Shown here one piece after another: positions 1-64,000 of a stretch of DNA of 64,000 nucleotides (the stretch's first letter is position 1; the number at the start of each line of letters is the position of its first letter). The translations under genes and the position numbers were made by a program. Where the stretch lies: positions 3,547 to 67,546 of the forward strand of contig JAUCBJ010003506.1 of the NCBI GenBank assembly GCA_032718475.1, in the 5' to 3' direction. Source of the DNA: Nemertoderma westbladi (taxonomy: Eukaryota > Animalia > Xenacoelomorpha). Below the pieces are notes generated by a model. It was not told where the DNA came from. It was given only the letters and a program-made list of their open reading frames with translations, and ran no database searches.

Positions 1-99
1 GTTTAAATAATATTTCGAATTTTAATCAATTAATTTAATTAATTAATTATAATTTAAAAAATCGGATTGATAATATTTTTAGATTCGAAAGTGCTGATC

Positions 100-325
100 T
101 AAAAAAGTTGGTTTCAAAAAATTTGGATAAATATTAAGGGACTAGAAGTGTTTTTAGTGAAATATTTAATTCCACCGCTCGCCGCTAGAGGGAGACAAAA
201 AAAAATTCAAAATTGATTTTTTGTTGCTCTTTGGCGTTCCAACAATGCTATTGATCAACCACACGATATTAGAGCTGTTTAAAATCTTCTGAGGGGTGAT
301 CCCCCCCCCCCCCCCCCCTTTAAAA
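100..325. mobile_element. Degenerate terminal fragment of a non-autonomous DNA transposon-like repeat (related copy at ~4960-5175)
   Basis: Collinear motifs are shared with 4960-5175 (aaaa..tggtttc.aaaa; cgct..gctag.ggga..caaaa; tcaaccaca), and both copies end in cccc(t)ttaaaatg, a CC-TTAA type end. Similarity judged by eye. Confidence 0.35.
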
Positions 326-364
326 TGTAATGATTATTTGTAAAAATTAAAATGTAATTATACG

Positions 365-655
365 GAACTACTGCAGCTTCAGCCAACCCAGTTGTAATGA
401 GGACCTTGTATTTGCTGAGAGAGTACAGTAGTGGGAGTATTCTAGTTTGGGAGTTAGGGTGGCGGCTTCCCCTGCCTTACCAAGCGAGAAGAGACTTCAG
501 TTTGGCTCACTGATGACGATGACTTTACCTTTACGCGGTCATTCTTTGTTGAGAAGTTTCTCGAAATGGACTTTCATCCCGCCGGTAGGAGTTTAGATCG
601 TGAAGCAGAACTTAATGACTCATCAATAGCGCAACTCCAACTATCTATGTTATTT
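365..655 (-). mobile_element. Highly decayed non-LTR retrotransposon (RTE-X-like) linker fragment
   Basis: The minus strand encodes (W)KVHFEKLLNK around 550-580, matching WKAHFEKLLNN in the LINE copy at ~10640-10672. Frameshifted and otherwise diverged. Confidence 0.35.
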
Positions 656-1717
656 CTGGATAAGAGATAGGAAGAGATAGGAAGAGATACGGAAGTCCAC
701 TATAGTACTGTATTTAACTTCTATTTAAGTAATGCCTCATTTAGTAAAATTATATGGCTGGGGATTAAACACATTTTTGGCACTTTTTTCAAATTATTAA
801 TGTGGTAGGCCTACTGGTAGTACCGTAAGTAGTGCGATATAAATGCAAAATCAGATAATAACTATAGGCCTACTACTGTATAACTACTGTATAATCACAA
901 AAATAATATCGATATAATACTCCATATAACTGGTAAAATGGAATGAGCTACAATCAACCCAAACCCATACAAACTAATGTAAAAATAATTGCAAAATAAC
1001 TCAACAGTAAGGTAAAATAAAATGCGTAACACAACATTTCAGACTTTAATTATTGTTTTTGCAATACTGGGTGGATGATACTGTCTAATAAACATTCCTT
1101 ACCCTTTTATGAGAAAATAACTTTCTAGTTTACAGGTTCTAGAACACAGAACTAATCGAAGGAATGTTTGATGTTATCTCAGATTCGATAGCAAGATGAC
1201 TTTCTTGTTTTAAGTCGATAATTCAGTGAAAAAAACTTAATTAAAAAGTCTGTTGAAGCTTAACGGAGACGTTGGTTAATTGTAAATATTTTACGTACAT
1301 TCGCGCACGGTAAACTTATACCAGAGTATTCCGATAGCCATGAAATTCTACGCTAATAATAGTTTAGGTACAGAACATTAGTTTAAAGATTAGGTATCAC
1401 AATACAGTAGACCCAAATAATGCTAATGATAGATCGATTGACAAATAGTTGAGAAAAAGCGCCACATTAGTAGCTCTACTAATACTGTAGTCACATCATA
1501 AGCGAAAGTCTTTGGCGCAGAAAAACGGATTCGTAACGGTACAAGCAATAACAAAGAAGAACAAAATATTTCCTAAAGTTCCGGTACGCCTACTGTAAGT
1601 TTGTGCAAATTTCATATGAAATTTGACATCCATTTAAATGTCTAACTAGTAAAGTTATATAAAGTTACAAATAATGTTTAAATGTTTTTCTCTCGTCTAC
1701 AATATGAAGTCACAACT

Positions 1718-2398
1718 TTACATAGTAAGATGATTGAGCAGGAGAGCAACTGCGGCCAGCATCGCGTTTCCAACGCAAAATGGAGCGGCACTATCGTCTG
1801 ACTCGTCGTCGTCACTGGAACCGGTTTCGAGACCGGCAACGGCAACGTCTCGGCCAGTACCGAATATATCATGGCTCCAATCGACTTCACCTCCTTCACG
1901 AGGTTCCTTCTCCCACTCTACCGCCTCTAGAGAGGTGCACTTGGCGTCACCATCGCAACACTTGGACTGCGCCGAGATATGGAATGGTTTCGTACGGTTG
2001 AAAGCATCCGTGAACTCATCAACCATGTCAACAGCTTTATCAACGGCTGTATACACCGCCTCGTCGATGTCTATACATGGAATATACTTTGGGGCGCATG
2101 AACGAACTTCTATGACCTCGAGTGATTTAATATCTCCAACGAGATTCCCGAGGTCTTCTGATATAGCACTGACATTCAAGGTTCCCGCTAATTGAATGAA
2201 CACCTGTAGGCATCCTTTCGAGCATGTTTCTTCCTTTTTCGCCTTATTAAGAAGAGCGTCCGTAAATGTCTTTAGGGCAGTGTTAGCTACAGGGTAGCTC
2301 GCGTAAGGATCTACGCCGATGCCGAGTGTGCAGACGTCACTGGCTGAACCTAAAGCGGCGAAACTAGAAAGAACCAAGGAAAATATAATGATTGCCAT
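1718..2398 (-). CDS. Single-exon predicted secreted, GPI-anchored cysteine-rich protein (226 aa), possibly Ly6/uPAR three-finger-like
   Basis: ATG at 2398 starts a hydrophobic signal peptide (MAIIIFSLVLSSFAALGSA). There are 8 Cys in the mature part (VCT, TCSKGC, RSC, PC, CCDGDAKC), an acidic linker, then small residues and a hydrophobic C-terminal tail (SAAPFCVGNAMLAAVALLLNHLTM). Coding-like GC elevation relative to the flanks. Confidence 0.75.
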   Translation of the reverse strand: MAIIIFSLVLSSFAALGSASDVCTLGIGVDPYASYPVANTALKTFTDALLNKAKKEETCSKGCLQVFIQLAGTLNVSAISEDLGNLVGDIKSLEVIEVRSCAPKYIPCIDIDEAVYTAVDKAVDMVDEFTDAFNRTKPFHISAQSKCCDGDAKCTSLEAVEWEKEPREGGEVDWSHDIFGTGRDVAVAGLETGSSDDDESDDSAAPFCVGNAMLAAVALLLNHLTM

Positions 2399-3307
2399 CG
2401 CTACGTGTGTTTCTTTGGTATTTTCCGTTATGTTACCAAAAAACGTCAACCGCAATTAATTCTATTTGTACATTAAAGATTTGATGGTAGAAGAAACTAA
2501 ATTGAAATGTGTAGAGTCGTTCTGAATTTATACTACTGTAAGTCTGTTTAAAAGCCACATGTAAAGAATACCAGGATTTCTATGGGTACTATAGACAATA
2601 CAATTATTGGAAAGATATGTTAAATATATAAAATGAATATTGTTTTTGTTTTCTAAATTGTCAAGTAAAACTAATCCACATTAATGCACTACACCATGAC
2701 TGTCAGACTGGCGCCTAGTGTTTGGGCAATTGCTTAACATGGAATTGTTTGTACGTGATTTTTTGTGAAATCTCTATCAGTTATGTTGGCAGTGACCATT
2801 CCAGAACTTCGTTAAATTATTTATCAGATCGTAAATGCATTGATGATTGATAGTAGATGCGGCGCAATACAAGCAGGAACACTGCCTAGCGTAGACAAAA
2901 TAAAAAGTCAAAGATACCAATTTTGTCTGTTTATATTGCATGAAAGTGAAAAGTGAAAAAAATTACTGGTAGGTAGTGAGAGTTTTGAAGGTAACTGAAA
3001 ACTGAAAAACCAACTGTCAAGTATACATATATTATCATAATGGTCTTTTGTAATGTTCTTGCGGTCACTTAGCAGCATTATTGCGGGCACTAAGATGTCC
3101 CATAGGACGTTAGTGCAAGTAATATACAACAGGCCATGAAGACATTTCCCGCTTCTTTAGTTCCTGCTGATGCAAACGAGTTGTTACTTTCTTAAACTTC
3201 AAAGGTACAAATTTAAAGTATTTAGTTCCCTCATCTCGTTATTTAACATTTTAATTTCAACTTGGATCTTTTATGATTAAAAAATTAATTAACCTCAGCT
3301 AGACAGG

Positions 3308-3432
3308 CCCATGTGAAGAATACCAGACTTTCTGCCGTTATATTTCACTTTGCAGTTACCCCCATGTGAAGAATACCAGACTTTCTGCCGTTATATTTCA
3401 CTTTGCAGTTACCCCCATGTGAAGAATATCAG
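3308..3432. repeat. 53-bp tandem duplication (~2.3 copies)
   Basis: cccatgtgaagaataccagactttctgccgttatatttcactttgcagttacc repeats at 3308 and 3361, with a partial copy at 3414. Confidence 0.9.
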
Positions 3433-3699
3433 GTTTTCATCAAAAACACAGGTTACAGAAGGGTTGAATTTAACCAAAACAATAAACGAATTAGTATATG
3501 TACAGGTTATAAGACATAAATAAGCGCTATAAAACACTTAATAAAGATAAATTAAAAAAAATAAAAAATCTTTATATATAAAATTCTAATAAAAAGTCGA
3601 CCGAAAAGTGAAATCCTGGTATTGAAGGTATGATAGTGACGAAACATCGTCACTGACATAGAACGTATCGGCGTGTGGCAAACCGAACGTGAAAAACAA

Positions 3700-3767
3700 T
3701 ACGAAACTTTTTTGTATTTCGTATCGTATCTTGGATTTTTCGTATCGTATCGTATCCTGTCCCTGGC
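3700..3767. mobile_element. DNA-transposon/MITE terminus-like fragment with (cgtat)n subterminal repeats
   Basis: ttggatttttcgtatcgtatcgtatcctgtccctgg; a degenerate same-orientation relative lies at ~4377-4476 inside PFDN6 intron 2. Confidence 0.35.
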
Positions 3768-4130
3768 CATTGACTCTACTATTACAATAATTTTTCAATT
3801 TTACGTAAAGGAAGTGAATTTTTCACAATTTAATCTCAAATGTTCTCTTATAATGTTGAGGTACGATCTGGGAAAGACCTGTCCCATTTTCGTCATTGCT
3901 ATTTTTTCTAAAAATCTTAAAATTACATTAGAAGTAGCAGCCAGCAGGTACAACTTTGGTTAAGTGGACCAGATATATACAACAAACAGTTTCATACCGG
4001 TTAAACGGTTAGTGTAATTTATTTAATATATTGCAATATTTCATTGATTACAGTTAAATTAGCAATAAAATAATCCTAAGAGATTACTTTACTAAGTCCG
4101 TTAAGAGATTACTTTACCGACTTTATAAGA

Positions 4131-4263
4131 CTATTTTACGGATTGGGGAGTACCCGGTGATGGAGTTTGGGTTTGCTGGATTTTTTGTTGGAGTTTCGTA
4201 ATTTTTTCTTGGCAACTTTTCTGTTTCTCCTCGAGTGCACCAACATTCATATCGATTCGTTTA
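4131..4263 (-). CDS. PFDN6: Prefoldin subunit 6, coding exon 3 (last)
   Basis: Acceptor ttgcag| at 4264-4265, phase matches exon 2 (AT|T = Ile). Encodes IKRIDMNVGALEEKQKSCQEKITKLQQKIQQ..., with stop TAG at 4131-4133. Confidence 0.9.
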
Positions 4264-4499
4264 CTGCAAGAATAACAAACAATATTGTAAACAATTTGAT
4301 GAGAGTGGCTGGAGACAATGTATTGGATAACAACTGTGATAAAAATACGATCTACTAACAAAAACACGAATCTCTTTTGGATTTTTCCTAATGGTTTCGT
4401 ATTTTCTCATAATCACATTAGTATCGAATCGTATCATGACAGATAGTTCGTATCGCATGCATATCCTTTCCCCGGCAGAACTTTTAAATAAATACTCAC

Positions 4500-4695
4500 A
4501 TTTCACCTTGAATGTAATCAATCCGCTTGTCAACAGTACTCTTAGCCTCCTCGAGATCTTGTTTCACAAGAACCGGCCCAATTAGTTTATATACGTTGGC
4601 ATCGCCCTCCAATATATTGAATTCATTCTTCACCATATTATTCTCATGTAGTTGCCCATCCAGTGTTTGTTTTAGTTGAATAAGTTTTGACAATT
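4500..4695 (-). CDS. PFDN6: Prefoldin subunit 6, coding exon 2
   Basis: Encodes LDGQLHENNMVKNEFNILEGDANVYKLIGPVLVKQDLEEAKSTVDKRIDYIQGE, the diagnostic PFDN6/Yke2 beta-prefoldin motif. Acceptor ttttcag and donor gtgagt. Confidence 0.95.
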
Positions 4696-5266
4696 CTGAA
4701 AATAATAATAATAAAGGTTTCAAATAATTGGGTTGTCGCCCAGTTCTGTTCTCATGGCCAAATTTTACAATGCCCATAATATAATTTTTAAAGGAAAATA
4801 ATTATTTGATTATACTAAAGGCATTCTCCTGATTTCATAAAATTTCCCCCTTTTTGAATGAAAAATTAGAAAAAAAACATAGTTTTTAACTTTTTTTAAT
4901 GTTGAATTGTTTTACAAAATTGCCAATTAACAGAAATAGAAAATACAAAAAGTGACCATTCAAAAAATGTGGTTTCGAAAAATAAAAATAACGGAGGAGT
5001 CTATTTAGATAAATTTTTAAAATCTCACGCTGTCAGCTAGGGGACGCCAAAAATGTTGCTTTTTTAAAATTTTTATTTACTTTATTTCATTCTCTTTTCG
5101 ATGGTATATCGTATTCTATTCATTTTTCAACCACATTGGAGAAATATAATACAAATTTAAAAAGCCCCTTAAAATGATTGACAAATAATATAAAATCACA
5201 GATTTTGAAAAATATGTGGTTTCCTTTATAATATATTCTTAAGGTACCGGCAAGCCGACTTTAGAG

Positions 5267-5441
5267 GGGTGTAAACGCTACGTCGACAACCGAAAACCAC
5301 TGCCGACAACATGAAAATGTAATCTGAGTTCGTGACTCTCGTTTATTGTTTTGCTTAGAATAACCTTTATATTCCTTTCCCTCAATAAATAAATAACAAT
5401 AATTAGATTTAATATTGGTTGTCGGCGTAGCGTTTACACAC
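5267..5441. mobile_element. MITE with ~24-bp TIRs and 9-bp TSD (Mutator-like by TSD length) in PFDN6 intron 1
   Basis: TIRs gggtgtaaacgctacgtcgacaacc / ggttgtcggcgtagcgtttacacac. Direct repeat actttagag at 5258-5266 and 5442-5450. Confidence 0.75.
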
Positions 5442-5460
5442 ACTTTAGAGGGGTTAATTC

Positions 5461-5692
5461 AACGTTACAATAGGGTCTGAGTTGGGAACTTCCCTCGCTG
5501 CTTAAACTCATATCTCCTTTAAATAAAATAACTAATATGTTTCTGCCGTCTAGTTTGGTTAATGGTTAGGCATTGCTTTACTCTGATGATGGCCCTCCCT
5601 AGTGGCAGTTTTAAACATATTACTTATTTTATTTAAAGATGATGAGTTTTAGCAACGAGGGAGGTCCCCAACTCAGACCCTATGGTAACGTT
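5461..5692. mobile_element. Foldback MITE with ~90-bp imperfect TIRs in PFDN6 intron 1
   Basis: aacgttacaatagggtctgagttgggaacttccctcgctgcttaaactca... is the reverse complement of ...tgagttttagcaacgagggaggtccccaactcagaccctatggtaacgtt. Confidence 0.8.
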
Positions 5693-5940
5693 TATAATAT
5701 ATTAAATAATACTTGATACGGTAGGTAACAGGTCCAGCTACAATTTAATATATAATTTTTGAGTGCAAATGTTCCAGGACATAATCAAAATTTGTATTAA
5801 CTTTGTAAATTTCCAAGTCAACATCAACGTAACTATGTCATGGCAATGGTAAGCAGATCGGTATGGCAGGTACCAGTGTACCGTACCGGGTCAGTACTAA
5901 TGTACCGAACAGCCGACTAAAGTATCCAGAAGAAACAAAC

Positions 5941-6013
5941 CTTTTGATGTAGCTCCAAACTCTTCTACCAGTTTCTGGAAATCTTTTTGAGCTTGAGCTG
6001 GTACCGATGCCAT
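5941..6013 (-). CDS. PFDN6: Prefoldin subunit 6, coding exon 1
   Basis: ATG at 6013, MASVPAQAQKDFQKLVEEFGATSK, donor AAG|gtttgt. Phase 1 joins exon 2 (G|AA = Glu). Total CDS 402 nt = 133 aa, the expected size for PFDN6. Confidence 0.85.
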
Positions 6014-7895
6014 AATATTGTTAAATATATATAATATACAACACAAACTAAACAGCTAAAATAGGCACGGTACAGAGATATGGTATCTGTGGTACACAAT
6101 AACTAAAGAAGGGTTCAACAAAAATGAATCTACTTAAACTACATACCGATACCGACACCCAACTGTCGTGGATTGATTAACTGCTATATACAATGTGAGC
6201 AACCAAATATGTTATTACCATACAATTATTTATAAATTATTAAAAATGTCCATTATATTTTCAGATTTATGTTGAAGTAAGTCGTAAACAACGTAGAGAA
6301 TGCTTTAAATCTATAAAAGCTCAGAAGTTGCTGACATACTGCGGATTGATGAGAAGTGGAACGACCGGAGATGGGGACTCGTAAAGGTTCTCGTTAATTA
6401 CTTGCTTCTGGAACCGGTGTAGAGATGTGGTGCGCGGGTGCAGCCGAAGTACAGCAATATCAGTTGCACCGGTAATGATATAGATGCTGCGAGGCTAAGC
6501 TCAGCATGATTTTGTTATCAGTTGGCGTAGCTTTGGACCGAGGCCGCGCAGGATTTTTCGCAATGGGCAGATGGGCGCCGCGTTAGGCATAGTCACATAG
6601 ATCAAAAGTTATCAACTAAAACTAAATTAAGTTAAAATCAGTCAATGCAATACAAGCGTACCCGTACACCAGACACAACCAACAACTACCACCAGCACCA
6701 CGTCTACCACGCACGACGCACCCCGACCCCACCAGCCAGCCAACACAGCACCACTACCAGATGCCAGACTACCTGACAGCCTGACTACCACTACAGTCAT
6801 GCTGTCATGACAGTACTGCAGTAGTCTGGTAGTACTAGTACACTGCAGCACTGTGCTCGTGCTGCAGCTGCACTGTAGTATCTGAGTACAGGAGTAGGCT
6901 ACCCCTATTCCTATATGCCTGTCAGCCTGTACAGCTGTATGCCTATGCTGCTATGTATACTGCCAGACTGCAGTACTGGATACTGGACTGCCGTTCCGTT
7001 ACGCAGGTACGGTCACTGTCACACTGGTACCTGGGTACAGTCCTGCAGGACTGCTGTCTACAGTGGCAGCCTGGCAGATACAGGCCCAGGCAGCCAGCAG
7101 GTACTGAGGCAGTGAGGTAGCAGGTACAGAGCAGCAGAGGTAAGACAGTAAGATCTGAAGATGGGCTATTCACTGCAGCACGACATTGCCGAAACCCAGG
7201 AAACCACATACAAACCTACAGAACTACCCATCCCCATCCCGGTCTGTGACTGTGAGTATACAGCTGTCTGCTGGTCTGTTTGAATAGCGAACACCCACTT
7301 TTTATCGTCCAGACCGTCTGACAGTAGTATGTACAATGTATCATACCGCAGTACAGCAGTACCGGTACTGCAGTACTGTCCAGAGTCAGCTGGTAATATA
7401 ATAGTGTTGCCAGGTAACGGGAACAACGTCAGAATTTATTAGTAGGCGGCCTGATGTTCTGCGTTGAAAAGTTCGAGACAGTTGCTATATACTGTTATTC
7501 AAGCCAAACAGGAATTCTATTATTTTTTCCCCCAAGAAATCACATTATATTTCAGACAAAAGATTGTCAGATTGTTGTATAGTAATAGTACTGTAGTAGT
7601 ACAGTATATTACTGTATGTGATACAAACTGTTATACTTGTTAAAGTACTTTGGGACCGCTGGGACCTGACACCTGGGAGTGTATTTCCTGACTGCGCGTT
7701 TCATTTGCTATTCATTCTACTTTGGCACCCAAAATTAAAAAAATTTATTAAATTGTTTCTTCAGTTTGTTTTTGGTAGAATTTTATTTCATATATGTAAT
7801 GCTACGATTAATTTTTACATACATTTCTTTAAAAAAACTTACTCCGGAGTCCAGTGTACATTTACTATAATCCGATCTAAAACTATCAATAAATA
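6014..7895. promoter_or_regulatory. Divergent (head-to-head) promoter/5'UTR region between PFDN6 and the CCDC33-like gene
   Basis: Start codons point away from each other 1.9 kb apart. There is a GC/CpG-richer patch at ~6400-6600 and low-complexity cag/ctg/tac-rich DNA at 6640-7400. Confidence 0.6.
7406..7418 (+). promoter_or_regulatory. RFX X-box motif
   Basis: GTTGCCAGGTAAC fits GTNRCC(N0-3)RGYAAC, ~480 bp upstream of the CCDC33-like ATG. A half site GTTGCTAT lies at 7481. Confidence 0.6.
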
Positions 7896-8218
7896 ATGGC
7901 TGAGACAATAACACCACGTGATGCGTCTTCTCAAGATGCGAATTCAATAGAAGACAAAGAGTTGGAGTTTCGTTTCCGAATTGTTGATATTCAATTCAAT
8001 CAAAAGGGGGAATATTTTCTCACACTGTCGATACAAAATTCGAGCCCGGAAGCTGAGAAGTTATACAAGAATATTCGAGTTGCCGTCAACGATAAGTACG
8101 ATTCTATGGTTAGCGATGGGAAGGCTAACACCGATACTGTTCAACAGAATGATCTTGATTCACAACTTCAGTTCAACAATCACACATTCTCGTTTTTGTT
8201 GCCCCGAGGATTTTGCAG
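7896..8218 (+). CDS. CCDC33: Coiled-coil domain-containing protein 33-like (N-terminal C2-like region), coding exon 1
   Basis: EDKELEFRFRIVDIQFNQKGEYFLTLS...VNDK...TDTVQQ...FSFLLPRGFC aligns with the recalled vertebrate CCDC33 N-terminus ([27 protein letters not shown]...FIFTLPKGFC). Donor AG|gtaatt, phase 2. Confidence 0.85.
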
Positions 8219-8389
8219 GTAATTGTAACTACCGGTACTGTAGTAATACTACTGTATACCTTCAGTACTAAACTATTTACACCGCCTAAAACTAACACTA
8301 CAGTACACTATTTAATTATATCCATCTATAATCGGCCCGCAGCATTGCGGGTGCAGCTTCACATTGAGATGCTATGCTATCACCATGCA

Positions 8390-9490
8390 ATCATCATTTG
8401 GCATACTCCAATGCAGCGTGCATTAAGAATGCTATGCAGGCTATGGAGAAAATTGCGCCTCCACAACTCCTTTGACTTCAGCAAAGGAGATATCGTCTCG
8501 CCAATGGGAATATCTGGGAGTACAGACTAGTACACTTTTCTTCTACAAAGTTATCAGAGAATACCCTTTCATTATTGAGGAGCTTGGTTGGAAGTGGGCC
8601 TTTCCAACCATCATCGAGGCGATCAGCTGGTGATTCTGTCTTGACCCTTGAACCTGGTGGTTGGATGGCCGCAGTCATCAAGTTGATCAATGACCCATGG
8701 CTTGGGATGAATGCCTGAGCTCTATTCGGCATCATGCATGACCTCAACCTGCTCGTTGATAAGTTCCTGTAGATTTCTGAGAACTGCTTATTCAGGGTAC
8801 TACAGTAGATGCAACTTTAACTTCAATCTTGGCAGCTGTGTAGTCCGTTTGAGTAGGGACTCTCTTTGTGCCTTAGTGAGATCTTCTCGGCACTTCCAAA
8901 TTCTGTGGTCTGTCCTCTGTCCAGGGTGCCTTTTTCCTGCTTCGAGGGTATACATCAACTGTTTCTGCAGCTGCTCTGCCTTAAGTGCCTCTGTGAAGGC
9001 TTTATAGCCCTCACAATGATCTGTGTTGCCTCAGATACAAGAGCCTCATACCTGTTACTCAGCTGCAGTGTGAAACTGGATCTCACACTGGACTCTTACA
9101 ATAGAGAGGACCAATCATGCCGTGGTAAGGTAGATTTCTTGGTTCTGCTAGCGCGGAGACTAATTTTTACCTTAGTCGCAATAAGACTATGATAACTGGT
9201 GAAGGTGCGAAGAGTAAATTCTGCAGAGTCCTGTATTTCTTACGAAACAGAATTTGGTCTATCTGGGACTTATGTCCACTGGGTCCACTATGAGTCCATA
9301 GCTTTCCAGTTCGCTTCTTGAACTGGGTTGAAACCGAAAACAATCCAATTCCGGAGATGAAATCCTGAAGATGGACTGAATTTCGGTTGCCCATATCGCT
9401 GTAGACCCATGGCGATGTTGAGGAGCGATGGAGTTTGGCAGTAAAGTAACCAAGAAAAGTTAAGCATACATTCTGTAGTTGGAGGCTACT
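8390..9490 (-). mobile_element. RTE-X-like LINE copy A (endonuclease-linker fused to the element 3' end by internal deletion)
   Basis: APE endonuclease motifs (LGYFTAK~GDFNA, KLWTHSGPSGHKSQIDQIL). Near 8470 the linker joins directly to the 3' terminal sequence gagttgtgg.ggcgcaatttt...cattcttaat also seen in copies C and D. Confidence 0.8.
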
Positions 9491-9519
9491 CTCATGTTCC
9501 ACCCCGACCAACCAAGCCT

Positions 9520-10806
9520 TTGGTGAACCTGAGGCAAGTCACTAAACTAGCCTCAATTAATACCCTAACACTCGTGTCCCCAATGCGACAAGGTGAGCTG
9601 ATTGCTTTGGCAGATAAACGTTCTCTTAGCGCAATGGGTTTTCAAGAGCACCCAATGCAGACTGGTCAGCCTGATGAGGTTCTGATTAAGGACAAGGGGG
9701 CGGTTGGAAAACAACTAGTTGAGCCCCAGCAGAGGAGGTGGAAAATTTCTACCACAACCTACAATCAACTACTGATGGAGTAGATCAGCATGCATTCTTA
9801 ACATTCCTGGGAGACTTTAATGCAAGTCTGCACCAATCACCTACATCGCCATCCGCCATGGGTCTATAGCGATAATGTTAACCGAAATTTCGTCAATCTT
9901 CAGGATTTAATCTCTGGAAATGGATTGTTTTCGGCTGTAACCCAATTCTGCAGTTCAAGAAACGAACTGGAAAGCTATGGACTCATAGTGCACCCAGTGG
10001 TCACAAGTCCCATATAGACCATATTATGTTTCGTTAGAAATACAGGAGCTCTATACAAGACAGTAATGCATTAACACTTCGACCCTTCTCCAGTGATCAC
10101 CGCCTTATTGTAGCCAAGGTAAGTCTTAGTCTGCGTGCTAGCAGAACAACGAAATCTGCCTTGCCGCGGCATGACTGGTCCTCTCTGTTGCAACAGCCAA
10201 GTGTGAGATCCAGCTTCACACTACAGCTGAGCAACAGGTATGAGATTTTTGCCTCTGATGCAGCAGATCACTGCGAGGACTATACTGCCTTCACAAAAGC
10301 AGTTAAGTTAGCAGCTGCAGCTGCAGAAACATTTCATGTATACCCTCGAAACAGGAAAAGGGCCCCCTGGACTGACAACAAAATTCAGAATTGCCGAAAT
10401 GACCTCTATAATGCGCAGAAAGAGTCCCGACTCAAACAGGCTACAGCGGCCAATGAACAGGCAGTAATCTGTTAATCTACAGGAACTTATAAACCAATAG
10501 GGAGGTTGATGTCATCAATGATGGCGATGACAGCAGGCAATCATCCCAGGCATGGGAATCGATCAACTTTCTGCCTGGGCGGAAAAGCCAACCAAAAATT
10601 AAGATTAACGCAGAATCACCAGCCGATCGCCTCAATGGTTGGAAGGCCCACTTTGAAAAGCTCCTCAATAATGGTAGGGTATTTATTGCCTGATAACTTT
10701 ATAGAAGTAAAAGTGTCTGACTCTGTACGGTACACCCAGATATTCGCATTGGCGATATCTCCTTTGCTGAAGTGAAGGCTGCTGCAAAGAGCATTAAGAC
10801 CAACCT
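9520..10806 (+). mobile_element. RTE-X-like LINE copy B (endonuclease and linker, decayed)
   Basis: ASINTLTL...GEL...FQEH, FLGDFNA, IDHI, SSDHRLIVAKVSLSLR, LQLSNRYE and WKAHFEKLLN motifs with stops and frameshifts. It is the inverted counterpart of copy A. Confidence 0.85.
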
Positions 10807-11312
10807 CTACTACTACTACGATCGGCATACTGCATTGCAGCTGCATTATATATATATTACATATATATTAATAATGCTGTGCCTGCTTGTCGACTAAATT
10901 GCGCCGCCACAACTCCCTATCACCCATGACATTTGCTAGATCATCCGCATCTACAAGACCACTGTGATTTAACATGCGTCTCAAGAAAGTCATGGGTTGT
11001 CCATCATACTTATTAACTTCATGAGGTAGCCAAAGCACAAGATTATGCACTGGCTGGTTCTCCCAACGAAAGCAATGTCCTGTAAAACGGAGGAGGTTCT
11101 GTTCAAGTCTCAACCTAGGAGAGCCTAATTGAACACCTCCACTGTTGTATAGAGTCTGATTTGAGATGTGTTCATTGTACTTAACACAATGAACCCGGCG
11201 CAGCATTCTTGTGAAAGTACATCCAGAGATTTGGTATCCTCTGCAGTTAGAGCTCAGCATGGACTCCCATACAAGAGTACTGGTATATGCTACTGCAGCC
11301 ATAAATAATCGA

Positions 11313-11631
11313 TGTAATATAATGGTTTTGTTCAGAAATGGAAAAAATGAGAAAGCCGTCACCGGGGGTTGAACCAGCGCTATACGTTAGATATAGGATA
11401 TACCACTTAAAACTGCCTGTTCAATAGAAGTGGATTAGGTGGGAGAGTGAGTGTCAGGGACTAGTGGCTGAACTGGTTAGCGCTACTGATGAGGCCTGAT
11501 AGGCTGAAACGTACGTATAACGCTGGTTCAACCCCCGGTGACGCGCTTTATAATTCTTTCAATTTCTGAACAAAACCATTATATTACATCTTTAATTACA
11601 GTTGCATTAACATCTCAACTCCAATTCATTT
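11313..11631 (+). mobile_element. Short non-autonomous hammerhead-bearing retroelement (Penelope pLTR/retrozyme/SINE-like) with a 5' inverted segment
   Basis: 12-bp TSD ataaataatcga at 11301-11312 and 11632-11643; removing the insert restores LINE sequence LKVRLFMAAV (cf. IKVRLFVAVV at 13463). 11311-11388 is an inverted copy of ~11512-11590. Confidence 0.85.
11479..11524 (+). ncRNA. Minimal type I hammerhead ribozyme
   Basis: Stem I agcgcta/taacgct, core CTGATGA (11486-11492), stem II ggcct-gat-aggct, GAAA (11506-11509), short palindromic stem III ac-gtac-gt, and GUA cleavage triplet (cut after 11517). Confidence 0.85.
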
Positions 11632-12159
11632 ATAAATAATCGAACCTTGAGGTTCCGTTTTATTCTATGGGACTTCCAAATCCTGGACAGACTATTTAAC
11701 GCTGCACATGCCTCCCATTTACGTATCCGAAGGTCTTCCTGCACCTGACTTTATGATCCATGATCCCAAGTTGCAGAAGTCATCCACGTACTCAAACAAG
11801 TCATCCCTGGTGTTTATGCCCTTACGATTAGACATTTCTTCAGGGCTGTCTAGGTTGACTGTCATGATTTTAGTCTTCTTGAAGTTTACAAAAAGACCAA
11901 CACTAGATGCAACCTGATCAAAGGAGCAGAGGAGAATTTGGGCTCCCTCTAGTGATTCTGACGGTACCCCTAAGTAGTCAGCAAAATCTAGACCAGTAGG
12001 CCTTATGTACTTTGCTGCATTTCCTCTGCTTCTTGTGCCAGTAGGGGGTGTTACCCCATCTTTATTAAGATGGTCTAAGGACATAATCAACCACAATTAC
12101 GAATGGTGCCCCCCCCCCCCCCTGAGATCTTTAAAATACTGTTTGGAGCTCATTTATCC

Positions 12160-13905
12160 CAACATTGTAGATATGTACAGAACGATGATTCGACGAAATT
12201 TGTGTCTACTGTTGACGGTGACGCAGAACCATACGAAGTGTAATGGGGAGTTCTCCAGGGAGACACACTTGCACCATTCTTATTCATAATTGCAATTGAC
12301 TATGTTCTACGCATGTCCTTAGATCATCATAATGATGATGGGGGTGATGGTAACTCCACCTACTGGCTCCAGAAGTCGAGGAAATCCTGCCAAGTACCTA
12401 ACTGATCTAGACTTTGCTGATGACTTAGGAGTACTCTCAGAATCACTAGCTGGCGTTGCTTGCGCAACGCGAAAGAAGCTCTCTAGGTTCAGACGACTGT
12501 TCAACTGTCCACCTCTTCGTTCAAGTTACACTCAAAATAATTTATATACATCAATAATGTATATCACATAAATGACCTTTATTATGTTCTCTAAGTGTTG
12601 ATGAACATAAGGCGGCACATAATTATTGACCTTTCAATAAGTTTACTATATTATTAGAAGACCGTTGACTTTTTACTGTAAAAGTATTCGCTATCTATTT
12701 ACCTATCTATGTATGTGTCTATCTATATCGGGTGAACACCTCCGAAGCTATAGCTCGTTCGTCAATGAAAGTTATATCAATCGACGCAGGTCAACCCAAG
12801 GATGTGGAAAAACGTTTTGGAAAAAATTATTAAAGTCTCTTTTTTTATTTCGAAAAATAGCACAATAACACGAAAATTTCCACAGACTCAATGATAGAAA
12901 CACCAGCTGCTGGTGCTGTAAGAAGTGTGTTGTTAAGAAGTGTGTTACAGTACTTGCCAAGTTTATGACTCTATCCCAGGCAAGTAATCAAATATCAACT
13001 GTTACAGTAGTTCGTAATGTATTATCCCGCCAACTGAATAGGTCTTCCCAGTGTACCACTCACTAATAGTTATTATTGTAGTATATTAGGCCTAGACATG
13101 TTATTGTAGCTTTAGCCAATCTGGGAGCTAAATGCCAGTTTTTTTTTATTCACCATCACCATGTTGTTGTCCAGAAATCTGAGGATAAATGGAGACATGA
13201 AAGAAGCTAAGAGCTTCTAAGGGAGCCCAAAGGCAAAGGCTCCTCTGCTCATTGGACCAGGCTGCTTCTAGTGTTGGCCTTTTTGTAAATTCCAAGAAGA
13301 CCAAAATTATGACAGTGAAGATAGACAGCCCTCAATAAATGTCTGATCGTAAGGGTATAAGCTCTAGGTACGGCTTTCTTGATCACGTAGATGACGTCTG
13401 CTACTTGGGATCATGGATCCGGATCATGGCCCAGACCTTCGGAGTCTGTCCAGGATTTGGAAATTAAGGTTCGGTTATTTGTGGCTGTAGTAGTACCAGC
13501 TATAACTATAACGTGGGAGTCCATGCTGGTCTCTAACTGCAGAAGATACAAAATCTCTGCACGGCACTTTCACAAGAATGCGGCGCCGGGTTCATTGTGT
13601 CAAGTACAATGAACACATCTCCAAATCTCTTTATCTCCCTTAGCTCGACTCTTGAACGGAACCGACTCCGCTTTGCAGGATATTGCTTTCGCCGTGAGGA
13701 CCAGCCAGTGCATAATCCTGTGCTTTGGCGCCCTCGTGGAGTGAATAAGCGTGACGGACAGCCCTTAACTTTCTTGAGACGCATCTTAAAGGACACTGGC
13801 CTTGAAGATGCGGATGATCTAGCAAATGTCATGGGTGATAGGGAGTTGTGGCGGCGCAATTTTGTCGACAAGCCAGCACAGCATTCTTAATATATATGTA
13901 ATAGA
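12160..13905 (+). mobile_element. RTE-X-like LINE copy C (RT core to 3' end, interrupted at 12450-13219)
   Basis: GVLQGDTLAPFLFIIAIDYVLR and TDLDFADDL (RT domains typical of RTE-X), then GLFVNSKKTKIM, RLRFAGYCFRR, DRELWRR. It is the inverted counterpart of copy D. Confidence 0.9.
12450..13219. mobile_element. ~770-bp unclassified insertion within LINE copy C
   Basis: It splits gaatcactag|agggagccc, which is contiguous in copy D. A hairpin gcgttgc-ttgc-gcaacgc lies at the left end, and aaagaagct occurs near both ends. Confidence 0.6.
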
Positions 13906-14600
13906 TAAAGGAAATTCACACCCGGAAAAAAGGGAAAATGCCAAGGAAAAGCATCATACCACCGAAAATATTTTTGACATCATGGAACTAATGCACAATT
14001 TATCGGAAAGAACTGCAAATGTGTGTTGCTTGCTTTTGCTTCGCTCGTATTTTTCTTTTTAAATAGTTTAAAGTTTAAAAGATTACTTACAAATATTAGT
14101 GATAAAATAATAAAATGCACTTTGACTTCCTCCATAAATCTTTTAATCTCATATTTTGTGAACGTTTTACGGTTTTGAAGTTTTTGAAATTTACTAGAAA
14201 TGGCACAGAGGTGACCTACATGGGGGAAGAGTCAAAAAGCCACGAAGTGACAAACAAACATTCAATCGACTCACTTTATTTATTGCTCGTAATATGCTAC
14301 GGGTAGATTACAGTATATGTTACCTTACTGTATGAAGTAAGGAGAAGTAGGCCTACAGCGATGCGAGCACAATCATTTTAAATTTTGTTAATCGCAACAT
14401 TGGAATCTAGCTGCTTGCATTGACCATGCTATGCGTACATTTAATTATTAATGCCATTTAAAAATAAGGAGTGAAATTAACACGTATAAGGGGGGCCTAC
14501 CGTTCAACTTATGTGGGTAGAGTATACAGAAGTAACAAGTAAAGTTTACAAGATATGAGATATCCAAGTACAAAAAGCTGTAATAACTATTTACATACAG

Positions 14601-15575
14601 TACTTATGTGTAAACTTTGCAGTGTGATGATCCGAGTGCTTTGTTACACGAACGAACGTTAGTGAGTGAGTGAAAATAAAGCCACGGGGATCAGAACACT
14701 GAAAGTACTTTGCAACAAGTATAGGCCTACAGTATATGTAGTTTTATTCCAAAATTGTAACATATTACGAAATGATTCTATATAATATACATTATAAGTG
14801 ATTAGAAACTACACAAATTAAATTACAGTAATTGCTGTACAGTATAAATAAAGTAAAAATGACATAAATGATGTTATAAATGTGATAAAAATGACAAATG
14901 TTATTATTGGAGCTATGTTTAGACTGTACTACTGGTTATTAATAGCTATAGCCCGCCTACCGTTAGGTAATGCAGTAGGCCCAACTGGCTGTCAGCCAAT
15001 TAATATTAAATACCACCTATTCTTTACGCGGTAACCATGACAGCGTAACTTTAAAGCTCGCGGTCCGGACATTGCATATTCCTACATGAACGGTATAGTA
15101 CGGTGGTGATTTTGGTGTTTTATTAATAAATTTTGCTACTGTAAATTTACAATCATGCCCGCTAAATTGCTAAAGTATCTAATTACTGTAGTAGGCCTAC
15201 TGTATTATTACAGTGCTAGTGATTTTGATTTTGTGTTAGCTTGACTTTAAACTAAAGTACCTTAAAATGCAATCCTGCCTTCGGGCTTATGCTTATGTTC
15301 CGGTTCCGTTACAATACAGTCGGCTTTGCGGACCTCCGCTGCGCTCCACTACAGCCCTCTGGCAGGATTGCATTTATCGGGCATGGCATGATTCCCCATA
15401 CTGCCATACCTCCCGACTTTTTATGTGGGATTGTTTTAATCAATACAATACTAAATGTACAGGCCAATACAATACTGTATGTATAGTCCTCTAAAGTTGT
15501 AAAGTGCTAAATATCAACTCGCTGCTATTAATTCTAACGGCGTTGAGTAATGTTACATACAATTTTGGAATAAAG
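14601..15575. mobile_element. Putative non-autonomous DNA element with terminal hairpin and subterminal inverted repeat (Crypton-like layout)
   Basis: Imperfect ~120-nt hairpin at 14601-14722 centred on cacgaacgaacgttagtgagtgagtg. tttattccaaaattgtaacat (~14743) is inverted at atgttacatacaattttggaataaa (~15550). Confidence 0.35.
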
Positions 15576-16086
15576 TTCCTTTTACGGTCATGTACCAGCG
15601 TACTGCCTGAATATCACTATCTGCTGATCTGACTGTCCTGCGTGCAGAGTGGGCGATTTAAATTACTTTTTACAACTACACAACACTTGCAACAAGGCCA
15701 GAAGGCTGGAAGGCGTACCTGCAGTACAGCAGTTGCTTACTATCACTATTGATTTACAGCATTACCGGTGATCAAGGCTGCAAGGACTACTTCAGTAGTC
15801 CTTGCCGGTGATATACAGTACACTGCTGCACTGGTACAGCAGTACTTGTATCCCCAGATATAACAGTATACAGGTATAAGGCAGTAAGGTACACTATACT
15901 TCTTACTTCTATACCAGTATACAGTACCGGTAATACTGTAATACAGTAATAGCAGAATAGTGCATAGTGCTGTAGTGTCTGTACATTTATAGGCCTGCGA
16001 GACATACTGACATATTTCAGTATTTCTGTATTTAGTACCGTTGTACCGGTTGCCTATTTTGACTTTAATTACTCCTGTACTGTAAA

Positions 16087-17826
16087 ATGGCAAAACCGGG
16101 GATGCACAAAAAAGCAAGCAAAAGAACTCCATTGCGTACAAAATACAAGATACAACGTAAAGTGAAGCAGCATCTGAAGAAAACAAAAAAAGAGAATCGA
16201 GGAAAATCTAAATTGCAAAAACGGCGTAAAGATCCCGGGATTCCTAATGACTGCCCATTCAAGGAAGATATATTGACAAGTGTGAAACTGCAACGCGATC
16301 AGAACGAGGCAGAAAAACAAACGCGGAAAGAGAAAATACGACTTGAGAATAAGTTGCGAAGCAAAGGGAAACGCTTAGATGCGGTGAACAAGTTACGGAA
16401 TATAGATGGACTCGGAACGAAGGATCCCGGTAGGCTTAAAAACCTCGGTGTAACAGTGAGTGGCAACGTCGATGTAGAAGCTGACCCGCACATCGCAGAC
16501 GCCAGTTCCTCCACGCGTCGCGCCTTCTTCAAACACGTCAAGAAAGTTATCGAAGCATCCGATGTTGTGCTCGAGGTCCTCGATGCTAGGGACCCCGATG
16601 GCTGTCGTTGCAAGAGCGTGGAAGACATGATTATAAGCGATTCAACTAAACGACTTGTCCTCGTACTCAACAAAGTCGATTTAGTTCCTGGAGAAGTCGT
16701 AGAGAAATGGTTGAAACATCTCAGACAGACATTTCCGGTGGTCGCTTTCAAGGCGTCTACTCAGGAGCAGCGATCGAGATTAGGTCACTCCAGTTCGAAG
16801 GGGAAACACGCTGGATTATCGAGCGTCGTCCCCAAGTCGAGCACCTGTTTCGGAGCGTCGAATCTTCTCCGTCTCCTCGGCAACTACACCCGGAACCGGG
16901 GTATCCGTGGTTCCGTCACGGTCGGTCTCATCGGGTTCCCGAACACCGGGAAAAGTTCCCTCATCAACAGCCTCAAACGCTCCAGGGTCTGCGGAGTGGG
17001 GGCAGCGCCTGGTGTCACCACCGTCAGTCAGCGGGTCAAACTGGACAAACACGTGACCCTCCTGGACAGTCCCGGTGTCATAGTAACCTCGGGCTCGCGT
17101 TCGCAACTGCTGCTTAAGAACTGTATCAGTGTGGACGATGTCGCTGATCCTTTAGCCGCGGTTGACGAGGTGATTAAACGATGCGGCGCCGCGCAGCTCA
17201 TGGCGTTGTACAAACTCCCTGAGTTCTCTGACGCCTCAGAGTTCGCAGAAGCCCTGGCTCGGCGGCGTGGTTGCTTCAAGAAGGGCGGGGTTCTGGACAC
17301 AGATAGGGCGGCTAGACAGCTGCTCAGGGACTGGGTGTCCGGCTGTCTGCGGTACTACTGCGACCCACCAAGTACTCCCGAATTATTGTCGTCTTCCGAT
17401 GTGACTTTGGTTTCGAAGTGGCGGGACGAATTCGATTTGGATTCGCTGCTTAAAGTCGAGGGTAAAGAACTTAGAGGGGTGACAGCCCTTAACGATGGTC
17501 TTGTTGTTCCTACTGATGGACCTTCAGAAGATATTCCGGAGTTGGTCGCTATCGATGACAATGAAGTAGAGGATGTTGATGCAGAAGATGTTGAGATGGT
17601 GGATGCGGACTGTAAGATTCGTAAAATTAACTTGGTTTCAAAATCGAAGAAGAAACTCAGCCAAACGGATTACATTCGGCCTAAAGTGAGAACCACAGGG
17701 GCCAATCTGCAGCTGAATAAAGCGAGGAAGTTGGAAGCCAAGAAATTGTCAAAGAAGAAGAAAAAGTTTGAGAAATTAGAGAACAATCTACCTGAACTGA
17801 TTTCTGATGGTTTGAAGTTTATGTGA
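16087..17826 (+). CDS. GNL3: Nucleostemin/GNL3-family nucleolar GTPase (579 aa), intronless, nested in CCDC33 intron 1
   Basis: Basic GN3L/Grn1 N-terminus (KKASKR...KYKIQRKV...KDPGIPNDCPFKEDIL), circularly permuted GTPase motifs G5 DARDP, G4 NKVD, G1 GFPNTGKSS, G2 GVT, G3 DSPG, and an acidic then basic tail. Intact ORF. GNL3 versus GNL3L orthology is not resolvable here. Confidence 0.93.
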   Translation: MAKPGMHKKASKRTPLRTKYKIQRKVKQHLKKTKKENRGKSKLQKRRKDPGIPNDCPFKEDILTSVKLQRDQNEAEKQTRKEKIRLENKLRSKGKRLDAVNKLRNIDGLGTKDPGRLKNLGVTVSGNVDVEADPHIADASSSTRRAFFKHVKKVIEASDVVLEVLDARDPDGCRCKSVEDMIISDSTKRLVLVLNKVDLVPGEVVEKWLKHLRQTFPVVAFKASTQEQRSRLGHSSSKGKHAGLSSVVPKSSTCFGASNLLRLLGNYTRNRGIRGSVTVGLIGFPNTGKSSLINSLKRSRVCGVGAAPGVTTVSQRVKLDKHVTLLDSPGVIVTSGSRSQLLLKNCISVDDVADPLAAVDEVIKRCGAAQLMALYKLPEFSDASEFAEALARRRGCFKKGGVLDTDRAARQLLRDWVSGCLRYYCDPPSTPELLSSSDVTLVSKWRDEFDLDSLLKVEGKELRGVTALNDGLVVPTDGPSEDIPELVAIDDNEVEDVDAEDVEMVDADCKIRKINLVSKSKKKLSQTDYIRPKVRTTGANLQLNKARKLEAKKLSKKKKKFEKLENNLPELISDGLKFM

Positions 17827-17918
17827 TATTTTTCGATTGATTTGGCGCATTAGGACGAGGTGGTTGGCAGTGGTGTGCTGCTATAGTTTTGTTCAGAGGG
17901 TTTGCTGTATGATAATGA

Positions 17919-18425
17919 GGGAGGGGGGGGGGGGGGGGGGGGGGGGTTGGGAACAAATTCAATAGGAAATTCGTTTATTGTTCTGCCCCCACCCCCATAT
18001 ACTTCGCAAACTAGGGTCTATAACACAAATAATGGGCTCTAATCTAACAAGTTTTGCAATTAGTATTTTGTATCATGTAATTTATTAGATTAGAGTCTCG
18101 TTTACTACTTCGCGTAAGTTTTCATGACATTGTTAATTGTGTTTGGAGCCGCAGCCGCACTTCTGTAACCTGATGGGGTTAGGGGGGGGGGGGGGGGGGG
18201 TTCAAAACAATCAAAATGCATCCATCTCTACGGGAAATCGAAGCAAATAACAGCTGATTACTCCTAATAATAAATGCTGTAACCTGTTCTAATGTGTTTA
18301 GTTTATTGTTTTGGTTAGAATAACATACCACGGCAACCTGCTCCTTTCCCTTAATTATAATTGCACGTTGAGATTAATTTACCGGTAAAGAATTTGCGTC
18401 AGTCAAGTCCCCCCCCCCCCCCCCC
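17919..18425. repeat. Long poly-G/poly-C tracts downstream of GNL3 (G-quadruplex potential)
   Basis: G runs at ~17923-17946 and 18182-18200 and a C run at 18409-18425. Similar C runs occur at ~301-318, 12108-12123 and 21235-21253. Confidence 0.8.
18240..18335. repeat. Dispersed short repeat; inverted copy at ~21118-21210, partial copies at ~3450-3495 and ~5340-5380
   Basis: Shared core gtttattgttttggttagaataac plus gcaaataacagctgatt / aatcagctgttatttgc. Confidence 0.65.
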
Positions 18426-19359
18426 TCCCGTCTCAGAATGGAAGTTATATTCAAGGCACCCGTATTGCGGTATCCCGAGTTGGGTTTGCAGTTTTGTTTC
18501 ACGTTCTTGTTATTATAAATATAATTTACGTGGAATAGATACTCGCTATGCATGTTTATGGGTTTGTTTTCAGCTCTCAGGGACGTTTTCAGGAATCAGA
18601 TGACTAGCATACTGTAACTAAGCCGGTATGGAGGGGGTAGGCAGTCTTAATTATACCAGATAACTGATGTTATTTCAAACAGATAGCGAAAAGCAAATTA
18701 TGGATATTATTATAAGGAAATAAAATGGAAGTAAAGTACCGCACCGATACCAACAGAATTACAATATCAATAACTTGCAAACCCATTATTATCCTGCAAA
18801 CAATAGTTTAAACTTTACTGAAACTAAATGGAATGATAGTGGAACGCGTCCACCAGAGATCAATAATTGTCTACGAAGCAACGTGTTTTTTTTATTAAGG
18901 GGAGTAATACAGGCATTTTTTTCCCCATACAAACTACTATTAAGCCTCGGTGCACTTTTAGAACGCATAAGATTACTTTATAGGCCAACTGTTCTTGCAT
19001 TGCAATCGGAATTTAACGGGCCTTCAGGTAGACCAATTGGTTTTTTGAATTTAAATTTTTTTTCATATATTTATCTTATTTTTTGAAAAATGGACCAAAT
19101 TTTCAAATAAAATTGCCGAATAATTAGTGTCACAAACATTAAAATCACAATTCGGTGTTTATGCGTACATAAGATAAAAAAAACTAATTGGTTTACGTTA
19201 TTCTACGGTAAAAAATGATCCTAGTGAGTAATTTTCAAGTCTATAATTCAAATGGCAGCTGAGAAACATGTACCGAAAGAATTCTAAAAACTCATTATGA
19301 GAAAAATGCAGTTAAAATTTGAACCTTCCCGCGTAAAAGTTGTCTGTTATTATGAAATA

Positions 19360-19424
19360 ATTGATCACTATAGCAAAGGTTTTATCAGAGAGTCTCTGAT
19401 AAAACCTTGGCTATAGTGATCAAT
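19360..19424. repeat. 65-bp near-perfect palindrome
   Basis: attgatcactatagcaaaggttttatcagaga-g-tctctgataaaaccttggctatagtgatcaat: 32-bp arms with one mismatch. Confidence 0.95.
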
Positions 19425-19539
19425 GCAGGAAAACCCAAAGTCAGTAATGTTGGTTAATTACGGTTAATTGCGTAAAATTATGAAATAATGTCTGTCAATA
19501 TATACCTAGCAAAAAGAAAGCACAAAACCATGCTAAGAA

Positions 19540-19985
19540 TTTTGCTATGGGATTTTCCTGGTCGCTGATTTCATTTCTGAGGTCAGTTTTCACTTTTAAT
19601 GATATCTTGTTTGTCTGTATGTCTGTCTGTCGGTTTTCTGACTATCCGACAATCTGTCCGTCAAATATAAGAAAAGGGCATTAAAAGTTCAGCTAGAGGG
19701 GTTTTCCTGGTCGCAAAATTCATTTCGAGCGTCAGATTTAACATTTGATGACTTTCAAATTCTCGGATTTGCAGTCAGTCTGTCGGTTATATTTTGACGG
19801 ACATACTTACAGGTATACAGACAGAAACGACGAGGCCAATTTTGAATATTGACATCAGAAATGAAGTCAGCGCCCACGAAAACTCATATAGGGGATTTTT
19901 TAGACAGATGGTTTGCTTTTTATTGACGGGCAGACATATTGACGGACAAACCGACTGTCAATCGGACAGACAGCAATATCTCGAG
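19540..19985. mobile_element. Decayed DNA-transposon-like relic with internal direct and inverted repeats
   Basis: gggattttcctggtcgctgatttcatttctgaggtcag is repeated at ~19698 and inverted at ~19845-19890. (tgtc)n and (gaca)n tracts lie in mirror positions. Confidence 0.5.
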
Positions 19986-20438
19986 AAGTAAGACAGATCT
20001 CGCTAAACGGTTTTCAAATGTGGCATCTTGATAAAAATTTGCTTTAGATGAAACATAAAATGGATTGAGAAGGAGAAATTGGTAGCCTGCAGTACTACTC
20101 CCCTTAGAACTTCATAGAAATCGAATCTGTTCATACAGCAGTTCATTACGTTCCCATAACGTAATTTTTCCATTGCCAATTCTATTTCGATGCTCTTTCA
20201 TCACATGAAAAGTTTACAAAAATATTTCCACAGGTTCTTTCCGGGAAAAAAGTAAAATCAATGCTATCCTGTAGGTTACGTTTTCCATAAGGAAACAGTA
20301 TATACATCTTTTCTCCCACTGTGCGGTATATTCCGGTCGAAAAAATAGAATTTAAGAATAATTGCAGTATATCTTGTTTCAGAATTTCAATATTGCGGTT
20401 GTTCACTTAAAATGCGCGCAGAAATGAGTGATGTGAAT

Positions 20439-20746
20439 TGGCGCCTTACTGTGGCGCCTTTACTGTGGTGCCTTACTGTGGCGCCTTTACTGTGGCGCCT
20501 TTACTGTGGTGCCTTACTGTGGCGCCTTACTGTGGCGCCTTTACTGTGGCGCCTTACTGTGGCGCCTTACTGTGGCGCCTTTACTGTGGCGCCTTACTGT
20601 GGCGCCTTTACTGTGGCGCCTTACTGTGGAGCCTTACTGTGGCGCCTTTACTGTGGCGCCTTACTGTGGCGCCTTACTGTGGCGTCTTACTGTGGCGTCT
20701 TACTGTGGCGCCTTACTGTGGCGCCTTACTGTGGCGCCTTTACTGT
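20439..20746. repeat. 14/15-bp GC-rich minisatellite (tggcgcctt[t]actg)n, ~21-22 copies
   Basis: Read directly from the sequence. It ends ~34 nt before the CCDC33 exon 2 acceptor. Confidence 0.95.
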
Positions 20747-20780
20747 ACATTTACTCTACATTATTAATCGTTTTCGGCAG

Positions 20781-20935
20781 GAATGACGAGCAACATGATG
20801 TCCATTTATTGATTGAGTGTTTCGATGTTGTGGATGGAAGCAACCGGAGGGCGGGGGAGGCCAGAGTGGCGATATACCCAAGGCCGAACGCGCCGAGGAT
20901 CAACCTGAATGTCGCCGCTGGGGAATGGATGCTCA
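20781..20935 (+). CDS. CCDC33: CCDC33-like coding exon 2
   Basis: Acceptor ttttcggcag| is phase-compatible with exon 1 (AG|G = Arg). RNDEQHDVHLLIECF...AGEARVAIYPRPNAPRIN continues the recalled CCDC33 alignment (KNDGQHDAQLHVEAL...VGEAIFPIYPRPDQPRMN). Donor A|gtaagt. Confidence 0.88.
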
Positions 20936-21449
20936 GTAAGTACCGGTACAAAATAGGCCTAAGTTACTGATGGTGATGATGGATACTCTATTAAAACTCT
21001 ATTCCCGTTTTGTAGTACTGTATGTAAAATGGACGCAAAACACGCCTTGGCGAATTAATATCCCGCCTCAATGTTAAATTCTCAATTTAGGTTCCAGTTC
21101 CAATTCAATACGTTACAGTGGCACGTTATTTTAACCAAAACAATAAACTAAATATAATATAATAGGTTACAGTTTTATTTTTGAGAATAATCAGCTGTTA
21201 TTTGCGTCGAATTTCGAATTTATTGCGTTACCAGCCCCCCCCCCCCCCCCCCCACCTTCCCTATCTGTAAATTTGTTATACATAACATAAATCTATGTCA
21301 TAAATCTTATAAATTTAGCGGAAATTTTGGCATTGCCATTGATCTAAAGCCCCCAAACCCTCTGAAACTAACATTCAGTAGGCCTATTTCTTGGGGAGGG
21401 AGAGAAGGTTAAGTTACTTACTTTATTTTGTGTCGGACGTTTATTGCAG

Positions 21450-21594
21450 ATTTCCAGGGAACAATGGCTTTGTTGCGAACTCAGTCAATGGATCCTATAG
21501 AAATGCATTGCGCTAGAATAACTCATAAAACCGGGTTGCGACAATGGGCTCCCCAAATCAAACCAAAACCCGCCCCCAAAAAAGAGCCCGTTAG
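21450..21594 (+). CDS. CCDC33: CCDC33-like coding exon 3 (not in the ORF track)
   Basis: Acceptor ttattgcag|, phase 1 (A|AT = Asn). NFQGTMALLRTQSMDPIEMHCARITHKTGLRQWAPQIKPKPAPKKEPV resembles CCDC33 [24 protein letters not shown]. Donor AG|gtagtt (alternative CCC|gttagg at 21590). Confidence 0.82.
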
Positions 21595-21610
21595 GTAGTT
21601 AAAATTTAAA

Positions 21611-24600
21611 TATTGTTGTCTCACACTGCCATTATTATTGTCCCACACTACCATTATTATTGTCTCACACTACCATTATTATTGTCTCACACTACCATTA
21701 TAATTGTATCACACTACAGTATTTATTTGTTGTCTCGCACTAACATTACTATTGTCTCACACTACCATGAATATTGTCTCACACTACCATTATAATTGTA
21801 TAACACAACCATTATAATTGTATCACACAACCATTATAATTGTATCACACTACAGTTATTATTGTCTTACACTACCATTATTATTGTCTCACACTACCAT
21901 TATAATTGTATCACACTACAGTATTTATTGTTGTCTCGCACTAACATTGCTATTGTCTCACACTACCATGATTATTGTCTCACACTACCATTATAATTGT
22001 ATCACACAACCATTATAATTGTATCACATTACCATTATTATTGTCTCACACTACCATTATTATTGTCTCACACTACCATTATAATTGTATCACACTACCA
22101 TTATTATTGTCTCACAATACCATTATAATTGTATCACACTACAGTATTTATTGTTGTCTCGCACTAACATTACTATTGTCTCACACTACCATGATTATTG
22201 TCTCACACTACCATTATAATTGTATAACACAACCATTATAATTGTATCACACTACAGTATTTATTATTGTCTCGCACTAACATTACTATTGTCTCACACT
22301 ACCATGATTATTGTCTCACACAACCATTATAATTGTATCACATTACCATTATTATTGTCTCACACTATCATTATTATTGTCTCACACTACCATTATAATT
22401 GTATCACACTACCATTATTATTGTCTCACACTACCATTATAATTGTATCACACTACAGTATTTATTGTTGTCTCGCACTAACATTACTATTGTCTCACAC
22501 TACCATGATTATTGTCTCACACTACCATTATAATTGTATAACACAACCATTATAATTGTATCACACTACAGTATTTATTGTTGTCTCGCACTAACATTGC
22601 TATTGTCTCACACTACCATGATTATTGTCTCACACTACCATTATAATTGTATCACACAACCATTATAATTGTATCACATTACCATTATTATTGTCTCACA
22701 CTACCATTATTATTGTCTCACACTACCATTATAATTGTATCACACTATAATTATTATTGTCTCACACTACCATTATAATTGTATCACACTACAGTATTTA
22801 TTGTTGTCTCGCACTAACATTACTATTGTCTCACACTACCATGATTATTGTCTCACACTACCATTATAATTGTATCACACAACCTTTATAATTGTATCAC
22901 ACAACCATTATAATTGTATCACACTACAGTAATTATTGTTGTCTCACACTACCATTATAATTGTATCACACTACAGTATTTATTGTTGTCTCACACTAAC
23001 ATTACTATTGTCTCACACTACCATGATTATTGTCTCACACTACCATTATAATTGTATCACACAACCATTATAATTGTATCACACAACCATTATAATTGTA
23101 TCACACTACAGTTATTATTGTCTCACACTACCATTATTATTGTCTCACACTACCATTATAATTGTATCACACTACAGTATTTATTGTTGTCTCGCACTAA
23201 CATTACTATTGTCTCACACTACCATGATTATTGTTTCACACTACCATTATAATTGTATCACACAACCATTATAATTGTATCACACAACCATTATAATTGT
23301 ATCACACTACAGTAATTATTGTTGTCTCACACTACCATTATAATTGTATCACACTACAGTATTTATTGTTGTCTCGCACTAACATTACTATTGTCTCACA
23401 CTACCATTATAATTGTATCACACAACCATTATAATTGTATCACACAACCATTATAATTGTATCACACTACCATTATTATTGTCTCACACTACAATTATTA
23501 TTGTCCCACACTACCATTTGTATTGTCTCACACTATCATTATAATTGTATCACACTACAGTAATTATTGTTGTCTCGCACTACCATAAGTATTGTCTCAC
23601 ACTACCATGATTATTGTCTCACACTACCATTATAATGGTATCACATTACAGTAATTATTGTTGTCTCACACTACCATTATTTATTGTCTCACACTACCAT
23701 TATTATTATCTCACACTACCATTATTATTGCTCACACTACAATTATTATTGTCTCACATTACCATTATTATTGTCTCACACTACAATTATTATTGTCTCA
23801 CACTACCATTATAATTGTATCACACTACAGTAATTATTGTTGTCTCACACTACCATTATTTATTGTCTCACACTACCATTATTATTATCTCACACTACCA
23901 TTATTATTGCTCACACTACAATTATTATTGTCTCACATTACCATTATTATTGTCTCACACTACAATTATTACTGTCTCACACTACCATTATAATTGTATC
24001 ACACTGCTGTAATTATTGTTGTCTCGCACTGCCATTATTATTATCTCACACTACCATTATTATTGTCTCACACTACAATTATTATTGTCTCACATTACCA
24101 TTATAATTGTATCACACTACAGTAATTATTATTGTCTCACACTACCATTATTATTATCTCACACTACCATTATTATTGTCTCACACTACCATTATTATTG
24201 TCTCACACGACCATTATTATTGCTCACACTACAATTATTATTGTCTCACCCTACCATTATTATTGTCTCACACTACCATTATTATTGCTCACACTACAAT
24301 TATTATTGTCTCACACTACCATTATAATTGTATCACACTACAGTTATTATTGTTGTCTCGCAAAACCATCATTATTGCCCACAGTACAATTATTATTGTC
24401 TCACACTACCAAAATAATTGTGTCACACTACAGTAATTATTGTTGTCTCGCACTGCCATTATTATTATCTCACACTACCATTATTATTGTCTCACACTAC
24501 CATTATTATTGCTCACACTACAATTGTTATTGTCTCACATTACCATTATTATTGTATCACACTACAGTTATTATTGTTGTCTCGCAAAACCATCATTATT

Positions 24601-27600
24601 GCCCACAGTACAATTATTATTGTCTCACACTACCAAAATAATTGTGTCACACTACAGTAATTATTGTTGTCTCGCACTGCCATTATTATTATCTCATACT
24701 ACCATTATTATTGTCTCACACTACCATTATTATTGTCTCACACTACAATTATTATTGTCTCACACTACCATTATAATTGTATCACACTACCATTATTATT
24801 ATCTCACACTACCATTATTATTGTCTCACACTACCATTATAATTGTCTCGCACTACCATTATTGTTGTCTCACACTACCATTATGTATTGTCTCACACTA
24901 CCATTATTATTGTCTCACACTACCATTATAATTGTCTTACACTACCATTATTATTGTCTCACATTACCATTATTATTGTCTCACACTACCATTATAATTG
25001 TATAACACAACCATTATAATTGTATCACACAACCATTATAATTGTATCACACTACAGTTATTATTGTCTCACACTACCATTATTATTGTCTCACACTACC
25101 CTTATAATTGTATCACACTACAGTATTTATTGTTGTCTCGCACTAACATTACTATTGTCTCACACTACCATGATTATTGTCTCACACTACCATTATAATT
25201 GTATCACACAACCATTATAATTGTATCACATTACCATTATTATTGTCTCACACTACCATTATTATTGTCTCACACTACCATTATAATTGTATCACACTAC
25301 CATTATTATTGTCTCACACTACCATTATAATTGTATCACACTACAGTATTTATTGTTGTCTCGCACTAACATTACTATTGTCTCACACTACCATGATTAT
25401 TGTCTCACACTACCATTATAATTGTATCACACAACCTTTATAATTGTATTACACAACCATTATAATTGTATCACACTACAGTAATTATTGTTGTCTCACA
25501 CTACCATTATAATTGTATCACACTACAGTATTTATTGTTGTCTCGCACTAACATTACTATTGTCTCACACTACCATGATTATTGTCTCACACTACCATTA
25601 TAATTGTATCACACAACCATTATAATTGTATCACACAACCATTATAATTGTATCACACTACATTTATTATTGTCTCAAACTACCATTATTATTGTCTCAC
25701 ACTACCATTATAATTGTATCACACTACAGTATTTATTGCTGTCTCGCACTAACATTACTATTGTCTCACACTACCATGATTATTGTCTCACACTACCATT
25801 ATAATTGTATCACACAACCATTATAATTGTATCACACAACCATTATAATTGTATCACACTACAGTAATTATTGTTGTCTCACACTACCATTATAATTGTA
25901 TCACACTACAGTATTTATTGTTGTCTCGCACTAACATTACTATTGTTTCACACTACCATTATAATTGTATCACACAACCATTATAATTGTATCACACAAC
26001 CATTATAATTGTATCACACTACCATTATTATTGTCTCACACTACAATTATTATTGTCCCACACTACCATTTGTATTGTCTCACACTATCATTATAATTGT
26101 ATCACACTACAGTATTTATTGTTGTCTCGCACTAACATTACTATTGTCTCACACTACCATGATTATTGTCTCACACTACCATTATAATTGTATCACACAA
26201 CCATTATAATTGTATCACACAACCATTATAATTGTATCACACTACAGTAATTATTGTTGTCTCACAATACCATTATAATTGTATCACACTACAGTATTTA
26301 TTGTTGTCTCGCACTAACATTACTATTGTCTCACACTACCATTATAATTGTATCACACAACCATTATAATTGTATCACACAACCATTATAATTGTCTCAC
26401 ACTACCATTATTATTGTCTCACACTACCATTATAATTGTATCACACTACCATTATTATTGTCTCACACTACCATTATAATTGTATCACTCTACAGTATTT
26501 ATTGTTGTCTCGCACTAACATTACTATTGTCTCACACTACCATGATTATTGTCTCACACTACCATTATAATTGTATCACACAACCATTATAATTGTATCA
26601 CACAACCATTATAATTGTATCACACTACAGTAATTATTGTTGTCTCACACTACCATTATAATTGTATCACACTACAGTATTTATTGTTGTCTCGCACTAA
26701 CATTACTATTGTCTCACACTACCATGATTATTGTCTCACACTACCATTATAATTGTATCACACAACCATTATAATTGTATCACACAACCATTATAATTGT
26801 ATCACACTACAGTAATTATTGTTGTCTCACACTACCATTATAATTGTATCACACAACCATTATAATTGTCTCACACTACCATTATTATTGTCTCACACTA
26901 CCATTATAATTGTATCACACTACCATTATTATTGTCTCACACTACCATTATAATTGTATCACTCTACAGTATTTATTGTTGTCTCGCACTAACATTACTA
27001 TTGTCTCACACTACCATGATTATTGTCTCACACCACCATTATAATTGTATCACACAACCATTATAATTGTATCACACAACCATTATAATTGTATCACAGT
27101 ACAGTAATTATTGTTGTCTCACACTACCATTATAATTGTATCACACTACAGTATTTATTGTTGTCTCGCACTAACATTACTATTGTCTCACACTACCATG
27201 ATTATTGTCTCACACTACCATTATAATTGTATCACACAACCATTATAATTGTATCACACAACCATTATAATTGTATCACACTACAGTTATTATTGTCTCA
27301 CACTACCATTATTATTGTCTCACACTACCATTATTATTGTCTCACACTACCATTATTATTGCTCACACTACAATTATTATTGTCTCACACTACCATTATA
27401 ATTGTATCACACTACAGTTATTATTGTTGTCTCGCAAAACCATCATTATTGCCCACAGTACAATTATTATTGTCTCACACTACCAAAATAATTGTGTCAC
27501 ACTACAGTAATTATTGTTGTCTCGCACTGCCATTATTATTATCTCATACTACCATTATTATTGTCTCACACTACCATTATTATTGTCTCACACTACAATT

Positions 27601-30600
27601 ATTATTGTCTCACACTACCATTATAATTGTATCACACTACCATTATTATTATCTCACACTACCATTATTATTGTCTCACACTACCATTATAATTGTCTCG
27701 CACTACCATTATTGTTGTCTCACACTACCATTATGTATTGTCTCACACTACCATTATTATTGTCTCACACTACCATTATAATTGTCTTACACTACCATTA
27801 TTATTGTCTCACATTACCATTATTATTGTCTCACACTACCATTATAATTGTATAACACAACCATTATAATTGTATCACACAACCATTATAATTGTATCAC
27901 ACTACAGTTATTATTGTCTCACACTACCATTATTATTGTCTCACACTACCCTTATAATTGTATCACACTACAGTATTTATTGCTGTCTCGCACTAACATT
28001 ACTATTGTCTCACACTACCATGATTATTGTCTCACACTACCATTATAATTGTATCACACAACCATTATAATTGTATCACACAACCGTTATAATTGTATGA
28101 CACTACAGTAATTATTGTTGTCTCACACTACCATTATAATTGTATCACACTACAGTATTTATTGTTGTCTCGCACTAACATTACTATTGTTTCACACTAC
28201 CATTATAATTGTATCACACAACCATTATAATTGTATCACACAACCATTATAATTGTATCACACTACCATTATTATTGTCTCACACTACAATTATTATTGT
28301 CCCACACTACCATTTGTATTGTCTCACACTATCATTATAATTGTATCACACTACAGTATTTATTGTTGTCTCGCACTAACATTACTATTGTCTCACACTA
28401 CCATTATTATTGTCTCACACTACAATTATTATTGTCCCACACTACCATTTGTATTGTCTCACACTATCATTATAATTGTATCACACTACAGTATTTATTG
28501 TTGTCTCGCACTAACATTACTATTGTCTCACACTACCATGATTATTGTCTCACACTACCATTATAATTGTATCACACAACCATTATAATTGTATCACACA
28601 ACCATTATAATTGTATCACACTACAGTAATTATTGTTGTCTCACAATACCATTATAATTGTATCACACTACAGTATTTATTGTTGTCTCGCACTAACATT
28701 ACTATTGTCTCACACTACCATTATAATTGTATCACACAACCATTATAATTGTATCACACAACCATTATAATTGTCTCACACTACCATTATTATTGTCTCA
28801 CACTACCATTATAATTGTATCACACTACCATTATTATTGTCTCACACTACCATTATAATTGTATCACACTACAGTATTTATTGTTGTCTCGCACTAACAT
28901 TACTATTGTCTCACACTACCGTGATTATTGTCTCACACTACCATTATAATTGTATCACACAACCTTTATAATTGTATCACACAACCATTATAATTGTATC
29001 ACACTACAGTAATTATTGTTGTCTCACACTACCATTATAATTGTATCACACTACAGTATTTATTGTTGTCTCACACTAACATTACTATTGTCTCACACTA
29101 CCATGATTATTGTCTCACACTACCATTATAATTGTATCACACAACCATTATAATTGTATCACACAACCATTATAATTGTATCACACTACAGTATTTATTG
29201 TTGTCTCGCACTAACATTACTATTGTCTCACACTACCATGATTATTGTTTCACACTACCATTATAATTGTATCACACAACCATTATAATTGTATCACACA
29301 ACCATTATAATTGTATCACACTACAGTAATTATTGTTGTCTCACACTACCATTATAATTGTATCACACTACAGTATTTATTGTTGTCTCGCACTAACATT
29401 ACTATTGTCTCACACTACCATTATAATTGTATCACACAACCATTATAATTGTATCACACAACCATTATAATTGTATCACACTACCATTATTATTGTCTCA
29501 CACTACAATTATTATTGTCCCACACTACCATTTGTATTGTCTCACACTATCATTATAATTGTATCACACTACAGTAATTATTGTTGTCTCGCACTACCAT
29601 AAGTATTGTCTCACACTACCATGATTATTGTCTCACACTACCATTATAATGGTATCACATTACAGTAATTATTGTTGTCTCACACTACCATTATTTATTG
29701 TCTCACACTACCATTATTATTATCTCACACTGCCATTATTATTGCTCACACTACAATTATTATTGTCTCACATTACCATTATTATTGTCTCACACTACAA
29801 TTATTATTGTCTCACACTACCATTATAATTGTATCACACTACAGTAATTATTGTTGTCTCACACTACCATTATTTATTGTCTCACACTACCATTATTATT
29901 ATCTCACACTACCATTATTATTGCTCACACTACAATTATTATTGTCTCACATTACCATTATTATTGTCTCACACTACAATTATTACTGTCTCACACTACC
30001 ATTATAATTGTATCACACTGCTGTAATTATTGTTGTCTCGCACTGCCATTATTATTATCTCACACTACCATTATTATTGTCTCACACTACAATTATTATT
30101 GTCTCACATTACCATTATAATTGTATCACACTACAGTAATTATTATTGTCTCACACTACCATTATTATTATCTCACACTACCATTATTATTGTCTCACAC
30201 TACCATTATTATTGTCTCACACGACCATTATTATTGCTCACACTACAATTATTATTGTCTCACCCTACCATTATTATTGTCTCACACTACCATTATTATT
30301 GCTCACACTACAATTATTATTGTCTCACACTACCATTATAATTGTATCACACTACAGTTATTATTGTTGTCTCGCAAAACCATCATTATTGCCCACAGTA
30401 CAATTATTATTGTCTCACACTACCAAAATAATTGTGTCACACTACAGTAATTATTGTTGTCTCGCACTGCCATTATTATTATCTCACACTACCATTATTA
30501 TTGTCTCACACTACCATTATTATTGCTCACACTACAATTGTTATTGTCTCACATTACCATTATTATTGTATCACACTACAGTTATTATTGTTGTCTCGCA

Positions 30601-33600
30601 AAACCATCATTATTGCCCACAGTACAATTATTATTGTCTCACACTACCAAAATAATTGTGTCACACTACAGTAATTATTGTTGTCTCGCACTGCCATTAT
30701 TATTATCTCATACTACCATTATTATTGTCTCACACTACCATTATTATTGTCTCACACTACAATTATTATTGTCTCACACTACCATTATAATTGTATCACA
30801 CTACCATTATTATTATCTCACACTACCATTATTATTGTCTCACACTACCATTATAATTGTCTCGCACTACCATTATTGTTGTCTCACACTACCATTATGT
30901 ATTGTCTCACACTACCATTATTATTGTCTCACACTACCATTATAATTGTCTTACACTACCATTATTATTGTCTCACATTACCATTATTATTGTCTCACAC
31001 TACCATTATAATTGTATAACACAACCATTATAATTGTATCACACAACCATTATAATTGTATCACACTACAGTTATTATTGTCTCACACTACCATTATTAT
31101 TGTCTCACACTACCCTTATAATTGTATCACACTACAGTATTTATTGTTGTCTCGCACTAACATTACTATTGTCTCACACTACCATGATTATTGTCTCACA
31201 CTACCATTATAATTGTATCACACAACCATTATAATTGTATCACATTACCATTATTATTGTCTCACACTACCATTATTATTGTCTCACACTACCATTATAA
31301 TTGTATCACACTACCATTATTATTGTCTCACACTACCATTATAATTGTATCACACTACAGTATTTATTGTTGTCTCGCACTAACATTACTATTGTCTCAC
31401 ACTACCATGATTATTGTCTCACACTACCATTATAATTGTATCACACAACCTTTATAATTGTATTACACAACCATTATAATTGTATCACACTACAGTAATT
31501 ATTGTTGTCTCACACTACCATTATAATTGTATCACACTACAGTATTTATTGTTGTCTCGCACTAACATTACTATTGTCTCACACTACCATGATTATTGTC
31601 TCACACTACCATTATAATTGTATCACACAACCATTATAATTGTATCACACAACCATTATAATTGTATCACACTACATTTATTATTGTCTCAAACTACCAT
31701 TATTATTGTCTCACACTACCATTATAATTGTATCACACTACAGTATTTATTGCTGTCTCGCACTAACATTACTATTGTCTCACACTACCATGATTATTGT
31801 CTCACACTACCATTATAATTGTATCACACAACCATTATAATTGTATCACACAACCATTATAATTGTATCACACTACAGTAATTATTGTTGTCTCACACTA
31901 CCATTATAATTGTATCACACTACAGTATTTATTGTTGTCTCGCACTAACATTACTATTGTTTCACACTACCATTATAATTGTATCACACAACCATTATAA
32001 TTGTATCACACAACCATTATAATTGTATCACACTACCATTATTATTGTCTCACACTACAATTATTATTGTCCCACACTACCATTTGTATTGTCTCACACT
32101 ATCATTATAATTGTATCACACTACAGTATTTATTGTTGTCTCGCACTAACATTACTATTGTCTCACACTACCATGATTATTGTCTCACACTACCATTATA
32201 TATTGTATCACACAACCATTATAATTGTATCACACAACCATTATAATTGTATCACACTACAGTAATTATTGTTGTCTCACAATACCATTATAATTGTATC
32301 ACACTACAGTATTTATTGTTGTCTCGCACTAACATTACTATTGTCTCACACTACCATTATAATTGTATCACACAACCATTATAATTGTATCACACAACCA
32401 TTATAATTGTCTCACACTACCATTATTATTGTCTCACACTACCATTATAATTGTATCACACTACCATTATTATTGTCTCACACTACCATTATAATTGTAT
32501 CACTCTACAGTATTTATTGTTGTCTCGCACTAACATTACTATTGTCTCACACTACCATGATTATTGTCTCACACTACCATTATAATTGTATCACACAACC
32601 ATTATAATTGTATCACACAACCATTATAATTGTATCGCACTACAGTAATTATTGTTGTCTCACACTACCATTATAATTGTATCACACTACAGTATTTATT
32701 GTTGTCTCGCACTAACATTACTATTGTCTCACACTACCATGATTATTGTCTCACACTACCATTATAATTGTATCACACATTCATTATAATTGTATCACAC
32801 AACCATTATAATTGTATCACACTACAGTAATTATTGTTGTCTCACACTACCATTATAATTGTATCACACAACCATTATAATTGTCTCACACTACCATTAT
32901 TATTGTCTCACACTACCATTATAATTGTATCACACTACCATTATTATTGTCTCACACTACCATTATAATTGTATCACTCTACAGTATTTATTGTTGTCTC
33001 GCACTAACATTACTATTGTCTCACACTACCATGATTATTGTCTCACACTACCATTATAATTGTATCACACAACCATTATAATTGTATCACACAACCATTA
33101 TAATTGTATCACAGTACAGTAATTATTGTTGTCTCACACTACCATTATAATTGTATCACACTACAGTATTTATTGTTGTCTCGCACTAACATTACTATTG
33201 TCTCACACTACCATGATTATTGTCTCACACTACCATTATAATTGTATCACACAACCATTATAATTGTATCACACAACCATTATAATTGTATCACACTACA
33301 GTTATTATTGTCTCACACTACCATTATTATTGTCTCACACTACCATTATTATTGTCTCACACTACCATTATTATTGCTCACACTACAATTATTATTGTCT
33401 CACACTACCATTATAATTGTATCACACTACAGTTATTATTGTTGTCTCGCAAAACCATCATTATTGCCCACAGTACAATTATTATTGTCTCACACTACCA
33501 AAATAATTGTGTCACACTACAGTAATTATTGTTGTCTCGCACTGCCATTATTATTATCTCACACTACCATTATTATTGTCTCACACTACCATTATTATTG

Positions 33601-36600
33601 CTCACACTACAATTGTTATTGTCTCACATTACCATTATTATTGTATCACACTACAGTTATTATTGTTGTCTCGCAAAACCATCATTATTGCCCACAGTAC
33701 AATTATTATTGTCTCACACTACCAAAATAATTTTGTCACACTACAGTAATTATTGTTGTCTCGCACTGCCATTATTATTATCTCACACTACCATTATTAT
33801 TGTCCCACACTACCATTATTATTGCTCACACTACAATTATTATTGTCTCACACTACCATTATAATTGTATCACACTACCATTATTATTATCTCACACTAC
33901 CATTATTATTGTCTCACACTACCATTATAATTGTCTCGCACTACCATTATTATTGTCTCACACTACCATTATTTATTGTCTCACACTACCATTATTATTG
34001 TCTCACACTACCATTATAATTGTCTCGCACTACCATTATTATTGTCTCACACTACCATTATTTATTGTCTCACACTACCATTATTATTATCTCACACTAC
34101 CATTATTATTGTCTCACACTACAATTATTATTGTATCACACTACCATTATTATTATCTCACACTACCATTATTATTGTCTCGCACTACCATTATTATTGC
34201 TCACAGTACAATTATTATTGTCTCACACTACCATTATTTATTGTTTCACACTACCATTATTATTATCTCACACTACCATTATTATTGTCCCACACAACCA
34301 TTATTATTGCTCACACTACAATTATTATTGTATCACACTACCATTATTATTGTCTCACACTATTATTATATTTGTATCACACTACAGTAATTATTGTTGT
34401 CTGGCACTGCCATTAGTATTGTCTCACACTACCATTATTATCGTCTCACACTACCATTATTATCGTCTCACACTACCATTATAATTGTATCACTCTACCA
34501 TTATTATTGTCTCACACTATCATTATAATTGTATCACACTACAGTAATTATTGTTGTATCACACAACCATTATAATTGTATCACACTACAGTAATTATTG
34601 TTGTCTCACACTACCATTATAATTGTATCACACTACAGTATTTATTGTTGTCTCGCACTAACATTACTATTGTCTCACACTACCATGATTATTGTCTCAC
34701 ACTACCATTATAATTGTATCACACAACCATTATAATTGTATCACACAACCATTATAATTGTATCACACTACAGTAATTATTGTTGTCTCACACTACCATT
34801 ATAATTGTATCACACAACCATTATAATTGTCTCACACTACCATTATTATTGTCTCACACTACCATTATAATTGTATCACACTACCATTATTATTGTCTCA
34901 CACTACCATTATAATTGTATCACTCTACAGTATTTATTGTTGTCTCGCACTAACATTACTATTGTCTCACACTACCATGATTATTGTCTCACACTACCAT
35001 TATAATTGTATCACACAACCATTATAATTGTATCACACAACCATTATAATTGTATCACACTACAGTTATTATTGTCTCACACTACCATTATTATTGTCTC
35101 ACACTACCATTATAATTGTATCACACTACAGTATTTATTGTTGTCTCGCACTAACATTACTATTGTCTCACACTACCATGATTATTGTCTCACACTACCA
35201 TTATAATTGTATCACACAACCATTATAATTGTATCACACAACCATTATAATTATATCACACTACAGTAATTATTGTTGTCTCACACTACCATTATAATTG
35301 TATCACACTACAGTATTTATTGTTGTCTCCCACTAACATTACTATTGTCTCACACTACCATTATAATTGTATCACACAACCATTATAATTGTATCACACA
35401 ACCATTATAATTGTATCACACTACCATTATTATTGTCTCACACTACAATTATTATTGTCTCACACTACCATTTGTATTGTCTCACACTATCATTATAATT
35501 GTATCACACTACAGTAATTATTGTTGTCTCGCACTACCATTAGTATTGTCTCACACTACCATGATTATTGTCTCACACTACCATTATAATGGTATCACAC
35601 TACAGTAATTATTGTTGTCTCACACTACCATTATTTATTGTCTCACACTACCATTATTATTATCTCACACTACAATTATTATTGCTCACACTACAATTAT
35701 TATTGTCTCACATTACCATTATTATTGTCTCACACTACAATTATTATTGTCTCACACTACCATTATAATTGTATCACACTACAGTAATTATTGTTGTCTC
35801 ACACTATCATTATTTATTGTCTCACACTACCATTATTATTATCTCACACTACCATTATTATTGCTCACACTACAATTATTATTGTCTCACATTACCATTA
35901 TTATTGTCTCACACTACAATTATTACTGTCTCACACTACCATTATAATTGTATCACACTACTGTAATTATTGTTGTCTCGCACTGCCATTATTATTATCT
36001 CACACTACCATTATTATTGTCTCACACTACAATTATTATTGTCTCACACTACCATTATAATTGTATCACACTACAGTAATTATTGTTGTCTCACACTATC
36101 ATTATTTATTGTCTCACACTACCATTATTATTATCTCACACTACTATTATTATTGCTCACACTACAATTATTATTGTCTCACATTACCATTATTATTGTC
36201 TCACACTACAATTATTACTGTCTCACACTACCATTATAATTGTATCACACTACTGTAATTATTGTTGTCTCGCACTGCCATTATTATTATCTCACACTAC
36301 CATTATTATTGTCTCACACTACAATTATTATTGTCTCACACTACCATTATAATTGTATCACACTACAGTAATTATTATTGTCTCACACTACCATTATTAT
36401 TATCTCACACTACCATTATTATTGTCTCACACTACCATTATTATTGTATCACACAACCATTATAATTGTATCACACAACCATTATAATTGTATCACACTA
36501 CAGTAATTATTGTTGTCTCACACTACCATTATAATTGTATCACACAACCATTATAATTGTATCACACAACCATTATAATTGTATCACACTACAGTAATTA

Positions 36601-39600
36601 TTGTTGTCTCACACTACCATTATAATTGTATCACACTACAGTATTTATTGTTGTCTCGCACTAACATTACTATTGTCTCACACTACCATGATTATTGTCT
36701 CACACTACCATTATAATTGTATCACACAACCATTATAATTGTATCACACAACCATTATAATTGTATCACACTACAGTAATTATTGTTGTCTCACACTACC
36801 ATTATAATTGTATCACACAACCATTATAATTGTCTCACACTACCATTATTATTGTCTCACACTACCATTATAATTGTATCACACTACCATTATTATTGTC
36901 TCACACTACCATTATAATTGTATCACTCTACAGTATTTATTGTTGTCTCGCACTAACATTACTATTGTCTCACACTACCATGATTATTGTCTCACACCAC
37001 CATTATAATTGTATCACACAACCATTATAATTGTATCACACAACCATTATAATTGTATCACAGTACAGTAATTATTGTTGTCTCACACTACCATTATAAT
37101 TGTATCACACTACAGTATTTATTGTTGTCTCGCACTAACATTACTATTGTCTCACACTACCATGATTATTGTCTCACACTACCATTATAATTGTATCACA
37201 CAACCATTATAATTGTATCACACAACCATTATAATTGTATCACACTACAGTTATTATTGTCTCACACTACCATTATTATTGTCTCACACTACCATTATTA
37301 TTGTCTCACACTACCATTATTATTGCTCACACTACAATTATTATTGTCTCACACTACCATTATAATTGTATCACACTACAGTTATTATTGTTGTCTCGCA
37401 AAACCATCATTATTGCCCACAGTACAATTATTATTGTCTCACACTACCAAAATAATTGTGTCACACTACAGTAATTATTGTTGTCTCGCACTGCCATTAT
37501 TATTATCTCATACTACCATTATTATTGTCTCACACTACCATTATTATTGTCTCACACTACAATTATTATTGTCTCACACTACCATTATAATTGTATCACA
37601 CTACCATTATTATTATCTCACACTACCATTATTATTGTCTCACACTACCATTATAATTGTCTCGCACTACCATTATTGTTGTCTCACACTACCATTATGT
37701 ATTGTCTCACACTACCATTATTATTGTCTCACACTACCATTATAATTGTCTTACACTACCATTATTATTGTCTCACATTACCATTATTATTGTCTCACAC
37801 TACCATTATAATTGTATAACACAACCATTATAATTGTATCACACAACCATTATAATTGTATCACACTACAGTTATTATTGTCTCACACTACCATTATTAT
37901 TGTCTCACACTACCCTTATAATTGTATCACACTACAGTATTTATTGCTGTCTCGCACTAACATTACTATTGTCTCACACTACCATGATTATTGTCTCACA
38001 CTACCATTATAATTGTATCACACAACCATTATAATTGTATCACACAACCGTTATAATTGTATGACACTACAGTAATTATTGTTGTCTCACACTACCATTA
38101 TAATTGTATCACACTACAGTATTTATTGTTGTCTCGCACTAACATTACTATTGTTTCACACTACCATTATAATTGTATCACACAACCATTATAATTGTAT
38201 CACACAACCATTATAATTGTATCACACTACCATTATTATTGTCTCACACTACAATTATTATTGTCCCACACTACCATTTGTATTGTCTCACACTATCATT
38301 ATAATTGTATCACACTACAGTATTTATTGTTGTCTCGCACTAACATTACTATTGTCTCACACTACCATTATTATTGTCTCACACTACAATTATTATTGTC
38401 CCACACTACCATTTGTATTGTCTCACACTATCATTATAATTGTATCACACTACAGTATTTATTGTTGTCTCGCACTAACATTACTATTGTCTCACACTAC
38501 CATGATTATTGTCTCACACTACCATTATAATTGTATCACACAACCATTATAATTGTATTACACAACCATTATAATTGTATCACACTACAGTAATTTTTGT
38601 TGTCTCACACTACCATTATAATTGTATCACACTACAGTATTTATTGTTGTCTCGCACTAACATTACTATTGTCTCACACTACCATGATTATTGTCTCACA
38701 CTACCATTATAATTGTATCACACAACCATTATAATTGTATCACACAACCATTATAATTGTATCACACTACAGTAATTATTGTTGTCTCACACTACCATTA
38801 TAATTGTATCACACAACCATTATAATTGTCTCACACTACCATTATTATTGTCTCACACTACCATTATAATTGTATCACACTACCATTATTATTGTCTCAC
38901 ACTACCATTATAATTGTATCACTCTACAGTATTTATTGTTGTCTCGCACTAACATTACTATTGTCTCACACTACCATGATTATTGTCTCACACCACCATT
39001 ATAATTGTATCACACAACCATTATAATTGTATCACACAACCATTATAATTGTATCACAGTACAGTAATTATTGTTGTCTCACACTACCATTATAATTGTA
39101 TCACACTACAGTATTTATTGTTGTCTCGCACTAACATTACTATTGTCTCACACTACCATGATTATTGTCTCACACTACCATTATAATTGTATCACACAAC
39201 CATTATAATTGTATCACACAACCATTATAATTGTATCACACTACAGTTATTATTGTCTCACACTACCATTATTATTGTCTCACACTACCATTATTATTGT
39301 CTCACACTACCATTATTATTGCTCACACTACAATTATTATTGTCTCACACTACCATTATAATTGTATCACACTACAGTTATTATTGTTGTCTCGCAAAAC
39401 CATCATTATTGCCCACAGTACAATTATTATTGTCTCACACTACCAAAATAATTGTGTCACACTACAGTAATTATTGTTGTCTCGCACTGCCATTATTATT
39501 ATCTCATACTACCATTATTATTGTCTCACACTACCATTATTATTGTCTCACACTACAATTATTATTGTCTCACACTACCATTATAATTGTATCACACTAC

Positions 39601-42600
39601 CATTATTATTATCTCACACTACCATTATTATTGTCTCACACTACCATTATAATTGTCTCGCACTACCATTATTGTTGTCTCACACTACCATTATGTATTG
39701 TCTCACACTACCATTATTATTGTCTCACACTACCATTATAATTGTCTTACACTACCATTATTATTGTCTCACATTACCATTATTATTGTCTCACACTACC
39801 ATTATAATTGTATAACACAACCATTATAATTGTATCACACAACCATTATAATTGTATCACACTACAGTTATTATTGTCTCACACTACCATTATTATTGTC
39901 TCACACTACCCTTATAATTGTATCACACTACAGTATTTATTGCTGTCTCGCACTAACATTACTATTGTCTCACACTACCATGATTATTGTCTCACACTAC
40001 CATTATAATTGTATCACACAACCATTATAATTGTATCACACAACCGTTATAATTGTATGACACTACAGTAATTATTGTTGTCTCACACTACCATTATAAT
40101 TGTATCACACTACAGTATTTATTGTTGTCTCGCACTAACATTACTATTGTTTCACACTACCATTATAATTGTATCACACAACCATTATAATTGTATCACA
40201 CAACCATTATAATTGTATCACACTACCATTATTATTGTCTCACACTACAATTATTATTGTCCCACACTACCATTTGTATTGTCTCACACTATCATTATAA
40301 TTGTATCACACTACAGTATTTATTGTTGTCTCGCACTAACATTACTATTGTCTCACACTACCATTATTATTGTCTCACACTACAATTATTATTGTCCCAC
40401 ACTACCATTTGTATTGTCTCACACTATCATTATAATTGTATCACACTACAGTATTTATTGTTGTCTCGCACTAACATTACTATTGTCTCACACTACCATG
40501 ATTATTGTCTCACACTACCATTATAATTGTATCACACAACCATTATAATTGTATTACACAACCATTATAATTGTATCACACTACAGTAATTTTTGTTGTC
40601 TCACACTACCATTATAATTGTATCACACTACAGTATTTATTGTTGTCTCGCACTAACATTACTATTGTCTCACACTACCATGATTATTGTCTCACACTAC
40701 CATTATAATTGTATCACACAACCATTATAATTGTATCACACAACCATTATAATTGTATCACACTACAGTAATTATTGTTGTCTCACACTACCATTATAAT
40801 TGTATCACACAACCATTATAATTGTCTCACACTACCATTATTATTGTCTCACACTACCATTATAATTGTATCACACTACCATTATTATTGTCTCACACTA
40901 CCATTATAATTGTATCACTCTACAGTATTTATTGTTGTCTCGCACTAACATTACTATTGTCTCACACTACCATGATTATTGTCTCACACCACCATTATAA
41001 TTGTATCACACAACCATTATAATTGTATCACACAACCATTATAATTGTATCACAGTACAGTAATTATTGTTGTCTCACACTACCATTATAATTGTATCAC
41101 ACTACAGTATTTATTGTTGTCTCGCACTAACATTACTATTGTCTCACACTACCATGATTATTGTCTCACACTACCATTATAATTGTATCACACAACCATT
41201 ATAATTGTATCACACAACCATTATAATTGTATCACACTACAGTTATTATTGTCTCACACTACCATTATTATTGTCTCACACTACCATTATTATTGTCTCA
41301 CACTACCATTATTATTGCTCACACTACAATTATTATTGTCTCACACTACCATTATAATTGTATCACACTACAGTTATTATTGTTGTCTCGCAAAACCATC
41401 ATTATTGCCCACAGTACAATTATTATTGTCTCACACTACCAAAATAATTGTGTCACACTACAGTAATTATTGTTGTCTCGCACTGCCATTATTATTATCT
41501 CATACTACCATTATTATTGTCTCACACTACCATTATTATTGTCTCACACTACAATTATTATTGTCTCACACTACCATTATAATTGTATCACACTACCATT
41601 ATTATTATCTCACACTACCATTATTATTGTCTCACACTACCATTATAATTGTCTCGCACTACCATTATTGTTGTCTCACACTACCATTATGTATTGTCTC
41701 ACACTACCATTATTATTGTCTCACACTACCATTATAATTGTCTTACACTACCATTATTATTGTCTCACATTACCATTATTATTGTCTCACACTACCATTA
41801 TAATTGTATAACACAACCATTATAATTGTATCACACAACCATTATAATTGTATCACACTACAGTTATTATTGTCTCACACTACCATTATTATTGTCTCAC
41901 ACTACCCTTATAATTGTATCACACTACAGTATTTATTGCTGTCTCGCACTAACATTACTATTGTCTCACACTACCATGATTATTGTCTCACACTACCATT
42001 ATAATTGTATCACACAACCATTATAATTGTATCACACAACCGTTATAATTGTATGACACTACAGTAATTATTGTTGTCTCACACTACCATTATAATTGTA
42101 TCACACTACAGTATTTATTGTTGTCTCGCACTAACATTACTATTGTTTCACACTACCATTATAATTGTATCACACAACCATTATAATTGTATCACACAAC
42201 CATTATAATTGTATCACACTACCATTATTATTGTCTCACACTACAATTATTATTGTCCCACACTACCATTTGTATTGTCTCACACTATCATTATAATTGT
42301 ATCACACTACAGTATTTATTGTTGTCTCGCACTAACATTACTATTGTCTCACACTACCATTATTATTGTCTCACACTACAATTATTATTGTCCCACACTA
42401 CCATTTGTATTGTCTCACACTATCATTATAATTGTATCACACTACAGTATTTATTGTTGTCTCGCACTAACATTACTATTGTCTCACACTACCATGATTA
42501 TTGTCTCACACTACCATTATAATTGTATCACACAACCATTATAATTGTATCACACAACCATTATAATTGTATCACACTACAGTAATTATTGTTGTCTCAC

Positions 42601-45600
42601 AATACCATTATAATTGTATCACACTACTGTATTTATTGTTGTCTCGCACTAACATTACTATTGTCTCACACTACCATTATAATTGTATCACACAACCATT
42701 ATAATTGTATCACACAACCATTATAATTGTCTCACACTACCATTATTATTGTCTCACACTACCATTATAATTGTATCACACTACCATTATTATTGTCTCA
42801 CACTACCATTATAATTGTATCACACTACAGTATTTATTGTTGTCTCGCACTAACATTACTATTGTCTCACACTACCGTGATTATTGTCTCACACTACCAT
42901 TATAATTGTATCACACAACCTTTATAATTGTATCACACAACCATTATAATTGTATCACACTACAGTAATTATTGTTGTCTCACACTACCATTATAATTGT
43001 ATCACACTACAGTATTTATTGTTGTCTCACACTAACATTACTATTGTCTCACACTACCATGATTATTGTCTCACACTACCATTATAATTGTATCACACAA
43101 CCATTATAATTGTATCACACAACCATTATAATTGTATCACACTACAGTATTTATTGTTGTCTCGCACTAACATTACTATTGTCTCACACTACCATGATTA
43201 TTGTTTCACACTACCATTATAATTGTATCACACAACCATTATAATTGTATCACACAACCATTATAATTGTATCACACTACAGTAATTATTGTTGTCTCAC
43301 ACTACCATTATAATTGTATCACACTACAGTATTTATTGTTGTCTCGCACTAACATTACTATTGTCTCACACTACCATTATAATTGTATCACACAACCATT
43401 ATAATTGTATCACACAACCATTATAATTGTATCACACTACCATTATTATTGTCTCACACTACAATTATTATTGTCCCACACTACCATTTGTATTGTCTCA
43501 CACTATCATTATAATTGTATCACACTACAGTAATTATTGTTGTCTCGCACTACCATAAGTATTGTCTCACACTACCATGATTATTGTCTCACACTACCAT
43601 TATAATGGTATCACATTACAGTAATTATTGTTGTCTCACACTACCATTATTTATTGTCTCACACTACCATTATTATTATCTCACACTGCCATTATTATTG
43701 CTCACACTACAATTATTATTGTCTCACATTACCATTATTATTGTCTCACACTACAATTATTATTGTCTCACACTACCATTATAATTGTATCACACTACAG
43801 TAATTATTGTTGTCTCACACTACCATTATTTATTGTCTCACACTACCATTATTATTATCTCACACTACCATTATTATTGCTCACACTACAATTATTATTG
43901 TCTCACATTACCATTATTATTGTCTCACACTACAATTATTACTGTCTCACACTACCATTATAATTGTATCACACTGCTGTAATTATTGTTGTCTCGCACT
44001 GCCATTATTATTATCTCACACTACCATTATTATTGTCTCACACTACAATTATTATTGTCTCACATTACCATTATAATTGTATCACACTACAGTAATTATT
44101 ATTGTCTCACACTACCATTATTATTATCTCACACTACCATTATTATTGTCTCACACTACCATTATTATTGTCTCACACGACCATTATTATTGCTCACACT
44201 ACAATTATTATTGTCTCACCCTACCATTATTATTGTCTCACACTACCATTATTATTGCTCACACTACAATTATTATTGTCTCACACTACCATTATAATTG
44301 TATCACACTACAGTTATTATTGTTGTCTCGCAAAACCATCATTATTGCCCACAGTACAATTATTATTGTCTCACACTACCAAAATAATTGTGTCACACTA
44401 CAGTAATTATTGTTGTCTCGCACTGCCATTATTATTATCTCACACTACCATTATTATTGTCTCACACTACCATTATTATTGCTCACACTGCAATTGTTAT
44501 TGTCTCACATTACCATTATTATTGTATCACACTACAGTTATTATTGTTGTCTCGCAAAACCATCATTATTGCCCACAGTACAATTATTATTGTCTCACAC
44601 TACCAAAATAATTGTGTCACACTACAGTAATTATTGTTGTCTCGCACTGCCATTATTATTATCTCATACTACCATTATTATTGTCTCACACTACCATTAT
44701 TATTGTCTCACACTACAATTATTATTGTCTCACACTACCATTATAATTGTATCACACTACCATTATTATTATCTCACACTACCATTATTATTGTCTCACA
44801 CTACCATTATAATTGTCTCGCACTACCATTATTGTTGTCTCACACTACCATTATGTATTGTCTCACACTACCATTATTATTGTCTCACACTACCATTATA
44901 ATTGTCTTACACTACCATTATTATTGTCTCACATTACCATTATTATTGTCTCACACTACCATTATAATTGTATAACACAACCATTATAATTGTATCACAC
45001 AACCATTATAATTGTATCACACTACAGTTATTATTGTCTCACACTACCATTATTATTGTCTCACACTACCCTTATAATTGTATCACACTACAGTATTTAT
45101 TGTTGTCTCGCACTAACATTACTATTGTCTCACACTACCATGATTATTGTCTCACACTACCATTATAATTGTATCACACAACCATTATAATTGTATCACA
45201 TTACCATTATTATTGTCTCACACTACCATTATTATTGTCTCACACTACCATTATAATTGTATCACACTACCATTATTATTGTCTCACACTACCATTATAA
45301 TTGTATCACACTACAGTATTTATTGTTGTCTCGCACTAACATTACTATTGTCTCACACTACCATGATTATTGTCTCACACTACCATTATAATTGTATCAC
45401 ACAACCTTTATAATTGTATTACACAACCATTATAATTGTATCACACTACAGTAATTATTGTTGTCTCACACTACCATTATAATTGTATCACACTACAGTA
45501 TTTATTGTTGTCTCGCACTAACATTACTATTGTCTCACACTACCATGATTATTGTCTCACACTACCATTATAATTGTATCACACAACCATTATAATTGTA

Positions 45601-48600
45601 TCACACAACCATTATAATTGTATCACACTACATTTATTATTGTCTCAAACTACCATTATTATTGTCTCACACTACCATTATAATTGTATCACACTACAGT
45701 ATTTATTGCTGTCTCGCACTAACATTACTATTGTCTCACACTACCATGATTATTGTCTCACACTACCATTATAATTGTATCACACAACCATTATAATTGT
45801 ATCACACAACCATTATAATTGTATCACACTACAGTAATTATTGTTGTCTCACACTACCATTATAATTGTATCACACTACAGTATTTATTGTTGTCTCGCA
45901 CTAACATTACTATTGTTTCACACTACCATTATAATTGTATCACACAACCATTATAATTGTATCACACAACCATTATAATTGTATCACACTACCATTATTA
46001 TTGTCTCACACTACAATTATTATTGTCCCACACTACCATTTGTATTGTCTCACACTATCATTATAATTGTATCACACTACAGTATTTATTGTTGTCTCGC
46101 ACTAACATTACTATTGTCTCACACTACCATGATTATTGTCTCACACTACCATTATAATTGTATCACACAACCATTATAATTGTATCACACAACCATTATA
46201 ATTGTATCACACTACAGTAATTATTGTTGTCTCACAATACCATTATAATTGTATCACACTACAGTATTTATTGTTGTCTCGCACTAACATTACTATTGTC
46301 TCACACTACCATTATAATTGTATCACACAACCATTATAATTGTATCACACAACCATTATAATTGTCTCACACTACCATTATTATTGTCTCACACTACCAT
46401 TATAATTGTATCACACTACCATTATTATTGTCTCACACTACCATTATAATTGTATCACTCTACAATATTTATTGTTGTCTCGCACTAACATTACTATTGT
46501 CTCACACTACCATGATTATTGTCTCACACTACCATTATAATTGTATCACACAACCATTATAATTGTATCACACAACCATTATAATTGTATCACACTACAG
46601 TAATTATTATTGTCTCACACTACCATTATAATTGTATCACTCTACAGTATTTATTGTTGTCTCGCACTAACATTACTATTGTCTCACACTACCATGATTA
46701 TTGTCTCACACTACCATTATAATTGTATCACACAACCATTATAATTGTATCACACAACCATTATAATTGTATCACACTACAGTAATTATTGTTGTCTCAC
46801 AATACCATTATAATTGTATCACACTACAGTATTTATTGTTGTCTCGCACTAACATTACTATTGTCTCACACTACCATTATAATTGTATCACACAACCATT
46901 ATAATTGTATCACACAACCATTATAATTGTCTCACACTACCATTATTATTGTCTCACACTACCATTATAATTGTATCACACTACCATTATTATTGTCTCA
47001 CACTACCATTATAATTGTATCACTCTACAATATTTATTGTTGTCTCGCACTAACATTACTATTGTCTCACACTACCATGATTATTGTCTCACACTACCAT
47101 TATAATTGTATCACACAACCATTATAATTGTATCACACAACCATTATAATTGTATCACACTACAGTAATTATTGTTGTCTCACACTACCATTATAATTGT
47201 ATCACACTACAGTATTTATTGTTGTCTCGCACTAACATTACTATTGTCTCACACTACCATGATTATTGTCTCACACTACCATTATAATTGTATCACACAA
47301 CCATTATAATTGTATCACACAACCATTATAATTGTATCACACTACAGTAATTATTGTTGTCTCACACTACCATTATAATTGTATCACACAACCATTATAA
47401 TTGTCTCACACTACCATTATTATTGTCTCACACTACCATTATAATTGTATCACACTACCATTATTATTGTCTCACACTACCATTATAATTGTATCACTCT
47501 ACAGTATTTATTGTTGTCTCGCACTAACATTACTATTGTCTCACACTACCATGATTATTGTCTCACACTACCATTATAATTGTATCACACAACCATTATA
47601 ATTGTATCACACAACCATTATAATTGTATCACAGTACAGTAATTATTGTTGTCTCACACTACCATTATAATTGTATCACACTACAGTATTTATTGTTGTC
47701 TCGCACTAACATTACTATTGTCTCACACTACCATGATTATTGTCTCACACTACCATTATAATTGTATCACACAACCATTATAATTGTATCACACAACCAT
47801 TATAATTGTCTCACACTACTATTATTATTGTCTCACACTACCATTATAATTGTATCACACTACCATTATTATTGTCTCACACTACCATTATAATTGTATC
47901 ACTCTACAATATTTATTGTTGTCTCGCACTAACATTACTATTGTCTCACACTACCATGATTATTGTCTCACACTACCATTATAATTGTATCACACAACCA
48001 TTATAATTGTATCACACAACCATTATAATTGTATCACACTACAGTAATTATTGTTGTCTCACACTACCATTATAATTGTATCACACTACAGTATTTATTG
48101 TTGTCTCGCACTAACATTACTATTGTCTCACACTACCATGATTATTGTCTCACATTACCATTATAATTGTATCACACAACCATTATAATTGTATCACACA
48201 ACCATTATAATTGTATCACACTACAGTAATTATTGTTGTCTCACACTACCATTATAATTGTATCACACAACCATTATAATTGTCTCACACTACCATTATT
48301 ATTGTCTCACACTACCATTATAATTGTATCACACTACCATTATTATTGTCTCACACTACCATTATAATTGTATCACTCTACAGTATTTATTGTTGTCTCG
48401 CACTAACATTACTATTGTCTCACACTACCATGATTATTGTCTCACACTACCATTATAATTGTATCACACAACCATTATAATTGTATCACACAACCATTAT
48501 AATTGTATCACAGTACAGTAATTATTGTTGTCTCACACTACCATTATAATTGTATCACACTACAGTATTTATTGTTGTCTCGCACTAACATTACTATTGT

Positions 48601-51600
48601 CTCACACTACCATGATTATTGTCTCACACTACCATTATAATTGTATCACACAACCATTATAATTGTATCACACAACCATTATAATTGTATCACACTACAG
48701 TTATTATTGTCTCACACTACCATTATTATTGTCTCACACTACCATTATTATTGCTCACACTACAATTATTATTGTCTCACACTACCATTATAATTGTATC
48801 ACACTACAGTTATTATTGTTACCATTATTATTGTCTCACACTACCATTATTATTGCTCACACTACAATTATTATTGTCTCACACTACCATTATAATTGTA
48901 TCACACTACAGTTATTATTGTTGTCTCGCAAAACCATCATTATTGCCCACAGTACAATTATTATTGTCTCACACTACCAAAATAATTGTGTCACACTACA
49001 GTAATTATTGTTGTCTCGCACTGCCATTATTATTATCTCACACTACCATTATTATTGTCTCACACTACCATTATTATTGCTCACACTACAATTGTTATTG
49101 TCTCACATTACCATTATTATTGTATCACACTACAGTTATTATTGTTGTCTCGCAAAACCATCATTATTGCCCACAGTACAATTATTATTGTCTCACACTA
49201 CCAAAATAATTTTGTCACACTACAGTAATTATTGTTGTCTCGCACTGCCATTATTATTATCTCACACTACCATTATTATTGTCCCACACTACCATTATTA
49301 TTGCTCACACTACAATTATTATTGTCTCACACTACCATTATAATTGTATCACACTACCATTATTATTATCTCACACTACCATTATTATTGTCTCACACTA
49401 CCATTATAATTGTCTCGCACTACCATTATTATTGTCTCACACTACCATTATTTATTGTCTCACACTACCATTATTATTGTCTCACACTACCATTATAATT
49501 GTCTCGCACTACCATTATTATTGTCTCACACTACCATTATTTATTGTCTCACACTACCATTATTATTATCTCACACTACCATTATTATTGTCTCACACTA
49601 CAATTATTATTGTATCACACTACCATTATTATTATCTCACACTACCATTATTATTGTCTCGCACTACCATTATTATTGCTCACAGTACAATTATTATTGT
49701 CTCACACTACCATTATTTATTGTCTCACACTACCATTATTATTATCTCACACTACCATTATTATTGTCCCACACAACCATTATTATTGCTCACACTACAA
49801 TTATTATTGTATCACACTACCATTATTATTGTCTCACACTATTATTATATTTGTATCACACTACAGTAATTATTGTTGTCTGGCACTGCCATTAGTATTG
49901 TCTCACACTACCATTATTATCGTCTCACACTACCATTATTATCGTCTCACACTACCATTATAATTGTATCACTCTACCATTATTATTGTCTCACACTATC
50001 ATTATAATTGTATCACACTACAGTAATTATTGTTGTATCACACAACCATTATAATTGTATCACACTACAGTAATTATTGTTGTCTCACACTACCATTATA
50101 ATTGTATCACACTACAGTATTTATTGTTGTCTCGCACTAACATTACTATTGTCTCACACTACCATGATTATTGTCTCACACTACCATTATAATTGTATCA
50201 CACAACCATTATAATTGTATCACACAACCATTATAATTGTATCACACTACAGTAATTATTGTTGTCTCACACTACCATTATAATTGTATCACACAACCAT
50301 TATAATTGTCTCACACTACCATTATTATTGTCTCGCACTAACATTACTATTGTCTCACACTACCATGATTATTGTCTCACACTACCATTATAATTGTATC
50401 ACACAACCATTATAATTGTATCACACAACCATTATAATTGTATCACACTACAGTAATTATTGTTGTCTCACAATACCATTATAATTGTATCACACTACTG
50501 TATTTATTGTTGTCTCGCACTAACATTACTATTGTCTCACACTACCATTATAATTGTATCACACAACCATTATAATTGTATCACACAACCATTATAATTG
50601 TCTCACACTACCATTATTATTGTCTCACACTACCATTATAATTGTATCACACTACCATTATTATTGTCTCACACTACCATTATAATTGTATCACACTACA
50701 GTATTTATTGTTGTCTCGCACTAACATTACTATTGTCTCACACTACCGTGATTATTGTCTCACACTACCATTATAATTGTATCACACAACCTTTATAATT
50801 GTATCACACAACCATTATAATTGTATCACACTACAGTAATTATTGTTGTCTCACACTACCATTATAATTGTATCACACTACAGTATTTATTGTTGTCTCG
50901 CACTAACATTACTATTGTCTCACACTACCGTGATTATTGTCTCACACTACCATTATAATTGTATCACACAACCTTTATAATTGTATCACACAACCATTAT
51001 AATTGTATCACACTACAGTAATTATTGTTGTCTCACACTACCATTATAATTGTATCACACTACAGTATTTATTGTTGTCTCACACTAACATTACTATTGT
51101 CTCACACTACCATGATTATTGTCTCACACTACCATTATAATTGTATCACACAACCATTATAATTGTATCACACAACCATTATAATTGTATCACTCTACAG
51201 TATTTATTGTTGTCTCGCACTAACATTACTATTGTCTCACACTACCATGATTATTGTCTCACACTACCATTATAATTGTATCACACAACCATTATAATTG
51301 TATCACACAACCATTATAATTGTATCACAGTACAGTAATTATTGTTGTCTCACACTACCATTATAATTGTATCACACTACAGTATTTATTGTTGTCTCGC
51401 ACTAACATTACTATTGTCTCACACTACCATGATTATTGTCTCACACTACCATTATAATTGTATCACACAACCATTATAATTGTATCACACAACCATTATA
51501 ATTGTCTCACACTACCATTATTATTGTCTCACACTACCATTATAATTGTATCACACTACCATTATTATTGTCTCACACTACCATTATAATTGTATCACTC

Positions 51601-54600
51601 TACAATATTTATTGTTGTCTCGCACTAACATTACTATTGTCTCACACTACCATGATTATTGTCTCACACTACCATTATAATTGTATCACACAACCATTAT
51701 AATTGTATCACACAACCATTATAATTGTATCACACTACAGTAATTATTGTTGTCTCACACTACCATTATAATTGTATCACACTACAGTATTTATTGTTGT
51801 CTCGCACTAACATTACTATTGTCTCACACTACCATGATTATTGTCTCACATTACCATTATAATTGTATCACACAACCATTATAATTGTATCACACTACAG
51901 TAATTATTGTTGTCTCACACTACCATTATAATTGTATCACACAACCATTATAATTGTCTCACACTACCATTATTATTGTCTCACACTACCATTATAATTG
52001 TATCACACTACCATTATTATTGTCTCACACTACCATTATAATTGTATCACTCTACAGTATTTATTGTTGTCTCGCACTAACATTACTATTGTCTCACACT
52101 ACCATGATTATTGTCTCACACTACCATTATAATTGTATCACACAACCATTATAATTGTATCACACAACCATTATAATTGTATCACAGTACAGTAATTATT
52201 GTTGTCTCACACTACCATTATAATTGTATCACACTACAGTATTTATTGTTGTCTCGCACTAACATTACTATTGTCTCACACTACCATGATTATTGTCTCA
52301 CACTACCATTATAATTGTATCACACAACCATTATAATTGTAACACACAACCATTATAATTGTATCACACTACAGTTATTATTGTCTCACACTACCATTAT
52401 TATTGTCTCACACTACCATTATTATTGCTCACACTACAATTATTATTGTCTCACACTACCATTATAATTGTATCACACTACAGTTATTATTGTTACCATT
52501 ATTATTGTCTCACACTACCATTATTATTGCTCACACTACAATTATTATTGTCTCACACTACCATTATAATTGTATCACACTACAGTTATTATTGTTGTCT
52601 CGCAAAACCATCATTATTGCCCACAGTACAATTATTATTGTCTCACACTACCAAAATAATTGTGTCACACTACAGTAATTATTGTTGTCTCGCACTGCCA
52701 TTATTATTATCTCACACTACCATTATTATTGTCTCACACTACCATTATTATTGCTCACACTACAATTGTTATTGTCTCACATTACCATTATTATTGTATC
52801 ACACTACAGTTATTATTGTTGTCTCGCAAAACCATCATTATTGCCCACAGTACAATTATTATTGTCTCACACTACCAAAATAATTTTGTCACACTACAGT
52901 AATTATTGTTGTCTCGCACTGCCATTATTATTATCTCACACTACCATTATTATTGTCCCACACTACCATTATTATTGCTCACACTACAATTATTATTGTC
53001 TCACACTACCATTATAATTGTATCACACTACCATTATTATTATCTCACACTACCATTATTATTGTCTCACACTACCATTATAATTGTCTCGCACTACCAT
53101 TATTATTGTCTCACACTACCATTATTTATTGTCTCACACTACCATTATTATTGTCTCACACTACCATTATAATTGTCTCGCACTACCATTATTATTGTCT
53201 CACACTACCATTATTTATTGTCTCACACTACCATTATTATTATCTCACACTACCATTATTATTGTCTCACACTACAATTATTATTGTATCACACTACCAT
53301 TATTATTATCTCACACTACCATTATTATTGTCTCGCACTACCATTATTATTGCTCACAGTACAATTATTATTGTCTCACACTACCATTATTTATTGTCTC
53401 ACACTACCATTATTATTATCTCACACTACCATTATTATTGTCCCACACAACCATTATTATTGCTCACACTACAATTATTATTGTATCACACTACCATTAT
53501 TATTGTCTCACACTATTATTATATTTGTATCACACTACAGTAATTATTGTTGTCTGGCACTGCCATTAGTATTGTCTCACACTACCATTATTATCGTCTC
53601 ACACTACCATTATTATCGTCTCACACTACCATTATAATTGTATCACTCTACCATTATTATTGTCTCACACTATCATTATAATTGTATCACACTACAGTAA
53701 TTATTGTTGTATCACACAACCATTATAATTGTATCACACTACAGTAATTATTGTTGTCTCACACTACCATTATAATTGTATCACACTACAGTATTTATTG
53801 TTGTCTCGCACTAACATTACTATTGTCTCACACTACCATGATTATTGTCTCACACTACCATTATAATTGTATCACACAACCATTATAATTGTATCACACA
53901 ACCATTATAATTGTATCACACTACAGTAATTATTGTTGTCTCACACTACCATTATAATTGTATCACACAACCATTATAATTGTCTCACACTACCATTATT
54001 ATTGTCTCGCACTAACATTACTATTGTCTCACACTACCATGATTATTGTCTCACACTACCATTATAATTGTATCACACAACCATTATAATTGTATCACAC
54101 AACCATTATAATTGTATCACACTACAGTAATTATTGTTGTCTCACAATACCATTATAATTGTATCACACTACTGTATTTATTGTTGTCTCGCACTAACAT
54201 TACTATTGTCTCACACTACCATTATAATTGTATCACACAACCATTATAATTGTATCACACAACCATTATAATTGTCTCACACTACCATTATTATTGTCTC
54301 ACACTACCATTATAATTGTATCACACTACCATTATTATTGTCTCACACTACCATTATAATTGTATCACACTACAGTATTTATTGTTGTCTCGCACTAACA
54401 TTACTATTGTCTCACACTACCGTGATTATTGTCTCACACTACCATTATAATTGTATCACACAACCTTTATAATTGTATCACACAACCATTATAATTGTAT
54501 CACACTACAGTAATTATTGTTGTCTCACACTACCATTATAATTGTATCACACTACAGTATTTATTGTTGTCTCACACTAACATTACTATTGTCTCACACT

Positions 54601-57600
54601 ACCATGATTATTGTCTCACACTACCATTATAATTGTATCACACAACCATTATAATTGTATCACACAACCATTATAATTGTATCACACTACAGTATTTATT
54701 GTTGTCTCGCACTAACATTACTATTGTCTCACACTACCATGATTATTGTTTCACACTACCATTATAATTGTATCACACAACCATTATAATTGTATCACAC
54801 AACCATTATAATTGTATCACACTACAGTAATTATTGTTGTCTCACACTACCATTATAATTGTATCACACTACAGTATTTATTGTTGTCTCGCACTAACAT
54901 TACTATTGTCTCACACTACCATTATAATTGTATCACACAACCATTATAATTGTATCACACAACCATTATAATTGTATCACACTACCATTATTATTGTCTC
55001 ACACTACAATTATTATTGTCCCACACTACCATTTGTATTGTCTCACACTATCATTATAATTGTATCACACTACAGTAATTATTGTTGTCTCGCACTACCA
55101 TAAGTATTGTCTCACACTACCATGATTATTGTCTCACACTACCATTATAATGGTATCACATTACAGTAATTATTGTTGTCTCACACTACCATTATTTATT
55201 GTCTCACACTACCATTATTATTATCTCACACTGCCATTATTATTGCTCACACTACAATTATTATTGTCTCACATTACCATTATTATTGTCTCACACTACA
55301 ATTATTATTGTCTCACACTACCATTATAATTGTATCACACTACAGTAATTATTGTTGTCTCACACTACCATTATTTATTGTCTCACACTACCATTATTAT
55401 TATCTCACACTACCATTATTATTGCTCACACTACAATTATTATTGTCTCACATTACCATTATTATTGTCTCACACTACAATTATTACTGTCTCACACTAC
55501 CATTATAATTGTATCACACTGCTGTAATTATTGTTGTCTCGCACTGCCATTATTATTATCTCACACTACCATTATTATTGTCTCACACTACAATTATTAT
55601 TGTCTCACATTACCATTATAATTGTATCACACTACAGTAATTATTATTGTCTCACACTACCATTATTATTATCTCACACTACCATTATTATTGTCTCACA
55701 CTACCATTATTATTGTCTCACACGACCATTATTATTGCTCACACTACAATTATTATTGTCTCACCCTACCATTATTATTGTCTCACACTACCATTATTAT
55801 TGCTCACACTACAATTATTATTGTCTCACACTACCATTATAATTGTATCACACTACAGTTATTATTGTTGTCTCGCAAAACCATCATTATTGCCCACAGT
55901 ACAATTATTATTGTCTCACACTACCAAAATAATTGTGTCACACTACAGTAATTATTGTTGTCTCGCACTGCCATTATTATTATCTCACACTACCATTATT
56001 ATTGTCTCACACTACCATTATTATTGCTCACACTGCAATTGTTATTGTCTCACATTACCATTATTATTGTATCACACTACAGTTATTATTGTTGTCTCGC
56101 AAAACCATCATTATTGCCCACAGTACAATTATTATTGTCTCACACTACCAAAATAATTGTGTCACACTACAGTAATTATTGTTGTCTCGCACTGCCATTA
56201 TTATTATCTCATACTACCATTATTATTGTCTCACACTACCATTATTATTGTCTCACACTACAATTATTATTGTCTCACACTACCATTATAATTGTATCAC
56301 ACTACCATTATTATTATCTCACACTACCATTATTATTGTCTCACACTACCATTATAATTGTCTCGCACTACCATTATTGTTGTCTCACACTACCATTATG
56401 TATTGTCTCACACTACCATTATTATTGTCTCACACTACCATTATAATTGTCTTACACTACCATTATTATTGTCTCACATTACCATTATTATTGTCTCACA
56501 CTACCATTATAATTGTATAACACAACCATTATAATTGTATCACACAACCATTATAATTGTATCACACTACAGTTATTATTGTCTCACACTACCATTATTA
56601 TTGTCTCACACTACCCTTATAATTGTATCACACTACAGTATTTATTGTTGTCTCGCACTAACATTACTATTGTCTCACACTACCATGATTATTGTCTCAC
56701 ACTACCATTATAATTGTATCACACAACCATTATAATTGTATCACATTACCATTATTATTGTCTCACACTACCATTATTATTGTCTCACACTACCATTATA
56801 ATTGTATCACACTACCATTATTATTGTCTCACACTACCATTATAATTGTATCACACTACAGTATTTATTGTTGTCTCGCACTAACATTACTATTGTCTCA
56901 CACTACCATGATTATTGTCTCACACTACCATTATAATTGTATCACACAACCTTTATAATTGTATTACACAACCATTATAATTGTATCACACTACAGTAAT
57001 TATTGTTGTCTCACACTACCATTATAATTGTATCACACTACAGTATTTATTGTTGTCTCGCACTAACATTACTATTGTCTCACACTACCATGATTATTGT
57101 CTCACACTACCATTATAATTGTATCACACAACCATTATAATTGTATCACACAACCATTATAATTGTATCACACTACATTTATTATTGTCTCAAACTACCA
57201 TTATTATTGTCTCACACTACCATTATAATTGTATCACACTACAGTATTTATTGCTGTCTCGCACTAACATTACTATTGTCTCACACTACCATGATTATTG
57301 TCTCACACTACCATTATAATTGTATCACACAACCATTATAATTGTATCACACAACCATTATAATTGTATCACACTACAGTAATTATTGTTGTCTCACACT
57401 ACCATTATAATTGTATCACACTACAGTATTTATTGTTGTCTCGCACTAACATTACTATTGTTTCACACTACCATTATAATTGTATCACACAACCATTATA
57501 ATTGTATCACACAACCATTATAATTGTATCACACTACCATTATTATTGTCTCACACTACAATTATTATTGTCCCACACTACCATTTGTATTGTCTCACAC

Positions 57601-60600
57601 TATCATTATAATTGTATCACACTACAGTATTTATTGTTGTCTCGCACTAACATTACTATTGTCTCACACTACCATGATTATTGTCTCACACTACCATTAT
57701 AATTGTATCACACAACCATTATAATTGTATCACACAACCATTATAATTGTATCACACTACAGTAATTATTGTTGTCTCACAATACCATTATAATTGTATC
57801 ACACTACAGTATTTATTGTTGTCTCGCACTAACATTACTATTGTCTCACACTACCATTATAATTGTATCACACAACCATTATAATTGTATCACACAACCA
57901 TTATAATTGTCTCACACTACCATTATTATTGTCTCACACTACCATTATAATTGTATCACACTACCATTATTATTGTCTCACACTACCATTATAATTGTAT
58001 CACTCTACAGTATTTATTGTTGTCTCGCACTAACATTACTATTGTCTCACACTACCATGATTATTGTCTCACACTACCATTATAATTGTATCACACAACC
58101 ATTATAATTGTATCACACAACCATTATAATTGTATCACACTACAGTAATTATTGTTGTCTCACACTACCATTATAATTGTATCACACTACAGTATTTATT
58201 GTTGTCTCGCACTAACATTACTATTGTCTCACACTACCATGATTATTGTCTCACACTACCATTATAATTGTATCACACAACCATTATAATTGTATCACAC
58301 AACCATTATAATTGTATCACACTACAGTAATTATTGTTGTCTCACACTACCATTATAATTGTATCACACAACCATTATAATTGTCTCACACTACCATTAT
58401 TATTGTCTCACACTACCATTATAATTGTATCACACTACCATTATTATTGTCTCACACTACCATTATAATTGTATCACTCTACAGTATTTATTGTTGTCTC
58501 GCACTAACATTACTATTGTCTCACACTACCATGATTATTGTCTCACACTACCATTATAATTGTATCACACAACCATTATAATTGTATCACACAACCATTA
58601 TAATTGTATCACAGTACAGTAATTATTGTTGTCTCACACTACCATTATAATTGTATCACACTACAGTATTTATTGTTGTCTCGCACTAACATTACTATTG
58701 TCTCACACTACCATGATTATTGTCTCACACTACCATTATAATTGTATCACACAACCATTATAATTGTATCACACAACCATTATAATTGTATCACACTACA
58801 GTTATTATTGTCTCACACTACCATTATTATTGTCTCACACTACCATTATTATTGCTCACACTACAATTATTATTGTCTCACACTACCATTATAATTGTAT
58901 CACACTACAGTTATTATTGTTACCATTATTATTGTCTCACACTACCATTATTATTGCTCACACTACAATTATTATTGTCTCACACTACCATTATAATTGT
59001 ATCACACTACAGTTATTATTGTTGTCTCGCAAAACCATCATTATTGCCCACAGTACAATTATTATTGTCTCACACTACCAAAATAATTGTGTCACACTAC
59101 AGTAATTATTGTTGTCTCGCACTGCCATTATTATTATCTCACACTACCATTATTATTGTCTCACACTACCATTATTATTGCTCACACTACAATTGTTATT
59201 GTCTCACATTACCATTATTATTGTATCACACTACAGTTATTATTGTTGTCTCGCAAAACCATCATTATTGCCCACAGTACAATTATTATTGTCTCACACT
59301 ACCAAAATAATTTTGTCACACTACAGTAATTATTGTTGTCTCGCACTGCCATTATTATTATCTCACACTACCATTATTATTGTCCCACACTACCATTATT
59401 ATTGCTCACACTACAATTATTATTGTCTCACACTACCATTATAATTGTATCACACTACCATTATTATTATCTCACACTACCATTATTATTGTCTCACACT
59501 ACCATTATAATTGTCTCGCACTACCATTATTATTGTCTCACACTACCATTATTTATTGTCTCACACTACCATTATTATTGTCTCACACTACCATTATAAT
59601 TGTCTCGCACTACCATTATTATTGTCTCACACTACCATTATTTATTGTCTCACACTACCATTATTATTATCTCACACTACCATTATTATTGTCTCACACT
59701 ACAATTATTATTGTATCACACTACCATTATTATTATCTCACACTACCATTATTATTGTCTCGCACTACCATTATTATTGCTCACAGTACAATTATTATTG
59801 TCTCACACTACCATTATTTATTGTCTCACACTACCATTATTATTATCTCACACTACCATTATTATTGTCCCACACAACCATTATTATTGCTCACACTACA
59901 ATTATTATTGTATCACACTACCATTATTATTGTCTCACACTATTATTATATTTGTATCACACTACAGTAATTATTGTTGTCTGGCACTGCCATTAGTATT
60001 GTCTCACACTACCATTATTATCGTCTCACACTACCATTATTATCGTCTCACACTACCATTATAATTGTATCACTCTACCATTATTATTGTCTCACACTAT
60101 CATTATAATTGTATCACACTACAGTAATTATTGTTGTATCACACAACCATTATAATTGTATCACACTACAGTAATTATTGTTGTCTCACACTACCATTAT
60201 AATTGTATCACACTACAGTATTTATTGTTGTCTCGCACTAACATTACTATTGTCTCACACTACCATGATTATTGTCTCACACTACCATTATAATTGTATC
60301 ACACAACCATTATAATTGTATCACACAACCATTATAATTGTATCACACTACAGTAATTATTGTTGTCTCACACTACCATTATAATTGTATCACACAACCA
60401 TTATAATTGTCTCACACTACCATTATTATTGTCTCACACTACCATTATAATTGTATCACACTACCATTATTATTGTCTCACACTACCATTATAATTGTAT
60501 CACTCTACAGTATTTATTGTTGTCTCGCACTAACATTACTATTGTCTCACACTACCATGATTATTGTCTCACACTACCATTATAATTGTATCACACAACC

Positions 60601-63600
60601 ATTATAATTGTATCACACAACCATTATAATTGTATCACACTACAGTTATTATTGTCTCACACTACCATTATTATTGTCTCACACTACCATTATAATTGTA
60701 TCACACTACAGTATTTATTGTTGTCTCGCACTAACATTACTATTGTCTCACACTACCATGATTATTGTCTCACACTACCATTATAATTGTATCACACAAC
60801 CATTATAATTGTATCACACAACCATTATAATTATATCACACTACAGTAATTATTGTTGTCTCACACTACCATTATAATTGTATCACACTACAGTATTTAT
60901 TGTTGTCTCCCACTAACATTACTATTGTCTCACACTACCATTATAATTGTATCACACAACCATTATAATTGTATCACACAACCATTATAATTGTATCACA
61001 CTACCATTATTATTGTCTCACACTACAATTATTATTGTCTCACACTACCATTTGTATTGTCTCACACTATCATTATAATTGTATCACACTACAGTTATTA
61101 TTGTTGTCTCGCAAAACCATCATTATTGCCCACAGTACAATTATTATTGTCTCACACTACCAAAATAATTGTGTCACACTACAGTAATTATTGTTGTCTC
61201 GCACTGCCATTATTATTATCTCACACTACCATTATTATTGTCTCACACTACCATTATTATTGCTCACACTACAATTGTTATTGTCTCACATTACCATTAT
61301 TATTGTATCACACTACAGTTATTATTGTTGTCTCGCAAAACCATCATTATTGCCCACAGTACAATTATTATTGTCTCACACTACCAAAATAATTTTGTCA
61401 CACTACAGTAATTATTGTTGTCTCGCACTGCCATTATTATTATCTCACACTACCATTATTATTGTCCCACACTACCATTATTATTGCTCACACTACAATT
61501 ATTATTGTCTCACACTACCATTATAATTGTATCACACTACCATTATTATTATCTCACACTACCATTATTATTGTCTCACACTACCATTATAATTGTCTCG
61601 CACTACCATTATTATTGTCTCACACTACCATTATTTATTGTCTCACACTACCATTATTATTGTCTCACACTACCATTATAATTGTCTCGCACTACCATTA
61701 TTATTGTCTCACACTACCATTATTTATTGTCTCACACTACCATTATTATTATCTCACACTACCATTATTATTGTCTCACACTACAATTATTATTGTATCA
61801 CACTACCATTATTATTATCTCACACTACCATTATTATTGTCTCGCACTACCATTATTATTGCTCACAGTACAATTATTATTGTCTCACACTACCATTATT
61901 TATTGTCTCACACTACCATTATTATTATCTCACACTACCATTATTATTGTCCCACACAACCATTATTATTGCTCACACTACAATTATTATTGTATCACAC
62001 TACCATTATTATTGTCTCACACTATTATTATATTTGTATCACACTACAGTAATTATTGTTGTCTGGCACTGCCATTAGTATTGTCTCACACTACCATTAT
62101 TATCGTCTCACACTACCATTATTATCGTCTCACACTACCATTATAATTGTATCACTCTACCATTATTATTGTCTCACACTATCATTATAATTGTATCACA
62201 CTACAGTAATTATTGTTGTATCACACAACCATTATAATTGTATCACACTACAGTAATTATTGTTGTCTCACACTACCATTATAATTGTATCACACTACAG
62301 TATTTATTGTTGTCTCGCACTAACATTACTATTGTCTCACACTACCATGATTATTGTCTCACACTACCATTATAATTGTATCACACAACCATTATAATTG
62401 TATCACACAACCATTATAATTGTATCACACTACAGTAATTATTGTTGTCTCACACTACCATTATAATTGTATCACACAACCATTATAATTGTCTCACACT
62501 ACCATTATTATTGTCTCACACTACCATTATAATTGTATCACACTACCATTATTATTGTCTCACACTACCATTATAATTGTATCACTCTACAGTATTTATT
62601 GTTGTCTCGCACTAACATTACTATTGTCTCACACTACCATGATTATTGTCTCACACTACCATTATAATTGTATCACACAACCATTATAATTGTATCACAC
62701 AACCATTATAATTGTATCACACTACAGTTATTATTGTCTCACACTACCATTATTATTGTCTCACACTACCATTATAATTGTATCACACTACAGTATTTAT
62801 TGTTGTCTCGCACTAACATTACTATTGTCTCACACTACCATGATTATTGTCTCACACTACCATTATAATTGTATCACACAACCATTATAATTGTATCACA
62901 CAACCATTATAATTATATCACACTACAGTAATTATTGTTGTCTCACACTACCATTATAATTGTATCACACTACAGTATTTATTGTTGTCTCCCACTAACA
63001 TTACTATTGTCTCACACTACCATTATAATTGTATCACACAACCATTATAATTGTATCACACAACCATTATAATTGTATCACACTACCATTATTATTGTCT
63101 CACACTACAATTATTATTGTCTCACACTACCATTTGTATTGTCTCACACTATCATTATAATTGTATCACACTACAGTAATTATTGTTGTCTCGCACTACC
63201 ATTAGTATTGTCTCACACTACCATGATTATTGTCTCACACTACCATTATAATGGTATCACACTACAGTAATTATTGTTGTCTCACACTACCATTATTTAT
63301 TGTCTCACACTACCATTATTATTATCTCACACTACAATTATTATTGCTCACACTACAATTATTATTGTCTCACATTACCATTATTATTGTCTCACACTAC
63401 AATTATTATTGTCTCACACTACCATTATAATTGTATCACACTACAGTAATTATTGTTGTCTCACACTATCATTATTTATTGTCTCACACTACCATTATTA
63501 TTATCTCACACTACCATTATTATTGCTCACACTACAATTATTATTGTCTCACATTACCATTATTATTGTCTCACACTACAATTATTACTGTCTCACACTA

Positions 63601-64000
63601 CCATTATAATTGTATCACACTACTGTAATTATTGTTGTCTCGCACTGCCATTATTATTATCTCACACTACCATTATTATTGTCTCACACTACAATTATTA
63701 TTGTCTCACACTACCATTATAATTGTATCACACTACAGTAATTATTGTTGTCTCACACTATCATTATTTATTGTCTCACACTACCATTATTATTATCTCA
63801 CACTACTATTATTATTGCTCACACTACAATTATTATTGTCTCACATTACCATTATTATTGTCTCACACTACAATTATTACTGTCTCACACTACCATTATA
63901 ATTGTATCACACTACTGTAATTATTGTTGTCTCGCACTGCCATTATTATTATCTCACACTACCATTATTATTGTCTCACACTACAATTATTATTGTCTCA
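21611..64000. repeat. Satellite DNA array, 22-bp monomer (cacactaccattat[t/a]attgt[c/a]t) with 20/23/25-bp variants and higher-order repeats; >42 kb, runs off the window
   Basis: Uninterrupted head-to-tail monomers (on the order of 1,900). Recurrent 8-monomer 182-bp unit (e.g. 26491 to 26673). Longer periods read from identical ORF-track blocks: 1996, 2082, 3674, 6014, 11545 and 13956 bp. Confidence 0.98.

Follow-up and report, generated by a model that had tools for sequence, protein, structure and literature searches.

How does a hammerhead ribozyme come to lie between the A-box and the B-box of a tRNA-like promoter? A short insertion in the genome of Nemertoderma westbladi raises this question. 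To our knowledge, hammerheads occur here and there across genomes, and for most of them the origin cannot be traced; if a ribozyme were colinear with a tRNA in a multi-copy family, the copies would form a natural series that could reveal the individual steps. We analyzed a window of 64,000 nucleotides (assembly GCA_032718475.1, contig JAUCBJ010003506.1, positions 3,547 to 67,546 of the forward strand; coordinates below are those of the window, on its plus strand unless noted) in which genes and repeat relics occupy the first 21.6 kb and satellite the remaining 42 kb. The insert occupies 319 bp (11313–11631). We consider it reasonably probable that it is a head-to-head insertion bordered by a target-site duplication (TSD), likely of a 5′-truncated Penelope terminal repeat, with the hammerhead inside a segment that is likely derived from a tRNA.

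The insert is bounded by two exact copies of a 12-bp sequence (11301–11312 on the left and 11632–11643 on the right). Logan contigs of the surrounding host repeat skip the insert, and because such empty sites exist the 12-bp sequence is confirmed as a target-site duplication, bearing out an earlier description of a TSD-flanked insert that had been made from the letters of the window (hereafter the sequence-only reading). The host's inverted partner carries one similar copy of the same 12 bp. Within the insert, two arms are joined head-to-head. The inverted arm (11313–11387, minus strand) is a 5′-truncated copy of 11513–11588, with 70 of 75 aligned bases identical and 1 gap; as had been proposed for it, it retains both an intact T6 run (visible as A6 at 11342–11347 on the plus strand) and a fully pairing 3′ strand of stem I, along with a second B-box at 11365–11375. 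The direct arm (11388–11631) is likely a 5′-truncated terminal-repeat unit of its family, and is covered end to end by many contigs from four runs, while some family contigs continue for 294 nt past 11386 into other sequence. Alignment of the arms leaves 41–43 extra bases at the 3′ end of the direct arm (11589–11631).

The surrounding host (10851–13907) is a decayed, high-copy, LINE-like reverse-transcriptase relic with inverted arms, and represents the insertion site, not a part of the element. It gave weak RVT_1 matches (E 0.05–0.07) and contains a FADD-type motif; a protein search with a host-repeat fragment returned no match at E 1e-5, and a PDB sequence search returned non-significant matches only. 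Relics of this kind extend over 8422–13907 as nested inverted arms that are 74–86% alike (8472–9475 with 9786–10776; 10851–11940 with 13234–13907; 11949–12084 with 12313–12449).

Penelope-like insertions are described as having an inverted 5′-truncated copy, a tail of 30–40 bp at one end and AT-rich targets (PMC8557442, PMC11167929, PMC3846280, in their accessible portions), with TSDs of 8–10 bp in the Penelope-like elements (PLEs) of Adineta (PMC3846280, PMC8557442). The insert displays a head-to-head inverted 5′-truncated arm, a one-sided tail (41–43 nt, slightly over the published 30–40 bp; PMC8557442, PMC11167929) and a short TSD of 12 bp, and it sits in an AT-rich target. We therefore read it as a Penelope-type insertion on the basis of its inverted arm, its tail on one arm and its AT-rich target; the link to Penelope suggested previously is thus supported by the geometry of insertion, with no Penelope ORF, full-length parent or tandem array present within the 64-kb window. 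PLEs with a type I hammerhead in their terminal repeat (pLTR), namely Penelope/Poseidon and Neptune (PMC4209133, PMC3846280, PMC8557442, PMC11167929), share the inverted truncated arm joined head-to-head, the tail on one arm, the short TSD and the AT-rich target, and likewise carry a type I hammerhead with a palindromic helix III near the 3′ end. In contrast to the window element, the accessible text of these four papers describes no tRNA boxes around the hammerhead, the promoters being TATA/Inr-like or located in the pLTR; the window element further differs in that no ORF was found for it in the window and that its helix II is short, unlike the min-HHR.

The ribozyme itself is a complete type I hammerhead (11479–11524) positioned between an A-box (11465–11476) and a B-box (11525–11535), with a CUGANGA core, GAAA, an NUH triplet and stems I–III in type I order. 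The 5′ strand of stem I (11479–11485) lies within a self-complementary 8-mer (11478–11485) and is followed by the catalytic core CUGAUGA (11486–11492), by stem II and loop 2 at the position of an anticodon arm (11493–11505), and by a block (11506–11517) containing GAAA (11506–11509), the palindromic stem III (11509–11516) and GUA (11515–11517). Cleavage is predicted after GUA, between 11517 and 11518. The 3′ strand of stem I (11518–11524) is a near-direct repeat of 11478–11484, and forms six of seven pairs with the 5′ strand in the window copy. The sequence-only reading had reported a type I hammerhead with a palindromic stem III and a GUA triplet, all of which we found. It had also called the motif minimal, and here our assignment differs. 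According to the accessible text of PMC4209133, canonical metazoan type I hammerheads have a helix II of 4 bp and a helix III of 1–2 bp with a palindromic loop; by the definitions given there the motif is, as judged from its sequence, of the canonical metazoan type I and not of the min-HHR class found in PLEs, its helix II being 4–5 bp and its helix I 7 bp long, with no extra nucleotide.

A pairing-aware hammerhead descriptor matched the non-satellite 21.6 kb once, at this motif, and produced no match in 400 Markov resamples. An Rfam scan of the window returned no match at the gathering score, and the motif matched RF00008 only below it (16.5 bits, E 1.1). A match to MIR869 was set aside, because it reflects the inverted arms. 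The window copy folds weakly (z −0.49 and z +1.28), and stems I and II together account for 0.03% of its ensemble because the copy has mismatches of its own. The stem III palindrome forms a self-duplex of −9.8 kcal/mol, in agreement with the earlier view that it suits dimers; in the lowest-energy dimer of the core, however, stem II takes part in the pairing along with stem III, and this differs from the active fold.

We surveyed the family in Logan DNA contigs from four runs (X1–X3 and X5) that represent at most three samples and three studies, one of them possibly the source of the window. The insert is covered in X1 at a summed depth of 40k–342k, versus 13–134 for single contigs, and single alleles were found in approximately 100 contigs. 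We infer that hundreds to thousands of family copies exist, summed depth not being a copy number. The presence of the family in contigs of four runs and three studies agrees with the proposal of a multi-copy retroelement. All statements about alleles rest on the 40 differences listed of 113. Among those 40, four fall between the boxes. A G at 11520 (94–99.6% of depth) restores stem I to seven of seven pairs, as does pairing with the inverted arm; a C at 11505 (58–84% of depth) converts a G-U pair of stem II into G-C; A/T variation at 11499 lies in loop 2 and keeps the fold; and A/G variation at 11472 keeps the purine of the A-box and its pairing. All four thus fit the hammerhead fold, with no two-sided compensatory change among the 40 differences. 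The core, stem III and the B-box are untouched by the 40 differences listed of 113.

The joints between family sequences are also informative. A joint between opposite strands at 11403/11463 was observed in all four runs, and X5 additionally contains inversion joints at 11347–11510 and 11382–11463 and a loose end that matches the reversed tail. A head-to-tail (tandem) joint is absent from the 15 joints listed of 237, and the window holds a single unit.

Both promoter boxes that had been proposed are present, in the order and at the spacing found in tRNA genes. Taken by itself, the A-box pattern carries little weight, as it matches 3 times in the window where 0.78 matches are expected. The B-box, which also forms the 3′ strand of a distal extension of stem I, matches twice in the window, once on each arm, where 0.03 matches are expected; the pair of A-box and B-box matches once in the non-satellite 21.6 kb and never in 300 resamples. 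The A-box together with a run resembling a tRNA D-loop (11465–11483) is identical at 16 of 19 positions to ten tRNAs of giant viruses whose body is of Asn type; part of the motif had served to select this panel. Positions 11469–11473 of this run pair with the B-box, and 11479–11483 begin stem I. At 18 nt past the B-box lies the T6 position of the family (11554–11559), which may be a Pol III terminator or the pyrimidine tract of an intron and is broken in the direct arm. In X1–X3 an intact T6 results from the alleles 11550 C, 11552 C and 11556 T, whereas the main variant of X5 differs there; 11556 T makes up 95–98% of depth in X1–X3 and 20% in X5.

A Pol III transcript would be expected to span approximately 11457 to the T6 at 11559, and would lack the upstream repeat and the last 70 nt. 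The repeat upstream of the predicted start (11388–11456) has a summed depth of 40k–187k in X1, of the same order as the core. Because T6 falls about 70 nt short of the 3′ end and the repeat extends upstream of the A-box, such an RNA is unlikely to be the template that is copied, and the notion of a Pol III-driven retroelement, which would moreover be cut between its own boxes, was not upheld. An unlikely alternative would keep Pol III as the driver of a SINE or retrozyme, by starting near 11457 and reading through T6 or into a tandem neighbour, with the cut RNA then copied in trans. The boxes are both intact in the family as far as the listed differences go, their spacing is tRNA-like, T6 follows 18 nt after the B-box, and such a model has been proposed for the schistosome repeat Sm-alpha (PMC6765202, accessible text). 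In X5, one contig with a depth of 1108 sets in some 5 nt ahead of 11463, close to the predicted start; it is a faint hint of a subfamily beginning there, since contigs break at any variant. Against these points, the family covers 70 nt or more upstream of the A-box at comparable depth and its T6 comes ahead of the final 70 nt, so that two marks of a tRNA-derived SINE, a start at the tRNA 5′ end and a body free of Pol III terminators up to the 3′ end, are lacking; cleavage at 11517 would divide the promoter; the window has no tandem copy; and the inverted arm and one-sided tail are a PLE signature.

We then considered the origin of the boxes, using comparison panels composed of viral tRNAs, not Nemertoderma's own. 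A pattern built from the A-box/D-loop and B-box of the window retrieves tRNA genes: ARAGORN called tRNAs at 117 of 120 matches in 119 viral loci. By isotype, the 120 matches to the pattern without GAAA are Ile-GAT (39), Ile-TAT (28), Asp (23), Met (10), Asn (7), other (10) and none (3); an anticodon-free pattern that includes GAAA finds 17 tRNA-Asn and 4 others among 21 loci. A pattern of three window motifs matched tRNA genes in 18 of 18 cases (17 Asn-GTT and 1 Ile-GAT), and in those 18 loci the anticodon loop aligns with loop 2 and nt 41–44 with GAAA; this pattern is not an independent test, because it was picked with the likeness already in mind. For the pattern without GAAA, Ile-GAT and Asn-GTT tie at the top and the isotype is not fixed, a tie that matches the two common alleles at 11499. 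One viral tRNA in these searches (L010:134–208) has an Asn-type body and a GAT anticodon, likely the result of an anticodon switch. From these sequence comparisons, we conclude that the segment around the hammerhead is likely tRNA-derived.

Whether that derivation includes the ribozyme is a finer question. The centred hexamer of loop 2 equals the anticodon-loop hexamer of either Ile-GAT or Asn-GTT, depending on the allele at 11499; its occurrence within the panel's 16 anticodon-loop hexamers has a P of 0.005 under a flat null. Loop 2 of other hammerheads ends in RNYA, and if that ending is imposed P becomes 0.02. The RNYA loop motif was not found in the accessible text of PMC6155905, although the RF00008 consensus has a loop of this kind, which weakens the case for descent from an anticodon arm. 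The best score for the whole middle has a P of 0.10 (maximum over the panel, 72 middles), which supersedes an uncorrected P of 0.0055. With P between 0.005 and 0.10 according to the null, we regard it as about evenly balanced whether stem II descends from an anticodon arm of Asn/Ile type. The statement that the ribozyme replaces the anticodon arm is accordingly correct as to position, while stem II may instead be a descendant of that arm, for which the evidence is suggestive only.

These comparisons permit a bolder proposal, which we put forward tentatively and think rather doubtful as a whole: that the hammerhead was built out of the tRNA, and that the retained boxes yield a 100-nt Pol III RNA serving as partner in trans for dimeric cleavage of the long retroelement transcript. 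In that case, a tRNA of Asn/Ile class would have supplied stem I (from the old D-stem strand), stem II (from the old anticodon arm) and GAAA (nt 41–44 of tRNA-Asn), and the sole additions would have been the CUGAUGA box and, within the variable region, a short palindromic insert.

The tRNA fold itself has been lost. In the tRNA register the window forms two of four D-stem pairs, three of five T-stem pairs and three of seven acceptor pairs, which yields no cloverleaf, and ARAGORN called no tRNA in the window; the tRNA-like fold of the sequence-only reading is not borne out. The D-arm that it had drawn, in a register that omits the A21-equivalent, represents about 1% of the ensemble, and that D-arm combined with stem II and T-loop closure only 4e-8. 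Free folding instead pairs the A-box strand with the B-box strand. The suggested switch, in which the D-arm competes with stem I, was rejected on these energetic grounds. In the window, nucleotides 12–16 of the tRNA register complement the B-box exactly, as they do in none of 120 control tRNAs, and this complementarity is created by the three A-box positions that differ from Asn-type tRNAs. On these models, the cloverleaf of a tRNA has likely given way to a long stem I.

The same pairing could be viewed from the opposite direction. The element might be an ordinary autonomous Penelope pLTR with no tRNA in its ancestry, in which the B-box arose by chance and the A-box followed from obligatory pairing with it. 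Positions 11453–11485 are indeed largely complementary to 11518–11542, neither ARAGORN nor Rfam makes a tRNA call and no cloverleaf forms, and loop 2 of the window is similar to the consensus loop of RF00008. We nevertheless think this explanation quite improbable, given the rarity of the B-box and of the box pair quantified above and the tRNA-like order, spacing and T6. Furthermore, T8, C11 and the GGTT bulge are not set by pairing, yet they agree with the tRNA (within the 16 of 19 matching positions).

Under our preferred reading of a Penelope terminal repeat with a tRNA-derived segment, a tRNA gene with a D-arm of Asn/Ile class would have been taken into the repeat and its cloverleaf converted to a rod. 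The 3′ strand of the old D-stem would have become part of stem I, the A-box would have been altered to pair with the B-box, and stem II would occupy the old anticodon-arm site. Their present part in forming stem I is likely why the boxes are kept. A longer RNA would be transcribed, probably by Pol II, from copies lying upstream or in tandem; such a transcript is described for Penelope in the accessible part of PMC2377424. This RNA would be cut when two hammerheads pair through their palindromic stem III, and would then be copied and inserted by a Penelope RT/GIY-YIG protein. The boxes may still drive an RNA of about 100 nt that ends at T6, as a side product or trans partner, not as template. 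Cleavage by the hammerhead is a prediction of this scheme; against it stand the inactive fold of the lowest-energy dimer, the damage to the window copy and, in an anole PLE, the dispensability of hammerhead cleavage for insertion in vitro (PMC11167929, accessible text).

A different role for the 3′ part of the repeat would leave the boxes as dead tRNA relics. In this improbable alternative, a PLE gene starts at an ATG at 11489 within the core and is interrupted by a GT-AG intron (11538–11601) that includes the T6 tract. Sixteen open codons run from 11489 to the GT at 11538, and after the AG at 11600–11601 nine more follow in a matching frame; of the six differences that separate the arms, five lie in the candidate intron; and pLTRs include the first codons of an ORF and can hold introns (PMC3846280, PMC11167929, PMC4209133, accessible portions). 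However, the donor is weak and the frames are short enough for chance, the tail variant of X5 apparently has an in-frame stop (seen by eye in a single loose end), and the ORF of the anole element begins after the core, not within it (PMC11167929). If the boxes are only a relic, the element would be an unusual Penelope terminal repeat of modest interest.

Engineered hammerheads in tRNA scaffolds exist. Natural elements that combine some of the same parts include the schistosome repeats Sm-alpha and Sj-alpha (PMC6765202, PMC2770079), in which a tRNA-derived Pol III promoter and a type I hammerhead share a short repeat. The sequence-only reading had placed the hammerhead of Sm-alpha downstream of the B-box, in agreement with the accessible text of both papers, where it follows the promoter and the head is sufficiently preserved to be called by tRNAscan as tRNA-Gln-TTG; in the window, by contrast, the boxes enclose the hammerhead and no cloverleaf is left. 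Metazoan non-LTR retrozymes (PMC7229834; bioRxiv 10.64898/2026.07.22.740005) resemble the window element in their non-coding unit of 170–400 nt, canonical type I hammerhead, TSD of more than 4 bp and probable dependence on PLEs, but are defined by tandem repeats and circular RNAs, and the window contains no tandem unit. The accessible text on retrozymes (PMC7229834, PMC11722881, bioRxiv 10.64898/2026.07.22.740005) mentions no tRNA boxes, the term 'tRNA' giving no match in that of the preprint. Helenus non-autonomous LTR elements (PMC10886601) have likewise captured tRNA-derived A- and B-boxes in a terminal repeat; they are of LTR type, with PBS/PPT and a TSD of 4–5 bp, and are described in the accessible text without a hammerhead.

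Full-text searches turned up no natural hammerhead enclosed by A- and B-boxes; such a case may exist in subscription journals, in Repbase or Dfam, or in figures and supplements. The nested layout of tRNA boxes and hammerhead is unusual, while PLE hammerheads and repeats with tRNA boxes plus a hammerhead are already known. A Pol III promoter and a self-cleaving motif, which in retroelements usually stand side by side, are joined here in a single module of 70 nt. This module offers a testable answer to the question of where dimer-dependent hammerheads obtain their partner, and the nested layout may illustrate the conversion of a tRNA into a ribozyme.

A search of viral contigs, metagenomes and prokaryote genomes with one exact pattern, a hammerhead followed by a B-box, gave 0, 6 and 5 loci, respectively. 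Seven of these 11 matches were dismissed as chance because they are without stem II, and the nested type I layout is absent from all 11. The other four represent one type III repeat (L002:29–126, also in L003, L004 and L006) found at the ends of four contigs from a single metagenome. Each copy has a different 3′ flank, one of which looks like an intron-containing fungal gene; the repeat is likely fungal. Its hammerhead scores 27.6 bits against RF00008 (E 0.004, below gathering) with a predicted triplet of GUU, its stem I hairpin is similar to a tRNA D-arm and contains a weak A-box, and downstream a hairpin like a T-loop carries a B-box. This repeat would be a second natural chimera of tRNA boxes and hammerhead, in another topology, and under the bolder proposal above it suggests a route that recurs.

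Elsewhere in the window, an intronless gene at 16087–17826 (plus strand) encodes a GTPase resembling GNL3/nucleostemin, with at most 47% identity among the 120 matches listed and marine invertebrates at the top; the divergence of this protein sequence likely reflects a long-branch animal host. On the minus strand, an exon of a prefoldin subunit gene (PF01920) is located at 4499–4693, and a 245-codon open frame at 1718–2455 contains a hydrophobic N-terminal stretch and several cysteines and has no Pfam match. A minisatellite with 23 copies of a 13-bp unit (20439–20746) precedes the 42-kb satellite (21611–64000), which consists of a 22-bp unit with a higher-order period of 135 bp and a strong strand skew.
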